Shown here one piece after another: positions 1 to 64,000 of a DNA stretch of 64,000 nucleotides. Source of the stretch: Myxococcota bacterium (lineage in GTDB: Bacteria > Myxococcota_A > UBA796 > CAJQPC01); assembly GCA_036229005.1 (NCBI GenBank), contig JAZAMN010000024.1:224001-288000 (forward strand), in the 5' to 3' direction. The stretch's first letter is position 1. Each line of letters begins with the position of its first letter. The notes under the pieces were generated by a model that did no database searches, was not told the DNA's origin, and saw nothing but the letters and a program-made list of their open reading frames with translations. The position numbers and the translations under genes were made by a program.

Positions 1-999
1 TCGTCCGTGAGCAGCGGGGACCCCCGGCACTGGGTGGCCCAGGACAACAGCGCGGACGTGGGCATCGAGGTGCGCTTTGTGGACGGCGCGCTGCTGGTCA
101 CGCGGGTGCGCTCGGGGTCGGCGGCGGCGGAGGCCGGCGTGCAGGCGGGCTGGACGATCCACAGCATCGACGGGACCCAGGTCAGCGTGCAGCTCGGCGA
201 GCAGGACCCCGAAGATCCCGAGGTCCAGGGCACCATGGCCCGCGCCGCCAGCAAGGCCTTCCGAGGCGCGGCTGGGGAGTCTCTGAGCCTGGTCGCCCTC
301 ACCCCAGAAGGCGAGCAGCGGCCCCTGGAGCTGGAGCGACGAGCCACCCCCGGCGAGGTCGTGCAGGTGGGCTTCATGCCCCCGATGACCACCGAATTCG
401 AGGCCTGGCGGGCCCGGGGCGATGTGGGCGTGCTGCGCTTCAACGTGTTCATGCCGCCGGTCGCGCCCCAGGCCGAAGCGGCGCTCTCCGAGCTGGCCGC
501 CACCGAGGCCCCCGGGGTGGTGTTCGACCTGCGCGGGAACCCCGGCGGCGTGCTGGCCATCGGCGCGGGGCTCGCCGGCTACCTGGTGGATGAGCGCAGC
601 TCGCTCGGGACCATGATCTCCCGGGACGGCGACCTGAACCTGGTGGTGTTCCCGCGGCCCCCGGCCCAGCGCATCGACGGGCCCGTGGCCATCCTGGTGG
701 ACGAGCTGAGCTTCTCGACCTCGGAGGTCCTCGCGCATGGGCTGCAGGCCACCGGGCGGGCGCGGGTGTTCGGGACCCCGACGGTGGGGGCGTGTCTCCC
801 GAGCACCGTGGACATCCTCCCCAACGGAGACCGGCTGCAGTACGTGCTGGCCGATCTGGTGGGCCCCACCGGGGTGCGCATCGAGGGGGTGGGGGTGACC
901 CCGGATGAGATCATCCCCGTGGACATCGACGCCCTCAAGGCCGGCCAAGACCCGGTGTTGGAGGCCGCACTTTGCTGGATCCTGGAGGACTGCGAGTGA
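1..999 (+). CDS. S41 family (CtpA/tail-specific) peptidase with PDZ domain, 5'-truncated by window edge
   Basis: PDZ-like GIEVRF...SGSAAAEAGV, then DLRGNPGG, ILVDELSFSTSE (catalytic Ser position) and IEGVGVTPD motifs; frame open from base 1. Confidence 0.85.
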   Translation, partial: SSVSSGDPRHWVAQDNSADVGIEVRFVDGALLVTRVRSGSAAAEAGVQAGWTIHSIDGTQVSVQLGEQDPEDPEVQGTMARAASKAFRGAAGESLSLVALTPEGEQRPLELERRATPGEVVQVGFMPPMTTEFEAWRARGDVGVLRFNVFMPPVAPQAEAALSELAATEAPGVVFDLRGNPGGVLAIGAGLAGYLVDERSSLGTMISRDGDLNLVVFPRPPAQRIDGPVAILVDELSFSTSEVLAHGLQATGRARVFGTPTVGACLPSTVDILPNGDRLQYVLADLVGPTGVRIEGVGVTPDEIIPVDIDALKAGQDPVLEAALCWILEDCE

Positions 1000-1766
1000 C
1001 CGCTCTGCTTCTGACTTTGGTGGCCTGCGGGCCCAAGAACGGACCCAACGCCGCGGGGCAGACCCTGCCCGAGGTGGCCCCCGAGGACTACCCCAGCTTC
1101 GAGCAGCTCATGGCGGCCCACGAGGCGGCCGTGGGTGACGGCGCCATGGGCGGGACCTGGTACATGAAGCAGAGCATCCTGGCGCCCAAGCAGGGCCTGG
1201 GCGGTCAGGTCGAGCTGTGGGTGGACGGCGAGCAGGTCTACACCCGCGCGGTGATCGACGGCATGGGCGAGACCCTGCAGGGCTACGACGGCGAGATCGC
1301 GTGGGAGATCGATCCCAACCAGGGTCCCAAGATCCTGGAGGGGGAGGAGGCCGGCCCGCTGCGCTTCCTGGCCTACAGCACGGCGCCCCTTGGCGAGCAG
1401 TACCCCCAGGCTCAGGTGGTGGGGGTGCGGTGGTTCCCCGACGCGGACAGCGGGGAGGCGGCCTGGGCGGTGGAGGCCGTGCCGGCGACCTATTCGGAGC
1501 CCACGACGCTCTACTTCGCGGTCGATGACGGCGTGATGCTGGGCAGCCGCGGCAAGGTCCCCACCACCATGGGCAAGCTGCGACAGACCAGCGTGCTCTC
1601 CGACTGGGAGGAGATCGGGGGCGTCAGCATGCCCCGCGTCATGGAGACCACGATGTTGTCGCTGACGATGGTGGCGACCACCCTGGAGTTCCAGCCCGAC
1701 CCCCAGGACATGCCCGACTTCGCCCCTCCGGCGTCGGTGCAGGCCCTGTTGGAGCCTGCGGAGTGA
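996..1766 (+). CDS. Lipoprotein, LolA-like/outer-membrane lipoprotein-sorting-type fold (hypothetical)
   Basis: GTG start overlaps S41 stop (GTGA); lipobox LVAC; QGYDGEIAW, LYFAVDDG and SDWEEIGGVSMP patterns. Confidence 0.6.
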   Translation: MTALLLTLVACGPKNGPNAAGQTLPEVAPEDYPSFEQLMAAHEAAVGDGAMGGTWYMKQSILAPKQGLGGQVELWVDGEQVYTRAVIDGMGETLQGYDGEIAWEIDPNQGPKILEGEEAGPLRFLAYSTAPLGEQYPQAQVVGVRWFPDADSGEAAWAVEAVPATYSEPTTLYFAVDDGVMLGSRGKVPTTMGKLRQTSVLSDWEEIGGVSMPRVMETTMLSLTMVATTLEFQPDPQDMPDFAPPASVQALLEPAE

Positions 1767-1804
1767 GGGGGCTATAGGGCCTTCCCTCAAACCTGGAAGG
1801 CAGC

Positions 1805-2953
1805 ATGAAGAAGCGGGTGTTTATTGCAGGCAGCGGTGGCATTGGGCGCGCTGTGGGGCTCCTCTTGCGGGAGCTCGGCGAGCTCGAGGTCGACCTGATC
1901 CTGGGGGACGCCTACCCCGCGGTCGCGGAAGACGCCGTGGCCTTCATCCTCGCGGACTCCTCCACCGAGGGCAGCGTGGAGAGCATCGAGATCCCCTTCG
2001 AGGGCATGACCGATGCTCTGGCGCAGGCTCTGGGCGGCTGTGACCTGATCCTGGACTGCCTCCCCGGTGGCCAGGCCCCGCGGGTGGCCGGCTGGGCCCT
2101 GGAGCACGGCCTGCACTACGCCAACCTGACCGAGTACGTGGCCGAGACCCAGCAGATCATGGAGATGGCCAAGGACGCGCAGACCGGCTTCGCGCTGCAG
2201 TGCGGCCTGGCCCCGGGCATGGTCAACGTGCTGGGCCACAAGCTCTTCCTGGACTTCTGCAGCCAGTTCGGCGTGGACTCCGCGGACCGCCTCAAGATGC
2301 GCGTGGGCGCCCTGACCCAGAACGCCGAGGCCCCCCACTTCTACGGCTTCACCTGGAGCCCCATCGGCGTGGCCACCGAGTACGTCAAGAAGGCCGAGGT
2401 CGTGCGCGACTTCGACAAGGTGCTCGTGGACTCCCTGGAGGAGGTCGAGACCCTGCTGGTGGACGGCATCGCCTACGAGGAGGCCACCACCTCGGGCGGC
2501 GCGGCCGACATCCCCGAGGCCCTGGCCGGCAAGGTCCGGGACCTGGACTACAAGACCCTGCGCTTCCCCGGTCACTGGGCCTGGGTCCGTGAGCAGCTCG
2601 CGGAGATCGGCGATGTGCCCGACCGCATCGCCCAGCTCCAGGACCGCATGCAGTCCACCATCCCCGAGATGACCGACGACATCGTTGTGGTCTACGCCGC
2701 GGTCGAGGGCACCTGCGCCCAGGGCCGTCGTCGTCGCCTGGACGCCGCCTACACCGTGCGCCCCGAGGTCTTTGGCGGGCAGATGCTCCGCGCGATTCAG
2801 TCCACCACCGCGGCGGGCCTGGCCGAGTGCGCGTACCAGCTCCTCACCCAGAACCCCAAGGGACCTCTGCTGCAGAGCCAGCTTGACTGTGAGGCCTACC
2901 TCAACGGCCCCTACGTGGGCCGGGTCTACGGCAAGCCCAACGCCCAACGCTAG
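1805..2953 (+). CDS. Saccharopine dehydrogenase / lysine 6-dehydrogenase family protein
   Basis: N-terminal Rossmann GSGGIG; CGLAPG, FTWSPIG..EY, TSGG and YKTLRFPGH motifs. Confidence 0.85.
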   Translation: MKKRVFIAGSGGIGRAVGLLLRELGELEVDLILGDAYPAVAEDAVAFILADSSTEGSVESIEIPFEGMTDALAQALGGCDLILDCLPGGQAPRVAGWALEHGLHYANLTEYVAETQQIMEMAKDAQTGFALQCGLAPGMVNVLGHKLFLDFCSQFGVDSADRLKMRVGALTQNAEAPHFYGFTWSPIGVATEYVKKAEVVRDFDKVLVDSLEEVETLLVDGIAYEEATTSGGAADIPEALAGKVRDLDYKTLRFPGHWAWVREQLAEIGDVPDRIAQLQDRMQSTIPEMTDDIVVVYAAVEGTCAQGRRRRLDAAYTVRPEVFGGQMLRAIQSTTAAGLAECAYQLLTQNPKGPLLQSQLDCEAYLNGPYVGRVYGKPNAQR

Positions 2954-2956
2954 GGC

Positions 2957-3167
2957 CTCCATCAGTGAGGAGCGGCTGGTGAGTCGAGCGGTTCTGCCGG
3001 GCAAGAGTTCCAAACAGGCCCGTCCGGCAGAACACGGGCCCGAGTGGGCCCGCGGGGGCTGCGCCGCAAGGCGCATTTCCGGGGGTGCCCCCCGGAGAAG
3101 ACAATAGTTCTCTGGAGCATGAGTTCCGGCACGCGAAGAGTGTCGGAACTCAAGCTTCGGAGAACTA
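2957..3167 (+). ncRNA. Candidate structured RNA (5-6 consecutive hairpins) between convergent genes
   Basis: Stems at 2991-3033 (12 bp), 3035-3052 (7 bp), 3060-3075 (GCAA tetraloop), 3076-3098 and 3105-3167 (28 bp); almost all non-Watson-Crick positions are G-U on the + strand. Confidence 0.5.
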
Positions 3168-5042
3168 AAGTCCTTCCACGAAATCAACGAAGGACTGTAG
3201 CCCGGCCTCCTCCAGATAGGTGCAGTGGTGTGGGTCGTAGTCGGACTGCGGCTCACACACCACGGTCTCGGAGTCGGGCAGGGCCTGCCCCAGCCACTCC
3301 GTGGTGTTGTTGGGCACCTGGTAGTCGCCCACACCCAACACAATCGTCTCGGGGACCTGCTGCTCGGGGGCCAGGACCAGCGGGTCGCTGGGGTCCATGA
3401 TGAGCTGGAAGAGCCCCATGGTGGGGTGGAAGCGGTCCATGTGGTGCCAAGCGGACTCGGGCACCCCCACCAGCGCGGCGATCAGTTCGCTGGCGCTTGC
3501 CTGGGCCAGGGTGTCTTCATCCACGCCGATCAGGGGGGCCACCAGCCCGACCACGTCGTTCCCGGAGCCCAGCAGGCCGGTGTCCAGGATGTAGTAGGTG
3601 AAGTAGCCGCCGGTCCCGGACACCAGCGCGGACTGTGCGCCATCCCCCTGTTGCAGCGCCAGCCCGATGTGGGCGGTCACGCTGCCCAGACTGTGTCCGA
3701 AGGCGCCGATGCGCTCCGGGTCGGCGTCCACGATCTGTGGTAGATGCTCCTGGCAGAAGCGCTGCAGCACTCTGTGGTCCACGCCAGCCTGGCGCTGGTT
3801 GTCCCGGAAGGCGGGCAGGTTGCCCACGTTGTAGAAGCCCAGGGACGCGGAGAAGCCCTCGTCGATCAGGGGGTAGCGCTGTCCGTAGAGCGGCTGGTCC
3901 CGACTCACCACGATCACCCCGGCTTCGTCCAGCAGGCTCGCCAGGTCCTCGGCTCGGCTCCCGCTGACTGCGCGGCGCACCGCGTTGTAGGCGTGGCCCC
4001 CGGTGCCGTGGTCCCAGGTCATCACCGGGAGGGGGCCGGTATGGTCTGTACGAGGAACCTGGATCACCACCCGCATGGGCTCGGCCGTCGGGCTGTTCAG
4101 GAGCTGGCCGGCATCGTCGAAGTCAATCCAGCCGTCGCCAGATCGGTTGAAGTCTGTGATGAGTCCGACGCCGGGCTTGGCGTAGGGCTGGGCGCTCAGG
4201 TCCTGCCACGCGACGGTCTGGATCTCGGCCTGCCAGACCTCCATGGGCCACTGTGTGAGGTCCAGGGTCTGCTCCTGCAGGCCCTCGAAGGCGCCCAGGT
4301 AGGTGACCTCTGTGTCACCCCCTTCAAAGGTGGCGGTCACCACGGTCGCGGCCTTTCCCGAGGGGGTCTCCCCGGCCCGGTAGTCCAGCTCCACGACCCG
4401 CCTCAGGTTCTGGGGCTCCAGCATCTCCGGGGCCGCATCCAACACAGAGTCGGTCTCCTCCCGCAGGGTCAGGAGCTGGCCCAGGGAGTCCTGCACGGGG
4501 AAGGTGGTGGCGACCGCTGCTTGCTTGGGGGCCTCGGCGGGGAGGGTGTAGTCTTCGGGAGACTGTGCGAGGCTGTCGTCCACGAAGGCCAGGTAGCGCT
4601 CCCCGCTGCGCAGGGGGTGTGCGGGGTCCGGGGCGATCAGCAGCAGGTTGTCCCGCAGGAAGGGGTCGCCGTCCGCGGAGGCCACGAACTTGACCTGGAT
4701 GGGGTGTCGGGTCCCGGAGTCCAGGCTCAGGAGCTGGATCGGGTCGTCCTCGCTTCCGGGGTAGCTGTCCTCCAGGCCCTCCAGGGGCGCCTCGAAGCGG
4801 AAGCTGATGGCCGCCAGGTGGGAGAAGCCCAGGCTGGTCTCCCCGGCCATGCGCGCCCAGCCGGCGGTCATGGTGGTGCCCAGCTCGGTCCCGGCCTCCG
4901 GGAAGTCGTCCAGGATGACGGTCCCGTCGGCGGCGATCAGCTCGTCGGCGGGGAAGGGGCGGTCCAACAGGTGCTCGGAGCGGTCGGCGGCGACGATGGC
5001 GGCCGGGCCCTTTGCGCAGGCGAGGAGGAGGAGCCAGTTCAT
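3165..5042 (-). CDS. Lipoprotein alpha/beta hydrolase (lipase/esterase-like) with N-terminal Ig-like region
   Basis: Lipobox LLAC; HGTGG oxyanion region, GHSLG nucleophile elbow, GDYQVPN, C-terminal His. Confidence 0.75.
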   Translation of the reverse strand: MNWLLLLACAKGPAAIVAADRSEHLLDRPFPADELIAADGTVILDDFPEAGTELGTTMTAGWARMAGETSLGFSHLAAISFRFEAPLEGLEDSYPGSEDDPIQLLSLDSGTRHPIQVKFVASADGDPFLRDNLLLIAPDPAHPLRSGERYLAFVDDSLAQSPEDYTLPAEAPKQAAVATTFPVQDSLGQLLTLREETDSVLDAAPEMLEPQNLRRVVELDYRAGETPSGKAATVVTATFEGGDTEVTYLGAFEGLQEQTLDLTQWPMEVWQAEIQTVAWQDLSAQPYAKPGVGLITDFNRSGDGWIDFDDAGQLLNSPTAEPMRVVIQVPRTDHTGPLPVMTWDHGTGGHAYNAVRRAVSGSRAEDLASLLDEAGVIVVSRDQPLYGQRYPLIDEGFSASLGFYNVGNLPAFRDNQRQAGVDHRVLQRFCQEHLPQIVDADPERIGAFGHSLGSVTAHIGLALQQGDGAQSALVSGTGGYFTYYILDTGLLGSGNDVVGLVAPLIGVDEDTLAQASASELIAALVGVPESAWHHMDRFHPTMGLFQLIMDPSDPLVLAPEQQVPETIVLGVGDYQVPNNTTEWLGQALPDSETVVCEPQSDYDPHHCTYLEEAGLQSFVDFVEGL

Positions 5043-5076
5043 GGCCGAACCCTACACCCCGGCGGCGGGGCCTGCA

Positions 5077-5895
5077 TCAGACCTGGTAGGTCTTGCCCTC
5101 GGCGGCGGCCTCGACGGGAAAGTCGGCCTGGAGGCTGGCGATCAGGGCGTCCACGTCCGCGTCGCTGCGGGTGGGCTCGTGGCTGTCCAGCAGCAGGCGG
5201 CGGGCCCCGACGGCCTCGGCGTAGGCGACCGCCAGCTCCGGGGTGCAGTGGCCCCAGCCCAGGCGGGTGCGGTACTCGTGCTGGGTGTACTGGGCGTCGT
5301 GGACCAGCAGGTCGGCGTCGCGGGCCAGGTCCAGGCCGCTGAGCCACTCGGTGGGCGGCAAGCGCTCGCTCCCGATCTGGGGCTCGTGGTCGGGCAGGAA
5401 GGCGAGGCTGCGGCCGCCGGCCTCGACGCGGAAGCCCAGGGTGGTGCCCGGGTGGATGATGAGCTGGGCGCGGATCGAGAAGGGCCCGATCTCCCAGGCG
5501 TCCCGCTTGATGTCGTGGCAGTGGATGCAAGCGGGCAGCTCGCCGAAGCGCACCGGGAACAGCGGCGGGCTCAGGTAGCGGCCCAGGCGCTTGCGCAGGC
5601 TGCGGGTGGTGCTGGGCGGTCCCCAGATGTGGATCTCCCGGCCCGGCTGGAAGAGGGGGCCGAAGAAGCCCAGGCCCTGGACGTGGTCCATGTGCAGGTG
5701 GGTGACCAGGATGTCGATGCGGCCGGTGGGCGGGGCCTCGACGTGGCCAGCCCGGACGATGCCGGTGCCGGCGTCCAGGAAGAGCAGGCGGTCTTCAAAG
5801 CGCAGCACGGCAGACGAGGTGTTGCCGCCGAAGCGCACGAACTCGGGGCCGGGGGCGGGGTAGGAGCCCCGGGTGCCGTAGAAGCGGAGCTCCAC
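5077..5895 (-). CDS. MBL-fold metallo-hydrolase (RNase Z/phosphodiesterase-like)
   Basis: GTRGSYP...GGNTS, LDAGTG, THLHMDH, HDAQY, GWGH motifs. Confidence 0.85.
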   Translation of the reverse strand: MELRFYGTRGSYPAPGPEFVRFGGNTSSAVLRFEDRLLFLDAGTGIVRAGHVEAPPTGRIDILVTHLHMDHVQGLGFFGPLFQPGREIHIWGPPSTTRSLRKRLGRYLSPPLFPVRFGELPACIHCHDIKRDAWEIGPFSIRAQLIIHPGTTLGFRVEAGGRSLAFLPDHEPQIGSERLPPTEWLSGLDLARDADLLVHDAQYTQHEYRTRLGWGHCTPELAVAYAEAVGARRLLLDSHEPTRSDADVDALIASLQADFPVEAAAEGKTYQV

Positions 5896-6282
5896 TCAGC
5901 GCTGCTCGTGCAGCCAGGCCACCACCCCCAGCTCGCACTGGGAGAGGCTGCCCAGGGGGAGGGCGGTGATCTGCAGGCCGCGGGTGCGCCCGTCCAGGGC
6001 ACGCAGGCGCACGGTGGCGTTCGCGGGGCTGCGGGCGTCCAGGGCGATGGCCACGGGGCTGCGCTCGGTGGGAATGGGCTCCCCATGTTCGTCTTCGAGG
6101 CGGAAGGCGGCTTCCCACTCGCGCCGGGACAGCCCACCGCTCTCGCCGTAGGTGCGGCCCAACACACCCGCTGCGGCTTCGTTGAAGTAGACGAGGTCAC
6201 CGCTTTCCTCAAAGAGCAGCGCCGGCGTGGTCAGCAGCGAGAGCCACTGTCTCGCCAGGACCATCTCGACGGGTCGGGGCAC
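5896..6282 (-). CDS. Stand-alone PAS domain protein
   Basis: P...FEESGDLVYFNEAAAGVLG PAS core; GGAGG SD; abuts the MBL gene. Confidence 0.75.
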   Translation of the reverse strand: MPRPVEMVLARQWLSLLTTPALLFEESGDLVYFNEAAAGVLGRTYGESGGLSRREWEAAFRLEDEHGEPIPTERSPVAIALDARSPANATVRLRALDGRTRGLQITALPLGSLSQCELGVVAWLHEQR

Positions 6283-6361
6283 GGGATCCTCCGGGGTTCA
6301 GGCATCGTAGCAGAGGTCCAAAGCGTGCTAAGGGAGGGCACCGAATCGGAGAGACAATCCC

Positions 6362-6646
6362 ATGATGATGCTCGTGACCTTCCAGTTCGCCAACGGCGAG
6401 AACCCCGAGTTCGAGGCGGAGCTCAAGAAGCTCGGCAACTGGTCCAACCGGATCCCCGGCGCCTGGCTGCTGGAGACCCCCCTGGCCCCCCGCAAGGTGC
6501 GTGACCTGCTGGGCGAGACCATGAAGGACGGGGACAAGGTGTTCGTGGCCCGCATCTCCCGCAACTGGGCCGGCCGCAACATGGGCAGCGGCTTCCCCGA
6601 GTGGATGGGGCGCCGGGAGTTCGGGTCGTTCACCCCCCAGGGGTGA
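6362..6646 (+). CDS. Small hypothetical protein, probable Cas2/VapD-like ferredoxin fold
   Basis: 94 aa with coding-like codon usage and GGAG SD; pattern LKKLGNW...WLLET...VRDLL...GDKVFV...NWAG. Confidence 0.55.
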   Translation: MMMLVTFQFANGENPEFEAELKKLGNWSNRIPGAWLLETPLAPRKVRDLLGETMKDGDKVFVARISRNWAGRNMGSGFPEWMGRREFGSFTPQG

Positions 6647-6650
6647 GGGC

Positions 6651-7094
6651 TCAGGCCAGCTTGCCGCCCGCCGCCTTCCAGGCGGGCAGGCCACCCTCCA
6701 GGGACGTGGCGTTGATCAGCCCCTTGGTGCGCAGCAGCTCCGCGGCCCGCAGGCTGCGGGCGCCCACGGCGCAGTAGCAGACGATCTCGTCCGCGTCCTC
6801 CAGCTCGCGCCAGCGGGCCTCGAGCTGCTGCAGAGGGATGTGGTGGGCGCTGGGGAGCATTCCCCCGGCGACCTCGCCGTCGGTGCGCACGTCCACGATG
6901 ACGATGGACTCGCCGGCCTCCAGGCGCTCATAGAGCTCCTGGGCGTCGCACTCGATGTTGGCCAGGCTGGCGGCGTTGTCCTGGTCCTGGGGGGGGACCG
7001 GGGGTGTGGGCGCCGGGCGTGCGGGCGCAGCGGGCGCGGCGTCGCGGCCGAGCAGGCTCTTGAGGGTGCCCTTGAGTCGGGAGCGGATGCCCAT
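6651..7094 (-). CDS. Rhodanese-like domain protein
   Basis: VDVRT..E, HIPL, YCAVGARS active-site loop, LEGGLPAW; ATG at 7094 with GGAGG SD. Confidence 0.85.
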   Translation of the reverse strand: MGIRSRLKGTLKSLLGRDAAPAAPARPAPTPPVPPQDQDNAASLANIECDAQELYERLEAGESIVIVDVRTDGEVAGGMLPSAHHIPLQQLEARWRELEDADEIVCYCAVGARSLRAAELLRTKGLINATSLEGGLPAWKAAGGKLA

Positions 7095-7146
7095 GTGGTG
7101 GATGCCTCCGGGGGCATGGGGCCATGACGCGGCCAGGGTTGCAGGA

Positions 7147-7671
7147 TCAGGCTCGGTCCAGGACAAAGAGCCGCGAGGGGCCGTCGCTGCGCCCGGTGGG
7201 CACCGCGGGGTCCAGCTCCACAAAGCCAAAGGGCGCGTGCAGCGCCACCGAGGACCGGTTCCGGGGGTGGGTGTAGTAGTAGCAGCGCGCCGCGCGGGCG
7301 AACACCCAGTGAAGGCGGGCCTGCACCAGCGCGCGACCTACGCCGCGGCGTCTGCAGGTGGGGTGCACGCGCAGTCCGCTGAGGTACCAGCCGGGGGGCA
7401 GGGCGCAGGGGGGCTCGGGGGCGCCGCGCAGGCTGCAGCGGCCATAGGCCAGCACGCCCCCCTGGTGCTCGGCGACCCAGCTCTGGCGCAGCAGGTTGCC
7501 CTGGGCGATGGAGGCGAGCTCCGCCCGGATCAAGGGCTCGCTGTCAGGCAGCCCGTCGGCCAGCTCGATGGCGGAGATGGCCAGACTGTCCTCGACGGTG
7601 GCCAGGCGTATCGAGAGGCCCCGCAGGGGGGCGCCGTGGTGCTGGGGGGTGAACCGAGCGTGTCGGTGCAC
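7147..7671 (-). CDS. GNAT family N-acetyltransferase
   Basis: VHPTCRRRGVGRAL acetyl-CoA motif; N..SVALH..FGF. Confidence 0.75.
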   Translation of the reverse strand: MHRHARFTPQHHGAPLRGLSIRLATVEDSLAISAIELADGLPDSEPLIRAELASIAQGNLLRQSWVAEHQGGVLAYGRCSLRGAPEPPCALPPGWYLSGLRVHPTCRRRGVGRALVQARLHWVFARAARCYYYTHPRNRSSVALHAPFGFVELDPAVPTGRSDGPSRLFVLDRA

Positions 7672-9831
7672 CTACTGGCCCCACTCGGTGGGCTCCGGGC
7701 TGCGCAGGAAGAGGAGATCCTGGGCTTCGGCGAGCTGCTCGTGGGTGATCCAGGCCTGCTCCAGGGGCTCTCCGTCCAGGATGACGCCGGCCAGGTAGTC
7801 GCCGCTGCCGACGCTGGCGATGCTGAGCTGGCCCACCCGCGCGGCGTCGAAGCGGGGGGTGGTCAGGGCGTAGGTGGTGCCGCCGTTCATGGGGTAGAGG
7901 CCCAGGGCGGTCCAGCAGAACCAGGCGCTCAGGGTGCCGCCGTCGTCGTTGCCGTCCAGACCGGCGGGGTCCAGGAAGTAGCGGTGGTCCTGGATCCAGC
8001 GCACCCACTGCTGGGTCAGGTCGGGGCGGCCCCAGAAGACAAAGAGCAGGCTGGCGTGCAGGTCCGGCTCGTTGCCGTGCCAGTAGTAGGGGTCGGGGAA
8101 GTCGGTGTCCTCGACGGCGGCGGAGAGCTCGAAGAGCTCCTGGAGGGCGGTGACGGCGGGCGCGTTTCCGCCGAAGGCCTCGGCCAGACCGGCGGGGTCG
8201 TGGGGGGCCAGCCAGGTGTACTGCCAGGTGTTGCCCTCGACGAACTCGTCCGGCCAGCCTTCTTCCCCCGGGGGCATCCAGCTCCCGTCGCTGTAGCGGC
8301 CAGTGGCCTGCTGGGTCTCGATGTTGTGGACCTGCTGGAAGGCCTTGGCGCGCTCCAGGAGCTCGGTGGACTCGGGGGCGCCCTGGAGCTCGGCCCAGAG
8401 GCCGATGGCGTGGTCCGCGATGGCCATCTCCTGGGTCTTGGAGACGCTGCCACCGTCCACGTCGGCGGGCAGGTAGCCGCTGTCCATGTAGGCCTGGAGG
8501 CTGTGGCGGGTGCTCAGGGGAAGATCGGGGTTGAACGCCGACTCCAGGGCGAGCTCGAAGGCCTGCTGGTCGCCGGGGAAGGGGCCGATCTTGAGGGCGG
8601 TCTCGGCCATGACGATCTCGAGCGGGCTGCCCACCATCGAGCCGGACTCAGTGGTGCCGGCGGGCCAGCGGGGGTGCGCGCCGCGCTGCTGTCCCATGGC
8701 CGAGATGGAGGCCGCCAGGTCCACGGCCAGCTCGGGGTAGACCCAGATCACCCAGGGGTGGAGGGTGCGGTAGGTGTCCCAGCCGGAGAAGTCGGAGTGG
8801 TAGGTGAAGCCCTCGGCGCTGTGGACCTGCCCGTCGATTCCTCGGTAGCGCCCGTCGGCTTCCGTCATGTCGGTGGGCATGGACAGAGAGTGGTAGGTCG
8901 CGGAGGCGAAGATGCCCAGCAGCTCCTCGTCCCCCCCGGAGACCTGCACGGCGCCCAGGGCGGCTTGCCAGTCGGCGGTGGCCTCGCTGCGGATCTGCTC
9001 CAGGCTGCGGTCCTGAGCCAGAGCGAGGTTGGCGCGGGCGGACTCCAGGTCCACCACGGAGAGGCCGACGGCAAGCTCCACGTCCTGGTCAAAGCGCAGG
9101 TTCAGCAGGCCGGGGCCGTCCACGCTGTCGCCCTCTGCGGTCTCGCCGTCCAGGCTCAGGATGGACTCCGCGGGGGGCTGGGAGAAGGAGAGGGCAAAGT
9201 GGATGGGCATGCCGCCGTCCCCACCTCTACGGGTGAGTGAGCCCGCGAGCCTGAGCCAGCCCTCCGCCCCAGTCGAGGTCACCGTGAGGCCGCCCTCGGG
9301 GATCTCGACCTCGTTGTTGGCGGTGTGGCCCAGGTCGATCTTGAGCCAGCGCTGCTCGCCCTCCCACTGGTAGGCGTGTCGGGCGTATTTGGGGCCGGCG
9401 GCGATCTCGACCTGGCCGAGGTCCTGGATGCCCAGGCGGTAGTAGCCGGGCTCGGCGGTCTCGTCGTCGTGGCTGTAGGGGCGGCGGTCCTGCTGCCAGT
9501 CGCCGGTCATGGGGGCGTCGGAGAGCATGACCCCCAGGGCGCCGCCGTCGCCCACGCCGATGCCAGGCAGGCGGTAGTGGGAGAAGCCGGTGACGTAGCT
9601 GTCGTCGTAGTCGTAGCCAGCGGTGTGCTGGAAGCCGATGCGGCTGCTCTCGGAGCTGGTGTCCGGGCCCACCTTGGCCAGGCCGTTGGGCACCTGGGCG
9701 GCGGGGTTCAGGCCGCCGTACCCGAAGGCGTCGCCGCCGCTGCCCACGAAGGGGTCCACGTAGGGGAGCAGGTCGACGGGGGTGAAGGGGGTGGGGTCGG
9801 AGGCGGCGCAGGCCAGCAGAGACAGCAGCAT
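7672..9831 (-). CDS. GH92 alpha-1,2-mannosidase family lipoprotein
   Basis: YVDPFVGS, FSGWDTYRTLHP, FVEGNTWQYTW, HGNEPDLH, GNDDGGTLSAW; lipobox LLAC. Confidence 0.9.
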   Translation of the reverse strand: MLLSLLACAASDPTPFTPVDLLPYVDPFVGSGGDAFGYGGLNPAAQVPNGLAKVGPDTSSESSRIGFQHTAGYDYDDSYVTGFSHYRLPGIGVGDGGALGVMLSDAPMTGDWQQDRRPYSHDDETAEPGYYRLGIQDLGQVEIAAGPKYARHAYQWEGEQRWLKIDLGHTANNEVEIPEGGLTVTSTGAEGWLRLAGSLTRRGGDGGMPIHFALSFSQPPAESILSLDGETAEGDSVDGPGLLNLRFDQDVELAVGLSVVDLESARANLALAQDRSLEQIRSEATADWQAALGAVQVSGGDEELLGIFASATYHSLSMPTDMTEADGRYRGIDGQVHSAEGFTYHSDFSGWDTYRTLHPWVIWVYPELAVDLAASISAMGQQRGAHPRWPAGTTESGSMVGSPLEIVMAETALKIGPFPGDQQAFELALESAFNPDLPLSTRHSLQAYMDSGYLPADVDGGSVSKTQEMAIADHAIGLWAELQGAPESTELLERAKAFQQVHNIETQQATGRYSDGSWMPPGEEGWPDEFVEGNTWQYTWLAPHDPAGLAEAFGGNAPAVTALQELFELSAAVEDTDFPDPYYWHGNEPDLHASLLFVFWGRPDLTQQWVRWIQDHRYFLDPAGLDGNDDGGTLSAWFCWTALGLYPMNGGTTYALTTPRFDAARVGQLSIASVGSGDYLAGVILDGEPLEQAWITHEQLAEAQDLLFLRSPEPTEWGQ

Positions 9832-9840
9832 GGCCCCCCC

Positions 9841-10389
9841 TTATTCCGGCGGGGCGATGTCGCCGTTGGAGGCGCTGGCCCAGCTCTGGGGGGCCGGGCG
9901 GAGCAGCACGCTGTCCTGGCCGCGGTGGCGCTGGAAGCCCTGGCCCTGCTCGCCGCCGGAGGGGCCGAAGGTCAGGTCCCAGAGCAGCTCGACCCGCAGG
10001 CCGTCATCGGTGGGGGTGGGCTCGGAGAGGACCTCGAGCCAGCCCATCTCGAGCTCGGAGGGCTGGGGCTGCTGCCCGTCGGCGCTGGGGTCGTGCTCGG
10101 CCAGGCCGTCCAGGTCGCGGATGGTGGCGCCGTCGATCAGCGCGTCGCTGTGGAAGACCACCTTGGCGCTGGGGGCCAGGCGCGCGACGAAGCGGTCGTA
10201 GACGGCGTCTTTGGGATCCCCGGGGGCCAGGTGCAGGGTGATGTAGCCGACGTCGTCCCAGGTGGCGCCGGAGCTGCCGATGTCGGCGCCGCAGCGCTCG
10301 GCCATCATCCAGTGGCCCCTGCCCTCCACGTAGTAGGCGGACTCGCCGCAGTTGGAGGCGCAGGCGGTGAGCAGGGTCAGGAGCAACAT
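9841..10389 (-). CDS. Hypothetical lipoprotein
   Basis: MLLLTLLTAC lipobox; coding-like codon bias; first gene of the unit with GH92. Confidence 0.65.
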   Translation of the reverse strand: MLLLTLLTACASNCGESAYYVEGRGHWMMAERCGADIGSSGATWDDVGYITLHLAPGDPKDAVYDRFVARLAPSAKVVFHSDALIDGATIRDLDGLAEHDPSADGQQPQPSELEMGWLEVLSEPTPTDDGLRVELLWDLTFGPSGGEQGQGFQRHRGQDSVLLRPAPQSWASASNGDIAPPE

Positions 10390-10445
10390 GGCGTCGAATA
10401 TAGCCCATGCTGTGCAGGTACATTCGGCGCTTTGATGGAGTCCCC

Positions 10446-11714
10446 TTGCTTTCGATCTGGCTGTCCCTGCTCGCCTGTTCGGGCCCCGATTCGCCCAAGC
10501 GCTGGCTGCGCTTCGAGCCCTTTGGCCTGCCGGGGGAGGCGGGCCTGGAGGAGGGCCTGATCCCCTCGCGCTACTGCGGGGACGGCGGCTTCATGAGCCC
10601 TGGGGACCGGCTGTGGACGGCGGAGGGCGAGGAGCTCCCCCTGCAGGAGGAGACCCCCAAGAACGGGGTGACCGGGGAGACCGGGCCGGTGAGCTGCGTG
10701 GGGGATCGGCGCTTCACCGCGGCCCCGGACCGCATGGGCGCCTACGTCTCGGAGGCCGGGGGGCCCTGGGAGCTGCTGCCGCTGCCGGCGGAGGACGTGA
10801 CCGCGTCCAGCCTGGTCTCGGACAGCGAGGGGGTGCTGTGGCGCACGCTCTACGCCCACAACGACGCCCGGCCGGTCACCGTGGAGCGCTCCGACGACGG
10901 CGGCGTGAGCTGGGAGGGCACGGCCATCGCGCCGGTGAACGCGGAGGGCAGCGCCGAGGACGCGCGGCTCTACCACGCCGAGGGCTTCCTGGAGATGTCG
11001 GTGTTCGAGCTGAGCGCGGAGCGGAACGGGCGCATGCGGGTGAAGGCGGACGGCAGCGAGAGCGTCCTGGGCATCAACGGGAGCATCGACTGGGACACCA
11101 CCGTGCCGCTGCCGCTGCGGGTGCTGGACGGCGAGAGCCTGAGCTGGGGCAGCGTGAACCCGCCGGAGGGCAGCCCCACCTGGCACCTGCCGACGATGTA
11201 CGTGGGCGGGGAGCCCTGGGATGCGGAGCACGAGGGGCTGGAGCCCGTCCTGCTGATCGGTCCCCAACTCTTTGGGCATGGCAACGGCGGGGCCACTCTG
11301 GAGCGGCTGATCGTCGACGACGAGGACCACCTGATCCTGCCCTCGCCGATCGGGCTGCTGCGCAGCACGACCCCCTGGACGGAGGACCTGCGGGACGAGG
11401 TGCTGCTGGACCGGAGCTGCGCGCTGCTGGAGACGCACCAGGAGGGCCTGGGGCACGCGGACGGGCCGCAGAGCGTGGAGGTCGAGAACCAGAGCGGGGG
11501 GCCGGTGATGCTGGCGACCTTCGCGGGGAACACGACCATGAACTGGGTGGGCGAGCAGGTGCTCGGGGACGACGGCGCGTACCGGCCGGGCACCCTGGAG
11601 GACGGGGAGACGTGGACCGTGGAGGCGGGTGGTCAGTACATCGTTGTCCTCGACGATGGGTTCCGGTGTCTGCAGGTGGTGGAGGGCGACCCGGGCCAGG
11701 TGGTGATCCAGTGA
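10446..11714 (+). CDS. Hypothetical lipoprotein with Asp-box (BNR) repeat, probable beta-propeller
   Basis: Lipobox LLAC; SDDGGVSW Asp-box; start uncertain (TTG 10446 or ATG 10407). Confidence 0.6.
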   Translation: MLSIWLSLLACSGPDSPKRWLRFEPFGLPGEAGLEEGLIPSRYCGDGGFMSPGDRLWTAEGEELPLQEETPKNGVTGETGPVSCVGDRRFTAAPDRMGAYVSEAGGPWELLPLPAEDVTASSLVSDSEGVLWRTLYAHNDARPVTVERSDDGGVSWEGTAIAPVNAEGSAEDARLYHAEGFLEMSVFELSAERNGRMRVKADGSESVLGINGSIDWDTTVPLPLRVLDGESLSWGSVNPPEGSPTWHLPTMYVGGEPWDAEHEGLEPVLLIGPQLFGHGNGGATLERLIVDDEDHLILPSPIGLLRSTTPWTEDLRDEVLLDRSCALLETHQEGLGHADGPQSVEVENQSGGPVMLATFAGNTTMNWVGEQVLGDDGAYRPGTLEDGETWTVEAGGQYIVVLDDGFRCLQVVEGDPGQVVIQ

Positions 11715-12037
11715 GCCCCGAGACGCTGCGGACCTCGCTCCTCTCCGCCCTCCGACCACGCAGCCTGGGGGAGCGGGCGATGCTCTTGAGCCTGGGGGGC
11801 TTCTCGGTTCCGCAGCTCCTGGAGCGGCTGCCCGATGAGCTGCAGCAGGCGCTGCTGGATGGGCATGTGGACAACCCGATCCTGGGCAAGCGGGCGGCGG
11901 TGGCGCGGGCGCTTCCGGTGCTGGAGGCGCTGGAGTCGGAGGGCCGGGTGGTGCGCTCCCAGGTGCGGATGAAGAACGCGCTGGTGGACACCTGGCGGCT
12001 GTCTGGGCGGGCGGCGCTCAAGGACCTCGCGCGCTGA
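11711..12037 (+). CDS. Small hypothetical protein, possible winged-helix
   Basis: GTGA overlap with upstream stop; LEALESEGRVVR...TWRL wing-like end. Confidence 0.5.
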   Translation: MSPETLRTSLLSALRPRSLGERAMLLSLGGFSVPQLLERLPDELQQALLDGHVDNPILGKRAAVARALPVLEALESEGRVVRSQVRMKNALVDTWRLSGRAALKDLAR

Positions 12038-12076
12038 GGGCGGGGGCTATAGGGTGGGGCATTGCCAAGGTGTCCC

Positions 12077-15000
12077 GTGCTGTTTTTGATGTTGGCCTGT
12101 CAGACCGACGCCGAGCCCCCTGTCATCGAGTCCGTCGCCCAGACGGGCAGCCGCTACCTGCCCGGGCTCAAGTGCCAGGCGCAGGTGGTGCGGACGGACG
12201 CGGACATCCCGCACATCTACGCGCAGGATCGGGAAGACCTGGCGCGGGTGATGGGCTTCGTGGCCGCGCAGGACCGCTACTTCGAGATCGACCTGGCCCG
12301 CCGGCTGGGGCTGGGGACGGTCTCGGAGCTGCTGGGCAACGACGCGCTGGAGACGGACATGGAGTCGCGCTCCAGCGGGATGACCCACGTGGCGGACCTG
12401 ATCGTGGCGAACCTGACGCCCGAGCAGGAGCTGATCTTTGATGCCTACGCGGAGGGGATCAACGCCTACATCCTGGCGGTCTCGGACGGGAGCATCGCGC
12501 CGCCCTCGGAGCTGGAGCTGGCCGGGCCGCTGCTGGGGGCCGAGAGCCCAACGGACCTGATGAAGCCCTTCGACCGCCGCGAGGTGGCCGGCGTGGCCGC
12601 GACCATCGTCTACAACCTGGGCTACGAGACGGGAGACGTGGGGCGCGCGGCGACCGAGGCTGCGCTGCCCAACATCTACGCGGGGGCAGCCCTCGAAGAC
12701 CTGCGCCAGGCGGGCGTCTACGAGGACATCTGGAGGCCGGTCGCGCCGCCCAAGCTGACCTCGTCGTCCGAGGGGGGCTGGGGGGGAGCCAAGGGGCCTC
12801 CGGGGCCGACGGCGGTGTCTACGGCGATGCGGGTGGAGCCCGCGATGCTGCAGCGGGCCATCGACAAGAGCGACGCGCTGCAGGATCGCCTGGGCCACGA
12901 CTGGAACATGGGCTTCGGGTCCAACGCCTGGGCGGTCTCCGGTGACGCGAGCACGGACGGACGCAGCCTGCTGGCGGGGGACGGGCACCTGGGCCTGGAG
13001 GTCCCGGGGCTGTTCTGGCAGGTGGGCCTGGACACGGAGCTGCTGGGCGGCGGGGACACGCACCAGCTCGGCCTCACCATCCCGGGCATGCCCTTCATGG
13101 CGGTGGGGACCAACGGGCAGGTGGCCTGGTCGCAGACGCAGCTCATGGGCGACATCACCGACTGGTACGTCGAGGAGCTGGAGCTGGATGCGAGCGGGGC
13201 GCCCTCGGCCACCCTGTTCCAGGGGAGCTGGGAGCCGGTGCAGGGCTTCGAGGAGTCCTTCGAGATCGCCGACATCCCCGTGCTGGGCAGCGAGGGCCGC
13301 AGCGAGAGTTGGGTGCGCTACACGACCTTTGACGGGCGCTGGATCGCCGAGGTGGAGGGCGTGGCCGTGTCCTCGGACCACACCCCGGAGGCCGGGCAGA
13401 CCGTGCTGATGCTGGGCGGGGACTTTGTGGTGCCCCAGGACATCGACGGGGACGGCAAGATCACGGCGCTGAGCTTTGACTACGCGGGCTTTGACGACGC
13501 GAACATCTTCCAGGCGCTGGACGGCTTCGGGCACTCGGCCGACGTGGACGACTTCCGCGAGGCCTCCCGGGGGCTGGTGGCCTACAGCCAGAACTTCACG
13601 GTGTCCGACAACAGCGGGTCGATCTACTACACCGGCTACCAGGCGGTGCCCTGCCGCGAGTACCTGGAGCGGGACAGCGACGGGAACTGGACGGCCGGCT
13701 CCAACCCCAGCCAGCTCCTGGACGGCACGCGCTACGGCGGCTTCACCATCCCGACCGAGGACGGCTGGGTGGTCGAGGGGGACAGCGACCCCTACCGCTG
13801 CGTGGTGCCGCTGGACGTGTACCCGCAGTCCAAGGACCCGGCCCAGGGCTACGTGCTGACGGCCAACAACGACCCCGGGAACATCTCGACGGACGACTCG
13901 TTGAGCAACGACCCCTGGTACATCGGCGGCCCCTGGATCGAGGGCTACCGCGCCGACCGCATCGACCGGGAGCTCTCGCGCATGGTGGCCGAGGACGCCG
14001 CGGACGTGGCGGGCATGCAGGCGCTGCAGGGGGACGTGGAGTCGGCGATGGGCGCGGCCTTCGGGCACGTGCTGCTGGAGGCGATCGAAGAGGCCCGTGC
14101 GCTCTACGCGATCGACACCGAGTACGCCCCGCACGAGGAGCGGCTGGTGGCCCTCTACGCCCAGGACATCGAGCGCATCGAGCAGTCCTACACGCTGCTG
14201 GAGGCCTGGGCCGAGGCCGGCCACCCGGCGCTGTCCGGGGTGGAGACCTTCTACCACCAGCCGATGGAGGGGGAGGCCGAGCTGGCCGCGGCGACCACCA
14301 TCCACAACGCGTGGTTCGCCTACTTCCAGGGCAAGGCGCTGGACGACGAGGGGCTGCCCGATGTCTGGGAGCCCACCGGTGGGACCGGCAAGACGCGCGC
14401 GCTGACCAAGATGGTCGACGGCCGGGGACCCGACAACCCGCTGGGCCTGGCGGCCTGGAACCCGGAGACCGGCGAGTCCGCCTTCTGGGACATCCTGGGC
14501 ACCGAGGAGATCGAGCGCAGCGAGGAGATCGCTCTGTTGGCCCTGCTGGACGCCTTCGCCTGGCTGGAGTCCGAGCCGGAGGAGCGGGAGCGCGGCGGCT
14601 ACGGCAGCCCGGACCCGGCGGACTGGATCTGGGGCCTCAAGCACGTGGTGCGCTTCGACTCCATCCTGGCCAGCTTCCTGGGCGACGACTTCGGCTTCTT
14701 GACCGAGCCCTTCTCGATCACCACCGACACGCTCCCGCTCGCCCAGAACCTGGACAAGGACGACCCCCGCGCGGACCTGATCGGCTTCCCGCGGCCGGGC
14801 GACACCTTCGCGGTGGACGCCGCCAACAACGGCTTCTCCACGGACAACTTCGACTACGGCTCCGGCCCGGTGTTCCGCATGGTCATCGCGCTCGGGCCTG
14901 ACTCGGTCGAGGTGCACAACATCCTGCCCGGCGGGCAGTCCGGGCTGGCCGAGGACCCCTACTTTGCCGACCAGGCGGCGCTCTGGCTGGGCAACGAGGC

Positions 15001-15097
15001 GCTGGACATCCCCTTCTTCCCGGCGGACGTGGCGGCCCAGGGCACCGGCCGCGAGCGCTTCCTGCCCACCCAGGGTGGCGTGGACTGTGTTCACTGA
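12077..15097 (+). CDS. Penicillin acylase (peptidase S45, Ntn-hydrolase) family lipoprotein
   Basis: IPHIYA, AQDRYFE, GSNAWAVSG (nucleophile Ser), DGHL, TANNDP, LPGGQSG; lipobox MLAC; alternative start TTG 12062. Confidence 0.9.
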   Translation: MLFLMLACQTDAEPPVIESVAQTGSRYLPGLKCQAQVVRTDADIPHIYAQDREDLARVMGFVAAQDRYFEIDLARRLGLGTVSELLGNDALETDMESRSSGMTHVADLIVANLTPEQELIFDAYAEGINAYILAVSDGSIAPPSELELAGPLLGAESPTDLMKPFDRREVAGVAATIVYNLGYETGDVGRAATEAALPNIYAGAALEDLRQAGVYEDIWRPVAPPKLTSSSEGGWGGAKGPPGPTAVSTAMRVEPAMLQRAIDKSDALQDRLGHDWNMGFGSNAWAVSGDASTDGRSLLAGDGHLGLEVPGLFWQVGLDTELLGGGDTHQLGLTIPGMPFMAVGTNGQVAWSQTQLMGDITDWYVEELELDASGAPSATLFQGSWEPVQGFEESFEIADIPVLGSEGRSESWVRYTTFDGRWIAEVEGVAVSSDHTPEAGQTVLMLGGDFVVPQDIDGDGKITALSFDYAGFDDANIFQALDGFGHSADVDDFREASRGLVAYSQNFTVSDNSGSIYYTGYQAVPCREYLERDSDGNWTAGSNPSQLLDGTRYGGFTIPTEDGWVVEGDSDPYRCVVPLDVYPQSKDPAQGYVLTANNDPGNISTDDSLSNDPWYIGGPWIEGYRADRIDRELSRMVAEDAADVAGMQALQGDVESAMGAAFGHVLLEAIEEARALYAIDTEYAPHEERLVALYAQDIERIEQSYTLLEAWAEAGHPALSGVETFYHQPMEGEAELAAATTIHNAWFAYFQGKALDDEGLPDVWEPTGGTGKTRALTKMVDGRGPDNPLGLAAWNPETGESAFWDILGTEEIERSEEIALLALLDAFAWLESEPEERERGGYGSPDPADWIWGLKHVVRFDSILASFLGDDFGFLTEPFSITTDTLPLAQNLDKDDPRADLIGFPRPGDTFAVDAANNGFSTDNFDYGSGPVFRMVIALGPDSVEVHNILPGGQSGLAEDPYFADQAALWLGNEALDIPFFPADVAAQGTGRERFLPTQGGVDCVH

Positions 15098-15968
15098 GTC
15101 TGGGTCCACTGAGTCTGGGCTCACTGAGTCTGGGCCCACTGAGTCTGGCGGGGTCGGTCGCCTGGCGCCGACGCCCTCGGGGCACCTCCACCTGGGGAAC
15201 GCGCTGGCCTTCGGGGCGGCGTGGATCCTGGCCCGGCAGACGGGCGCCGAGCTGTTGCTGCGCATCGAGGACCTGGACCGCGGGCGCTCGCGGCCGGAGA
15301 TCGCGGACGCCCAGCGCCGGGACCTGGAGTGGCTGGGCCTGCACTGGGACCGCGAGGTGCCCCCCCAGAGCCAGCGCAGCTACAGCGTCGCCGGCCTGCC
15401 CACCTACCTGTGCGACTGCTCCCGGAAGCAGCGCCTGGCCGGGGCCTGTCCCCACCGGGAGCACCCCGCGGAGCAGGGGGCCGTGCGCTTCGCGGCCAGC
15501 CGGGCGCCCACGGCGTTCGTGGATCAGGCCTTTGGGCCCCAGGCGGTGGTGGTCGAGTCCGACCCGGTGTTGATCCGACGCGGCGGGGAGCCCGGCTATC
15601 CGCTGGCTGTTGTGCAGGACGATGTCCTCGACGGTGTGACCCAGGTCGTCAGAGGCGCGGATCTGCTGGAGCCCACGGCGGTGCAGGTCCAGCTTTATCG
15701 GGCCCTGGATCGCCCCCTCCCGAGCTTCCTGCACAGCCCGCTGCTGCTGGGGCCGGATGGGCGCAAGCTCTCAAAGTCCCACGGGGCCAGCGAGCTCCGG
15801 TCTCTGCGGGAGAGGGGGGTGGAGCCCGCGCGGATCTGGGCCTTCCTCTTGCCATTGCTGGGCATCGCCGCGCCTCTGGAGCACGCCGTCCTCATCCCCG
15901 AGGACATGCTGCTGGGGCCCCACGCGGTGGACCCGGAGCGCCTGGAGCTGCTGGCCGCCCAGCGATGA
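15087..15968 (+). CDS. gluQ: Glutamyl-Q tRNA(Asp) synthetase
   Basis: RLAPTPSGHLHLGN (HIGH), LRIEDLD, CDCSRK, VVRGADL, KLSKS; no anticodon-binding domain. Confidence 0.85.
   Translation: MFTESGSTESGLTESGPTESGGVGRLAPTPSGHLHLGNALAFGAAWILARQTGAELLLRIEDLDRGRSRPEIADAQRRDLEWLGLHWDREVPPQSQRSYSVAGLPTYLCDCSRKQRLAGACPHREHPAEQGAVRFAASRAPTAFVDQAFGPQAVVVESDPVLIRRGGEPGYPLAVVQDDVLDGVTQVVRGADLLEPTAVQVQLYRALDRPLPSFLHSPLLLGPDGRKLSKSHGASELRSLRERGVEPARIWAFLLPLLGIAAPLEHAVLIPEDMLLGPHAVDPERLELLAAQR
15092..15151 (+). repeat. 4 x 15-bp tandem repeat CACTGAGTCTGGNNN
   Basis: Copies at 15092, 15107, 15122, 15137; encode TESGS/TESGL/TESGP/TESGG in the gluQ frame; first copy contains the acylase stop codon. Confidence 0.95.
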
Positions 15969-16013
15969 CGCTCCGTTGACGGCCCCGCGCGATGCTCTGC
16001 GTGGAGGTGAGCG

Positions 16014-17588
16014 ATGCTGCTGCTGCTCTGGATGGGCCTGGCGTGTGGGACGCGGGCTGCGGACTCGGGCGGGGGGCCCAGTGATGACACCCAGGACTCC
16101 GGGCTGAGCGGGGACACGGGCTGGGTGGAGACCGCCCTGGAGGACTCGTCGCTGGTGGGGGTCGGCGCCAAGGGGCCCTACGCCAAGGACGCGATCATCC
16201 GCGTCTTCAAGGTGGACGACCAGGGGGCGCTGACCACCGTGCGCCAGTTCGGCCGCACCAACAAGGACGGACGCCTGCTGCTGCCCCCGCTGCTGTTCGA
16301 CGGCTGGTGCGATGTGTCGGTGGAGGGCGCGGCCTTCGATGAGCTGGTCGGCGACGTGGACAAAGAGCAGGGCTGGGACCTGGGGGTGCTCGCTCAGGTC
16401 GACCGCTCCGACGGCCACAGCCGCATCGTCGCGAACGTGAACCTGCTGACCCACCTGCAGCGAGCGCGGGCGCGGACCCTGCTGCAGGCGAGCCCCGGGG
16501 ACTTTGATGCCGTGATGCTCCAGTCCCACGCGGAGCTCGCGGCGATCTGGCCCATCGCCCACGCGCCCTCACTGCTGAGCGTCACCGACAGCGGAGGAGA
16601 TGGTCTGAGCGCGGACAATGCGGTGCTGCTGTCGCTGTCCGTGGCCACGCTGCGGGCCGGCTTCGGACAGGCGGAGATCGATCTGCTCGCCGCGGACTTT
16701 GCCGACGATGGGCAGATCAACGGCGAGGCGGCGGGGCTGCTGGCGGCGCTGCGGGAGGCCACCCGGGAGACCGACTATGCGCTGGCGCGCGAGCACCTGT
16801 TGGACCGCTACGGGTCGGCGCCCCCCGCGCTCCCGGTGGAGACGCTGCGTTGGACCTACGGTGCCTGCTCCGGAGACGGCGAGCGAGAGGCGATCTGCCT
16901 GGGGACCAACAGCGACCTGCAGACCCGAATCGCCGCAAAGAGCTGGGGGGAGTTCAGCTTCCGTGCGCCGCACTCGGGGAGCTTCCTGGTCGTGGGCGCC
17001 TTCGGGAGCTTCAACAACTTCCACCGGTGGACGATGGTGGACGACAGCGGCGGCTTCGTGGCGACCGGGGTGTCCACCAGCAGCCACAGCGCGGTCACGG
17101 TGGGGCTGACCCCGGGCGACTGGACGGTGCTCAGCGCCTACAACGCCGGGGACAGCGAGACCTTCGTGGACCTGAGCCTGCACAGCGCGAGCGTCGGCAC
17201 CGCGGAGCACCCCGCGCCGCTGCTTGTGGGGGTGGCCCATGAAGGGAGTGTGGCCCTGGCGAACGCGGGCGGGGGTGGGGGGACCCGGAGCTACTACGTC
17301 GTGGACAGCTCGCAGCTCGCGCACGATGCGACGCTGAGGGTCACGGTCTCTGACGTGGCCAGCGATCTTCGGCTCACCGCCTACGCGGGGGACCACGGGA
17401 CCAACCCGCTGGAGGTCATCGGCGACAGCGAGGCCATGCTGGGCCTGGACGCCGGGACGGGCGGGGTGAGCTTGTCCGGGCTGGCCGTCGACCAGCGCGT
17501 CTACCTGGTCGTCGAGGCGCTGGACGGGGGCTTCGATCCCACGTCCAGCGTGCCTGGGCTGGTCGCCTACCGCATCAAGGCGGAGTGA
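16014..17588 (+). CDS. Hypothetical surface lipoprotein
   Basis: GGAGGT SD, lipobox GLAC; KGPY...NVNLLTHL...NAVLLSLS...DFADDG N-terminal domain, then beta-rich domains. Confidence 0.65.
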   Translation: MLLLLWMGLACGTRAADSGGGPSDDTQDSGLSGDTGWVETALEDSSLVGVGAKGPYAKDAIIRVFKVDDQGALTTVRQFGRTNKDGRLLLPPLLFDGWCDVSVEGAAFDELVGDVDKEQGWDLGVLAQVDRSDGHSRIVANVNLLTHLQRARARTLLQASPGDFDAVMLQSHAELAAIWPIAHAPSLLSVTDSGGDGLSADNAVLLSLSVATLRAGFGQAEIDLLAADFADDGQINGEAAGLLAALREATRETDYALAREHLLDRYGSAPPALPVETLRWTYGACSGDGEREAICLGTNSDLQTRIAAKSWGEFSFRAPHSGSFLVVGAFGSFNNFHRWTMVDDSGGFVATGVSTSSHSAVTVGLTPGDWTVLSAYNAGDSETFVDLSLHSASVGTAEHPAPLLVGVAHEGSVALANAGGGGGTRSYYVVDSSQLAHDATLRVTVSDVASDLRLTAYAGDHGTNPLEVIGDSEAMLGLDAGTGGVSLSGLAVDQRVYLVVEALDGGFDPTSSVPGLVAYRIKAE

Positions 17589-17591
17589 CGC

Positions 17592-18929
17592 CTACTGCGC
17601 GGGCGTGAGCACGTAGGGCACGACCAGGGTCCCTTCGGCGTCGGGGGGGAGGCTCCAGGTGAGGGCGCGGCGGGTGACGCAGGCGGAGAGCTCGGCGTCG
17701 GCGGGGTTCTTGAGCAGGCGGGCGTCCATGACCTGGCCGTCGAACACCTCAAGCTGCAGCTCCAGGCGCCCCTCGAAGCCGGGGTTGCGGTTGAGCGACT
17801 GGACGTAGCAGTTCTGGACCTGGCCTCCGACCGCGCGCAGGGCCTGCTGGATGCGGGCCTGGTTGCCCCGGGTGAGCTCATCGAGCTGCGGGCGCTTGGA
17901 GACGACCACGGGGGCGGGGGGACCGGTGACCTGGGCGCTGTGGACGGGCCCGTGGGTGAGCTCGGGGCCCTCCACGCCGGGGCCACTGGGGCCGCCGCTC
18001 TTGATGATGGGCCCCTCGCTGCTGACGCCAGCACCCGGACCTACGGAGGCCAGCGCGTCCTCCAGGCTCTGTCCCACGCTGTCCTCCTGGCCAAAGACCT
18101 GGCTGCGCACGCGGTCGCGGTCGTTGGCGCCGGTGTGGCCGATCTCGAAGATCTGGAGCATGGCCTGCTGGACGGCCTGCTCGGCGACCACGGGGCGCTC
18201 GCTGGCGGGGCCCTGGGCGACCGCGTCCTGGGAGCCGCCGGGCGCGGGGCTGGTGGCGGAGGCGGGCTCGGGGCGCTCGGGCAGCGCCTCGCCGGGGATC
18301 TCAGGGTCCACCTCGGCGACCAGTTCGGGGGGCTCGACGGGGGCCGGGGGTACGACGAAGGCGATCTCGCGGACGGCCTGGGGCAGCTCCACGTTCACGC
18401 GCTCGATGGGGGGCTGCTGGACCACCCAGACCATCGCCACGGCGGCGGCCGCGCTGGTGAGCACCAGGGTCGCCAGGAAGCGGGGGTCGTCCTCGTCGAA
18501 GAGGCGGGGCCGGAAGCTCACGGGGCTGGTGACGGCGGCGGGAGCGGGGACGAGCTGGAAGAGCACGGTGACCTCGCCGAGATGCACCTTGCCGCGGGTG
18601 CGCTCACCCAGCGGGACCTCGCTTGCGCCGACGAGCTCTGCGATGTCCTGGATGCCATCCTGTGCCAGCCGGCCGGTGTCGCTCCCTTGTAGACACAGCG
18701 ACCAGCCTCCTCGCCGCCGTACAAAGAGCTGCCGCCGCTCCGGGACGCGCCCGGGGGGCACCACGATCTCGCAGCTTGGGTGGGTGCCGATGCGCACGCG
18801 GCGGGCGTCGTCGAAGGTGGACTCCGCGACGACCTGGCCGGCCTGGACGATGCCCACGCGGAGGATCCTGGAGGGGGTCTTGGCTCCGCGCAGAGGTCGG
18901 GACCTCCGCGCCTTGACCTGGGTGGACAT
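17592..18929 (-). CDS. AgmX/PglI (GltG/GltJ-like) TonB-C-terminal domain membrane protein
   Basis: N-terminal ILRVGIVQ...RGKVHLGEVTVLFQ domain, one TM, Pro-rich linker, C-terminal VQNCY...NPGFEGRL...SACV...W.LP; ATG 18929 with GGAG SD. Confidence 0.75.
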   Translation of the reverse strand: MSTQVKARRSRPLRGAKTPSRILRVGIVQAGQVVAESTFDDARRVRIGTHPSCEIVVPPGRVPERRQLFVRRRGGWSLCLQGSDTGRLAQDGIQDIAELVGASEVPLGERTRGKVHLGEVTVLFQLVPAPAAVTSPVSFRPRLFDEDDPRFLATLVLTSAAAAVAMVWVVQQPPIERVNVELPQAVREIAFVVPPAPVEPPELVAEVDPEIPGEALPERPEPASATSPAPGGSQDAVAQGPASERPVVAEQAVQQAMLQIFEIGHTGANDRDRVRSQVFGQEDSVGQSLEDALASVGPGAGVSSEGPIIKSGGPSGPGVEGPELTHGPVHSAQVTGPPAPVVVSKRPQLDELTRGNQARIQQALRAVGGQVQNCYVQSLNRNPGFEGRLELQLEVFDGQVMDARLLKNPADAELSACVTRRALTWSLPPDAEGTLVVPYVLTPAQ

Positions 18930-18991
18930 GGCACAGCTCCTGTCGGGGGATTCGGTGGGCCGGTCCGCGAGGCGGCCTCTCACAACCCTCC

Positions 18992-19015
18992 GACATCAGG
19001 GCGCCCGCGCGGTTC
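18992..19015 (-). promoter_or_regulatory. Possible ECF sigma promoter (GAACC-N16-GTC) upstream of the AgmX/PglI-like gene
   Basis: Minus strand reads GAACC gcgcgggcgccctgat GTCGGA. Confidence 0.3.
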
Positions 19016-19074
19016 GGAAAAACTTGGACCGCGCCAGCGAGGAGCTGCGGATATCAGGGGCCCAGGAGTACCCG

Positions 19075-19467
19075 ATGACCGACACGCTGCCCGTGCAGAT
19101 CTACTACGAAGACACCGACCACAGCGGGGTCGTCTACCACGCCAACTACCTCAAGTACTTCGAGCGGGCGCGGGAGCACCTGCTGGGCGTCGAGGAGCTG
19201 GTCCGCCTCTGGGAGGACGACGGCATCGGGTTCGTGGTCTACAAGTGCAGCATGAAGTTCCGCGAGGGCGCCCGCTTCGGCGACCGGGTCCAGGTGCGCA
19301 CGACGGTCCGCAAGGACTCGGCCTACCGCCTGGTGTTCGTGCAGCAGATCTGGCGGCCCGAGGGCAAGCAGCCGATGGTCGACGGGCTGGTGGAGCTGGC
19401 CTGCGTGGACCGCGACGCCAAGCTGATCCCGCTGCCCCAACTCGTACTGGACCGGCTGGGGGCCTGA
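19075..19467 (+). CDS. ybgC: YbgC/FadM family acyl-CoA thioesterase
   Basis: IYYEDTDHSGVVYHANYLKYFERAR signature; AGGAG SD. Confidence 0.85.
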   Translation: MTDTLPVQIYYEDTDHSGVVYHANYLKYFERAREHLLGVEELVRLWEDDGIGFVVYKCSMKFREGARFGDRVQVRTTVRKDSAYRLVFVQQIWRPEGKQPMVDGLVELACVDRDAKLIPLPQLVLDRLGA

Positions 19468-20097
19468 GTGAGCCCGCAGGAGCTCGACGAGGCGATCATC
19501 GTCGTCGGGATCACCGGCATGATGGGGGTGATGGCCGGCGGGCTCTGGTGGGTGCAGCAGCGCAAGCGCCGCAAGGCGGAGGCCGAGCTGGACGCCGGAG
19601 AGCTGGTGGTGGCCCTGCAGTCCAAGCTGCGCGTGGTGGTGGGCACCCTGGGGCTGCTCGCCGCGGTGGGCCTGCTGATCCCGCTCTTTGTGGCCTTCGA
19701 CCCCCAGCACGAGCACGGCCTGGAGCTGATGCTCTCGGTGGGCTTCCTGTCCGCGGCCGGGCTGGGCGTGATGCTGGGCACGGACATGCTGGCCGGGGGC
19801 GCCCTGGAGCTGCGCGCGGGTCAGCTCATCCGCCGCTGGGGCAAGGAGCCGCCGCAGGTGATCGACCTGAACGCGCCGGTGGAGTGGACCCTGTGGCAGA
19901 CGGCCATCCAGGGCCGCCCGGTGCAGGTGATGACGCTGCGGCAAGGAGAGGCGGAGATCTGCCTGAACTGCTTCGACGACACCGCGATCGGGCCGCCCGG
20001 TCCCATGAAGGGCGACTCGATGGGGGCCAAGGGGATGGCTCTGTGGGAGCGCCTCAAGGTCCACCTCCGGAGCACCCCGGCCCCTGGGGATCCCTGA
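19468..20097 (+). CDS. Hypothetical membrane protein (3 TM plus soluble C-terminal domain)
   Basis: Starts immediately after ybgC stop; three hydrophobic segments. Confidence 0.65.
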   Translation: MSPQELDEAIIVVGITGMMGVMAGGLWWVQQRKRRKAEAELDAGELVVALQSKLRVVVGTLGLLAAVGLLIPLFVAFDPQHEHGLELMLSVGFLSAAGLGVMLGTDMLAGGALELRAGQLIRRWGKEPPQVIDLNAPVEWTLWQTAIQGRPVQVMTLRQGEAEICLNCFDDTAIGPPGPMKGDSMGAKGMALWERLKVHLRSTPAPGDP

Positions 20098-20106
20098 GAT
20101 CCGTGT

Positions 20107-21129
20107 TCAGGCGAGGTGCTGCTGTAGCGCCTGCTGCCGCTCGCGGGGGAGCTTGGAGAACGCGGGGTGGCGGGTGAGCTCGCGGGCGGACTCCAGGTCT
20201 CCGGCGGCCAGGTGCGCCAGGGCGCAGGCTTCGATCAGGCGGGGGGTCTGGGTGGCGCGGTGGGCCAGGCGCAGGCACTCGCTGCCCTGCCCGAAGCGCT
20301 GGGCGGCCACGGCGATGATCTCCCAGGCGTCGGACTCCATCCGCTCGGTGGTGGGTCCCATGCCGCGCGCCATGTAGGCCAGGCGCTGGGCCTCCTTGTG
20401 GTCTCCGCTCTGCAGGGCCTGCTCGGCCTCCTTGAGGAGGCTGGGGGTCTCGGTGTTCCGGCGACGGGCCGCGGGCGCCTGGCCCACGCCGCGCAGGTTC
20501 TGGACGTTCTGCCAGCCCCACATGCCGGCCAGGATGGCCATGAAGAAGCTGCCGCCGCTCAGGGCCAGCCCCAGCCCCGCCACGCAGAGGGCGATGGAGA
20601 TGCCGTGGGTGATGCGCGCGCCCCAGGTGGGGCCCAGCAGGCGCATGAGGGCCAGGCGGGTGAGCTTGCCGCCGTCCATGGGGTAGAGGGGCAGCAGGTT
20701 GAACAGGGACCAGACCACACCGATCCACAGCATGTTGGTCAGGAAGACCTCCCACGCGTGGGGGAAGGGGAGGACCCCGCGCAGGCCCAGGAAGTAGGGC
20801 ACCGCGCTCAGCGCCGCGAGCAGCAGCCCGGCGCCAGGGCCCGCGGCGACCAGCAGGGCCTCTCGACCGTCCGAGGTGGCGCGCTGGTGGAAGGTGGCCC
20901 CGCCCATACCGTGCAGGATGATGCTGGGGTTCAGGCCCTGGAATTTGGCGACGAGGCCGTGGCCGAGCTCGTGGACCATCAGCGAGAGGGTCATGGCCAG
21001 GGCGAACATGAGCATCTCCAGAGGAGAGCCCATGGAGTAGGAGAAGAAGCCCACCAGCACGAGGTACCAGACGGACAGGTGGATCGGGATGCCGAAGAGG
21101 CTGCCGACGCGGAAGCTGCCTTGAGTCAT
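20107..21129 (-). CDS. Site-2 protease (M50) with TPR-like C-terminus
   Basis: HELGH, AAGP, NLLPLYPMDGG. Confidence 0.9.
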   Translation of the reverse strand: MTQGSFRVGSLFGIPIHLSVWYLVLVGFFSYSMGSPLEMLMFALAMTLSLMVHELGHGLVAKFQGLNPSIILHGMGGATFHQRATSDGREALLVAAGPGAGLLLAALSAVPYFLGLRGVLPFPHAWEVFLTNMLWIGVVWSLFNLLPLYPMDGGKLTRLALMRLLGPTWGARITHGISIALCVAGLGLALSGGSFFMAILAGMWGWQNVQNLRGVGQAPAARRRNTETPSLLKEAEQALQSGDHKEAQRLAYMARGMGPTTERMESDAWEIIAVAAQRFGQGSECLRLAHRATQTPRLIEACALAHLAAGDLESARELTRHPAFSKLPRERQQALQQHLA

Positions 21130-21149
21130 GCCCCTGCTGTATCCGACTC

Positions 21150-22166
21150 TCAGGTGGGGGTGTCGATCTGGTCCCAGTCGGCGTCGTGCCAGCCGCAGAT
21201 CCAGTTCAGGGCGGTGTGGCGCTCCAGGATCACGGAGCCGTCCAGGTCCGCGGGCATGGGGGTGCCGCTCCGGTGGGCCTCACGCACGGCCCAGTGCAGG
21301 CGCAGGTGCAGGTCCAGGGAGTCCAGGAGCTGGGTCTCCGGGCGCAGGGTGGCCTGCTGCACCATCGTTGTGGGCCCGATGCCCAGGATGCAGCCGGAGA
21401 GGGTGGCCGCGTCGGCGGTCTCGGTGGGGAAGGGCAGGTCCTGGAGGCCGATGGCCCAGAGCATGGTGCGCAGGGACTCGTAGCGCCAGAGGTGGTTGAC
21501 CAGGTCCTGGCGGCTGGGGCTGGGCTCGCTGAGGAAGAGGGCCTCGGCGGGTGAGAAGTCGGCGTCCGGCAGGCGCGCGCAGATCTCGGTGGCGGAGGGG
21601 CCATCGCCGCTGTGCACGACCTCGGCGTGGAGGGCGACGGCCAGCAGGGCCTGGGCGCGCTGGGCGATCTCCTGGGCGGAGCGGGGGGCGACCTCGCCGG
21701 CTCCGCACACGGGGGGCAGGCTCTCCGCGAAGGGGATGCCCATGCGCTTGAGCTTGTCCTCGTTGATGGACTTCCGGGCCCACGCGTCTGGAGGATGGGG
21801 CACCTGGGCCTGGGGGTGGGAGGCCCCCTGTGCGGACACCAACACCAGCCCGCTCGGGTCCCGGACGCTGCCGTCGGTGAGGAAGATCAAGGCGTTGGCG
21901 CGCATGGCCCAGTCGCTCATCTCCTCCAGGGCGTCGGCGTCCACCTGCACGGAGACGTGGTGCTGCACCTTCTGCAGGTGCTCCAGGGTGGCCCAGAGGG
22001 GGGCGGTCATGGGCCGCGTGCCCTTCTGGGTGAGGTAGCCGGCGAAGCCCTCCAGGTGCTCGGCCAGGTCGGGATCCTGGCTGTCGCGGTGGCCCAGCAG
22101 GGTGTGGGGGAAGTCCAGCACGGGCGGCTCCCACAGCGAGCTGTAGAGGTTCACGGGGTGGCTCAT
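21150..22166 (-). CDS. DUF4272-type protein
   Basis: R...EIAQRA, WRYES...LWA, LD.H.RLHWA, ERHTALNW, WDQIDTPT C-terminus; start overlaps pbpC stop. Confidence 0.75.
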   Translation of the reverse strand: MSHPVNLYSSLWEPPVLDFPHTLLGHRDSQDPDLAEHLEGFAGYLTQKGTRPMTAPLWATLEHLQKVQHHVSVQVDADALEEMSDWAMRANALIFLTDGSVRDPSGLVLVSAQGASHPQAQVPHPPDAWARKSINEDKLKRMGIPFAESLPPVCGAGEVAPRSAQEIAQRAQALLAVALHAEVVHSGDGPSATEICARLPDADFSPAEALFLSEPSPSRQDLVNHLWRYESLRTMLWAIGLQDLPFPTETADAATLSGCILGIGPTTMVQQATLRPETQLLDSLDLHLRLHWAVREAHRSGTPMPADLDGSVILERHTALNWICGWHDADWDQIDTPT

Positions 22167-24451
22167 GGACTCTCCTGGGAGCGCCCGACCCAGATCTGGA
22201 TCTGGTCGAGCTCGGCGCCGGACTGGCGCAGGGTGATGGTGTGCGGGCCGGCGCTGGGGATCCACCGGGTGGACCGATGGGGCTCGGCGCTGGCCAGCAG
22301 CTCCTGATCTACGTACCACTCCAGAGGCGCGGGGGCGTCCACTGCAGCGCGCAGGTGCAGGGCCTGCTGATCGAGGGGGCGGTCGGACTCCAGGTAGAAC
22401 ACGGCGTCCGGGGCCGGGCTGGTGATGCGCCCGAGGCTGGCCTGCTGGGGCGCGCTGGTGTCCACGCACGAGCGGTCCAGCGTGGGCCAGGCGTCCTGTC
22501 CGGTGGCCTGGGCCCAGCTCCGGTAGCGCGTGGGGTAGCGCAGCAGGAGGGTCGGGGAGGAAGAGGGACAGCCGGTGGCCAGGCTGCCATCCGCACCGAT
22601 CTGGGCTTGGACCCACCAATCATCAGGCTCCAACGGGATGGTCCCAGCGAGGAACAGCTCGCTGCGGACGCGGGGGCACTCGGGGCTGGGGGCCATGCCG
22701 CTGGGCAGGCAGATGGGGGCCCGGACCACGCCGGGCGGGCGCTTGAAGGCGGGGGTGTCCGGGCCGTGCAGTCGCTCGGCGATGGCGCGCATGAGGGGGG
22801 CGGCGCCGCTGACGCCGGAGATCTGGACCATGGGGCGGCCGTCGAAGTTGCCCACCCATACGGCCACGACGTAGCGGGGGCTGACCCCGACGGCCCAGTT
22901 GTCCCGCCACCCCACGGAGGTGCCGGTCTTGGTGGCCCAGGGGAACTCGGGCTCCAAGGCGGAGTCTGCGCCGAAGGCGGGCGCGCGGGCGTCCGGGTCG
23001 TCCAGGGCGTGCTGCACGAGGAACCAGGAGGCGGGGGTGCCGATCTGCTGGGGGGCCGGCTGCTCGGTGGGCTGGAGCTGCAGAGGCTTGTGGACGCCCT
23101 GGCGCCCCAGGGTGGCGTAGGCCGCGGCGAGCTCGCTCAGGGTGACCTCGCCGGCGCCGAGGACCAGTCCCAGTCCGTAGTGGGCCGCGCGTTTGTCGAG
23201 GTGAGCCATGCCGAGCGCCTGCAGGCGCGTGTGGAAGCTGGCCAGCCCCACCTCCTCCAGCAGCCGGACCGCGGGGAGGTTCCGGGAGGTCGCGAGGGCG
23301 ACGCGGGCGCGCAGAGGGCCCAGGTCCCGCTCGTCGTAGTTTCGGGGCTGCCAGCTCCCGTGGCTGTTGCTCCAGGTGCCGGGGGCGTCGTCCAGCAGGG
23401 TGGCCAGGGTGATGTCCTGGCGCTGGAGGGCCTGCTGGTACAGGAAGGGCTTGAGGGTGGACCCGGGGCTGCGGGGCGCGTTGGCGCCGTCGACCTGTCC
23501 GTCTGGGCTGTCCCAGCCCGCCGAGCCGACGTAGGCCAGGACCTGGGAGCTCTGGGTGTCCAGGACGATCGCGGCGGCCTGGTCGACCTGTCGCCCCTGG
23601 AGGCTGGACAGGTGCTCGCTCAGCAGCTCCTCCACCAGGAGCTGGATGCCCAGATCCAGGGTGGTGGGGTTGTCCCCGGGCTGGAGGGAGAGGCGCTGGA
23701 CAAAGTGGGGGGCGTGGGCCGCCGGTGGGCCCGTCTGCAGGCGCAGGGGCTCGGCCAGGGCTGCCTGGTGCTCGACTGGGGAGAGGAAGCCCAGGGTGAG
23801 CATACGGTCCAGGACGCGGTCGCGCCGGGCCAGGGCTGCCTTTGGAGCGCGGAAGGGATCCAGCTCCGACGGGCGCTGGACCAGACCGGCGAGCATCGCG
23901 GCCTGCGCCACCGAGAGGCGGCTGGGGGCGCTGTCGAAGTACACCCGGGACGCGGCGTCCACGCCCCAGGCCTGGTGACCGAAGTAGACGCGGTTGGCGT
24001 ACTCCACCAGGAGCTGGTCGCCGAGCTGGGCGTTCAGGCGCAGGGCCCACGCGGCCTCCCAGAGCTTGCCGCGCAGGCCGGGGGGCCGGGGCCAGAGGTT
24101 CCGGGCGAGCTGCATGGCCAGGGTGCTGCCGCCCTGCACCCGATCTCCCGCCCGCTGGTTGGCCCGGGCGGCCCGCAGCACGGCGATCGGGTCCACGCCG
24201 GGGTGCTTCCCGTAGCGGTGGTCCTCGGCCGCGAGCAGGGCCAGGCGGAGCGGCTCGGGCAATCGCTCGATCGGCGCGCCGACGACCCCCTGGCCGGTGC
24301 CGGGCTCCGCGATGACCACGCCGTGGCGGTCCAGCACCACGGGGCGCTGGGGTGGGTCCGGGAGCGCCACGGGCAGCGCGCACCACCCCACCACCAGGAG
24401 CAGGAGGCCGCCCACTGCGGCCCCCCCACGTCTCAGCCAGGGAGCGCACAC
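22163..24451 (-). CDS. pbpC: Penicillin-binding protein 1C
   Basis: Transglycosylase AEDHR, GGSTLAMQLAR; transpeptidase STLK, SRN, KTGT; C-terminal BiPBP-type domain; directly downstream of alpha-2-macroglobulin. Confidence 0.9.
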   Translation of the reverse strand: MCAPWLRRGGAAVGGLLLLVVGWCALPVALPDPPQRPVVLDRHGVVIAEPGTGQGVVGAPIERLPEPLRLALLAAEDHRYGKHPGVDPIAVLRAARANQRAGDRVQGGSTLAMQLARNLWPRPPGLRGKLWEAAWALRLNAQLGDQLLVEYANRVYFGHQAWGVDAASRVYFDSAPSRLSVAQAAMLAGLVQRPSELDPFRAPKAALARRDRVLDRMLTLGFLSPVEHQAALAEPLRLQTGPPAAHAPHFVQRLSLQPGDNPTTLDLGIQLLVEELLSEHLSSLQGRQVDQAAAIVLDTQSSQVLAYVGSAGWDSPDGQVDGANAPRSPGSTLKPFLYQQALQRQDITLATLLDDAPGTWSNSHGSWQPRNYDERDLGPLRARVALATSRNLPAVRLLEEVGLASFHTRLQALGMAHLDKRAAHYGLGLVLGAGEVTLSELAAAYATLGRQGVHKPLQLQPTEQPAPQQIGTPASWFLVQHALDDPDARAPAFGADSALEPEFPWATKTGTSVGWRDNWAVGVSPRYVVAVWVGNFDGRPMVQISGVSGAAPLMRAIAERLHGPDTPAFKRPPGVVRAPICLPSGMAPSPECPRVRSELFLAGTIPLEPDDWWVQAQIGADGSLATGCPSSSPTLLLRYPTRYRSWAQATGQDAWPTLDRSCVDTSAPQQASLGRITSPAPDAVFYLESDRPLDQQALHLRAAVDAPAPLEWYVDQELLASAEPHRSTRWIPSAGPHTITLRQSGAELDQIQIWVGRSQESP

Positions 24452-24452
24452 C

Positions 24453-27400
24453 TCAGCGGGTGGCCACAGCAGGGGTGCCGACCACGAACTGGTCGCTGCC
24501 GGTGCGGCCGAAGACTTCGGGGGCGTACATCTGCTCGACCGTGGCGGCCGGGTGGCTGTAGGTCCCTGGGGTCGTGGCGCGGGCCATGTAGGTGTAGGTG
24601 TGCACGCCGGCGGGCATCCAGTCCGCGTAGAGCATCACGCCCTGGTCGCGCAGCTCCCGGTGGTTGAAGACCCAGTCCGACCAGGTGCGCTCCGCCGCGG
24701 GGCCGGTGTCCCACATGCTCCAGGAGTCCTGACCGCCCGCGTCCATCGCGCTGGCGGTGGTGGCGAAGGCCGTGTTGACGGGCTCCAGGCCAGCGGGGAG
24801 GGGGTCCACCACGGCCACGAAGCTGCGCTCGACCGGGGTGCTGATGGTCAGGGTGACCTGCACCAGGCTGCCGGGGGTGACGGCGCCGGTGCTGCCGCTG
24901 CCCTCCAGCACCACCATCTGGCGGCGCAGGGTGAAGCCCTCGTCCCGGGGAGGGGCCTGCTCCAGGCCGTAGCTCAGGCGGGCCTCCCAATAGACCATCC
25001 CCTGGGGCTCGATGATCAGGTCTCCGGAGCTCAGGCTCTCCAGGGGGAGCTCCAGGACCTGGGGCTGGGCGCTCTGGAACTCGAACTCGGCCAGGCTCTG
25101 CTTGTCCAGCGCGATGCGGACCGAGCGGGCCAGGCCTTCATGCTCGGCGTAGGCGGCGTAGTCCGCGAGCGCCTGGAGGCTGAGCAGGGTGGTGTAGGTG
25201 TTGCCCCAGCGCGCGAGGCGGCGTCCCCCCACGAGCCCCTGGACGAGGCGGGGGAGCAGGGGGTTCTCGGGGTCGGCCACCAGCAGGGCGCGGACCAGGG
25301 CGGCGGTGGGGGCGGCGTCTCCCTCCCACAGGGCGAGGGCGCGGCTGCCCGGGTCAGAGGCCACGGTCGCGCTGGCCGCCTGGATGTCCAGGTGGCCCTG
25401 CAGCTCGGTGACCAGGCGCAGGGTGCGGGGGTCCGCGCCGGTGGTGCGCGCGATGGACTCCGCGAGGCCCGCCCGGGCGCTGAGGCTGAGCTGCTGGCGC
25501 TCGGCGAACAGCGCGCTGTTCACGCCGGGGTCCCCGTGGCCGATGCGGGCCAGGGTCAAGGCCACGCGGGCGTGGGCGTCCCGCTTGGTCTGCTCGGACC
25601 ACCAGTAGGGGGTGTAGGCCCCGTCCAGGAAGTCCCGCAGGAAGGCCACGGCCTCCGCGTCGACCTCCTGTCCGGCGCGGTGCTGCGCTTCCAGGGCGTG
25701 GGCAGTGGCCAGGGCGCTGGGCTCGGAGGCCCCCGGCCACATGGTGTAGCCGCCGCTGGGGTGGCGGAAGCGGCCCAGGCGGGAGAGCTCGCCCTCCCGG
25801 ATCTCCTGGATCTGTGCGCTGTCCCAGGCCAGCTCGAGCTGGGGATCCAGCTCCTGCGCCAGCACGGAGGCCATGAGTCGGGTGGAGGTCTGCTCCAGGC
25901 AGTGGTGGGGGTAGTCCAGCAGGTAGTCCAGTGAGTCCTCGCTCCCGACCAGCGCGGTGGGGGAGGCCTTGATGCTGAGGCCGCCGACGCCGGGCTGCAC
26001 GCCCTCGGGCAGGGCGAAGGGCTGGACCTGCCGCTCGCTGCTCGCGCCGGCGGTGGCCATGGTCTCCACGGGTCGGGGCCGGGCGACGGGCAGGCTCACC
26101 CGCACTGCGTCCTGGTCGTCGCCGGCCGAGACGGAGAACTCCAGGCTGGCGTCGCCGAGCTGGGCCTGGTCCAGGCCGAAGGGGACCTCCAGCGAGCCGT
26201 GGGCGGGCACGGTGACGGTCTTGGGGCTGCCCTGCAGCTCAAGGCCGGTCGCCGAGGCGTTCACCACGACCTCGCGGTCCTGGTCACGGTTGTTGTGGAC
26301 CACCACGCCGGCGATCGCGGCGTCGCCGCTGCGCAGGAAGCGGGGGAGCGCGGGGTTGGCCAGCAGGGGCCGGCTGACCTGGAGCTCCTGCTCGGCGCTG
26401 CCGAAGTGCTCGGCCCCGGAGTCCACCACGGCCATGACGCGGAAGGTGGTCAGGTTGTCGGGCAGGGTGAAGCTGTGCACCAGCGTGCCGTCCGCGCCGG
26501 TCTCCAGCTCGGCCTCCCACAGGGGAGTGGTCTGGAAGCGTGAGCGCAGTGCGGCGCTGCCGCCGTCTCCACCGGCCGGCGCGCCCTTGGCCAGCAGCGC
26601 CCCGCGGTCCAGCACCCGGGTGCGGGTGTCCGCGGTGAGCACGTGGAGCTGGCGGGGGCCCCAGAACTCCCGGAAGGGGGCCGGGGTCTGGTAGTCCGTG
26701 AGGCTGAGCACGCCGTGGTCGACGGCGTACAGCACGACGCGTGCTTGGGCGGCTGGCGCCTCGCCCGCCTGGGCCTTGAGCGTGACGGTCACCTGCTCGC
26801 CGGGCTGGTAGGTCTGCTTGTCCGTGCCCAGGTCCACGCTGAGCTCGCGGTCGGCGGCGCTCACGGCCAGCTCGGTGTAGCCCAGGTAGTGCGCGGGCAT
26901 GCCGGCGTCCGGGCTGTCGGAGGGGGGCGCCCCCTCGGTCAGGACCACGGACACGAAGAGGTTGGGCGCGTGCTCGGCGGTGATGGGCACGCTCAGGGTC
27001 TCGGCCTGCGTGGCCAGCTTGACCACGCGCTGCTCCAGCACCCCCTCGCGCTCCAGGGTGACCCAGGCCATCAGCCCCTCCTTGGGGGCCTTGACCAGGA
27101 TCTGGGCGGTCTCGCCGGGCTCGTAGGTGCGCTTGTCGGGGACCAGCTCGACCTGGTCGTCGTCGCCGCGGGCCCAGGACGCGCCCGGACCAGCCACGTA
27201 CATGCCCAGCTCGCTGGCGGTGGCCCGGCCCTGCGCGTCCTTCGCGCTGGCCTTGACCACGTAGTAGCCACCCTGGGGCGGCACGAAGCTCACGCGCTCG
27301 GCCTGCTTGCCGCTCTTGGCGGTCAGGCTCTCCACCGGGGTGTCCACCGGGTTGGAGGTCCAGGTCCAGCGCCCATCCATGCCCTTCTCGCGGACCACAT

Positions 27401-30044
27401 CCCAGGTGCGGCGGACCACCTGCAGCTCCACGGGGACGCCCGCCTGGGGAGCGCCCGCGGGATCCACCGCGACGAGATCGACGCTGGCGCTCTCTTGGGC
27501 CTTGGCCACCCCTGTGGTGGCCCGGAGGCCCAGGTAGAAGGCGGCCGGGTGCACCCGGACGTGGGCGCGGTTGGCGACCCGCTGGCGCGCGGGATCCTGC
27601 ACCTGCACCTCGATCTCCACCTGCTGGGGCCGGCTGCTCTCGCCAGCGGCGGGGAGCTCCAGCGAGATGTCCAGCTTCCCCTTTGCGTCCAGGGTGTCCT
27701 CGCCTGAGGCCAGCTCCTGCACAGGTTGGTGCTCATACTCCCACCAGGCGGCGGACTCGTCGCCGCCGAAGCGGTAGGCCTCCCAGCCGGGGATCTCCGG
27801 GGTCACCTCAACAGAGCGCACGGTCCAGGTGGCCTGCTGACCGCCCATGGCTGCGCCGAAGAGGTAGTTGCCGCTGCCCGTGGCCTGCAGGGTCTGCCCC
27901 ATGACCAGGTCCTCCGGGGCGCTGACCTGCACGCGGAAGCTGGGGGCCCGGTACTCCTGGGTCTGGACGGGCAGCCAGGTCACGGCCTTCTGGCCCTCGG
28001 CGCTCACCCGGAGCTCGCAGCTTCCGGTGCCGGTGGGCATGTCCGCGGGCAGCGCGAGGTCGAAGGCCACGCCTCCGTGTGCGTCCAGGGAGACCGTCTC
28101 CTTCTTGAGCTCGGCGCCGCGGGGGTCCTCGCAGAGGATCTCCATGCTGCCCTGGGGCAGGGCCATGCCGGTCGCGATGGTGCTGCGCGCCTTGCCCGCG
28201 ACGTGCACGGTGTCGCCGGGCTTGTAGACGCCCCGGTCGGAGAACGCGGACACCCGCAGGTGCCCGGGCTGGGTCAGCTCGCCCCGGTAGATGTCGAAGT
28301 CCCAGGTGCCCCGATGGTGCGGGTCATCCGAGCTGGTGACCAGCTTGTCTCCGTCCTTCTCCACGACCAGGAACACCGGCTCCTTCCAGGACTCCCAGCC
28401 CTCAGGCAGCAGATCCGGGCTGCTGGCCACCCCGTCCGCGTCGGTCACGCCCTCCCAGCGCAGCACGCCGCCGCGGTAGGCCCGCACCTGCGCGCCCTCC
28501 ACCGGCTGACCGTCCGAGAGGCGGGTCACCCACGCCTTGACCCCGTCGTGCCCCAGCTTGAGGGTGGTGCCCAGGTCCGAGACCTGCAGCAGGGCCTTGT
28601 GGTAGCGCTGCTCTCCGCGCCAGTTGGTGTCCTGTGGGCTCCAGGTCTCCACGAACACAAAGCCCCGCGCGTCGCGCAGGTAGGGGGCCAGATCCACCTG
28701 GTCCACGTGGATCCGGTCGTCCAGCTCCCGCTGGGTCACCAGAGGCAGCGGCGCCGTGTCGAAGCTGCGCCCGCTGGAGCTGAAGGCCTCCCACTCGTCC
28801 AGGTTGTTGATCACCCAGGCGCTGTCCACCGGGGTCACCGCCACGTAGAGCTGCTCGGCGTTCCGGGTGCGCACCGGCAGCGTGCTGGGGTTGGTGGCCG
28901 GGTAGAGCTGCTTGCCGCTGGCGGCGTCCACCAGGGTGTCGTGGTGCCCCGTGGTGAAGGTCCAGGACAGCGCCTTGTCGTAGGTCTGGCCGTAGCTGTC
29001 GGTGGCCCCGGGCTCCAGGGTCACCGTGTACGTGGTCATGGGCTCCAGCCGCACGCCGTGGGACCAGCCGCGCCACTCGAAGTCCTCGGCCGGCTCGAAG
29101 GGCTCGGGGGGCGCCGGCTCGATGCGGATGCGCCCGTTGAGCTGCTCGGCCGGGGTGCGCGTGGCCAGCTCCAGGCGGATGCGGGTGTAGGGATCCACCT
29201 GGTCCCCGGTGGGGAAGAACTCCTGGACCTGCGGGGGCGGCACCGTCGCGAAGTCGATCAGCCGCTGGGTGTCGCTCCCGCGGCTGCCCTGGGTCCCCCG
29301 GATCCCCGCGTCCAGCACCAGCCGGTAGTCGGTGTCCAGCGCGAGCTCGGAGCGCAGGACCACCACGCGCTCCCGATCCTTGGGGAGTCGGATCGCGTCG
29401 AACTCCGGGTCCAGGCTGCCCAGGCTGAGCGCCCCATGGCCCGGCAGGCTGGCCCGCTCCAGCACCGACTGCGGGTCCACCGGCTGGTTGAACACGAGCA
29501 CGATGTCCTCGCTGGGGTCGGCGCTGTCGGAGCCGTCCGAGGGCCAGGATCTCAAGAGGGTGGGCCGCTGGGTGGAGAAGCCGAACACCAGCTCCTTCTC
29601 CAGGGCAGTCCCGTCCGCGGCGGAGGTCCCCTTGGGGACGCGGCACTGGATCTCCGAGGCCATCGGGAAGCGCCCCGGCTCCGGCGTGAACACCGCCGTC
29701 TGCGTACCGGCCCAGCGCCCCGTGCCGGCCATCTCGCCGCAGCTCAAGGGCACTGGATCCTGGTCCAGGCGGGCCAGGGGGACCATGGGGCGATCAAAGA
29801 CCACCACGGCCTGACGCGGCTGCTCCTGCTCCCCCAAGGGGCCGACCATCAGCACCTGCAGGCCATCCCCCAGGTCCTGGTCCCAAGCCGCCAGATCCCC
29901 GGGGCCCACCGGGGCGATCTCCGGGAGCTGCGCCGCGCTCCCGACCGGCAGCACCGTGGCCTGGGACTGGGTCGCCGGATGGTCGGGCAGCTCGGGATCT
30001 TGTGCGCTGGGCTTACAGGCCAGCAGGAGCAGTGCGGTCAGCAT
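24453..30044 (-). CDS. Bacterial alpha-2-macroglobulin family lipoprotein
   Basis: Lipobox LLAC at ATG 30044; DRGVYKPG, LPDNLTTFR, thioester motif YPHHCLEQ, DPLPAGLE, MYAPEVFGR. Confidence 0.92.
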   Translation of the reverse strand: MLTALLLLACKPSAQDPELPDHPATQSQATVLPVGSAAQLPEIAPVGPGDLAAWDQDLGDGLQVLMVGPLGEQEQPRQAVVVFDRPMVPLARLDQDPVPLSCGEMAGTGRWAGTQTAVFTPEPGRFPMASEIQCRVPKGTSAADGTALEKELVFGFSTQRPTLLRSWPSDGSDSADPSEDIVLVFNQPVDPQSVLERASLPGHGALSLGSLDPEFDAIRLPKDRERVVVLRSELALDTDYRLVLDAGIRGTQGSRGSDTQRLIDFATVPPPQVQEFFPTGDQVDPYTRIRLELATRTPAEQLNGRIRIEPAPPEPFEPAEDFEWRGWSHGVRLEPMTTYTVTLEPGATDSYGQTYDKALSWTFTTGHHDTLVDAASGKQLYPATNPSTLPVRTRNAEQLYVAVTPVDSAWVINNLDEWEAFSSSGRSFDTAPLPLVTQRELDDRIHVDQVDLAPYLRDARGFVFVETWSPQDTNWRGEQRYHKALLQVSDLGTTLKLGHDGVKAWVTRLSDGQPVEGAQVRAYRGGVLRWEGVTDADGVASSPDLLPEGWESWKEPVFLVVEKDGDKLVTSSDDPHHRGTWDFDIYRGELTQPGHLRVSAFSDRGVYKPGDTVHVAGKARSTIATGMALPQGSMEILCEDPRGAELKKETVSLDAHGGVAFDLALPADMPTGTGSCELRVSAEGQKAVTWLPVQTQEYRAPSFRVQVSAPEDLVMGQTLQATGSGNYLFGAAMGGQQATWTVRSVEVTPEIPGWEAYRFGGDESAAWWEYEHQPVQELASGEDTLDAKGKLDISLELPAAGESSRPQQVEIEVQVQDPARQRVANRAHVRVHPAAFYLGLRATTGVAKAQESASVDLVAVDPAGAPQAGVPVELQVVRRTWDVVREKGMDGRWTWTSNPVDTPVESLTAKSGKQAERVSFVPPQGGYYVVKASAKDAQGRATASELGMYVAGPGASWARGDDDQVELVPDKRTYEPGETAQILVKAPKEGLMAWVTLEREGVLEQRVVKLATQAETLSVPITAEHAPNLFVSVVLTEGAPPSDSPDAGMPAHYLGYTELAVSAADRELSVDLGTDKQTYQPGEQVTVTLKAQAGEAPAAQARVVLYAVDHGVLSLTDYQTPAPFREFWGPRQLHVLTADTRTRVLDRGALLAKGAPAGGDGGSAALRSRFQTTPLWEAELETGADGTLVHSFTLPDNLTTFRVMAVVDSGAEHFGSAEQELQVSRPLLANPALPRFLRSGDAAIAGVVVHNNRDQDREVVVNASATGLELQGSPKTVTVPAHGSLEVPFGLDQAQLGDASLEFSVSAGDDQDAVRVSLPVARPRPVETMATAGASSERQVQPFALPEGVQPGVGGLSIKASPTALVGSEDSLDYLLDYPHHCLEQTSTRLMASVLAQELDPQLELAWDSAQIQEIREGELSRLGRFRHPSGGYTMWPGASEPSALATAHALEAQHRAGQEVDAEAVAFLRDFLDGAYTPYWWSEQTKRDAHARVALTLARIGHGDPGVNSALFAERQQLSLSARAGLAESIARTTGADPRTLRLVTELQGHLDIQAASATVASDPGSRALALWEGDAAPTAALVRALLVADPENPLLPRLVQGLVGGRRLARWGNTYTTLLSLQALADYAAYAEHEGLARSVRIALDKQSLAEFEFQSAQPQVLELPLESLSSGDLIIEPQGMVYWEARLSYGLEQAPPRDEGFTLRRQMVVLEGSGSTGAVTPGSLVQVTLTISTPVERSFVAVVDPLPAGLEPVNTAFATTASAMDAGGQDSWSMWDTGPAAERTWSDWVFNHRELRDQGVMLYADWMPAGVHTYTYMARATTPGTYSHPAATVEQMYAPEVFGRTGSDQFVVGTPAVATR

Positions 30045-30131
30045 GGATCTTCCTCGTTGCTGGGAAGCTATCGCGGAGGGCGGACAGATTCTGTCCTGGG
30101 ATCGCGTGGGGGGCGGGATAGCTTTCAGTCC

Positions 30132-31238
30132 ATGGCAGAACACGCAGACATCGTCGTCCTCGGGGCCGGCCTCGCCGGGCTCCTCTGCGCCCTCGAGCTC
30201 GCCCGCGCCGGGGTGGATGTGGCCGTGGTCGACGCCCAGCCCACCCCCTGGTCCCAGGGCTCCGGCGCCAGCCTCAACTCCCTGGGCCTGGTGCAGGTCG
30301 CGACCCCCGAGCACCCCCACCGCCTCCACGCGGCCCTCGGTCAGCAGCGCACCCAGCAGTACGTGGACTTCTCGCGCGCCTCCGTTCGGCGCCTCGCCGA
30401 GAACCTCCCCATGGAGCGGGGCGGCCTGCGGGTGTTCATGGGCAAGGAGGCCCAGGAGCTCTCAGACGCCGTGGCCATCGCGCAGCACCACGGCCTCCAG
30501 GATCTCGTCCTGAGCGTCGAGCAGGCCAGCGAGCGCCTGGGCCACGCCAGCCCCGGTCCCGCCCGGTGGGTGGAGGAGGATGGACGGCTGGACCCCGCGC
30601 ACGCCCTGGCCCACCTCCATGACCTCGCGGTGGCCGCTGGCTGTCGCTTCATCTCGGGCACCGTCGAGGTCATTGATGGTGAGGGCCCTCTCTCGCTGCG
30701 GGGCCCCGGGCTCTCCCTCCAGGCGGAGATTGTGGTGCTGGCCGCCAGCCACAGCCTGCGCACCCTGGTGCACTGGTTCCACGACAAGATCTTTCCCGTG
30801 CGCCACGCCGGCCTGCTCCTGGACGCCCAGCTCGCCCCCCTCACCGGCGCGAGCGCCCAGTACGGCTACCTGAGCTGGCAGGCCGATACCCAGGGGCGTG
30901 TGCGCGTCTCCGGCGCCCGCTGGGCCACCCCCCACCTGGAGACCGGCGAGACCGACCCCACCCCTGCGCCCCAGGTCCGGGCGGCTCTTGAGCGCTTCGC
31001 CGGCCAGCTCTTCCCGGGCGCCAAGGTGCTCGGCGCCTTCGCCGGAATCGCGGGGCACTCCTGCGACAACCTCCCCATCGTCGGGCCGCTCCCCGGGGGC
31101 CGCCTGGTCGCCTGCACCGGCTTCGGGGACTCCGGCTGGTCCACCGCCGCGGAGGCCGCTCACCAGTGCGCGCTGGGGATCCTGGGCGAGCCCACCCAGA
31201 TCCCGCCCTTCCTGCAGCCGGTGCGGTTCGTGGGCTGA
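30132..31238 (+). CDS. FAD-dependent oxidoreductase (DAO/PuuB-like)
   Basis: VVLGAGLAG, GASLNSLG, DNLPIVG, GFGDSG. Confidence 0.8.
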   Translation: MAEHADIVVLGAGLAGLLCALELARAGVDVAVVDAQPTPWSQGSGASLNSLGLVQVATPEHPHRLHAALGQQRTQQYVDFSRASVRRLAENLPMERGGLRVFMGKEAQELSDAVAIAQHHGLQDLVLSVEQASERLGHASPGPARWVEEDGRLDPAHALAHLHDLAVAAGCRFISGTVEVIDGEGPLSLRGPGLSLQAEIVVLAASHSLRTLVHWFHDKIFPVRHAGLLLDAQLAPLTGASAQYGYLSWQADTQGRVRVSGARWATPHLETGETDPTPAPQVRAALERFAGQLFPGAKVLGAFAGIAGHSCDNLPIVGPLPGGRLVACTGFGDSGWSTAAEAAHQCALGILGEPTQIPPFLQPVRFVG

Positions 31239-31255
31239 GCTCGGGAGGGGGGCCG

Positions 31256-32473
31256 TCAGCGGGCCATGGTCGCGCTCGAGAAGCTGCTGATCTGGGCGCT
31301 GTCGGTGAAGCCGACGGAGTGGGTGCCGGGGAGAAAGTAGCCGCTGTGGCTCGTCCACAGGGTCCCGAAGCTGTTGTAGCCGCCGGCCGTCACCGCGCCG
31401 AAGTACCAGGGAAGCCGCTCGGTGGCGCTGACCTTCCGGTACAGCCCCGCTCGACTCCCCGCGTTCAAGAAGTAGAAGGTCTGAGGCAGCTCCGAAGTGC
31501 TCAGTCCGCACCCGCCGCTCGAGTGGAAGCCGCTGCGGATGGCGGTCACGGGCCCGAGGTACCCACTGCCGACGAAGTCGATCCGGTCCACGGTGAAGGG
31601 GCAGGACCAGCTCCCGTGGGCGCTCTCCCGGAGGGTGGCCCCACTCAGATTGGTAAGCACCGCCCCGCCGCTGTAGCTGCTGCTGAGCAAGGCGAGGTAG
31701 GACGTGGTCCCGCTCAGACGGGTCTCCAGCAGAGCCCACCGCTGCCGGTCCAGCACCAGCTCCCCCGAGTGGATCTGGATGCGCTCGTGGGTGACGCACA
31801 CCTCCAGGCCCCAGCACTCGTCGTCGTTGCAGTCGCGCTGACCGTCGCCGTCGTCGTCCTTGCCGTTGTCGCAGGTCTCCGCGCACACGTTGGAGCAATC
31901 GCCGTCTTCACAGTCGACCAGACCGTCCAGGTCCTCGTCCAGGCCGTCGCTGCAGTCCAGCTCGTGTTCCGGCGCACAGGCTGCCGCGCAGTCGGGGTCA
32001 TCGCAGTCGACCAGGCCGTCCAGATCCTCGTCCTCCCCGCCCCCGCAGACCTCGATGCAGGCCTCGAACTCGCTGCACTCGCTGTCTGCGCAGTCCACTT
32101 CCCCGTCCGCGTCGTCGTCCGCGCCGTTGTCGCAGTCCTCGGGGCACTCCAGGGCCGCGCTGCAGTCGGGATCGGCGCAGTCCACGTGTCCATCCCAGTC
32201 GTCGTCCAGCCCGTCCCCGCAGTCCAACTCCTGCTCCGGGGCGCAAGCCTCCTCGCAGTCGGGATCTGCACAGTCGGTGAGTCCGTCGACGTCCTCGTCC
32301 CGACCGTCTGCGCAGTCCTCTTCGACGCTGGGGCGGCAGGCCACCAAGCAGTCGATATCGTCGCAGTCCACGCGCCCGTCCAGGTCGTTGTCCACGCCGT
32401 CATCGCAGAGCTCATCGCTCGGCGTCGGGTCCTGGAGTTCGGGGGCGCAAGCCAACAGCCAGAGAGCGAACAT
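31256..32473 (-). CDS. Lipoprotein with 7 Cys/Asp-rich repeats (C-x-D-G-x-D-x-D-x-D-G-x-x-D-C-x-D-x-D-C) and a unique C-terminal domain
   Basis: Seven repeat copies read directly from the translation; lipobox LLAC. Confidence 0.8.
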   Translation of the reverse strand: MFALWLLACAPELQDPTPSDELCDDGVDNDLDGRVDCDDIDCLVACRPSVEEDCADGRDEDVDGLTDCADPDCEEACAPEQELDCGDGLDDDWDGHVDCADPDCSAALECPEDCDNGADDDADGEVDCADSECSEFEACIEVCGGGEDEDLDGLVDCDDPDCAAACAPEHELDCSDGLDEDLDGLVDCEDGDCSNVCAETCDNGKDDDGDGQRDCNDDECWGLEVCVTHERIQIHSGELVLDRQRWALLETRLSGTTSYLALLSSSYSGGAVLTNLSGATLRESAHGSWSCPFTVDRIDFVGSGYLGPVTAIRSGFHSSGGCGLSTSELPQTFYFLNAGSRAGLYRKVSATERLPWYFGAVTAGGYNSFGTLWTSHSGYFLPGTHSVGFTDSAQISSFSSATMAR

Positions 32474-32505
32474 CTGTCACCTGTCAGGCGACAGTAGCAC
32501 GCACC

Positions 32506-34206
32506 CTAAAGCAGCGTGAAGTAGATCCCCGCCGCCTCATCAAAGCCCTCACGGCTCAGGCGGTGCGGCTGCTCCCGGAACAGGCACTGGTTCTGGATCT
32601 GCAGCATCAGGTCCCGCGGGTGGCAGTTGCGGAAGTTGCGGTTCACGCTGCGGTAGTGGGTCTCGATCACGTAGTCGAACACGGCGTCGTCGGGCTCGAA
32701 GCCCAGCAGCTCCGCCTGGATGTGCAGCAGCTTGCGGAAGTTGTCCTCGCTGGGGTCCTCGACGTTGACCTTGTAGGGGATGCGCCGCAGGAAGGCCTCG
32801 TCGCAGAGGTCCTTGGGGTCCAGGTTGGTCGAGAAGACCAGCAGCGGATCGAAGGGCACCTCGACCTTGCGACCGTCCGGAAGGCGCAGGAAGTCCACGC
32901 GCTGCTCCAGGGGCACGATCCAGCGGTTGAGCAGGGTCGCGGGCTCCACGCGCTGGCGGCCGAAGTCGTCGATGACCAGGGTGCCGCAGGCCGCCTTGAC
33001 CTGGATCGGGGCCTCGCAGATGCCGGTCTTGGGGTTGAAGTCCAGCTCCAGGCTGTCCATCGTCAGCTCGCCGCCCACGACCACGGTGGGGCGCCGACAC
33101 TTGACCCAGCGCGGATCCACGCGCTCCCGGCTGTTCAGGGTGCGGTCCTCGTCCTTGAGGGGCTCGTGGACCATCGGGTCGAACACCTTGACCAGGTGGC
33201 CGTCGATCAGCACCGCGTGGGGCAGGTAGACCGAGGTGCCGAAGGCGCGCGTCATGCGCTCGGCCAGGGAGGTCTTGCCGTTGCCCGGGAAGCCAAAGAG
33301 GAAGAGGCCCTTGCCCGAGGTCATGGCGGGGCCGAGCTGCTGCAGCAGCTCCTCGGTCACGAGCAGGTCCTGGAAGGCGCGGTAGAGGTCGCCCATGCGG
33401 GGCTTCTCGTTGGCGATGGACTGCTCGTGCACGCTCATCAGCCACTGGTCGAAGGGCACCGGCGCGGGACCGACATAGCGGCTGTGCTTCTGGAGGTCGT
33501 AGGCGTTCGCGCGCCCCTCCATCGTCAGCTCGTAGCGGAAGTCGCCGGTCGCGGTGCTGCGCTTGAGCACCACCAGCTTGGCCTCCTTGAGGTCCGCCAG
33601 CAGCTCCCGGACGATCTGCCAGTGCACCGCCAGCCCCTGGGCCACCTGGCGCCCCGTGCTGCCCGGCTGCGCGAGCAGGTACTTGAGGATCAGCCCGTCC
33701 ACGAAGCTGGCCTCCAGCCCCGCGCGGTCCAGATCCTTGGGCTCCACGGGCCGGAAGCGGGTGGGGGGGGGCGCCGCGATCACCGGGCGCTCGAAGGCCA
33801 TCGCCATCGGGCTGAGGCGGGCCTCTCCCTCCCGGTCCGTGCGCAGGCTCACCGAAGAGGCGCGCCGATCCACGAAGGTCTCCGCCGAGACCGTTGCGGC
33901 CACGGATGCGGTCGCCTTTTGGGGAGCGGGCTTGGGGGCCCCCGGAGTGCCTGGGTTCACCGCAACCCCGGCCGGTGCCTTCACGCTGGGCGGCATCGGG
34001 GCCTGCACGCGAGGTGCGGCTGGCTCGCTCCGCGGGGGCGGTGCGCTGGGGGTCAGGGGGATCCCGCGGGGGCGCACAGCGGCGGTGGGGGGCGGCTTGG
34101 GAGGCGCAGGGGGACGGGCCAGCCGCTCTTCCGGCTGCTGGGCACGCTCCCGCTTCTCGACAGCCTCCAGGGCTTGCCGAAGGGACTCCTTGAGGTAGCT
34201 CGCCAT
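32506..34206 (-). CDS. AAA+ ATPase (type often annotated as Flp/Tad-pilus-associated chaperone ATPase) with Pro-rich N-terminus
   Basis: Walker A GFPGNGKT, Walker B LVIDDFGRQ, FSTNL, DEAFLRRIPYK, CHPRDL. Confidence 0.8.
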   Translation of the reverse strand: MASYLKESLRQALEAVEKRERAQQPEERLARPPAPPKPPPTAAVRPRGIPLTPSAPPPRSEPAAPRVQAPMPPSVKAPAGVAVNPGTPGAPKPAPQKATASVAATVSAETFVDRRASSVSLRTDREGEARLSPMAMAFERPVIAAPPPTRFRPVEPKDLDRAGLEASFVDGLILKYLLAQPGSTGRQVAQGLAVHWQIVRELLADLKEAKLVVLKRSTATGDFRYELTMEGRANAYDLQKHSRYVGPAPVPFDQWLMSVHEQSIANEKPRMGDLYRAFQDLLVTEELLQQLGPAMTSGKGLFLFGFPGNGKTSLAERMTRAFGTSVYLPHAVLIDGHLVKVFDPMVHEPLKDEDRTLNSRERVDPRWVKCRRPTVVVGGELTMDSLELDFNPKTGICEAPIQVKAACGTLVIDDFGRQRVEPATLLNRWIVPLEQRVDFLRLPDGRKVEVPFDPLLVFSTNLDPKDLCDEAFLRRIPYKVNVEDPSEDNFRKLLHIQAELLGFEPDDAVFDYVIETHYRSVNRNFRNCHPRDLMLQIQNQCLFREQPHRLSREGFDEAAGIYFTLL

Positions 34207-34282
34207 CGACCCTCCTGGCTTCGTAGTGTAGCGCGCTGCAGCCCTTGCCCAATTACCTCTGGCTTCCGCTACACTGACAGTG

Positions 34283-35008
34283 ATGCTCGTCCCCTCCCTC
34301 CCTCACGTGAAAGCAGGCGCGTTTTCGCGCCGCGGCAGGGGCCACTCGCGCAACGACGATCGCTTCGGACTCTTCGATCACCGCGATCCCACGGTGCGCT
34401 TCGCCCGGCGCGGCGCCCTGTACGCGGTCGCGGACGGCGTCGGCAGCACGCGCGACGGCGCCGCGGCGGCCGAGGTGGTGATCCAGCACCTTCAGCAGTT
34501 CTTCACCTCAAGCTGGCACCCCTCCGAGAACCTGCTGGTCGACGTGGTCGAGGCCGCCGACGCCGAGGTCCGCATGACCATCGGCAGCGCCAGCACCCTC
34601 ACCGGGGTCTGGATGGCCGATCGCGTGGTCAGCATCTTCAACGTGGGCGACTCCGCCGTGTTCCTGCACCGCGACGGCCAGCTCCAGCGCATGACCCCGG
34701 AGCAGAAGCGCGGCGGCGGCCTCAGCGCCTGGGTGGGCATGGGGCCCAGCATCCGCCACATGCTCTTCATCCGGCGCCTGCCCATCCACGTGGGCGACGA
34801 GTACCTGATCTGCAGCGACGGCGTGCTCGAGGCCCTGAGCGTCCAGGAGCTCGGCACCCTGCTCCACGCCCACGGCGATGCGCTTCTCGATCAGGTGCGG
34901 GAGCGCCTGGACGACCGGGGCCACGGCGATGACGCCACGATGATCCAGCTCCGCGTGCTGGCCGAAGAGGTCGCGCCCTCCCAGTTGGAGCTCGAACCCC
35001 TCCCGTGA
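34283..35008 (+). CDS. PP2C/PPM family Ser/Thr protein phosphatase
   Basis: RNDD, VADGVG, NVGDS, CSDGV, GHGDDAT motifs; alternative start GTG 34280. Confidence 0.88.
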   Translation: MLVPSLPHVKAGAFSRRGRGHSRNDDRFGLFDHRDPTVRFARRGALYAVADGVGSTRDGAAAAEVVIQHLQQFFTSSWHPSENLLVDVVEAADAEVRMTIGSASTLTGVWMADRVVSIFNVGDSAVFLHRDGQLQRMTPEQKRGGGLSAWVGMGPSIRHMLFIRRLPIHVGDEYLICSDGVLEALSVQELGTLLHAHGDALLDQVRERLDDRGHGDDATMIQLRVLAEEVAPSQLELEPLP

Positions 35009-36399
35009 AGGCGCCCCCCGCTGCGTGGCTGGAGCAGCACCCCTCCGCCGTTGAGGTCGACAGCGGCCTGCCCTCGCCCCGCCGCGCGCGCCGCGATGGG
35101 GACACCTGGATCCTCCGCTGCACGCTGGCCGGCCCCCTCGCTCCCCAGGCGGAGCAGGAGTCGGGCTGGGCGCGGGTCCAGGGGCTGGAGCCCGGTCCAG
35201 ACAGCGCCCTCGCGCCCCTGGCCACGCTGTTGGAGTCGGGCCGACTGACCCCGACCTCGCTGGCGCCCAGGGAGCTGCTGAGCTTGCCGGGCGTCAACCC
35301 AGCCCGGGCGTTGCGGGCGCTGCGCATCAAGCGGGTCGATCGCTTCCTCGACCGTCCCCTGGAGATCGCCCACCGCGTCGGCCCCTCCTACACCCTGAGC
35401 CGGGACTTCCTGCGGCGACAGGGGGAGCGGGTGGTCTGCCTGGCCCCCTTTGAACCCCAGGGCTGGCAGGCGCTGGACGTGGCGCAGGTGGCCCTGGAGG
35501 AGGACGCCGACCTCAGCGAGCTGCACGGGGGAGGCGCCGCAGGAGAGACGGCGCTGCTCCTGGCGACGCTGGCGCTGGCGCTGCAGAGGAGCTGGCGGGA
35601 CCGGGATCCCGAGAGCGCCGACCGGGTCCGGGAGTGTCTGGAGGCCCTGAGGAGTCCGCCTCCGGAGCGGGTCCACATCCGGGTCCACGGCCCCGACTGG
35701 CTGGACACCCGGCCCTGGAGTGGGGATCGCAGCGCGAGCGAGGCCCGGCGCATCCTCCACAACCTCGACGGGCTGCAGGTGGACGGTCAGAGCCTGCGGG
35801 TGGACTGCACGCCGCCGCTGCACAAGGGGAAGCGCCCCCTGCTGCGCGAGGACCGGACCGTGCGCCGCACCCGCCTCTTCTCCCGCTGGGAGCAGGGCAT
35901 CCAGACCGACGACGAGGGCCTGCTCTCCGCCACCCCCGAGGCCCTGGCCCTGGACTTCGTGCAGGGGCTCTCCGGGCGCGTGCTGGACGGGACCTGCGGG
36001 GTGGGGGCCCTGGCGATCGCGGCGGCCCGCCGAGGCTGCAGCGTGGTGGCCTGTGACCTGAACGGACCGCGCCTGGAGATGGCCCGCCACAACGCCCGGA
36101 TCTACGGGGTGGAGCTGGATCTCCGCTGCGCGGACGTGCTGGACATCCTCCGCAGTGATGGCCCATTCGACGCCTTGATCCTCGATCCTCCCTGGGGCGG
36201 GCGCGACTACGACCGCCAGGGGATGCGCGCCCAGGACCTGCCCTTCCCGCTGCTGGAGGCCCTGGAGCTGGCCCCCCCGATGGTGCGCCTCAAGCTGCCC
36301 CGCTCCTTTCTGACCCAGAGCCTCCCCGGGGACTGGCGCTGGTCTGCGGCGGTGGATGCGCGGGGCGTCTTCAAGTTCCTGGTGGGGCGGCGCCCGTGA
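35005..36399 (+). CDS. SAM-dependent methyltransferase with Tgs1-like (RNA cap guanine-N2 MTase) C-terminal domain
   Basis: RLFSRW..GI..D.EG..S.TPE, DGTCGVG, ARHNARIYG, DPPWGG.DY, KLPR. Confidence 0.8.
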   Translation: MKAPPAAWLEQHPSAVEVDSGLPSPRRARRDGDTWILRCTLAGPLAPQAEQESGWARVQGLEPGPDSALAPLATLLESGRLTPTSLAPRELLSLPGVNPARALRALRIKRVDRFLDRPLEIAHRVGPSYTLSRDFLRRQGERVVCLAPFEPQGWQALDVAQVALEEDADLSELHGGGAAGETALLLATLALALQRSWRDRDPESADRVRECLEALRSPPPERVHIRVHGPDWLDTRPWSGDRSASEARRILHNLDGLQVDGQSLRVDCTPPLHKGKRPLLREDRTVRRTRLFSRWEQGIQTDDEGLLSATPEALALDFVQGLSGRVLDGTCGVGALAIAAARRGCSVVACDLNGPRLEMARHNARIYGVELDLRCADVLDILRSDGPFDALILDPPWGGRDYDRQGMRAQDLPFPLLEALELAPPMVRLKLPRSFLTQSLPGDWRWSAAVDARGVFKFLVGRRP

Positions 36400-37535
36400 T
36401 CGGCGGCCTGATCCTGGCCTTCCTGCTGGGCGTCGACGCTCTGCGCCGCGTCTACTCGGTGGGGCGCACCTGGAACGACCACTTCGTCGCGGCCGTGGTG
36501 CTGGGCTGCATGGGCTTCTACGCGCTCCACTGGCTGAGCGCTCCCGTGGCCCTCCGGCCGCTCTGGGGCTTGGGGATCCTTTGGATCTGGGGCCTGTTCT
36601 TCGCCCTGGGCGATCAGCGCGGGGACATCGCCCCCAAGTGGGCTCTGTGGGCCTTCGCCTGGCCCTCCCAGCTCGCCTACGCCTTCGCGCTGTGGGGCGG
36701 CCTGACCTGGCTCATCCGCGCGCCGATCGCCTGGGCCCTGGGCGCGGATCCTTGGTGGGCCGGCCCCTGGCTGCTCATCCCCGCAGTGCTCGCGGTGGCC
36801 GGGCAGATCCAGGCAATGCGCCCCCAACCCATCCGCCACCACGCCGTCCAAGGTCTGCCCGCGCGCATCGTCCAGCTCTCGGACCTGCACGCCAGCCCCG
36901 TGATGGCGCAGGAGGCCCTGGACGCCCTGGTGGACCGGGTCAACGCCCTGGAGCCCGCGCTGGTCTGCATCACCGGCGATCTGGTGATGCCCTTCTCCGA
37001 GGCCCGCCACGACTACCTGGTGCGTGCCTTGGCGCGGCTCCAGGCCCCGGTGGTCTGCTGCCCGGGGAACCACGACCTGCCCGTCCTGGCGCGCCTTCAA
37101 GAGGCTCTGGAGGCCGAGGGGATCGCGCTGCTCGCCGATCTGAAGGCCCACCGCGCGGGCTTCGAGGTCGTGGGCTTCACCTTTCGCTGGGGAGATGCCG
37201 CCGACGAGGTCAGGCTGACTGCGCGTGACCTCGCTGGGGCCAAGGAGTCCTTCCGGGTGTGGCTGGCCCACGATCCGAGGGTGGGTGGGTGGCTGGAGCC
37301 CGGGAGCTGCGATCTGCTCCTCTCCGGACACTCCCACGGCGGCCAGGTGGGCCTGAACATGTTCGGCCTGCGCCCGACGCTCTGGGGGCTCCTGGGGCAC
37401 CGCGACCAGGGCTGGTGGGAGGCCGGAGGGGCCCCGCACTACGTGCACGCCGGCAACTGGTGGATCGGCCTGCCGCCGCGCATGGGCGTCAGCGGGGAGA
37501 TCGCGGTGTTCGAGCCCTCGGACCGACCGGGCTAG
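36396..37535 (+). CDS. Membrane-anchored calcineurin-like metallophosphoesterase (YkuE/YaeI-like)
   Basis: SDLH, TGD, GNHD, LAHDP, GHSHGGQ; N-terminal TM helices. Confidence 0.88.
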   Translation: MIGGLILAFLLGVDALRRVYSVGRTWNDHFVAAVVLGCMGFYALHWLSAPVALRPLWGLGILWIWGLFFALGDQRGDIAPKWALWAFAWPSQLAYAFALWGGLTWLIRAPIAWALGADPWWAGPWLLIPAVLAVAGQIQAMRPQPIRHHAVQGLPARIVQLSDLHASPVMAQEALDALVDRVNALEPALVCITGDLVMPFSEARHDYLVRALARLQAPVVCCPGNHDLPVLARLQEALEAEGIALLADLKAHRAGFEVVGFTFRWGDAADEVRLTARDLAGAKESFRVWLAHDPRVGGWLEPGSCDLLLSGHSHGGQVGLNMFGLRPTLWGLLGHRDQGWWEAGGAPHYVHAGNWWIGLPPRMGVSGEIAVFEPSDRPG

Positions 37536-38293
37536 CCGAGCACGAGCTCCACGGGGGCGTGGTCGGAGGCCTTCTCCTTGCCGCGCTCCAGGCGGTGGAT
37601 GCGGGAGCCCTGCACGCGGTCCAGCACGGGCTGGCTGACCAGGAAGTGGTCGATGCGGTAGCCGGCGTCACGCGCGTAGCAGTTCATCCGGTAGTCCCAG
37701 AAGGTGAAGCTGCGGGGCGCCAGGTAGGGCTTGGAGGCGTCGGTGAGCCCCCAGTCCAAAAGGCGCTGGAACTTGTCCTTCTCGACCTGCGTGAAGGAGC
37801 AGACGCCCTCCATCTTGACCACGTCATAGACGTCGTCGTCCTGGGGCGCGATGTTCAGGTCGCCGGTGATCACGACGGGGGTGGCGGGGTCCTGGGTGGC
37901 CTCCAGCCAGGTCTGCAGGGCGTCGTAGAAGCGCAGCTTGTAGTCGAACTTCTCGTGCCCGACCTTGCGGCCCTGGGGGCAGTAGAGGTTCGTGATGCGG
38001 ACGCCGTCGATGGTCGCGGCGATCAGGCGGGACTCGCCCTCGTCGCCGTCCGGGAGGCCGCGGTGGACCTGGGACATGGGCAGCTTGGAGGCGATGGCCA
38101 CGCCGTTGTAGGTCTTCTGCCCGTGGGTCTCCAGGAAGTAGCCCCGCTCGGCGAAGATCTCGCGGGGGACCTTGTCGTCCTCGAGCTTGAGCTCCTGCAT
38201 GCACAGGACGGTGGGGGAGACGCGGTCCAGAAAGTCCGCGACGTGCTCGGCGCGGGCCTTGAGGCTGTTCACATTGAAGGTGACGATCTTCAT
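37532..38293 (-). CDS. xth: Exodeoxyribonuclease III
   Basis: TFNVNS, QELK, YNGVAI, GDLNIA, FTFWDYR, RIDH, SDHAPV. Confidence 0.95.
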   Translation of the reverse strand: MKIVTFNVNSLKARAEHVADFLDRVSPTVLCMQELKLEDDKVPREIFAERGYFLETHGQKTYNGVAIASKLPMSQVHRGLPDGDEGESRLIAATIDGVRITNLYCPQGRKVGHEKFDYKLRFYDALQTWLEATQDPATPVVITGDLNIAPQDDDVYDVVKMEGVCSFTQVEKDKFQRLLDWGLTDASKPYLAPRSFTFWDYRMNCYARDAGYRIDHFLVSQPVLDRVQGSRIHRLERGKEKASDHAPVELVLG

Positions 38294-38360
38294 GCCAACA
38301 GCCCTAACCCAGGCCCCTGAACGCAGCGTCGGCTATCCTCTGGGGCCTTAGGAGATCCCC

Positions 38361-40586
38361 TTGCTGCAGCCTGGTGATGAGATCGACATCTGGGTGGTGG
38401 AGCACGCGCTGGGGCAGGGCGGGATGGGCTCGGTCTACCGCTGCCACAACCGCTCCGCCAAGCGCATCCTGGCCGCGGTCAAGACCCTGGACCCCAGCCT
38501 GAACAAGATCGCCACGGCCAAGGCCCGCTTCGTCCGGGAGGCGGAGATCCTCTTCGCCCTGGACCACCCCAACATCGTGAAGGTGCGCAACGTCCGCATG
38601 GACGCCGAGCTGCCCTACATCGAGATGGAGTTCGTCGAGGGCGTCTCCCTGGACAGCCAGATCCTGCGCGGCCCGATGGCGGTCGACAAGGCGGTGGCGC
38701 TCTTCAAGCAGGCGGCCTCGGCGGTGGCCTACATGCACGAGAGGGGCGTGCGGCACCGCGACATCAAGCCCTCGAACATCATCCTCAAGTCCGACGGGCG
38801 CCTCAAGCTGGTCGACTTCGGCATCGCCACCGAGCAGGACGGCAAGACCCTCACGGCCCACGGGCAGACCTTCGGGTCGGTGTCCTACGCGCCGCCGGAG
38901 TGGATCGAGCCCGGCTCCCTGGAGGCCGTGCGCTGGGACGTCTACAGCCTGGGCACGGTGTTCTACGAGATGCTCGTGGGGCGCTTCGCGTTCCCGGTCT
39001 CTGGCCTGGGAACAAGCCGCCAGAAGGCGCTGCAGGTGATGATCGCCAAGCAGAAGCACCCGCCGCTGGACCCGGGCCCCACGCTCCCGGTGGACCTGCG
39101 CCGCCTGATCCGCGCGATGACCCGCAGCACCCCCGAGACCCGCCTGGCCACCGCCCAGGAGGTGCTGGACGCGCTCGAGGCCGCCGACCTGGAGACCGTG
39201 GACCCCGACGCCGAGTTCGAGGACACGCCGGTCGAGGCCCCCAGCTCCCACACCTGGTACCCGGGGATGGACCTGGAGGACATGGTGGACTCCCAGCCGG
39301 TGCCGCTGGAGCAGGCCGCCGAGCAGGCCGCGACCCCCCGCCCGCCGGAGACCCGGGAGCCCGAGCCGGCCCCCACCCTTGAGCCTCCCCGGCCCGAGCC
39401 CGCGCCCCAGGACGCCCCCATCCCGCCGGCCGACACGGGCGACGACTCCAACAAGAAGCTGGTGCTGGTCGGCTTCATTGCGGCCTTGGTCCTGCTCATG
39501 GCGGGCCTGGGCTGGCAGGTCTGGCGCAGCGATCCGGGACGCCAGGACCCCATCGTCGAGCCCCCTGCCGCCGCCCTGGGCCGAGACGTGGACGTCGTGG
39601 TCACCGGGCTCGCCCAAGACTCCGACCTCCAACTCCGGCTGGGCGGCGCCCGCTCTCGCAGCAGCGATGGCTTCGTCCACCACTTCAAGGACATCCCGCT
39701 GGGGAGCGTCGAGCTGGTGGCCATCCAGGGCGCGGGCTGTGAGCCGACCACCGACCAGCCCTGGTGCAAGCGCAGCGTGCAGACCATGGAGCTGGGCGCC
39801 GGCGAGGGCGTGCACACCCAGACCCTCAGCCTCTCTCCGCTCCCCGAGCGTCAGATCGAGCTCCGGGGACTGCGGGGGATGACCCTGCGCCTCGAGGGGG
39901 AGGAGGTCGAGGTGGATCGGCGTGGCCGCGCATCGATCTCCACCGCTCCGGGCCGCTATGCCCTCAGCGCCGAGAAGGGACTCTGCCCCAGCGAGGTCAC
40001 CGGGTGCTCGGCGGACGACAACTGCCCCGCTGGCTGCAGCTCGTGGGAGGGCAACCTGGACATCCCCGTCGACGGCGAGCTTGCCGCCTTCGAGATCCCG
40101 CTCCCCGAGCCCTCCAGGCGGGCGGGTGCGGAGGCCCCCGCGACCACACCGAGCAGCGACCCCATCCCGGAGCAGGCGCCGCCCGCGTCTTCGGACGCTG
40201 CGGCCAAGGCCCAGGTCAGCAACAAGCAGCTCGCCTCCTGGCTGGCCTCCCACCCCGAGTGGCAGCGCGAAGCCGCCTTGGAGAGCGGCAAGGCCGCCGG
40301 CAACTACCTCAAGGGCTGGGAGGGCGCGACGCCCCCCGCCGGGCAGGAGAGCGCCGCCGCCGTCAACGTGAGTTGGTCGATGGCCAAGGCCTACTGCGCC
40401 GGGCGCGGCGGCTTGGCGCCCACGAGCGCGAGCCCCAGCACCTGGGACGAGGGCGGCGCGCTGGCCTGGCACGAGTACCGGCAGCAGGACGGCGCGCCCG
40501 CGTGGGTGCGCAGCGACGGCACGGTGAGCACGGCCGTGAAGAAGAGCGACGCGAAGGCCTTCATCGGCTTCCGCTGCAGCCGCTGA
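38361..40586 (+). CDS. Transmembrane Hanks-type Ser/Thr protein kinase with extracytoplasmic region ending in an FGE/SUMF1-like segment
   Basis: GQGGMGSVY, AVK, HRDIKPSN, DFG, YAPPE, DVYSLG; TM; C-terminal VSN...VNVSW..AKAYC...IGFRC. Confidence 0.9.
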   Translation: MLQPGDEIDIWVVEHALGQGGMGSVYRCHNRSAKRILAAVKTLDPSLNKIATAKARFVREAEILFALDHPNIVKVRNVRMDAELPYIEMEFVEGVSLDSQILRGPMAVDKAVALFKQAASAVAYMHERGVRHRDIKPSNIILKSDGRLKLVDFGIATEQDGKTLTAHGQTFGSVSYAPPEWIEPGSLEAVRWDVYSLGTVFYEMLVGRFAFPVSGLGTSRQKALQVMIAKQKHPPLDPGPTLPVDLRRLIRAMTRSTPETRLATAQEVLDALEAADLETVDPDAEFEDTPVEAPSSHTWYPGMDLEDMVDSQPVPLEQAAEQAATPRPPETREPEPAPTLEPPRPEPAPQDAPIPPADTGDDSNKKLVLVGFIAALVLLMAGLGWQVWRSDPGRQDPIVEPPAAALGRDVDVVVTGLAQDSDLQLRLGGARSRSSDGFVHHFKDIPLGSVELVAIQGAGCEPTTDQPWCKRSVQTMELGAGEGVHTQTLSLSPLPERQIELRGLRGMTLRLEGEEVEVDRRGRASISTAPGRYALSAEKGLCPSEVTGCSADDNCPAGCSSWEGNLDIPVDGELAAFEIPLPEPSRRAGAEAPATTPSSDPIPEQAPPASSDAAAKAQVSNKQLASWLASHPEWQREAALESGKAAGNYLKGWEGATPPAGQESAAAVNVSWSMAKAYCAGRGGLAPTSASPSTWDEGGALAWHEYRQQDGAPAWVRSDGTVSTAVKKSDAKAFIGFRCSR

Positions 40587-41573
40587 TCAGCCCAGGGTGA
40601 CCTCGCCGGCGAGGTCCAGCCTCCACGCGTCGCGGAAGTCACCCTCCTGGGCCAGGAGGTACATCGCGCGGGTGAGGGTGGCCTCCAGCGTCATGTCCCT
40701 GGCGCTCAGGGCCCCGGCCTCCTTGGCGGCCTGGCTCCCGGCGTAGCGCCCCAGCTCCACGCGGCCCTCCAGGCACTGGGAGCCCACGATCACGTGGACG
40801 CCGGCCTGGGTGGCCTGGGCGATGGCCTCGGGCCAGTCCTGCAGGGGGAGGTTGCCGGCGCCGAAGGCCTGCAGGATCACGGCCCGCGCGCCGGAGTCCA
40901 CCGCCTGCTGGAGGGGGAGGGGGTGCGCGCCCGGGTAGAGCGTGAGCACGGTGACGCGGCGGTCAAAGCCCTGGCGCAGCCTGAAAGGCCCGCTGGGACG
41001 CCTTGAGGGCGTGCCGGGCTTCATGTCGGTGCCCAGCCGCATCAGCGGCGGGAGCTGGGGGCTCGCGTAGGCCTCGTAGCTGGAGACGCTGACCTTGGTG
41101 GTGCGGTTGCCCCGGGTGAGGGCCTCGTTGAAGCAGAGGCTGACCTCCGGCAGGTCCAGGGTGGCGCAGAGCGCCGCGTGGATCAGGTTCTGCCGGGCGT
41201 CGCTGCGGAGCTGGGCGATGGGCCGCTGGCTGCCGGTGAACACCACGGGCTTGGGCAGGTTCTCCAGCAGGTAGCTGCAGGCCGAGGCCGAGAAGGCCAT
41301 GGTGTCCGTGCCGTGGAGGACCACGAAGCCGTCGTAGTCGTCCAGGTGCCCGGCGACCTGGCCCGCGATGGCCTCCCAGTGGCCGGCGGTCATGTCCGAG
41401 GAGTCGATGTTCGACACGAACACGCTCTCGATCTCGACCAGCTCCTCCAGGCCCGGGACGAAGCGCAGCACGTCGTTGGAGTAGGCGCTGGGGGCCAGGG
41501 GACCGGGGTCCCCGTCCATGCCAAGGGTGCCGCCGGTGTGGATGAAGAGCAGGCGCTTGCGGGCCGCGCTCAC
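40587..41573 (-). CDS. ansA: L-asparaginase type I
   Basis: HTGGTLGM, IDSSDM, HGTDTM, VFTGSQ, RGNRTTK, FGAGN, DMTLEA. Confidence 0.9.
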   Translation of the reverse strand: MSAARKRLLFIHTGGTLGMDGDPGPLAPSAYSNDVLRFVPGLEELVEIESVFVSNIDSSDMTAGHWEAIAGQVAGHLDDYDGFVVLHGTDTMAFSASACSYLLENLPKPVVFTGSQRPIAQLRSDARQNLIHAALCATLDLPEVSLCFNEALTRGNRTTKVSVSSYEAYASPQLPPLMRLGTDMKPGTPSRRPSGPFRLRQGFDRRVTVLTLYPGAHPLPLQQAVDSGARAVILQAFGAGNLPLQDWPEAIAQATQAGVHVIVGSQCLEGRVELGRYAGSQAAKEAGALSARDMTLEATLTRAMYLLAQEGDFRDAWRLDLAGEVTLG

Positions 41574-41577
41574 CGGC

Positions 41578-41850
41578 TCACCAGGTCCAGAGGGTCTCGT
41601 CGTAGCAGACGCCCTCGCTGATCGCATCGCAGCTTGAGTCGCGCACGCAGTTGCGCTGCTCCTGGAACGCGGCGAGCAGGACCTCGTCCTCCCAGTCCTC
41701 TTCGTAGAGGTACTCCTGGGCCAGGCAGGTCTCGCGACATTCGGCCTCGAGCGTGCCGGTCATGTCGACCTCGCCGCAGGAGGTGAGCTTCTGACAGCTC
41801 TGGCGGCAGGTCGCGTTGCAGGCGGTGAGGACGAGAAGCAGGAAGGTCAT
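41578..41850 (-). CDS. Small Cys-rich lipoprotein
   Basis: Lipobox LTAC; 9 Cys; paralog of upstream gene. Confidence 0.7.
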   Translation of the reverse strand: MTFLLLVLTACNATCRQSCQKLTSCGEVDMTGTLEAECRETCLAQEYLYEEDWEDEVLLAAFQEQRNCVRDSSCDAISEGVCYDETLWTW

Positions 41851-41868
41851 GGTCCCCACCGCTAACCC

Positions 41869-42240
41869 CTACCAGATCGGGGCGCAGTAGCCCTCTTCAA
41901 GGTTGCCGCAGCTCTTCTCGCCCACACACTCCATCCAGAGGGCGGCCTGGCGCTCGTTTTCCAGCTCCACGCTGGTCTGTGCGCCCTGCTGCACGATGGG
42001 GTTGTAGGAGCCGATCTCACCCGGCGTGTCCAGGGCGTCTTCACACTCCTGCATGCAGGTGTTGATCAGGTCGGTGCTGGTGCGGCCGGGGCGGGAGATG
42101 GCGCAGTCGGCGCCCACGTCCTGGATGCCGTCGCCGTAGATGCGCTGGCAGGTGGACTGGCAGTTGGGGCCACAGCCCACAAGCACGGTGCTGGCGAGGC
42201 CAGAGGCCAGGAGGGCAGCGGTGAGGGCGAACTTGCGCAC
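41869..42240 (-). CDS. Small Cys-rich lipoprotein
   Basis: GTG start with GGAG SD; signal MRKFALTAALL...LVGC; 9 Cys. Confidence 0.75.
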   Translation of the reverse strand: MRKFALTAALLASGLASTVLVGCGPNCQSTCQRIYGDGIQDVGADCAISRPGRTSTDLINTCMQECEDALDTPGEIGSYNPIVQQGAQTSVELENERQAALWMECVGEKSCGNLEEGYCAPIW

Positions 42241-42276
42241 GGAGGCTCCAGAGTTGCGTGGGACGCTCGGTGCGTG

Positions 42277-42306
42277 AGGGTATTCGGTGTGCGGGTCGGG
42301 CGTCAA
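42277..42306 (-). promoter_or_regulatory. sigma70-type promoter TTGACG-N18-TACCCT
   Basis: Near-consensus -35/-10 upstream of the Cys-rich lipoprotein pair. Confidence 0.55.
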
Positions 42307-42374
42307 TGCGCCGGAGGTCAGGGGCGCGTCAGGGGCCGCAGACGCGATACCCTTGGCGCCCACAAGGAGCCCGC

Positions 42375-43520
42375 GTGCAGGTCCTGCATGTGACCCCAAC
42401 CTTCCCGCCCACCTGGGCCTACGGCGGAATCCCCCGCATCGTGCACGGCCTGGGCCGCTCCCAGGCGCGCCTGGGCTTGGGTGTCAGCGTGTGGACCACG
42501 GACGCCTGCGACGCCCGCCGTGCCCAGGTGCCCCCCCGCCGCGAGCTCGACGGGATGCAGGTGCTCACGACGCCCAACCTGAGCAACCGCCTGGCCTACA
42601 GCCACCAGCTCTTCCTGCCCCGGACCAGCCCCCTGGACGCCCTGGGCCCCATCGACCTGGTGCACCTGCACGGCCACCGCCACCTGCTCAACAACGCCGC
42701 CATGGCCTTCGCCCGCGCGCGCGGGATCCCCTATGTGATGACTCCCAACGGCACCCTGCCGCGTCTGGAGCGCAAGGTCGCGTTCAAGGCGCTGTGGGAC
42801 CTGCTGATCTCCGGCCGCGTCCCCAAGCACGCCGCCCGCCTGATCGCCGTCTCCCAGGCCGAGGCCGGGCACTTTGTGCAGGCTGGCTTCTCCCCCGAGC
42901 GCATCGCCACCATCCCGAACGGCCTGATGCTCGACGAGTTCGACGCCCTGCCCCCCGCCGGCTCCTTCCGGCAGCGCTGGGGGATCGAGGGGCCGATAGT
43001 CGCCTATCTGGGGCAGCTCTCACCGCGAAAAGGGGTGGAGCACCTGGTCGCTGCCTTTGGACCCGGCGGCATCGACGAGGCCACCCTGGTGATCGGCGGC
43101 AACGACATGGGGGCCGAGTCCATGGCCCGGGAGAACGCCGACGCCAAGGTGATCTTCACGGGCCTGCTCGAGGGCCCCGAGCGCCTGGCCCTGCTCCAGG
43201 ACGCGGACGTGCTGGTCTACCCCTCCACCGCCGAGGTCTTTGGGCTGGTTCCCTTCGAGGGGCTGATGTGCGGCACCCCCGTGGTGGTGGGCGGCGATTG
43301 TGGTTGCGGTGAGCTCGTGCGCAAGGCGGGGGCCGGCCTGCTGGTCCAACACGGGGACGTGCAGGGCCTCCGAGCCCGGATCCGCACCCTGCTGCGAGAC
43401 CACGAGGCCGCCCAGGCCATGGTGAGCCGGGGGCGCCGCTACATCCAGGCCGAGCTGGACTTCGACCGGGTCGCCGAGCGGCACATCGCGCTGTACCGAC
43501 AGGTGGTGGATGGAGCGTGA
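42375..43520 (+). CDS. Glycosyltransferase family 4 (GT-B)
   Basis: YGGI, IPNGL, YLGQLSPRKG, PSTAEVFGLVPFEGLMCGTPVV; AAGGAG SD. Confidence 0.9.
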   Translation: MQVLHVTPTFPPTWAYGGIPRIVHGLGRSQARLGLGVSVWTTDACDARRAQVPPRRELDGMQVLTTPNLSNRLAYSHQLFLPRTSPLDALGPIDLVHLHGHRHLLNNAAMAFARARGIPYVMTPNGTLPRLERKVAFKALWDLLISGRVPKHAARLIAVSQAEAGHFVQAGFSPERIATIPNGLMLDEFDALPPAGSFRQRWGIEGPIVAYLGQLSPRKGVEHLVAAFGPGGIDEATLVIGGNDMGAESMARENADAKVIFTGLLEGPERLALLQDADVLVYPSTAEVFGLVPFEGLMCGTPVVVGGDCGCGELVRKAGAGLLVQHGDVQGLRARIRTLLRDHEAAQAMVSRGRRYIQAELDFDRVAERHIALYRQVVDGA

Positions 43521-45171
43521 GGGCCGACTCTGGTGGGTCTGGGGCCTGCTCTGCGTGGGCATCCTGGTGGCCTGGCTGCCCGCGCTCCAGGGCCCCTTTG
43601 TCTACGACGACCGCCTGGAGGTCGTGGGCAACGGAACCATCCAGGACCTCTCCCAGTGGCAGCTGATCCTGGGCTACAACTGGTCCCGGCCCTTGACCAT
43701 CGCGAGCTACGCGCTCAACCACGCGGTGCACGGACCGCAGGTGCTGGGCTACCACCTGGTGGACCTGGTCCTGCACATGGTCAGCGCCGGACTGGCCCTG
43801 CTCACCCTCCGGGAGGTCTCCCGGATCCTGGAGCTTGAACGCCCGCTCTGGTTCAGCGCGATCGGCGCATCCATGTGGGCACTCCATCCGCTGCAGACCG
43901 AGTCGGTGAGCTACATCGCCGGCCGCTCCGAGCAGCTCGCCGCCCTGCTGGTGCTCCTGGGTCTGTGGTCCTGGCTGCGATTCCTGCAGGCGCCAGGATC
44001 CCGCCGCGAGCAGCAGTTCCTCGCCTGGGCCGCGGTGTCTCTTGCGGTGTTCGCGAAGGAGACCGGCGTCGTGTTGGTCCCACTCATGGCGGCTGCCGAC
44101 TGGCTCCTCCTCAACCGAGGGCAGCTCCGGCGGGTCCTCTGGCTTCGCTATGTCCCCGGTGTCGTGGGAATCGTGGCCTTCTTTGGGTTGCGGCTCTGGC
44201 TCTACGGCTCCCTGCTGTCTCCCGCAGAGCCCCTGCGGCCACTCTCCGAGCAGCTCCCCACCCAGAGCCTGGCCTGGACGCGCTACCTGCGGCTCTCGCT
44301 GCTCCCCTACGGCCAGAGCCTCTTCCACGACCTGCCGGTCCACGGGCTGGACGGGATGACCGGGCTCGCCATGGCCGCCTGGCTGGGGGCGCTGATCGCG
44401 GCGCTTGGGCTCTCTGGGCGCTTCCCCGCCTTGAGCTTTGCCCTGATCGCGTGGGCGCTGTGCCTGGCCCCCAGCTCCAGCATCGTGGCGCTCAAGGAGA
44501 CCATGGCCGAGCACCGGGTGCACCTGGCCCTGCTGGCCCCCATGTCCGTGCTCTCCGGCGCGCTGTTCTCGGGGAGGGAGAGGAGCGGCTGGGTCCGCTG
44601 GGTCGCTCTGGGGCTCACCGCCGGGCTGCTGGTCCTGTCCTTCAACCGCAACACCCTCTGGTCCAGCGAGGTCACCCTGTGGCAGGACGCCGTGGCCAAG
44701 AACCCCGAGTCGGCGGAGGCCCGCTACGCCTTGGGCGACGCCCGGCGGCTGGCAGGAGACCCTGAGGGCGCGCGCAAGGCCTACAAGGCAGCCACCCGCC
44801 TGGACCCGACCTACGCCGCCGCTTTCAACAACCTGGGGCTGCTGGAGCTCCAGATCGGGGGACAGGGCGCCGCCGAGCAGGCCTGGAAGCAGGCGCTGGT
44901 GGCCAATCCCCGCTACTGCCCAGCGCACAACAACCTGGGCCAGCTCTACATGCAGCAGCGCAAGCCGCGGCAGGCGATGCTGGAGCTGAACACCACCCTG
45001 AGCAAGTGCCCACAGGACTGCATGGCGCACCGCCTGCTGGGCGCGCTCTACGAGGAGCACGTCCCGGACCGGGCGCTCGCCATCCGCCACTACGAGGCCG
45101 CGCTGGAGATCTGCCCCGCGGCGAGCTGGAGCCCGGACGTGCGGGAGCGCCTCACGCGGCTGACCTGGTAG
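43510..45171 (+). CDS. TMTC-like GT-C protein (putative protein O-mannosyltransferase) with C-terminal TPRs
   Basis: FVYDD, RPLTIASYALN, YH..D..LH, HPLQTESV..I.GRSE, KETG, AEHR, RN..W.SE..LW, then about 4 TPRs. Confidence 0.85.
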   Translation: MEREGRLWWVWGLLCVGILVAWLPALQGPFVYDDRLEVVGNGTIQDLSQWQLILGYNWSRPLTIASYALNHAVHGPQVLGYHLVDLVLHMVSAGLALLTLREVSRILELERPLWFSAIGASMWALHPLQTESVSYIAGRSEQLAALLVLLGLWSWLRFLQAPGSRREQQFLAWAAVSLAVFAKETGVVLVPLMAAADWLLLNRGQLRRVLWLRYVPGVVGIVAFFGLRLWLYGSLLSPAEPLRPLSEQLPTQSLAWTRYLRLSLLPYGQSLFHDLPVHGLDGMTGLAMAAWLGALIAALGLSGRFPALSFALIAWALCLAPSSSIVALKETMAEHRVHLALLAPMSVLSGALFSGRERSGWVRWVALGLTAGLLVLSFNRNTLWSSEVTLWQDAVAKNPESAEARYALGDARRLAGDPEGARKAYKAATRLDPTYAAAFNNLGLLELQIGGQGAAEQAWKQALVANPRYCPAHNNLGQLYMQQRKPRQAMLELNTTLSKCPQDCMAHRLLGALYEEHVPDRALAIRHYEAALEICPAASWSPDVRERLTRLTW

Positions 45172-45209
45172 CCCCTGGGGGCCTGATGTCGCTGGGTGAT
45201 GGCGCACGA

Positions 45210-45557
45210 TCACACCCGGAAGCGGTGGCCCGGGGTGTCCGGCTCCAGCAGCCCCAGCTTGACCAGACGGGCCGTGACGGCGCCGCGCGAACGCCCCAGC
45301 TCCTTGGACAGCTCGGCGCGGGACCTGCCCGCCTCATGCCCGTCTCTGAGGCGCTGCTCTTCGTCCTCGGACCAGGGCGCCCCGGCCCGCACAGCGGGGG
45401 TCTTGGGGTTTCGCTCCAGCTCCTTTGCCGCGAGCACCAGGGCCCGGACGACATCGACCTCGTGGCACACCGAGTGGTCGGGCAGCGCGCCGCCAAAGAT
45501 TGGGTGCTGGCCCTGGGCCAGGCACGAGAGCACACGCCTTGCTTCTGCACGTTCCAT
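45210..45557 (-). CDS. Small protein with C-terminal Myb/SANT-like HTH
   Basis: GAPWSEDEEQRL...ELSKELGRSRGAVTARLVKLG; N-terminal LAQG.HP.....LP...V.RAL. Confidence 0.7.
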   Translation of the reverse strand: MERAEARRVLSCLAQGQHPIFGGALPDHSVCHEVDVVRALVLAAKELERNPKTPAVRAGAPWSEDEEQRLRDGHEAGRSRAELSKELGRSRGAVTARLVKLGLLEPDTPGHRFRV

Positions 45558-45583
45558 GATTCCCCCCCTGAGGGACTTGGGTT

Positions 45584-45607
45584 GACACTGAACAACTATA
45601 CAGTGTC
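45584..45607 (-). promoter_or_regulatory. LexA/SOS-box-like palindrome overlapping a promoter
   Basis: GACACTG-N10-CAGTGTC palindrome; minus strand CTGTATAGTTGTTCAG; TTGACG at 45616-45621 on the minus strand. Confidence 0.65.
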
Positions 45608-45637
45608 TCTCAAATCGTCAAGCGAGGGGATCCTGGG

Positions 45638-47032
45638 TCAGACGCCGCCTTCCGCTCGACTGGGCTGGTAGGGGGAGCCAGCCAGGGACCAGCGGGCCAT
45701 CGCGCCCCCCAGCCGCAAGGCTTCGCGCCAGGCGCCGCTGGCCAGCGCGTCCCTGGAGAGGCGGATCAGCGGCCTGGGGCGAAGGTAGAAGCCGCGCCAG
45801 GCCTCGCGCATCAGGGAGGCCAGCTCCTGCGGAGGGAGGTCGCTCACCGTCTGGCGATCCGCGTCTCCGTCCACCGGGTTCTGGACGTCGCCGCCCGCCT
45901 GGTGGCCGTGGGTCGCGAACAGCGGGGTGCCGGGCAGGGCGACCAGCGAGCTGAACTGGACGTAGTCGGCCTGCAGCTCGCGAACGAAGCGCAGGGTCTG
46001 TCGGACGGCGTTGGCGTCCTCTCCAGGGGCCCCGAGGATGATGTAGGCCACGCTGCGCAGGCCCGCCTCGCGGGTCCAGGAGAAGGCTCGGCGCACCTGC
46101 TCCAGCCGCAGGTCCTTCCGGAGGAGCGCCAGGGTCTCGGGGTTGGCGGACTCCACGCCGTAGGCCACCACGCGGCAGCCTGCGCGGCGCATCAGGCGCA
46201 GCAGCTCCAGGTCCACGCCGTCGGCGCGTCCCTCCGCCTTCCACTCGATGCGGAGCCCGCGGCGCAGGATCTCCTCGCAGATCTCCACGACCCGCCGCCT
46301 GTGCAGGGTGAAGTTGTCGTCGTAGAAGTTGACGAAGCCCACCCCAGAGCGCTCCAGAGCCTCCAACTCGTCGACGACATCCTTGGCCCCCCGGGCGCGC
46401 CAGCGGCTCCCGCTGACGCTCTTGTCGCAGAACGAGCAGGCAAAGGGGCACCCGCGGGAGGTCAACATCGTCGCAAAGCCCGGCTGCGTCGCCATGAGGT
46501 AGCGATAGGCCCCCTGGGGCAGCAGGTCCCGGGCCGGCCAGGGGATGGACTCGATCTCCGCGCTGGGCTGGTGGGCCCGGTAGGGGTGGCCGGGGGCTTG
46601 GATCCCGGCGGGGGGAGGGCCCTCCGCGCCTGCGCCCACCCAGTCCAGGTAGGGGAGCCAGGTCTCTTCGGCCTCCCCGATCGCCAGGTGATCCACCGCA
46701 TCGCAGTCGGCGAACACCTGCTCCCGCAGCGCGGTGGGGTGGGGGCCCCCCAGGATGATGTTCCGCGCATGCGGACGCGCCAACTCTGCGGCCCGGTAGG
46801 CCACGTCGGCTACAGGCGTCATGGCACCCAGGCCGAGCACGTCGGGCTTGAGGCGCGCCAGCTCGGCCTCGAAGCGCTGCCAGCTCCAGCCCAGCGCGTA
46901 GGCGTCCAACAAGGTGATGTCCCGGCCGGCCTGTCGGCTGACGGCTGCCAGGTAGCTCAGCCCCAGGGGGGGGACGGGCAGCCCGGCGTCCCGGGCGTCG
47001 CGTCGCGGGGGGCGGGCCAAGACGGTGCGCAT
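45638..47032 (-). CDS. B12-binding domain radical SAM protein
   Basis: PPLGLSYLAA, GGPHPT, GEAE, SRGCPFACSFC, DDNF, GVES. Confidence 0.92.
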   Translation of the reverse strand: MRTVLARPPRRDARDAGLPVPPLGLSYLAAVSRQAGRDITLLDAYALGWSWQRFEAELARLKPDVLGLGAMTPVADVAYRAAELARPHARNIILGGPHPTALREQVFADCDAVDHLAIGEAEETWLPYLDWVGAGAEGPPPAGIQAPGHPYRAHQPSAEIESIPWPARDLLPQGAYRYLMATQPGFATMLTSRGCPFACSFCDKSVSGSRWRARGAKDVVDELEALERSGVGFVNFYDDNFTLHRRRVVEICEEILRRGLRIEWKAEGRADGVDLELLRLMRRAGCRVVAYGVESANPETLALLRKDLRLEQVRRAFSWTREAGLRSVAYIILGAPGEDANAVRQTLRFVRELQADYVQFSSLVALPGTPLFATHGHQAGGDVQNPVDGDADRQTVSDLPPQELASLMREAWRGFYLRPRPLIRLSRDALASGAWREALRLGGAMARWSLAGSPYQPSRAEGGV

Positions 47033-47061
47033 GGCCCGAGTCTACCGCGTCCTGGGCGAGA

Positions 47062-47787
47062 TCAGCCGGCGACCAGTCGTCCCGCGGTCACGGCGAAGTT
47101 CATGGGCGGGTTGGCCTCGACCGCGGCGGCGTGCTCCCCCAGGTCCCAGCTTCGGGCTGCGGCGACCTCGGCGATGCGGTGTCGGATGCGGTTGCTCTCC
47201 TCGGTCTCCGAGGGCAGGCGGCCGATCAAGGAGGCGCGGGTCTGCTCGGTCTCGTCCTGGGCGATCAGAACCTCGACGGCGTTGTAGCGACAGCCCTCGT
47301 CGAAGTCATCCAGGAACTTCGTGGCGCAGGTCACCACCGCGGGACCCTTGAAGTCGGCGAGCTTGACCAGCAGATCCCGCTTCTTCTGAGGCTTGAGGCC
47401 GGACTTCTTGTACTCGGCGTCCAGCAGCTCGAGCACCACGGCCTGGGTGCGATCGGCGCTCGTGAGCTTCTCGAAGAGGTTGAGGGGGCGGGAGAAGCTG
47501 TTCGCGGAGCGCAGGAAGGTCTCCAGGGGCCCGACGGCGTTCTGACCCAGGCCCAGGACCAGGTTGGAGACCTGCTCCTTCTCGGCTGCGTCCTTCATGC
47601 CGTGCTCATAGGTCATCTCGAAGCGCCCCAGCAGGCCCAGGATGGCCTCCTCGCTGCCCTCTTCAGCCAGCCAGAGCGCGATGCTCTCGCGCTCCTCCAG
47701 GGGGGTGTCCTTGTTGCGGAGCTTCTTGCTGTACTTCTTGATCTTGCTCTCGCCAGATCCACCCTTGAACCAGTCCAGGAGGCCCAT
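47062..47787 (-). CDS. HEAT-repeat protein
   Basis: ATG 47787 with GGAG SD; helical repeats (FLDDFDEGCRYNAVEVL, EESNRIRHRIAE). Confidence 0.75.
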   Translation of the reverse strand: MGLLDWFKGGSGESKIKKYSKKLRNKDTPLEERESIALWLAEEGSEEAILGLLGRFEMTYEHGMKDAAEKEQVSNLVLGLGQNAVGPLETFLRSANSFSRPLNLFEKLTSADRTQAVVLELLDAEYKKSGLKPQKKRDLLVKLADFKGPAVVTCATKFLDDFDEGCRYNAVEVLIAQDETEQTRASLIGRLPSETEESNRIRHRIAEVAAARSWDLGEHAAAVEANPPMNFAVTAGRLVAG

Positions 47788-47818
47788 CTCTACGCTCCGT
47801 TCATTGTCGGGCGGGCAT

Positions 47819-48574
47819 CTAAACCCCATCACCCGGGGGGACAAGCCCCAGCCAGAGCCCAGCCTGCCAATCGGGGGCCGCAGGTGTGAGCCCGAAGCCT
47901 CCTGTTGCGCCCACCTGAACGGGCCCGCGCAGCGGCAGAGCCCAGCCGACCCGAACGCTGGCGTCGTGCGGATTGCGGGGGGACTGCACCCGCCAGTCCG
48001 TCGCCACCAGGGCCTCGCCTGGGCCCGCAGGCACGTAGACGCGGGCTCGGAGCAGCAGTGCGTCGTCCTGGGCGTTGAGCTGGTGGGGGTGTCCGGCGAT
48101 CCACAGGAAGGCCCCAAGGTCCCAGCGGAGCCGCTCCCGCTCTGTCCGGGACCACAGCCCCAAGGCGGTGTCGGTCTCGTCCGTGCCCAGCGGGGGCTCC
48201 GCGTTCGGGAGCTTGAGCTCCCAGTGGATCCAGAGCGCGGAGGCCTGAGAGGGGAGCGTCCAGAGTCGCGCCTGCGTCGTGAGTTGCAGATCGCCTGGAC
48301 CGGTGATCCGGGTCCCCGCGGCGTCGCGTGCTGAAAGAACGCGCCAGCTCGCCGAGAGCTGCACGGGATCGGCCGGTCGCCATGTCAACTCTCCTGACAC
48401 GGCGCTCAGATCGCGCTCGCTGAGAGTGAATGGCGCGACGGTGCCTTGGTCGTGACGGAGCGTGAACGCGCCTGTGATGGGGGCCTGCACCACCTGAGCG
48501 GTCTCCGGCCACAGCACGGGCTGGGACGCATATGCCGCGAAGGAGGCGAGGGTTGCAGGGGAAAAAGGTCTCAT
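47819..48574 (-). CDS. Putative outer-membrane beta-barrel (MetA-pathway/transporter-like)
   Basis: Alternating amphipathic strands; G.GDL, KLPNA...GTDETD, GLT..APDW motifs. Confidence 0.6.
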   Translation of the reverse strand: MRPFSPATLASFAAYASQPVLWPETAQVVQAPITGAFTLRHDQGTVAPFTLSERDLSAVSGELTWRPADPVQLSASWRVLSARDAAGTRITGPGDLQLTTQARLWTLPSQASALWIHWELKLPNAEPPLGTDETDTALGLWSRTERERLRWDLGAFLWIAGHPHQLNAQDDALLLRARVYVPAGPGEALVATDWRVQSPRNPHDASVRVGWALPLRGPVQVGATGGFGLTPAAPDWQAGLWLGLVPPGDGV

Positions 48575-48590
48575 CCAGGTCAGCTTTCTG

Positions 48591-48620
48591 TTGACGATTG
48601 GCCAAAGGCATGCGTAGTTT
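48591..48620 (+). promoter_or_regulatory. sigma70-type promoter TTGACG-N18-TAGTTT
   Basis: Upstream of the PKD lipoprotein pair. Confidence 0.55.
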
Positions 48621-48703
48621 AGGCCGAAGCCTGATCCAGACGAGCCCTGTCGCCTGAATTCACCTTCGTTCTCACGGTACCCCCTTCCGCGGAGCAGAGT
48701 CCG

Positions 48704-50101
48704 ATGCTCAAGACCAGCCGGATCGCCCTCACCACCCTCGCCATCGGTTCACTGACCCTCCTTGCGGCTTGCAAGGACGGTGAGGACACCGGGCCCCAGT
48801 ACTGCCCGCCCTTCGCGGACGCTGGGGAAGACCAGGACGCCATCCTGGAGGACGTCGTCACCCTCGACGCGAGCCTCTCCGGTTGGGCCGACCCCGACGA
48901 TCCGGACCTGTCCTGCCAGGGGGATCACGCCCTCAGCTACACCTGGACCTTCCAGTCGGTGCCTGTGGGCTCCGCGGTGGACGACGGTGTGCTCTCGGAC
49001 AACAACAGCCCCACGGCCGTGAGCGCGACCTTCCAGCCCGACATCATCGGCACCTACGTGGTCAGCCTCAGCGTCGAGGACGAGATCACCGGCGTCGCGG
49101 ACCAGAACGACCTGGTGATCATCACCGTCACCTCCTCGGATGGTGTCCCTGTCGCTGACGCCGGTGACGACGTCACCGCGCAGGTCGGCACCCGCATCGA
49201 GCTCGACGGCTCGGGCTCCGAGGACCCCGAGGGCTTGGAGCTCGACTTCTCCTGGTCCATCTCCTCCGCCCCGGAGTGTTCCGGCCTGGAGAGCGGCGAC
49301 CTCTACAACGCGAACACCGCCTCTCCCTCGATGATCTGCGACTGCGCCGGGACCTACCTGGTGGAGCTGGTGGTCAGCGACGGGGTGCAGTGGTCCCCGG
49401 TCGACAGCGCGACCGTGACCTGCACCGACGGCAACCAGCCCCCTGTCGCGGACGCTGGTGACTCCGGCGCCATGGAGCCCTGCACCGACAGCACCGTCGA
49501 GCTGGACGGCTTCGGCTCCTACGACCCCGAGGGCGAGGCCCTGACCTACCAGTGGAACCTGCTGGAGGTCCCTGCGGAGTCGACCCTGACCGAGGCCGAC
49601 CTGAGCGACCTGAGCATCGCAAACCCGATGTTCACCTGGGATGTGGCGGGTGACTACACCTTCCAGCTTCAGGTCTACGATGGTGAGAACTGGTCGGCTC
49701 CCGACGTCGTCACCATGACCTTCCTGGATCCCGCGGTCGACAACACCTCCCCCGTGGCCAACGCGGGCGAGAACCAGTCGGTTGACCTCGAGGCCGCCTG
49801 CACCACCTCCTCCTACGTCTGGACCTGTGACGCCTGCGAGGTCCAGGAGTTCGAGGTCGACGGCTCCGGCTCCTTCGACCCCGACGGTGACGACATCACC
49901 TACCAGTGGACGACCGAGGAGAGCGACGTCACGATCGACTCCCCTTACGCCTTCAAGAGCACCATCTGGGTGGGCGAGACCGAGGCCACCTACGGCAGCA
50001 GCACGGCCTACAACTTCGACATCCAGCTCGAGACGGCCGACTGCACCCAGTCGGACACTGATACTGTCCGCCTGACCGTCAACTGCGAAGGCACCAACTG
50101 A
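48704..50101 (+). CDS. PKD/REJ-type Ig-like repeat lipoprotein (4 repeats)
   Basis: Lipobox LAAC; four P(V/F)A(D/N)AG...LD.S.S.DP.G..L.Y.W repeats; very acidic. Confidence 0.85.
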   Translation: MLKTSRIALTTLAIGSLTLLAACKDGEDTGPQYCPPFADAGEDQDAILEDVVTLDASLSGWADPDDPDLSCQGDHALSYTWTFQSVPVGSAVDDGVLSDNNSPTAVSATFQPDIIGTYVVSLSVEDEITGVADQNDLVIITVTSSDGVPVADAGDDVTAQVGTRIELDGSGSEDPEGLELDFSWSISSAPECSGLESGDLYNANTASPSMICDCAGTYLVELVVSDGVQWSPVDSATVTCTDGNQPPVADAGDSGAMEPCTDSTVELDGFGSYDPEGEALTYQWNLLEVPAESTLTEADLSDLSIANPMFTWDVAGDYTFQLQVYDGENWSAPDVVTMTFLDPAVDNTSPVANAGENQSVDLEAACTTSSYVWTCDACEVQEFEVDGSGSFDPDGDDITYQWTTEESDVTIDSPYAFKSTIWVGETEATYGSSTAYNFDIQLETADCTQSDTDTVRLTVNCEGTN

Positions 50102-50115
50102 GCGAGGCTCCGCAC

Positions 50116-51528
50116 ATGACCAGCTTTACCCGCGCATTCTCTGCCCTTGGTCTCGTCGCGCTGGCGAGCCTTGTGGCCTGCAACAAGGACTCCGAGGACT
50201 CCGCTCCGGTCGACACCAACGAGGCGCCCACCGCGGACGCCGGTGAGGACCAGGTGGTGAACTTCGGGACCGTCAGCCTCAACGCCTCCGGCTCCTTCGA
50301 TCCGGACGGTGACTCCCTCTACTACGAGTGGGCCTTTGAGCATGTGCCTGACGGCTCCACCCTCGCCGAGGAGGAGGACGCGTTCCTCCACAACGGCAAC
50401 GCGGCCGCCATCAGCACCAGCTTCAACCCCGACCGCCCCGGCACCTACGTGCTGGCGCTGCGTGTGCACGACGGCTTCCTCTACTCCGGCACCGACTACA
50501 CCGTGGTCCAGGTGGAGATGGAGGACGACGCGCGCCCCGTCGCGGACGCTGGCGTCGACATCACCGTCGAGGTCGGCACGGCGGTCACCCTGGACGGCTC
50601 CAAGTCCTATGACCCGACGGGTCTGGCGCTGAGCTACGGCTGGGCCTTCAACTCCCTGCCCGACAAGTCTTCTCTGGACGGCAGCAGCCTCTCCGGTTCG
50701 GACACCGAGACCGCCAGCTTCACCCCAGACGCTCGCGGCGTGTACGAGCTGACCCTCATCGTGGACAACGGCATCCAGAGCTCCCTGAGCGACCTGGTCC
50801 GGGTGACCGTCACCGGTGACGACAGCGCCCCCGTCGCGAACGCCGGCGCCGACATCGCTGGTGAGGACTGCACCTACGTCAGCCTGGACGGTGCCAGCTC
50901 CGTGGACCCCGACGACGATGCGCTCCAGTACTACTGGGAGGTCCAGTCGGTCCCCTCCGGGTCTGCAGTGACCAACGCCGATCTGTCGGACCGCAGCGCC
51001 GAGTCCCCCACCATCTGGACGGATATCGCGGGCACCTACGTGCTGTCCCTGACCGTGTTCGACGGCACCAACTGGTCCACCCCGGACCTGGTGACCCTCG
51101 AGCTCGGTGAGCGTAGCTACAACACACCTCCCGCCGTGAGCATCACCGCTCCCAGCGCGCTGTCGGCTGGCTACACCTGCTGCGAGGAGTCCGGCTACAG
51201 CTACGACTGTGACGACTGCCCCGACCAGGACTTCGAGATGCTGACCGACTACATCAGCATCGCGGACGCCGACGCAGATCCCTTCACCTACACCTGGTCC
51301 ATCGTGAGCGGGTCGGGCGAGATCTCCGACGCAGCGAGCGTGCCCACGACCATCACCCTGGAAGACGTCACCGCGACGGAGCCCAGCGTGTGTGACACCA
51401 CCAGCTACACCATCGCCCTGACGGTCACCGACTGCACCGGCGAGAGCACCTACACCGAGACCACGATCGATGTGGAGTGCTGTGGCAGCGACGGCAGCGA
51501 CAGCGCCGCCTCGGGTGTCTGCGACTGA
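50116..51528 (+). CDS. PKD/REJ-type Ig-like repeat lipoprotein (4 repeats), paralog of upstream gene
   Basis: Lipobox LVAC; PTADAG, PVADAG, PVANAG repeats plus a diverged Cys-rich fourth repeat. Confidence 0.85.
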   Translation: MTSFTRAFSALGLVALASLVACNKDSEDSAPVDTNEAPTADAGEDQVVNFGTVSLNASGSFDPDGDSLYYEWAFEHVPDGSTLAEEEDAFLHNGNAAAISTSFNPDRPGTYVLALRVHDGFLYSGTDYTVVQVEMEDDARPVADAGVDITVEVGTAVTLDGSKSYDPTGLALSYGWAFNSLPDKSSLDGSSLSGSDTETASFTPDARGVYELTLIVDNGIQSSLSDLVRVTVTGDDSAPVANAGADIAGEDCTYVSLDGASSVDPDDDALQYYWEVQSVPSGSAVTNADLSDRSAESPTIWTDIAGTYVLSLTVFDGTNWSTPDLVTLELGERSYNTPPAVSITAPSALSAGYTCCEESGYSYDCDDCPDQDFEMLTDYISIADADADPFTYTWSIVSGSGEISDAASVPTTITLEDVTATEPSVCDTTSYTIALTVTDCTGESTYTETTIDVECCGSDGSDSAASGVCD

Positions 51529-51548
51529 GCAGGCCGCGTCGTGATAGA

Positions 51549-51581
51549 GCGGGCGGAGTCCTTCGGGGCTTCGCCCGTTTT
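51549..51581 (+). terminator. Intrinsic terminator
   Basis: GCGGGCGGAGTCC-TTCG-GGGCTTCGCCCGT stem with C(UUCG)G loop, followed by a T-run, 20 nt after the stop codon. Confidence 0.8.
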
Positions 51582-51599
51582 GCTCTGAGGAGTCCTGGC

Positions 51600-52952
51600 T
51601 TGCTGGTGGTCTTTGCGCTCATGGCCTGCAGTCCCCCGGCCCAGGTATCCGAGCCCGCGCTGGGCGTACCGGCTGGACAGGAGCTGGTCACTGAGCGCCT
51701 GCGTGCGGGCTTGGGGCAGTGGATCCGCTTGGACCTGGCCTACGACGGCCCCTGGCCGGCGAACCTGGCCTGGGAGGGGGTGGACCGCAGCGAGGGCAGC
51801 ACGGCCTGGATCCAGGTGACCTCGCTGGGGGACAGGGTTGTGCGGGTTGAGGGGCTGGAGCGGGTGGTGACGGTGGACCCGGGAGCGAACCGACCCTCCC
51901 GATCCCCACTCCCCCTGGACAAGCGGCCGCTGACTGAGAGCCGCGGCACTTGCTTCGATCCGCGCTTCCCCACCCTGACGGGGAGTTGGGTGCTGGGCTG
52001 CGAGAATGGCCTGGTGGCGCAGGCCTGGAACGTCGAGAGCGGCGCGGTGCAGACGCTGGAGCCCGCGCAGCGCAGCCCGGGAGTGGGCTCTGGGGTGGCG
52101 TTCTGGCCAGGGGTGGGGGTGTGGCGCCTGGATGAGGGGGGCTTTGTGGCCTCCAAGCCCCACCAGGTCAGCCCCATCGGGCCTGTGGTCGGGGACGGGG
52201 AGGGCTTCGTGCTCACCACGGAGGATGCGGTGATGTGGGGTGGCCTCACCGATGGGCAGCGCTTTAGGGAGCCCGCTGAGCCGGCGAGCTGGTATGCGCC
52301 GGCGCTGGCGGATGACGGCCCGGTGTGGGTGGACCGCAGGGAGGCTCCGCTCACCGGGTTGGACCTCTACAGGCTGGTGGATGGGCAGGTCCGGGTGCTG
52401 GTGCGGGCGCCGGGGGACCAGCGCCATGTGGCGGCCAGCGGCCCTTGGATCGCGTGGATCGAGGACGGGTACGTGGTCGTGCAGGACACCCGCGTCGGGG
52501 AGCGCAGGCGCTACGCAGCGGACGCCCACACCGCCAGCGGCCTCAGCCTCTGGGGACCGGTCGCGTGCTGGGAGCAGTGGAACGGCGAGGACATCGACGC
52601 CGTGTGCAGCGACGGTCTGGTGGCCGGGGGAGCGGGACACCAGCGGCGCCCCGCGCGCTCCGGACCCTGGCTCTTCTACGTGGACGAGGGGCGGCCCATG
52701 CTGGCCACTGCGCGCGAGCTCGTATGGGACGATGACGACCCCTTGGCGACCCCTCAGGGGCCGCGGGAGAACCTGCCCGGCGCCTACAGGGGGGCCGCTG
52801 TGCCCGCTGGAGTCCGCTACGCCCTGCCGGAGCTGCCGGGCCAGTGGCGCGTGGATGTCTGGGAGGACGGGGCCTGGGTGGCTCGCGGGGACTACACTGC
52901 CGGGGAGATGCTCACTGCCCAAGACGCCGTGCGCCTGGTGCGCGTCCCGTGA
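51600..52952 (+). CDS. Lipoprotein with beta-propeller repeats (TolB-like/archaeal surface type)
   Basis: GAGGAG SD, lipobox LMAC; repeats GDQRHVAASGPWIAWIE, SLWGPVACWEQ, GHQRRPARSGPWLFYVD. Confidence 0.6.
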   Translation: MLVVFALMACSPPAQVSEPALGVPAGQELVTERLRAGLGQWIRLDLAYDGPWPANLAWEGVDRSEGSTAWIQVTSLGDRVVRVEGLERVVTVDPGANRPSRSPLPLDKRPLTESRGTCFDPRFPTLTGSWVLGCENGLVAQAWNVESGAVQTLEPAQRSPGVGSGVAFWPGVGVWRLDEGGFVASKPHQVSPIGPVVGDGEGFVLTTEDAVMWGGLTDGQRFREPAEPASWYAPALADDGPVWVDRREAPLTGLDLYRLVDGQVRVLVRAPGDQRHVAASGPWIAWIEDGYVVVQDTRVGERRRYAADAHTASGLSLWGPVACWEQWNGEDIDAVCSDGLVAGGAGHQRRPARSGPWLFYVDEGRPMLATARELVWDDDDPLATPQGPRENLPGAYRGAAVPAGVRYALPELPGQWRVDVWEDGAWVARGDYTAGEMLTAQDAVRLVRVP

Positions 52953-54775
52953 AGGCCTGGCCGGCCCAGCTCGCCTCCGGGGCGGTGGTGCTCCTGCTGG
53001 GAGCGGTGCTCGTCTTCGCCCAGCCTCTGGGAGAGGGAGGGGAGCTGGCGCGGGCCTGCGCGGCGGTGCTCATCTGGGGCCTCTCAGCGATGGGGCTCGG
53101 CGGGGGCATCCTGGGGCGGGCGCGCGCTGGTGAGGCGCTGGCGCTGGGGATCGGGATCCTGGGGCTCGTGCTGCTCCTGTTCGCCGGCTTGGGGCTGCTC
53201 TCGCCCTTCATGATCGCGGGGGTCGCGGTCGCGGGAGCCGCGGGGTGGATCCTGCGCCCCGAGCTGGAGGTGGACCTGGACCCTCGGGTGGGTGTCCTGC
53301 TGCTGCCGCTGCTCGCGATGGGGGGCATCCAGGCGCTCGCGCCGCCCATCGACACCGACGAGATCTACCAGCACCTGGCGCTGCCCAAGATGATGCTGCA
53401 CACCGGCGGGCTCGTGGGCGGGATGTTCACCCCCGACGGCTCCCGTCCGATGGGGCTGCACCTGAACTATGCGGCGCTGCTCAGCTTCGGGGGAGCGCCC
53501 GCGGTCAAGGGCTTCCACCTGCTCCTGGCCCTGCTCCTGCTCGCCGAGGTGCAGCGCCTGGGCGAGAAGCTGGCCCCCATGGCGGGCTGGGCGGGCGCGA
53601 TGGCGCTGGCGGGCTCCTTCACCTTCCTGCGGGAGCTTGGCCTCGCCGACAACAACCTGCCCACCGCGCTGATGGGCCTCTACGGGCTCCGGGCGGTGAT
53701 CCAGGATCGTCCGGGCCGCCTCGCGCTCTTCTCCGGCCTGGCCCTGTCCTTCAAGTACACCGCCGCGCCGCTGGTCTTTGGCCTCTACCTGGGCGACCTG
53801 GTGTGGCGCCGGGACCTCAAGCGCAGCGCCTGGACCACCGCGGCCGCCCTGGGCATGGTCGCGCCCTGGTGGATCCGCAACCTGCTGGGGGGGCTGCACC
53901 CGCTCTTCCCCTACGCCGGGTGGCCGGCGGGCGACCGCTTCGTGTTCGCCTACGTCGAGCGCTACGGGATGGGCCGCGACCTGCTCTCCCTGCTGATGCT
54001 GCCCTGGAACGCCACCCTCCACGGCGATCCCACCCGCTACGAGGGCTTCCTGGGGCGCATCTCCCCCCTGGGCCTGGCCGCTCTACCCGGGGGCCTCTAC
54101 GCGTGCTGGCGGGCCTCCTCCGAGCGCAAGCCGGCCTGGGCGGTGGTGTTGGGGAGCGCCGCGGTCTGCCTGCTGGGCTGGGCGCTGGGGGCCCACTGGC
54201 TGCGCTACCTGCTGCCGGCCGCGCCTGCGATCGCCCTCGCCATCGGGTTGGGGGTCGCGGTCCTGCCGCGCTGGGGCTGGGTAGCCGCCGGTCTGGTGTG
54301 GGTGGCTGGTCTGCCCTCGAACCTCAAGCCCCACCTCCAGGGTCTGGCGCCCCTCGCGCAGGTCTTGGGGGGGGAGCGCACCCGCGAGGCGCTGCTGGAG
54401 GAGAAGGTCCCCGGCTACGCCGCAATCCGCTGGGTGAACAACGAGGCGCCCCCCACAGCCCGGATCGCCATGGCGTTCACCTGGGGCGGCTACCATCTGG
54501 ACCGGCCCTACGTCCTGGGCTCCGTCGAGGACCACGTCCCCATGCGCCACCTGCTCTACCTGCACGGCGACCAGACCCTCCCCCTGCTGCGCGAGCTGGG
54601 GGTCACCCACGTGGTCACCGGGCGGGTGCACTTCATCCACAAGACCTACCCCTTCCTGGACGACGCCACCTTCAACGAGCAGTTCACCCAGCCCGAGGAG
54701 CAGTGGGAGGAGATGCTCCTGGAGCAGGGGACCCTGGTGTTCGAGCAGGGCCGCAGCAGCGTGTGGCGCCTGTGA
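52949..54775 (+). CDS. GT-C (ArnT/PMT_2-like) polytopic glycosyltransferase
   Basis: GTGA overlap; PPIDTDEIYQHL..P loop, ADN, KYT, PWWIRN, LRYLLPA; more than 10 TM. Confidence 0.75.
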   Translation: MKAWPAQLASGAVVLLLGAVLVFAQPLGEGGELARACAAVLIWGLSAMGLGGGILGRARAGEALALGIGILGLVLLLFAGLGLLSPFMIAGVAVAGAAGWILRPELEVDLDPRVGVLLLPLLAMGGIQALAPPIDTDEIYQHLALPKMMLHTGGLVGGMFTPDGSRPMGLHLNYAALLSFGGAPAVKGFHLLLALLLLAEVQRLGEKLAPMAGWAGAMALAGSFTFLRELGLADNNLPTALMGLYGLRAVIQDRPGRLALFSGLALSFKYTAAPLVFGLYLGDLVWRRDLKRSAWTTAAALGMVAPWWIRNLLGGLHPLFPYAGWPAGDRFVFAYVERYGMGRDLLSLLMLPWNATLHGDPTRYEGFLGRISPLGLAALPGGLYACWRASSERKPAWAVVLGSAAVCLLGWALGAHWLRYLLPAAPAIALAIGLGVAVLPRWGWVAAGLVWVAGLPSNLKPHLQGLAPLAQVLGGERTREALLEEKVPGYAAIRWVNNEAPPTARIAMAFTWGGYHLDRPYVLGSVEDHVPMRHLLYLHGDQTLPLLRELGVTHVVTGRVHFIHKTYPFLDDATFNEQFTQPEEQWEEMLLEQGTLVFEQGRSSVWRL

Positions 54776-56550
54776 GCGAGCTGCCTGCCGAGCCTTCGGT
54801 CGAGACCACTGCCGCTGGTGAGGAGGGGCTTGGGTCCCCTTCAGAGCGCCCGCCCCAACCGCCCTGGCTCAAGTGGCTCTCACGCGCAGCCGGCCTGGGA
54901 ATCGACCTCCTGGCCATCTCCCTGGTGCTGTGGCTGCGCTTGCTGGTCTGGCCCCGGGGCCTGCCCGAGGACACACTGGCCCAGCTCCCCGACGCGGACT
55001 CCCCGCTGTGGGCCTGGGTGGGCAGCGGGGACTTCATGCTCTTCGGGCCCGACGCCGGCCAGTGGGCCGAGAGCGCGCAGAACTGGCTGAGCGGGGCCCG
55101 CCTGGATCCCCACCGCATGCCCGTCTACACCGCGCTCACGGCCTGGCTGTCCCCCGGCGGCGAGGTCATCGTGGGGGGCCACCTGGTCAACCACCTGGCG
55201 GGTCTGCTCACCGCGGTGCTGGTCTACGTGGCGGGCTCGCTGAGCTCCGGGCGCGGGGTGGGGCTGGGCGCTGCGCTCTGGGTGGCCGCGCTGCCGGCCC
55301 TGATCTCCTCGCAGATGGTCTATGGCGTCGACCCGAGCTTTGCGCTGATGTTCATGTTGGCGGTGAGCGCGACGGTGGCGACCGCCCGGTGGTGGTTCCT
55401 CTTCCCCTTGGCGGGCATCGCGTCGGGGCTGCTGGCCGGCACGCACTACCTGGGGCTGGCCTTCCCGGTGGTGTTCGCGCTCTTCGCCGCCACGACGGAG
55501 GGCCGCTGGTGGGCCAAGCTGCTGGCCTTCGTGGGCACCCTGACGATCGCCGCGGGCGTGCTGCACTGGCTGCTCTCGGTGTTCCCGGGCTTCGGCATCG
55601 GCGACATCGTGGGCACCTACCAGGAGGGCATCTCCAACCCCACGGGCGGCGCGGACCAGGTGACCGAGCCCCTGCGGGAGCGCCTGATCACGGCCCCCCG
55701 GCTGGCGGTGCAGCGCGGCTTGATGCCCCTGCTCCAGACCGACCTGCCGTGGACGCTGCTGGTGGTCCTGATGTGGGTGGGGGTGGTGGGCTTCCAACTC
55801 CCTGGCCGCAAGGACAAGCCCTGGGACTGGCGCATGGGCCTGGGCCTGCTGATCCTGTGCGGGCCGCTGATGCTCCTGGAGGCCACCCGCGCGCCCGAGC
55901 GCTACCGCGACTTCCTGCGGCCCGTGGTGATCCTGCTGGTGATGCGCGGCGTCGGTGGGCTGGGCGCGGCGGCCGAGTGGGGGATCGGGCGCAAGCTCTG
56001 GCCGCAGCGTTGGCCGGCGATCCCCCGGGGCTGGCTGCCGGTCCTGCTCTGCGGCGGGGTCGGCTGGTTCGGGCTCAATGGGCTGATGGGCCACTGGCCA
56101 GGGCCCCAGGCGGGCGCGGCTCCCGGGGGCACCCATCAGCCGCACGGCCAGCACTCCCAGGGCGGTCCGGGCGCCTACGAGCAGGCCGTCGGTCAGGCGG
56201 TCAAGCGCCTGTTCCCGGAGGCGCCGAACCTGATGGTCACCCGCCAGGTGGTCGCCTTCCACTCCGGCATGGACGCCTGCCCGGCCAACCCCTGCGGGAA
56301 CCGCGCCGGGACCCTGCACTCCTGCCGCGTCAAGGTCGACATGCAGTGCAAGGGCGAGGTGATCCCGGTGGTGGTCGAGATCGTGGACGGGCAGGTCACC
56401 CCCGACGCGCTCAACGGCGTGTTCGATGAGTGGGTGTGGCAGAGCTTCGAGCCCATCGAGACCCTGGCGGACCCCGAGTCGGGCTCCAAGAGCCTGATCT
56501 ACGCCCTGCCCCGCGAAGAGATCAGGCCAGCACAGACCCAAGGCTTCTGA
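54772..56550 (+). CDS. GT-C-like polytopic membrane protein
   Basis: GTGA overlap; GPD..QW..SA, HRMPVY, VDP, ERY motifs; many TM plus a Cys-containing periplasmic tail. Confidence 0.65.
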   Translation: MSELPAEPSVETTAAGEEGLGSPSERPPQPPWLKWLSRAAGLGIDLLAISLVLWLRLLVWPRGLPEDTLAQLPDADSPLWAWVGSGDFMLFGPDAGQWAESAQNWLSGARLDPHRMPVYTALTAWLSPGGEVIVGGHLVNHLAGLLTAVLVYVAGSLSSGRGVGLGAALWVAALPALISSQMVYGVDPSFALMFMLAVSATVATARWWFLFPLAGIASGLLAGTHYLGLAFPVVFALFAATTEGRWWAKLLAFVGTLTIAAGVLHWLLSVFPGFGIGDIVGTYQEGISNPTGGADQVTEPLRERLITAPRLAVQRGLMPLLQTDLPWTLLVVLMWVGVVGFQLPGRKDKPWDWRMGLGLLILCGPLMLLEATRAPERYRDFLRPVVILLVMRGVGGLGAAAEWGIGRKLWPQRWPAIPRGWLPVLLCGGVGWFGLNGLMGHWPGPQAGAAPGGTHQPHGQHSQGGPGAYEQAVGQAVKRLFPEAPNLMVTRQVVAFHSGMDACPANPCGNRAGTLHSCRVKVDMQCKGEVIPVVVEIVDGQVTPDALNGVFDEWVWQSFEPIETLADPESGSKSLIYALPREEIRPAQTQGF

Positions 56551-57670
56551 GCCCCGCCGCCCCCGGGAACACGCGCTCGTCCGTGGGGGCGCCCAGGTGC
56601 TCGAGGGCCGCCTTGAAGAGGGCGCGCAGATCGGTGGTGGGGCGCAGGTCCCGGTCCTCGTGGAGCTGCGCGAGCCCCGGCCAGTCCCCGAGCACCACGC
56701 CGCCCGCCGCCGCCCCGCCCGCGTAGAGCGCCGCCGAGCCCGTGCCGTGGTCGCTCCCGGCGGTCCCGTTGCCCCGCACGGTGCGCCCGAACTCCGTGAC
56801 CGCCAGGACCAGCGTGTCCTCCCAGCGCGGGCCCAGGCCCTTCTTGAGGGCAGCGAGGCCGTCCGCGAGGCGCCCCAGGTTGGCGTCCAGGCGCCGCTGC
56901 TGGTTGTTGTGGGTGTCCCAGCCGCCCATCTGGACCACGGCCACCTGGGGACCGTCCGCCGGCGCCATGAGCCTGCCGAGCTGCCGCGCCAGCCCCGGGT
57001 TCAGGCCCAGGTCCTTGCGCGTGGTGCGGGCCATCGTCTGCCCGTCCTCGGCGAGCTCCATGCGCAGCGCGAGGCCCTGCGTGTAGGCCGGGCCCAGCAG
57101 CGCGTCCCGCTGGTAGAGCGTCTGCATCGCGCTCAGGAAGGCTGCGTCCGAGTGCATCTCCCGGCTCAGGTCCACCGAGTCCACCGGGGCCTCACCGCGC
57201 AGCACCAGCGGGAGCTGGTCCCCCACCGCCAGGGCGCTGCCTCCGCTGGCCAGCAGGGCCCGGTTCAGCCAGCCCGTGCGGCTCCCCTGGGGGCGCTCCG
57301 TGCCGTTCTCCAGCAGGTCCAGGGCGTCAAAGTGCGAGCGCCCGGTGTAGGGGAGGGCGATCGCGTGGACCAGGCCCAGCTCTCCGGTGGCGAACCACGG
57401 ATGGATCGGGGCCATCGCCGGGTGCAGGCCAAAGAAGCCGTCCAGCTCCAGCACGCCCTGGGGGTGCTCGGGGCCGTCCAGGGCCAGGTGACCTCGCCGG
57501 CGCCGATAGTCCGGATCCATGGTGGGCGCGCAGAGGGCCAGGCCGTCCAGCGCGCCGTTCAAGAGCACCAGGATCAGCCTCTTCTCCTGGGCCTGGGCGA
57601 AGGCCAGCCCGGGCAGGAGCGCGACGCCTGCGGCTGCGAGGCTCAGGGAGAGGAGCTGGCGGCGTCTCAT
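56522..57670 (-). CDS. DUF1501 family protein (Tat signal)
   Basis: MRRRQLL Tat motif; GALDGL, RSHFDA, GWLNR, GGWDTH, TEFGRT, GSDHG. Confidence 0.9.
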   Translation of the reverse strand: MRRRQLLSLSLAAAGVALLPGLAFAQAQEKRLILVLLNGALDGLALCAPTMDPDYRRRRGHLALDGPEHPQGVLELDGFFGLHPAMAPIHPWFATGELGLVHAIALPYTGRSHFDALDLLENGTERPQGSRTGWLNRALLASGGSALAVGDQLPLVLRGEAPVDSVDLSREMHSDAAFLSAMQTLYQRDALLGPAYTQGLALRMELAEDGQTMARTTRKDLGLNPGLARQLGRLMAPADGPQVAVVQMGGWDTHNNQQRRLDANLGRLADGLAALKKGLGPRWEDTLVLAVTEFGRTVRGNGTAGSDHGTGSAALYAGGAAAGGVVLGDWPGLAQLHEDRDLRPTTDLRALFKAALEHLGAPTDERVFPGAAGLRSLGSVLA

Positions 57671-58977
57671 GAGACCACTCCGGCCCGCCACTGGAACTCT
57701 GGGCTGCCCAACAACACCGACAGCTGATCCGCCGGCGAGGACAGGCTGAGCATCACCTTGCGCGTGCGCTCGGACAGGAAGGGCCCCAGCAGGCGCTCGG
57801 CGAGCTGGGGGACGCTGCGGTCCAGGGACACCTTGGCGGCCACCCGGCGGGCCAGGTCCACGCGCGCGACGACGGCGTCCGGTCCGGCCCAGTCCTCGGC
57901 GCGGTCCGACCACCCCTGGGGCGATGGCGCGGCGAATGGGAGCTGTCCCAGGGTGCGCCGGGCCTGGACGAGCAGCTCCCCGTCGCCCTCGTAGCCGACC
58001 CCCCGAGCGATGGCGCACACCAGGTCTGCGGGGGTGCGCAGCTTGCGCTGGCTGGGGTCCCAGGCGCTCTCCAGGTGGATCAGGGCGCGGTGCACGGTGG
58101 GAAGGTGGCCCTCGCTGTGCAGGAAGGTGTCGGCGATGGTCTGGACGTCCTCTTTGGTGGGGGCGTCGGAGACAAAGTGGCGCACCAGCTTCTCGGCAAT
58201 GTGGCGTGCGGTGGCCGGGTGATTCGCGAGCAGGTCCAGCGCCTCTTGGCCCTCCTCTTCGCCGCCGGTGCGGATGGTGGTGCCCAGGAGCTGCTTGTCG
58301 CCGGGCTGGTGGCGGCGCGGCTCGAAGTGGAAGGGATCCTGGCGCACGCCGGGCTCCAGCCCCCAGCCGGTGAGGATCTCGGCCAGCGCGCGCACGTCGT
58401 CCTGGTTGTAGCCGCCGTTGACCCCCAGGGTGTGCAGCTCCATGAGCTCGCGGGCCAGGTTCTCGTTCAGGCCGCGGCCGCGCTTGAGGCCGGCCTGGGA
58501 CTGGGGGCCGACGCTGCGCACCTGGTCCAGGTAGAGCAGCATGGCGGGGTGGTGGGTGACGGCGCCCAGCAGGCCGCGGAAGCTGCCGCCCAGGTAGGGG
58601 CGGATGGCCTGGCGCTCGTAGTTGCCGACCAGCCCCACGCAACGGATCTGGGTGATGGACACGGCGAAGTGGTTGGACCAGAAGCGCACCAGCCGCTCCT
58701 GGAAGGGGCTGCGCGTGGTGGCGGCGTAGCGCTCGCGCAGGGCGACCTCGTGGTCGTAGATGCTGCGGGAGATGTCGCGGCGCTCCTTGCCGGAGCGCTT
58801 GTCGGCGCGGTGCAGGCGCCAGGTCAGCGACTCGACGCGCTCCAGGCCCGCGGGGCCGGAGGTGGGGGAGAGTTGGGCCTCCAACCAGCCGCGGGGGTCG
58901 GTGGCGATGCGCGCGAGCTCGCCGGGGCGGGCGCCCAGGCCGAAGCGGTTGGCGGCGATGGCGGCGGCGGTGGACAT
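57667..58977 (-). CDS. DUF1800 family protein
   Basis: NRFGLGARPG, ERLVRFWSNHF, PAMLLYLD, NENLARELMELHTLG, SPEFQ. Confidence 0.92.
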   Translation of the reverse strand: MSTAAAIAANRFGLGARPGELARIATDPRGWLEAQLSPTSGPAGLERVESLTWRLHRADKRSGKERRDISRSIYDHEVALRERYAATTRSPFQERLVRFWSNHFAVSITQIRCVGLVGNYERQAIRPYLGGSFRGLLGAVTHHPAMLLYLDQVRSVGPQSQAGLKRGRGLNENLARELMELHTLGVNGGYNQDDVRALAEILTGWGLEPGVRQDPFHFEPRRHQPGDKQLLGTTIRTGGEEEGQEALDLLANHPATARHIAEKLVRHFVSDAPTKEDVQTIADTFLHSEGHLPTVHRALIHLESAWDPSQRKLRTPADLVCAIARGVGYEGDGELLVQARRTLGQLPFAAPSPQGWSDRAEDWAGPDAVVARVDLARRVAAKVSLDRSVPQLAERLLGPFLSERTRKVMLSLSSPADQLSVLLGSPEFQWRAGVVS

Positions 58978-59020
58978 GTGGCCTTGGGACGTGGCGGAGG
59001 CCAGAGTATTCGCCGGCGGC

Positions 59021-59341
59021 TCAGCCCTGAAGCGACAGCACCGCGTGGATCCGCCGCAGAAGGCGACCGCGGTAGCCCGGACTGGCCACCGAGGCGGCGA
59101 TGACGGCCACCCCCACGGGGCTGCTCAGGAGCAGGGGGAGGGACCAGCTCGCGTAGCCGCTGGCGCTCAGGCAGGCGGAGATGGCCGTGAAGATCAGCAG
59201 CCAGTAGAGGGCGAGGGGGCGGGGGATGCGCAGGACACGGAAGGCCACAACGTGCAGGCCAGCGACCGCGATCCACGGTCCGGGGCCCTGGGCGCCAGCG
59301 AGGACAACGCTGGTGAAGGCGAGCAGGGCGACGCGCAGCAT
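59021..59341 (-). CDS. Small hypothetical membrane protein (3-4 TM)
   Basis: GGAG SD, hydrophobic 106 aa ORF filling the gap; no recognised family. Confidence 0.45.
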   Translation of the reverse strand: MLRVALLAFTSVVLAGAQGPGPWIAVAGLHVVAFRVLRIPRPLALYWLLIFTAISACLSASGYASWSLPLLLSSPVGVAVIAASVASPGYRGRLLRRIHAVLSLQG

Positions 59342-59360
59342 GGCGCACTCCGGGCGGGGC

Positions 59361-59505
59361 GGTTCCGAGAGGGGAGAACCTGGTGCTCCGGCACGGTCTG
59401 CCGAGTTTTGGAGACAGTCGTCACGCCCGAGAGAAGCGTTTTCATCTCACCGAGGTCCCATGCTCCCCGGTGGATTCGCTGACTGTGCCGGAGCACCTGG
59501 TCTGC
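59361..59505 (-). ncRNA. Candidate sigma54-dependent sRNA or structured 5' leader
   Basis: 21-nt inverted repeat (59378-59398 / 59481-59501, 19/21 Watson-Crick) starting at the predicted sigma54 TSS; small hairpin 59361-59380. Confidence 0.5.
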
Positions 59506-59515
59506 TGGGAGGTGT

Positions 59516-59531
59516 TGCAGGACCCGTGCCA
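59516..59531 (-). promoter_or_regulatory. sigma54 (-24/-12) promoter
   Basis: Minus strand TGGCACG-GGTC-CTGCA versus consensus TGGCACG-N4-TTGCW. Confidence 0.7.
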
Positions 59532-59764
59532 GGCCGCAGAGGGCGAAAACAGGGGCAGCATGACCTCGCTTGCGACGGGGTGTCGGTGCGGGTGCGCGGG
59601 GGGCCCAGGGGCTGGACAGGGTGTCAGTCGTTGTGAAAAACAGACGGCTCTCTACTTCCTGTTGCAGGCCGCTCCGAGGGGATGGGGGTGCGACAATGCG
59701 CCCGCTGGTGCAACCAGGCGCATGCGGCGGTGTCTCTGCTCCACCTTGTGGATAGAGTGCTGCC

Positions 59765-60301
59765 ATGTCTGACGATGATGCCTTGATTGAAGCCGACGCA
59801 CCCAAGCCCCGCTCCGGAGGCTGGCTGCGCTACGTGAAGGACTGGGGTCTGTCGATCCTGGTCGCCCTGCTCGTGTACTGGGGGATCGGCTGGCTGCGCG
59901 CCCCGGACCTGCCGGACGAGGCGCCGGACTTTGCGCTGCAGACGCTGGAGGGGGAGACGGTGCGCCTGAGCGACTACCGCGGTCAGACCGTGGTGGTGAA
60001 CTTCTGGGCGACCTGGTGTGGGCCCTGCATGCAGGAGATCCCCACCTTCAACGAGTTCGCGGTGGAGAACCCGGACATCCCCATCCTGGGCATCGCCACG
60101 GACTCCAACCCGGCCAAGATCAAGGTCACCGCCAAGAAGAAGGACATGCAGTACCCGGTGCTGCTGGGCACCTCCGAGGTGCAGGCGCTCTACGGGGTGA
60201 CCACCCTGCCGACCACGGTGATCGTGGGCCCGGACGGTCAGGTCGAGGACGTGCACGTGGGCATCATGCTCAAGCCCCAGCTCGCCCTGGCGACACGCTG
60301 A
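59765..60301 (+). CDS. TlpA/ResA-like thiol-disulfide oxidoreductase
   Basis: N-terminal TM, APDFAL, VNFWATWCGPC, LPTT. Confidence 0.92.
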   Translation: MSDDDALIEADAPKPRSGGWLRYVKDWGLSILVALLVYWGIGWLRAPDLPDEAPDFALQTLEGETVRLSDYRGQTVVVNFWATWCGPCMQEIPTFNEFAVENPDIPILGIATDSNPAKIKVTAKKKDMQYPVLLGTSEVQALYGVTTLPTTVIVGPDGQVEDVHVGIMLKPQLALATR

Positions 60302-60388
60302 CGCGTCCATCTGGGGGGGGAGTTGCCCGACGCTCCTTGACCGTCCACGCCTGTTCGGCCTATTCCGGCGGGGTAGCGGAGGTGTGCT

Positions 60389-61156
60389 GTGAGTGAAGGG
60401 CTGTCCACGGGGGCCAAGGTCGCGATCGGAATCGGGGCGCTGTGTGTGCTCTGCTGTGGTGGCCCCGCCGCGGTGCTGGGGATCCAGGAAGCCACGATGA
60501 CCCCCGAGGAGAAGGCCGCTCGGGCCGCCGCCAAGGAGGCGGAGATCCAGGCGGGCAAGGACGTCGAGGCCGGGCTGATCAAGCTCGCGGGCATGCAGGC
60601 GGAGTTCGACCCCCTGACCTGGGACGACGACAAGGCCTGTGATGCCGCAGACCTGAGCGCGCGCAAGGGCGACGACCGGCTGCTGCTCACGGACTTCACC
60701 GAGCTGGAGGTGCTGGCCAAGCGGGCCGGCGGCGACGGGGACGCCAACGACGCGGCCTACTACTGGGAGTTCCGGCGCTCCGAGATGCCCGGGAACTTCA
60801 CCGGGGGCCTGGGCTATGGGCCGACGGACTACAGCTACCAGGAGCTGGGCGAGCACCCGCTGGTGGGGCTCTACGTGGACCTGGAGGTCTACGAGCCCGA
60901 GACCTACGACGACGAGAGCTTCGAGGGCGGGTACTACGACGGCTACCTGGTGGTCGTGGACGCGCGCACCCAGGAGCGGCTGTGCTGGCACCGCTTCGTG
61001 GCGGAGAACTCCGAGGTCGTGGAGTTCGAGGAGGGCTTCTCCGAGGACTACTCGATGAAGAAGGCCATCAACAAGGACTTCCAGAAGAACTTCAAGGCCG
61101 CCGTGAAGGCCCTGGACTTTGGGCCGGTCAAGGCGGTGATCGGCGTGTTCGGGTAG
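60389..61156 (+). CDS. Hypothetical membrane-anchored protein
   Basis: GGAGG SD; N-terminal TM ending LCCGG; acidic soluble domain. Confidence 0.7.
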   Translation: MSEGLSTGAKVAIGIGALCVLCCGGPAAVLGIQEATMTPEEKAARAAAKEAEIQAGKDVEAGLIKLAGMQAEFDPLTWDDDKACDAADLSARKGDDRLLLTDFTELEVLAKRAGGDGDANDAAYYWEFRRSEMPGNFTGGLGYGPTDYSYQELGEHPLVGLYVDLEVYEPETYDDESFEGGYYDGYLVVVDARTQERLCWHRFVAENSEVVEFEEGFSEDYSMKKAINKDFQKNFKAAVKALDFGPVKAVIGVFG

Positions 61157-61221
61157 CCGAATGCCCGAGCGGGTGCCGACGCTCGGCGGGAGGGTGTCCT
61201 CGCCGGCGCCGGGAGCTGGAC

Positions 61222-62355
61222 TCAGTCCTGGGGGGGCTGGAATCCAGGGAGGTTGATCGAGGGGGTCTGGGCGACCTCCCCGTTCTTCTCCATCCGCTGG
61301 ATGACCCCCTGCACGAGCAGAGGCCAGACCAGCGTGGCGTCGGCGTAGACCTCGGCGAAGCGGCCGCCCTCGGCGGGGGGGACGAACTTGCCCCAGGACA
61401 CGCCCTCGCTGTAGGTGCAGCCGCTCAGGCCGCCCCAGTGGGTGGGCTCCGGGCAGATGCGCACGGCGTAGCGGAAGCGGTTGAGCTGCTCGTTGCGGCC
61501 CAGGGGCTTGTTCATGTAGTCCACAAAGGGGCTGGCCTGCTGGGCCCAGTTGCGGGGCACGCCGCCGCCGATGGTGAAGATGCCCAGGCGGTCGCTGTTG
61601 AGGACGAAGCGGGTGTAGTGCGCCAGATCCAGGAAGGGGTCGTACTTGGAGCGCAGCTTGCCCAGGCCGTCGGAGACGGAGGTCTCGCTGTCGCCGCGCA
61701 GCATCTGCTCCATGTAGAAGGTCGCCAGGTCCAGCCCGAACTCGGAGTCGGTGAGGGCGGGGATGAACACCGGGACGCCCTTGCGGTAGCAGGCGCTCAG
61801 GATGCCGCGGGTGCCGGGCGAGGCCAGGTACTTGCCGACCTGCTGGGTCAGGTGCCAGGAGCTGTAGACGTCCAGCTCGGCGTCGATGTGCTTGAAGATG
61901 CCGCGCAGCTTGGAGCCCAGGGAGTTCAGGGACTCTTCGAGCTCGTAGGTGTCGTAGACGCGGTTGTAGCCCTTGTCGAAGAGCTCGGCGTCGTTGAGGT
62001 CGGGGCGCGCCTTGTAGTGGGACATGCCCGCCAGCTCGACCATGCCGTGGGTCATCAGGGCGCCGGTGGACACGATGGCCTGCACCCAGCCGCGCTCGAC
62101 CATCTCGGTGATGACCAGGCCCATCTTGGCGACCGTCATGGCGCCGGAGAGGGTCATGACGACCCCGCAGCGGGGATCGGTGACCATGGCGTGGAGGGCC
62201 TCAGCGGCCTCGCCCAGGTTGCGCCCGCCGAACGCGGTGCTGCCCATGGCGGCCAGGAGCTGGTCGGCGTCGCCGATCTTGCCCAGGTCCAGGGTCTCCA
62301 GGGCCTCCAGCCCGCTGCCGTCTGCCAGCTCGCGCCGGGTGGTGTCCTTGCTCAT
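61222..62355 (-). CDS. Deoxyhypusine synthase-like protein (homospermidine biosynthesis, SpeY-like)
   Basis: SGAMT, STGA..HG, PALTDSE, GGGVPRNW, GGLSGCTYSEGVSWGK, DAT. Confidence 0.9.
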   Translation of the reverse strand: MSKDTTRRELADGSGLEALETLDLGKIGDADQLLAAMGSTAFGGRNLGEAAEALHAMVTDPRCGVVMTLSGAMTVAKMGLVITEMVERGWVQAIVSTGALMTHGMVELAGMSHYKARPDLNDAELFDKGYNRVYDTYELEESLNSLGSKLRGIFKHIDAELDVYSSWHLTQQVGKYLASPGTRGILSACYRKGVPVFIPALTDSEFGLDLATFYMEQMLRGDSETSVSDGLGKLRSKYDPFLDLAHYTRFVLNSDRLGIFTIGGGVPRNWAQQASPFVDYMNKPLGRNEQLNRFRYAVRICPEPTHWGGLSGCTYSEGVSWGKFVPPAEGGRFAEVYADATLVWPLLVQGVIQRMEKNGEVAQTPSINLPGFQPPQD

Positions 62356-62373
62356 TGTCCGCTCCGTCAGGGC

Positions 62374-63930
62374 TCAGCCCAGGGTCTTGTCCAGGAGGCC
62401 GCGGTTGCCCTGAACGGCGACGCGACGCATGTAGAACTCCAGGCCGCGCAGGCCGCCCAGCTCGGCGCCTCCGCCAGCCCGCCCGGGGCCGCCGTGGTTC
62501 AGGTTGGGGAGCACCATGCCGTGGGGGGTGGCCTGGTCCGCGACCTTGCCGTCCACCCACATGACCCGCCCGTTCCAGGCGGCCAGCTCCATGGTGAGCG
62601 CGGACCCGAACTTGCGGTCCGAGGTGGCCAGGGTGCTGGCCAGCATGCCCTGCCCCTTGGCGACGATGGCCGCAGCCTGCTCCACGCTGCCGTCGTAGAC
62701 GCACAGGGTGCTCACGGGGCCGAAGACCTCGCGGGCGTGGATGGCGCTGGCCTCCAGGGGGGCCTCACAGCGCAGCAGGATGGGGCTGGCGAAGGCGCCC
62801 ACGCCGGGCTCCACGCCCTTGGCGTCGACGGACTCGGGGTCGCCGTAGACGATGCTGGCCTCTGCGGCGAGCTCGGCCACACCCTTGCGGTAGTCAGCCT
62901 GCTGAGCCCGGTCATTGAGGGGGCCCATGCGCACGCCTTCACTGCTGGGGTCACCGATGGTGATCCGGGAGAGCTCATCGCCCAGGTCCTCGATCAGGGC
63001 ATCGGCGAGGTCAACCGGGACCACGACGCGGCGGATGGCCGTGCACTTCTGGCCGGCCTTCTGGGTCATCTCCAGCACGATGCTGTTGCGCACCCAGTGC
63101 CACAGCCCGGAGCCGCGCTCGACGTCCGGGCCGATGACCAGGGCGTTGAGGCTGTCGGCCTCCACGTTGATGGGGGTGGAGCCGGCCACGCAGGGGGCCA
63201 TCGCGCGCAGCTTGGCGCCGGTGTCCGCGGAGCCGGTGAAGGCCACGACGTCCTGGGGACCGAGCTTCTCCATCAGGTCACCGGGGCTGCCGGCGATGAA
63301 CTGGAAGACCCCGGGGGGGATGAGCTGGGCCTCGACCAGGACCTTGACCATCTCGTAGGTGACCCAGGCGGTGCTGGTGGCGGGCTTGGTGACCACGGGC
63401 ACGCCGGCCAGGATGGACACGGCGGCCTTCTCGAAGGTGCCCCAGGCGGGGAAGTTGAAGGCGCCGATGTGCACGGCGGCCCCGCGGGTGGGCACGCGGA
63501 TGTGCTTGCCGTGGAAGCGGGCCGAGTTGCGGGTGAGCTGCTCGGACTCGCCGTCCACCAGGATCTTGGCGTCGCCGAGCTGCTTGCCCAGGTTGGCGTA
63601 GTAGCTCAGTGTGCCGGTGGCCCCGTCCACGTCGAACTTGGCGTCGCCGCGGGTGGACCCGCAGTTGATCATGGCCACGTCCAGCAGGTGCTCGCGGGCC
63701 TCGTACAGGGCCTTGGACCACGACTTGAGCAGGGCGCCGCGCTCCGCGAAGGTCAGCGCGCGCAGGGCCGGGCCACCGATGCTGCGGGCGTGGTCCAGCA
63801 CGGCCTGCATGTCCATGCCGTTGGAGGAGGTCTCCGCGACGGTCTCGTCGGTGGCGGGGTTCACCAGCGCGCGGAAGGGGGCCTGGCCCTCGAACCACTG
63901 GTCGAGGACAAAGGAAGAGAGTCGGTTCAC
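62374..63930 (-). CDS. PaaZ-N/BoxD-type aldehyde dehydrogenase (3,4-dehydroadipyl-CoA semialdehyde dehydrogenase-like), no MaoC domain
   Basis: AFNFPAWG, KPAT, FTGSA, EADSLN, KAGQKCTAIRR, EVFGPV, HGGPGRAGGG.ELGG. Confidence 0.85.
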   Translation of the reverse strand: MNRLSSFVLDQWFEGQAPFRALVNPATDETVAETSSNGMDMQAVLDHARSIGGPALRALTFAERGALLKSWSKALYEAREHLLDVAMINCGSTRGDAKFDVDGATGTLSYYANLGKQLGDAKILVDGESEQLTRNSARFHGKHIRVPTRGAAVHIGAFNFPAWGTFEKAAVSILAGVPVVTKPATSTAWVTYEMVKVLVEAQLIPPGVFQFIAGSPGDLMEKLGPQDVVAFTGSADTGAKLRAMAPCVAGSTPINVEADSLNALVIGPDVERGSGLWHWVRNSIVLEMTQKAGQKCTAIRRVVVPVDLADALIEDLGDELSRITIGDPSSEGVRMGPLNDRAQQADYRKGVAELAAEASIVYGDPESVDAKGVEPGVGAFASPILLRCEAPLEASAIHAREVFGPVSTLCVYDGSVEQAAAIVAKGQGMLASTLATSDRKFGSALTMELAAWNGRVMWVDGKVADQATPHGMVLPNLNHGGPGRAGGGAELGGLRGLEFYMRRVAVQGNRGLLDKTLG

Positions 63931-63946
63931 GGTCGTCTCCAGTCGG

Positions 63947-64000
63947 TCAGTCCTTGAGGACCAGGTAGCCAGCCACCAGCATCAGCGGGATGGGGAAGAG
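63947..64000 (-). CDS. 3' end of a membrane protein gene, truncated by window edge
   Basis: Reads LFPIPLMLVAGYLVLKD-stop. Confidence 0.5.
   Translation of the reverse strand, partial: LFPIPLMLVAGYLVLKD

What the first reader, a model, noticed from the sequence alone, without database searches (positions are those of the whole stretch)
35005..36399. Bacterial protein with a Tgs1-like RNA-cap guanine-N2 methyltransferase domain
Seen: the C-terminal ~175 aa (from 35872) read RLFSRWEQGIQTDDEGLLSATPE...DGTCGVG...ARHNARIYG...DPPWGGRDY...KLPR. Known (recalled from memory): eukaryotic trimethylguanosine synthase Tgs1 has RLFSRFD.GI..D.EGWFSVTPE, D.FCG.GG, AR.NA.VYG, SPPWGG.DY and LPR in the same order. 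The RLFS..TPE segment and PPWGG are Tgs1-specific cap-binding elements, not generic RsmD features. Just upstream, EARRILHNLDGLQVDGQSLRVD (35734-35808) resembles the helix2-strand4 end of an RRM fold, preceded by ~240 aa I cannot assign. Inference: bacteria have no canonical m7G cap, so the substrate is open. Options include NpnG-type RNA caps, a guanine nucleotide, an rRNA/tRNA guanine, or foreign capped RNA.
Basis: partly seen in the sequence, partly recalled or inferred. Interest (0 to 1): 0.8.

Follow-up and report, generated by a model that had tools for sequence, protein, structure and literature searches.

The report
Bacterial RNA-cap-type guanine methyltransferase
This bacterium, like most of its relatives, carries one copy of an enzyme of the family that in eukaryotes and their viruses adds methyl groups to RNA caps, although bacteria make no such caps, so it probably marks a bacterial RNA or nucleotide in a way not yet described.

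Summary
Confirmed. ORF 35005-36399 (464 aa) ends in a true Tgs-family guanine-N2 methyltransferase. Human TGS1 is the best match by sequence profile (E 1.7e-37; next family 1.8e-8) and by AlphaFold model (Z 24.8 over 183 residues including the cap-pocket extension; next 16.7). The SAM site and guanine pocket are kept. Upstream lie a clipped RRM-like domain and a probable dead APH-like kinase fold (both weak matches). It is not a stray gene: single copy in 40 of 44 genomes of its order and 39 of 131 of another Myxococcota order, in four domain architectures, and one form occurs in algae with signal-peptide-like leaders. No capping guanylyltransferase was found in the genome; RsmD, RsmG, TrmB and RlmL-like enzymes are present. 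Lys replaces TGS1 Phe804, as in 68 of 69 viral Tgs, suggesting one methylation. Guanine-N2 chemistry is likely (~0.8). The substrate is untested: internal (m7)G of tRNA/rRNA ~0.4, 5' cap ~0.22, free m7G nucleotide ~0.18. I found no paper on bacterial Tgs in seven searches, though databases auto-label some members. The scan had not noted this family before.

The parts
35005..36399 (+). Gene for a 464-aa Tgs-family methyltransferase (subfamily A: APH-like + RRM-like + Tgs domain)
   Evidence: model mean pLDDT 93.0, pTM 0.77
35005..35658 (+). Probable dead APH/ELK kinase-like fold (aa 1-218): five-strand lobe, helical insert, degenerate catalytic loop, C-terminal helices. Inferred, not shown by fold search
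   Evidence: secondary structure; hhalign to APH profile score 25.7-28.9, 0 of 60 shuffles as high; no Pfam or PDB sequence hit
35266..35370 (+). Basic helical insert (RALxxLxxxRxDR), kept even in homologues that lost the rest of the kinase-like part; candidate RNA contact
35371..35499 (+). Region aligning in register with the APH HGD..N / DWE / G.P..DL motifs, catalytic residues absent
35659..35814 (+). Clipped RRM/ferredoxin-like domain (aa 219-270)
   Evidence: homologous to subfamily B N-domain P 96.6; 6 of the top 7 PDB hits of the profile are chains of RRM proteins, E 0.11-0.64; 0 of 60 shuffles
35815..35937 (+). Arg-rich linker running into the Tgs N-terminal extension (RLFSRW..DDEGLLSATP; F292, E304, S308, T310, P311 = hTGS1 F655, E667, S671, T673, P674)
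   Evidence: structural alignment starts at 280/642
35938..36396 (+). Class I Rossmann methyltransferase core; D328, D351, N363 = hTGS1 D696, D719, N731; L336 replaces N704
36184..36210 (+). DPPWGGRDY: catalytic Asp, base-stacking Trp397 (W766), Tyr402 (Y771)
36292..36306 (+). KLPRS: Lys430 in place of hTGS1 F804, Pro432 (P806), Arg433 (R807), Ser434 in place of N808
34280..35008 (+). Upstream PP2C-like phosphatase gene, overlapping by 4 nt; neighbour only in close kin
36396..37535 (+). Downstream membrane metallophosphoesterase gene, overlapping by 4 nt; neighbour only in close kin

Best explanation
A housekeeping SAM-dependent guanine-N2 methyltransferase of the Tgs family that puts one methyl group on a specific guanosine inside a stable RNA (tRNA or rRNA), quite possibly one already N7-methylated by TrmB or RsmG, giving m2,7G (or m2G). 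SHOWN: Tgs fold with its N-terminal extension, SAM and base-pocket residues, single-copy inheritance. INFERRED: SAM binds D328/D351; the guanine stacks on W397 opposite S308; D394/P395 carbonyls activate N2 as in hTGS1; K430 in the place of F804 limits the reaction to one methyl; the RRM-like domain, Arg-rich linker and basic insert hold the RNA; the kinase-like part is an inert, dispensable scaffold. NOT SHOWN: activity, the RNA, the position.
For: Fold and pocket. 10 of the 11 residues important in Giardia Tgs2 are kept. One strong copy in 37 of 41 relatives, 40 of 44 of the order, 39 of 131 of a second order; none in phage or plasmid collections; no conserved pathway neighbours. RRM-like domain in all four subfamilies, 6 or more basic residues in the 26 before D665 in 108 of 108 subfamily A rows. 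No capping guanylyltransferase in the 94% complete genome and only a sub-threshold cap N7-MTase match, while m7G writers TrmB and RsmG are present. Algal subfamily B members have hydrophobic leaders (10 of 10 score 1.8-3.1; bacterial mean 0.97, 3 of 107 at 2.0 or more), hinting at the plastid, which has bacterial-type tRNA/rRNA. A TGS1-like fold acting inside rRNA has an archaeal precedent (PMC11551388).
Against: Every characterised Tgs I read about acts on m7G with a 5' di- or triphosphate and not on GTP. The motif changes I first took as signs of an internal substrate (no KYW, Lys at 804, loss of R807) are shared by giant-virus Tgs and by Tgs domains fused to a nodavirus-type capping enzyme, so they do not exclude caps. 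Subfamily A keeps R807 (R or K in 105 of 113) and Y771 (104 of 113). RsmD and RlmL-like enzymes are present, RsmC-like in 4 of 5 and RsmJ in 2 of 5 genomes tested, so no missing rRNA enzyme is being replaced. Some Sandaracinaceae members lack the RRM-like domain. Subfamily A lost N704, whose Ala mutant leaves 5% activity in hTGS1. Plastid targeting is by eye and hydropathy only.
Confidence: 0.4

Rival explanations
1. A real bacterial cap enzyme: it N2-methylates a guanine at the 5' end of the cell's own RNA (an N7-methylated Gp(n)N cap, an unmethylated NpnG cap, or a pppG start), giving a dimethyl-G cap that shields the RNA from decapping.
For: In the tree the bacterial clades lie between viral Tgs and eukaryote-type TGS1, both cap-acting by the literature read. 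The same KLP/DPPWGG signature is fused to a capping MT/GT in three noda-like replicases. Methylated NpnN caps that resist RppH are reported in E. coli (PMC11253889). R433 and Y402 are kept.
Against: No capping GTase or clear cap N7-MTase found; no co-occurring extra TrmB copy; Lys646 absent; subfamily B has Pro at R807 in 104 of 117 rows; E. coli has methylated caps without, as far as I recall, a Tgs homologue.
Confidence: 0.22
2. A nucleotide-pool enzyme: it methylates free m7GMP/m7GDP/m7GTP from turnover of the cell's own m7G RNA or from eukaryotic prey caps, to keep them out of RNA or mark them for disposal.
For: Tgs enzymes need no RNA and act on m7GDP/m7GTP; accessory domains are individually dispensable; many Myxococcota are predators (recalled).
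Against: An RRM-like domain and Arg-rich linker in all four subfamilies suggest a polymer substrate; no nucleotide-salvage neighbours.
Confidence: 0.18
3. Same pocket, other acceptor: it methylates the exocyclic amine of C or A in RNA, or a protein amide.
For: The archaeal m4,2C synthase is a TGS1 structural relative acting on 16S rRNA cytidine; (D/N)PP(Y/W) enzymes accept several planar amines.
Against: m4,2C synthase has DPPR and ranks 39th in Foldseek (8vyd, E 1e-5, versus 1e-11 for TGS1); HemK, METTL5 and Trm11/14 score Z 13-16 versus 24.8; S671/T673/W766 equivalents are kept.
Confidence: 0.12
4. It acts on foreign capped RNA (prey or virus), or subfamily A is an inactive RNA-binding relic.
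For: Subfamily A lost N704 and has Gly for S671 in 19 of 108 rows; no RNA-seq contig covered the gene (uninformative).
Against: Strict single copy, invariant catalytic residues, no defence or mobile context.
Confidence: 0.08

Closest known systems
Human TGS1 / yeast Tgs1 (trimethylguanosine synthase; PDB 3GDH; PF09445)
   Same: Fold including the N-terminal extension (Z 24.8); F655, E667, S671, T673, D696, D719, N731, W766, Y771, P806, R807 equivalents
   Different: S763 to Asp, F804 to Lys, N704 to Leu, N808 to Ser, no K646-Y-W; fused to RRM-like and APH-like domains; host has no detectable capping enzyme
Giardia Tgs2, Trichomonas Tgs, mimivirus-type Tgs (single N2 methylation; mimivirus activity recalled, paper not read)
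   Same: DPPWGGxDY and DGTxxxG as in Giardia Tgs2; 10 of 11 important residues; Lys at 804 and no KYW as in giant-virus homologues
   Different: Separate clade (99 SH-aLRT branch to viral Tgs); keeps RLFSR; lacks the D76 equivalent; accessory domains
RsmD, RsmC, RlmG, RlmL, Trm11, Trm14/TrmN (internal m2G writers)
   Same: Probable N2-guanine chemistry; RNA-binding domain plus MTase layout as in Trm11/Trm14
   Different: Much weaker match (Z 13-16); lack the Tgs extension and Trp; RsmD and RlmL-like genes exist separately in the genome
Archaeal m4,2C synthase TK2045 (COG2521, PMC11551388)
   Same: Prokaryotic TGS1-like fold modifying RNA
   Different: DPPR motif, cytidine acceptor, distant in sequence and fold ranking

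Membership tests
Tgs / RNA cap guanine-N2 methyltransferases | Best sequence and profile match, clear of other MTases | tested here: met
   (36 of 36 members match PF09445)
Tgs / RNA cap guanine-N2 methyltransferases | Helical N-terminal extension closing the cap pocket | tested here: met
   model 280-464 aligns to 3gdh 642-843; subfamily B 77-272 to 639-844, Z 26.4
Tgs / RNA cap guanine-N2 methyltransferases | (S/D)PPW with stacking Trp, S671, T673, N731, SAM acids | tested here: met
   invariant or 90%+ in 36 aligned; census
Tgs / RNA cap guanine-N2 methyltransferases | Polar residue at N704/D76 | tested here: not met
   Leu/Ile in subfamily A; Asn/Asp in B, C, D
Tgs / RNA cap guanine-N2 methyltransferases | Phosphate contacts K646, Y771, R807 | tested here: inconclusive
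   Y402 and R433 present, K646 absent; viral Tgs also lack K646 and R807; side-chain geometry not inspected
Tgs / RNA cap guanine-N2 methyltransferases | m7G-dependent N2 methylation in vitro | not testable with these tools
   needs assay
Trimethylguanosine synthases proper (two methylations) | Aromatic F804 pocket for the first methyl; SPPW | tested here: not met
   Lys in 110 of 113 subfamily A rows; F/Y in 12 of 13 eukaryote-type rows; role of F804
m7G capping pathway | Guanylyltransferase and cap N7-MTase in the same genome | tested here: not met
   PF01331 no match; PF03291 22.4 bits, below 26.6; genome 94% complete
RsmD / RsmC / RlmL / Trm11 | Passes the family model or is its best structural match | tested here: not met
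   no NCBIfam cut-off reached; separate RsmD in 41 of 41; Z at most 15.7
RRM | beta-alpha-beta-beta-alpha-beta fold with RNP motifs | tested here: inconclusive
   topology complete in subfamily B, clipped here; weak profile hits; no Pfam hit; domain not fold-searched alone; RNP aromatics not evident
APH / ELK kinases | Bilobal kinase fold | tested here: inconclusive
   Atlas TM 0.29 to a Kdo/APH cluster, under its bar; domain not fold-searched alone
APH / ELK kinases | Catalytic HGD..N and DWE residues | tested here: not met

The most novel reading that the evidence does not exclude
Several Myxococcota lineages make a dimethylguanosine (m2,7G) mark or cap on their own RNA with a chromosomal Tgs enzyme; this bacterial radiation was passed to algal plastids and may include the ancestor of eukaryotic TGS1 (eukaryote-type and minimal bacterial Tgs sit among the four Myxococcota clades when rooted on viral Tgs or on distant MTases, with weak support).
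Probability: 0.25. Interest if true: 0.92.

Novelty: new variant of a known kind. Interest (0 to 1): 0.72.

Why it matters
A 2008 paper described the Tgs family as apparently exclusive to eukaryotes (PMC2588526), and the writers of methylated bacterial caps are an open question. A conserved single-copy Tgs enzyme in whole bacterial lineages, with a member in the named species Sandaracinus amylolyticus (P0063) and one in Aureococcus anophagefferens, makes the question testable with one assay panel. The result would be a new bacterial RNA modification, a bacterial methylated cap or a new nucleotide-cleaning route, and bears on where TGS1 came from.

Tried and rejected
RsmD displacement: rejected, RsmD in 41 of 41. 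Displacement of RsmC, RsmJ or RlmL: not supported in 5 genomes; own genome showed no RsmC- or RsmJ-like hit. A partner TrmB paralogue: rejected, one TrmB in 127 of 131 genomes whether Tgs-positive or not; own genome has two. RsmG in 38 of 41, uninformative. Operon clue: neighbours change with lineage; exonuclease III recurs in 15 of 92 loci (some of them the same locus fetched twice) and an RlmL-like gene in 5, read as local synteny. Mobile origin: no phage or plasmid match, only generic PHROG hits. My argument that loss of KYW/R807 and Lys at 804 means a non-cap substrate: withdrawn after viral Tgs showed the same. Expression: no contig of 4 RNA runs covered the gene; not evidence. No Rfam family in the window, no promoter or terminator consensus. 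Atlas searches gave no usable hit. First motif census and two rows of one tree (P0039, P0111) were mis-cut; counts come from one search, which left 8 of 121 A, 6 of 123 B, 2 of 33 C, 4 of 28 E and 7 of 21 eukaryote-type rows unparsed and mis-picked motif IV in some rows. Rooting with RsmD/RlmL is long-branch unreliable. Whole-protein fold searches were filled by the MTase, so they say nothing on the N-terminal domains. One search added nothing. Mouaikel 2003 was not held.

Full report
Observation. The ORF 35005-36399 is intact and all quoted motifs are present in order. It overlaps its PP2C-like and metallophosphoesterase neighbours by four bases each.

Family. PF09445 is the best Pfam family (45.8 bits) and no NCBIfam model reaches its cut-off. 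Because 11 of 14 control genomes also pass PF09445, I relied on gaps: human TGS1 is the top PDB sequence (E 1.5e-18, next 2.7e-7) and the top hit of a 36-sequence profile (1.7e-37, next family 1.8e-8). The AlphaFold model (pLDDT 93.0) matches the active, m7GTP-bound TGS1 first in Foldseek and VIA-align (Z 24.8, rmsd 2.5, 183 residues, 280-464 on 642-843; next 16.7), so the N-terminal extension that completes the cap pocket is present.

Active site. From PMC2709555 (parts 3-6 of 7 read), F655, E667, S671, T673, D696, D719, N731, W766, Y771, P806 and R807 map to F292, E304, S308, T310, D328, D351, N363, W397, Y402, P432 and R433. S763 is Asp, a change that keeps 97% activity in hTGS1. Of 11 important Giardia Tgs2 residues (PMC1865056, passages and section 15) 10 are kept; the D76/N704 position is Leu. 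K646 is absent and F804, proposed to house the first methyl group, is Lys in 110 of 113 parsed subfamily A, 117 of 117 B, 28 of 29 C and 9 of 9 D rows, against F/Y in 12 of 13 eukaryote-type rows ('eukaryote-type' is my label from SPPW and tree position, not from source names). I infer single methylation.

Accessory domains. Residues 219-270 are homologous to the N-domain of subfamily B, whose model (pLDDT 96.5) has full RRM topology; here helix 1 and strand 2 are missing. A profile of this domain returns chains of RRM proteins in 6 of its top 7 PDB hits, all weak. Residues 1-218 align in register with APH catalytic motifs but without the catalytic residues; scores exceed all 60 shuffles for both domains, though I chose the templates and HH probabilities are low (6-26%). 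Each domain is lost in some homologues, so neither is essential.

Distribution. 136 proteins matched (120 listed), with titles naming Myxococcota, Sandaracinaceae or mislabelled assemblies; some are auto-named trimethylguanosine synthase. One strong copy occurs in 37 of 41 relatives. In 301 genomes of the phylum, 51 have a hit of 130 bits or more: 40 of 44 in the own order, 6 of 14 in the rest of the class, 5 in one distant family; 5 other genomes have only weak hits that I did not examine, and the search is a floor. In the order holding Sandaracinaceae, 39 of 131, always one copy (one is unpublished genome G429). Four clades differ in architecture: A and D (APH-like + RRM-like + MTase), C (helical remnant + RRM-like + MTase), B (RRM-like + MTase). 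Neighbours are not conserved beyond kin. No phage or plasmid copy. Subfamily B includes algal proteins, one named Aureococcus anophagefferens, with 21-84 residue hydrophobic leaders against a median of 5 in bacteria; cleavage sites judged by eye resemble the plastid motif of PMC4329603 (passages). A separate minimal bacterial group that mostly keeps (K)YW groups with eukaryote-type TGS1.

What could supply the substrate. No capping guanylyltransferase and no cap N7-MTase above cut-off were found in the 94% complete genome. RsmD, RsmG, TrmB and RlmL-like genes are present, so m7G exists inside tRNA and rRNA (established roles of TrmB and RsmG, recalled) and no known m2G writer is clearly displaced.

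Evidence against my leading reading. A viral scan found three noda-like replicases with a C-terminal Tgs domain, one shown to carry a capping MT/GT domain, and giant-virus Tgs with Lys at 804 in 68 of 69, KYW in 2 of 72 and no conserved R807 (80 of 120 loci kept, 77 distinct). These changes are therefore compatible with cap substrates. All characterised Tgs I read about need m7G, and the bacterial clades lie between viral and eukaryote-type Tgs (quick tree). This raises m7G dependence and keeps the cap and free-nucleotide rivals alive.

Literature. Seven searches (listings only unless noted) found no study of a bacterial Tgs. PMC2588526 (passages, section 12) calls the family apparently eukaryote-only and mentions a similar uncharacterised archaeal and Gram-positive family, citing Mouaikel 2003, which was not held and may bear on priority. 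PMC4615557 and PMC11253889 (passages) cover caps; PMC11551388 (passages, outline) gives the archaeal m4,2C precedent. Supplements were not read; the Tgs alignments there could show the residue at 804 in Giardia and Trichomonas. Subscription journals are not covered.

Verdict. Real and well supported as a Tgs-family enzyme in bacteria; a new variant of a known kind. Guanine-N2 chemistry about 0.8. Substrate: internal guanosine of stable RNA 0.4, own 5' cap 0.22, free m7G nucleotide 0.18, other acceptor 0.12, foreign RNA or inactive 0.08. Interest 0.72.

Noticed in passing
L153:22-3651; L156, L157 (IMG/VR contigs): Three related noda-like RNA virus replicases (49-52% identical) end in a Tgs-type N2-methyltransferase domain; L153 has nodavirus capping MT/GT + RdRP + PF09445 in one ORF, suggesting dimethyl-G caps.
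   Followed up: partly
P0276/P0432, P0188, P0273-P0275, P0279, P0295, P0347, P0157, P0167: Algal subfamily B homologues with signal-peptide-like leaders, nested among bacterial sequences; P0274/P0275 carry a 25-residue insert that looks like an unspliced intron.
   Followed up: partly
L041, L046, L047, L048; P0144, P0149, P0169: Stand-alone ~210-aa Tgs in scattered bacteria (titles include Patescibacteria and Isosphaeraceae) that mostly keep the eukaryote-like (K)YW and group with eukaryote-type TGS1.
   Followed up: partly
P0155, P0182 (P0159 related): Fic domain fused to a Tgs domain; possible conflict-system use.
   Followed up: no
G000:C6:25537-26043 and C71:77486-77968; C1:22246-22812 and C39:20891-21424: The genome has two TrmB-like and two RlmL-like methyltransferases.
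   Followed up: partly
window 32506-34206 (-): 566-aa winged-helix + AAA-like ATPase divergent from the operon, beside the gene in many subfamily A loci; only sub-threshold Pfam hits.
   Followed up: no
window 37532-38293 (-), 38361-40586 (+): Exonuclease III family gene and a Ser/Thr kinase; exonuclease III also lies directly upstream of several subfamily B genes.
   Followed up: partly
window 24453-30329 (-), 31256-32473 (-): A 1958-aa ORF that reads like an alpha-2-macroglobulin lipoprotein and a 405-aa ORF with Cys/Asp-rich repeats typical of myxobacteria (both recalled, not searched).
   Followed up: no
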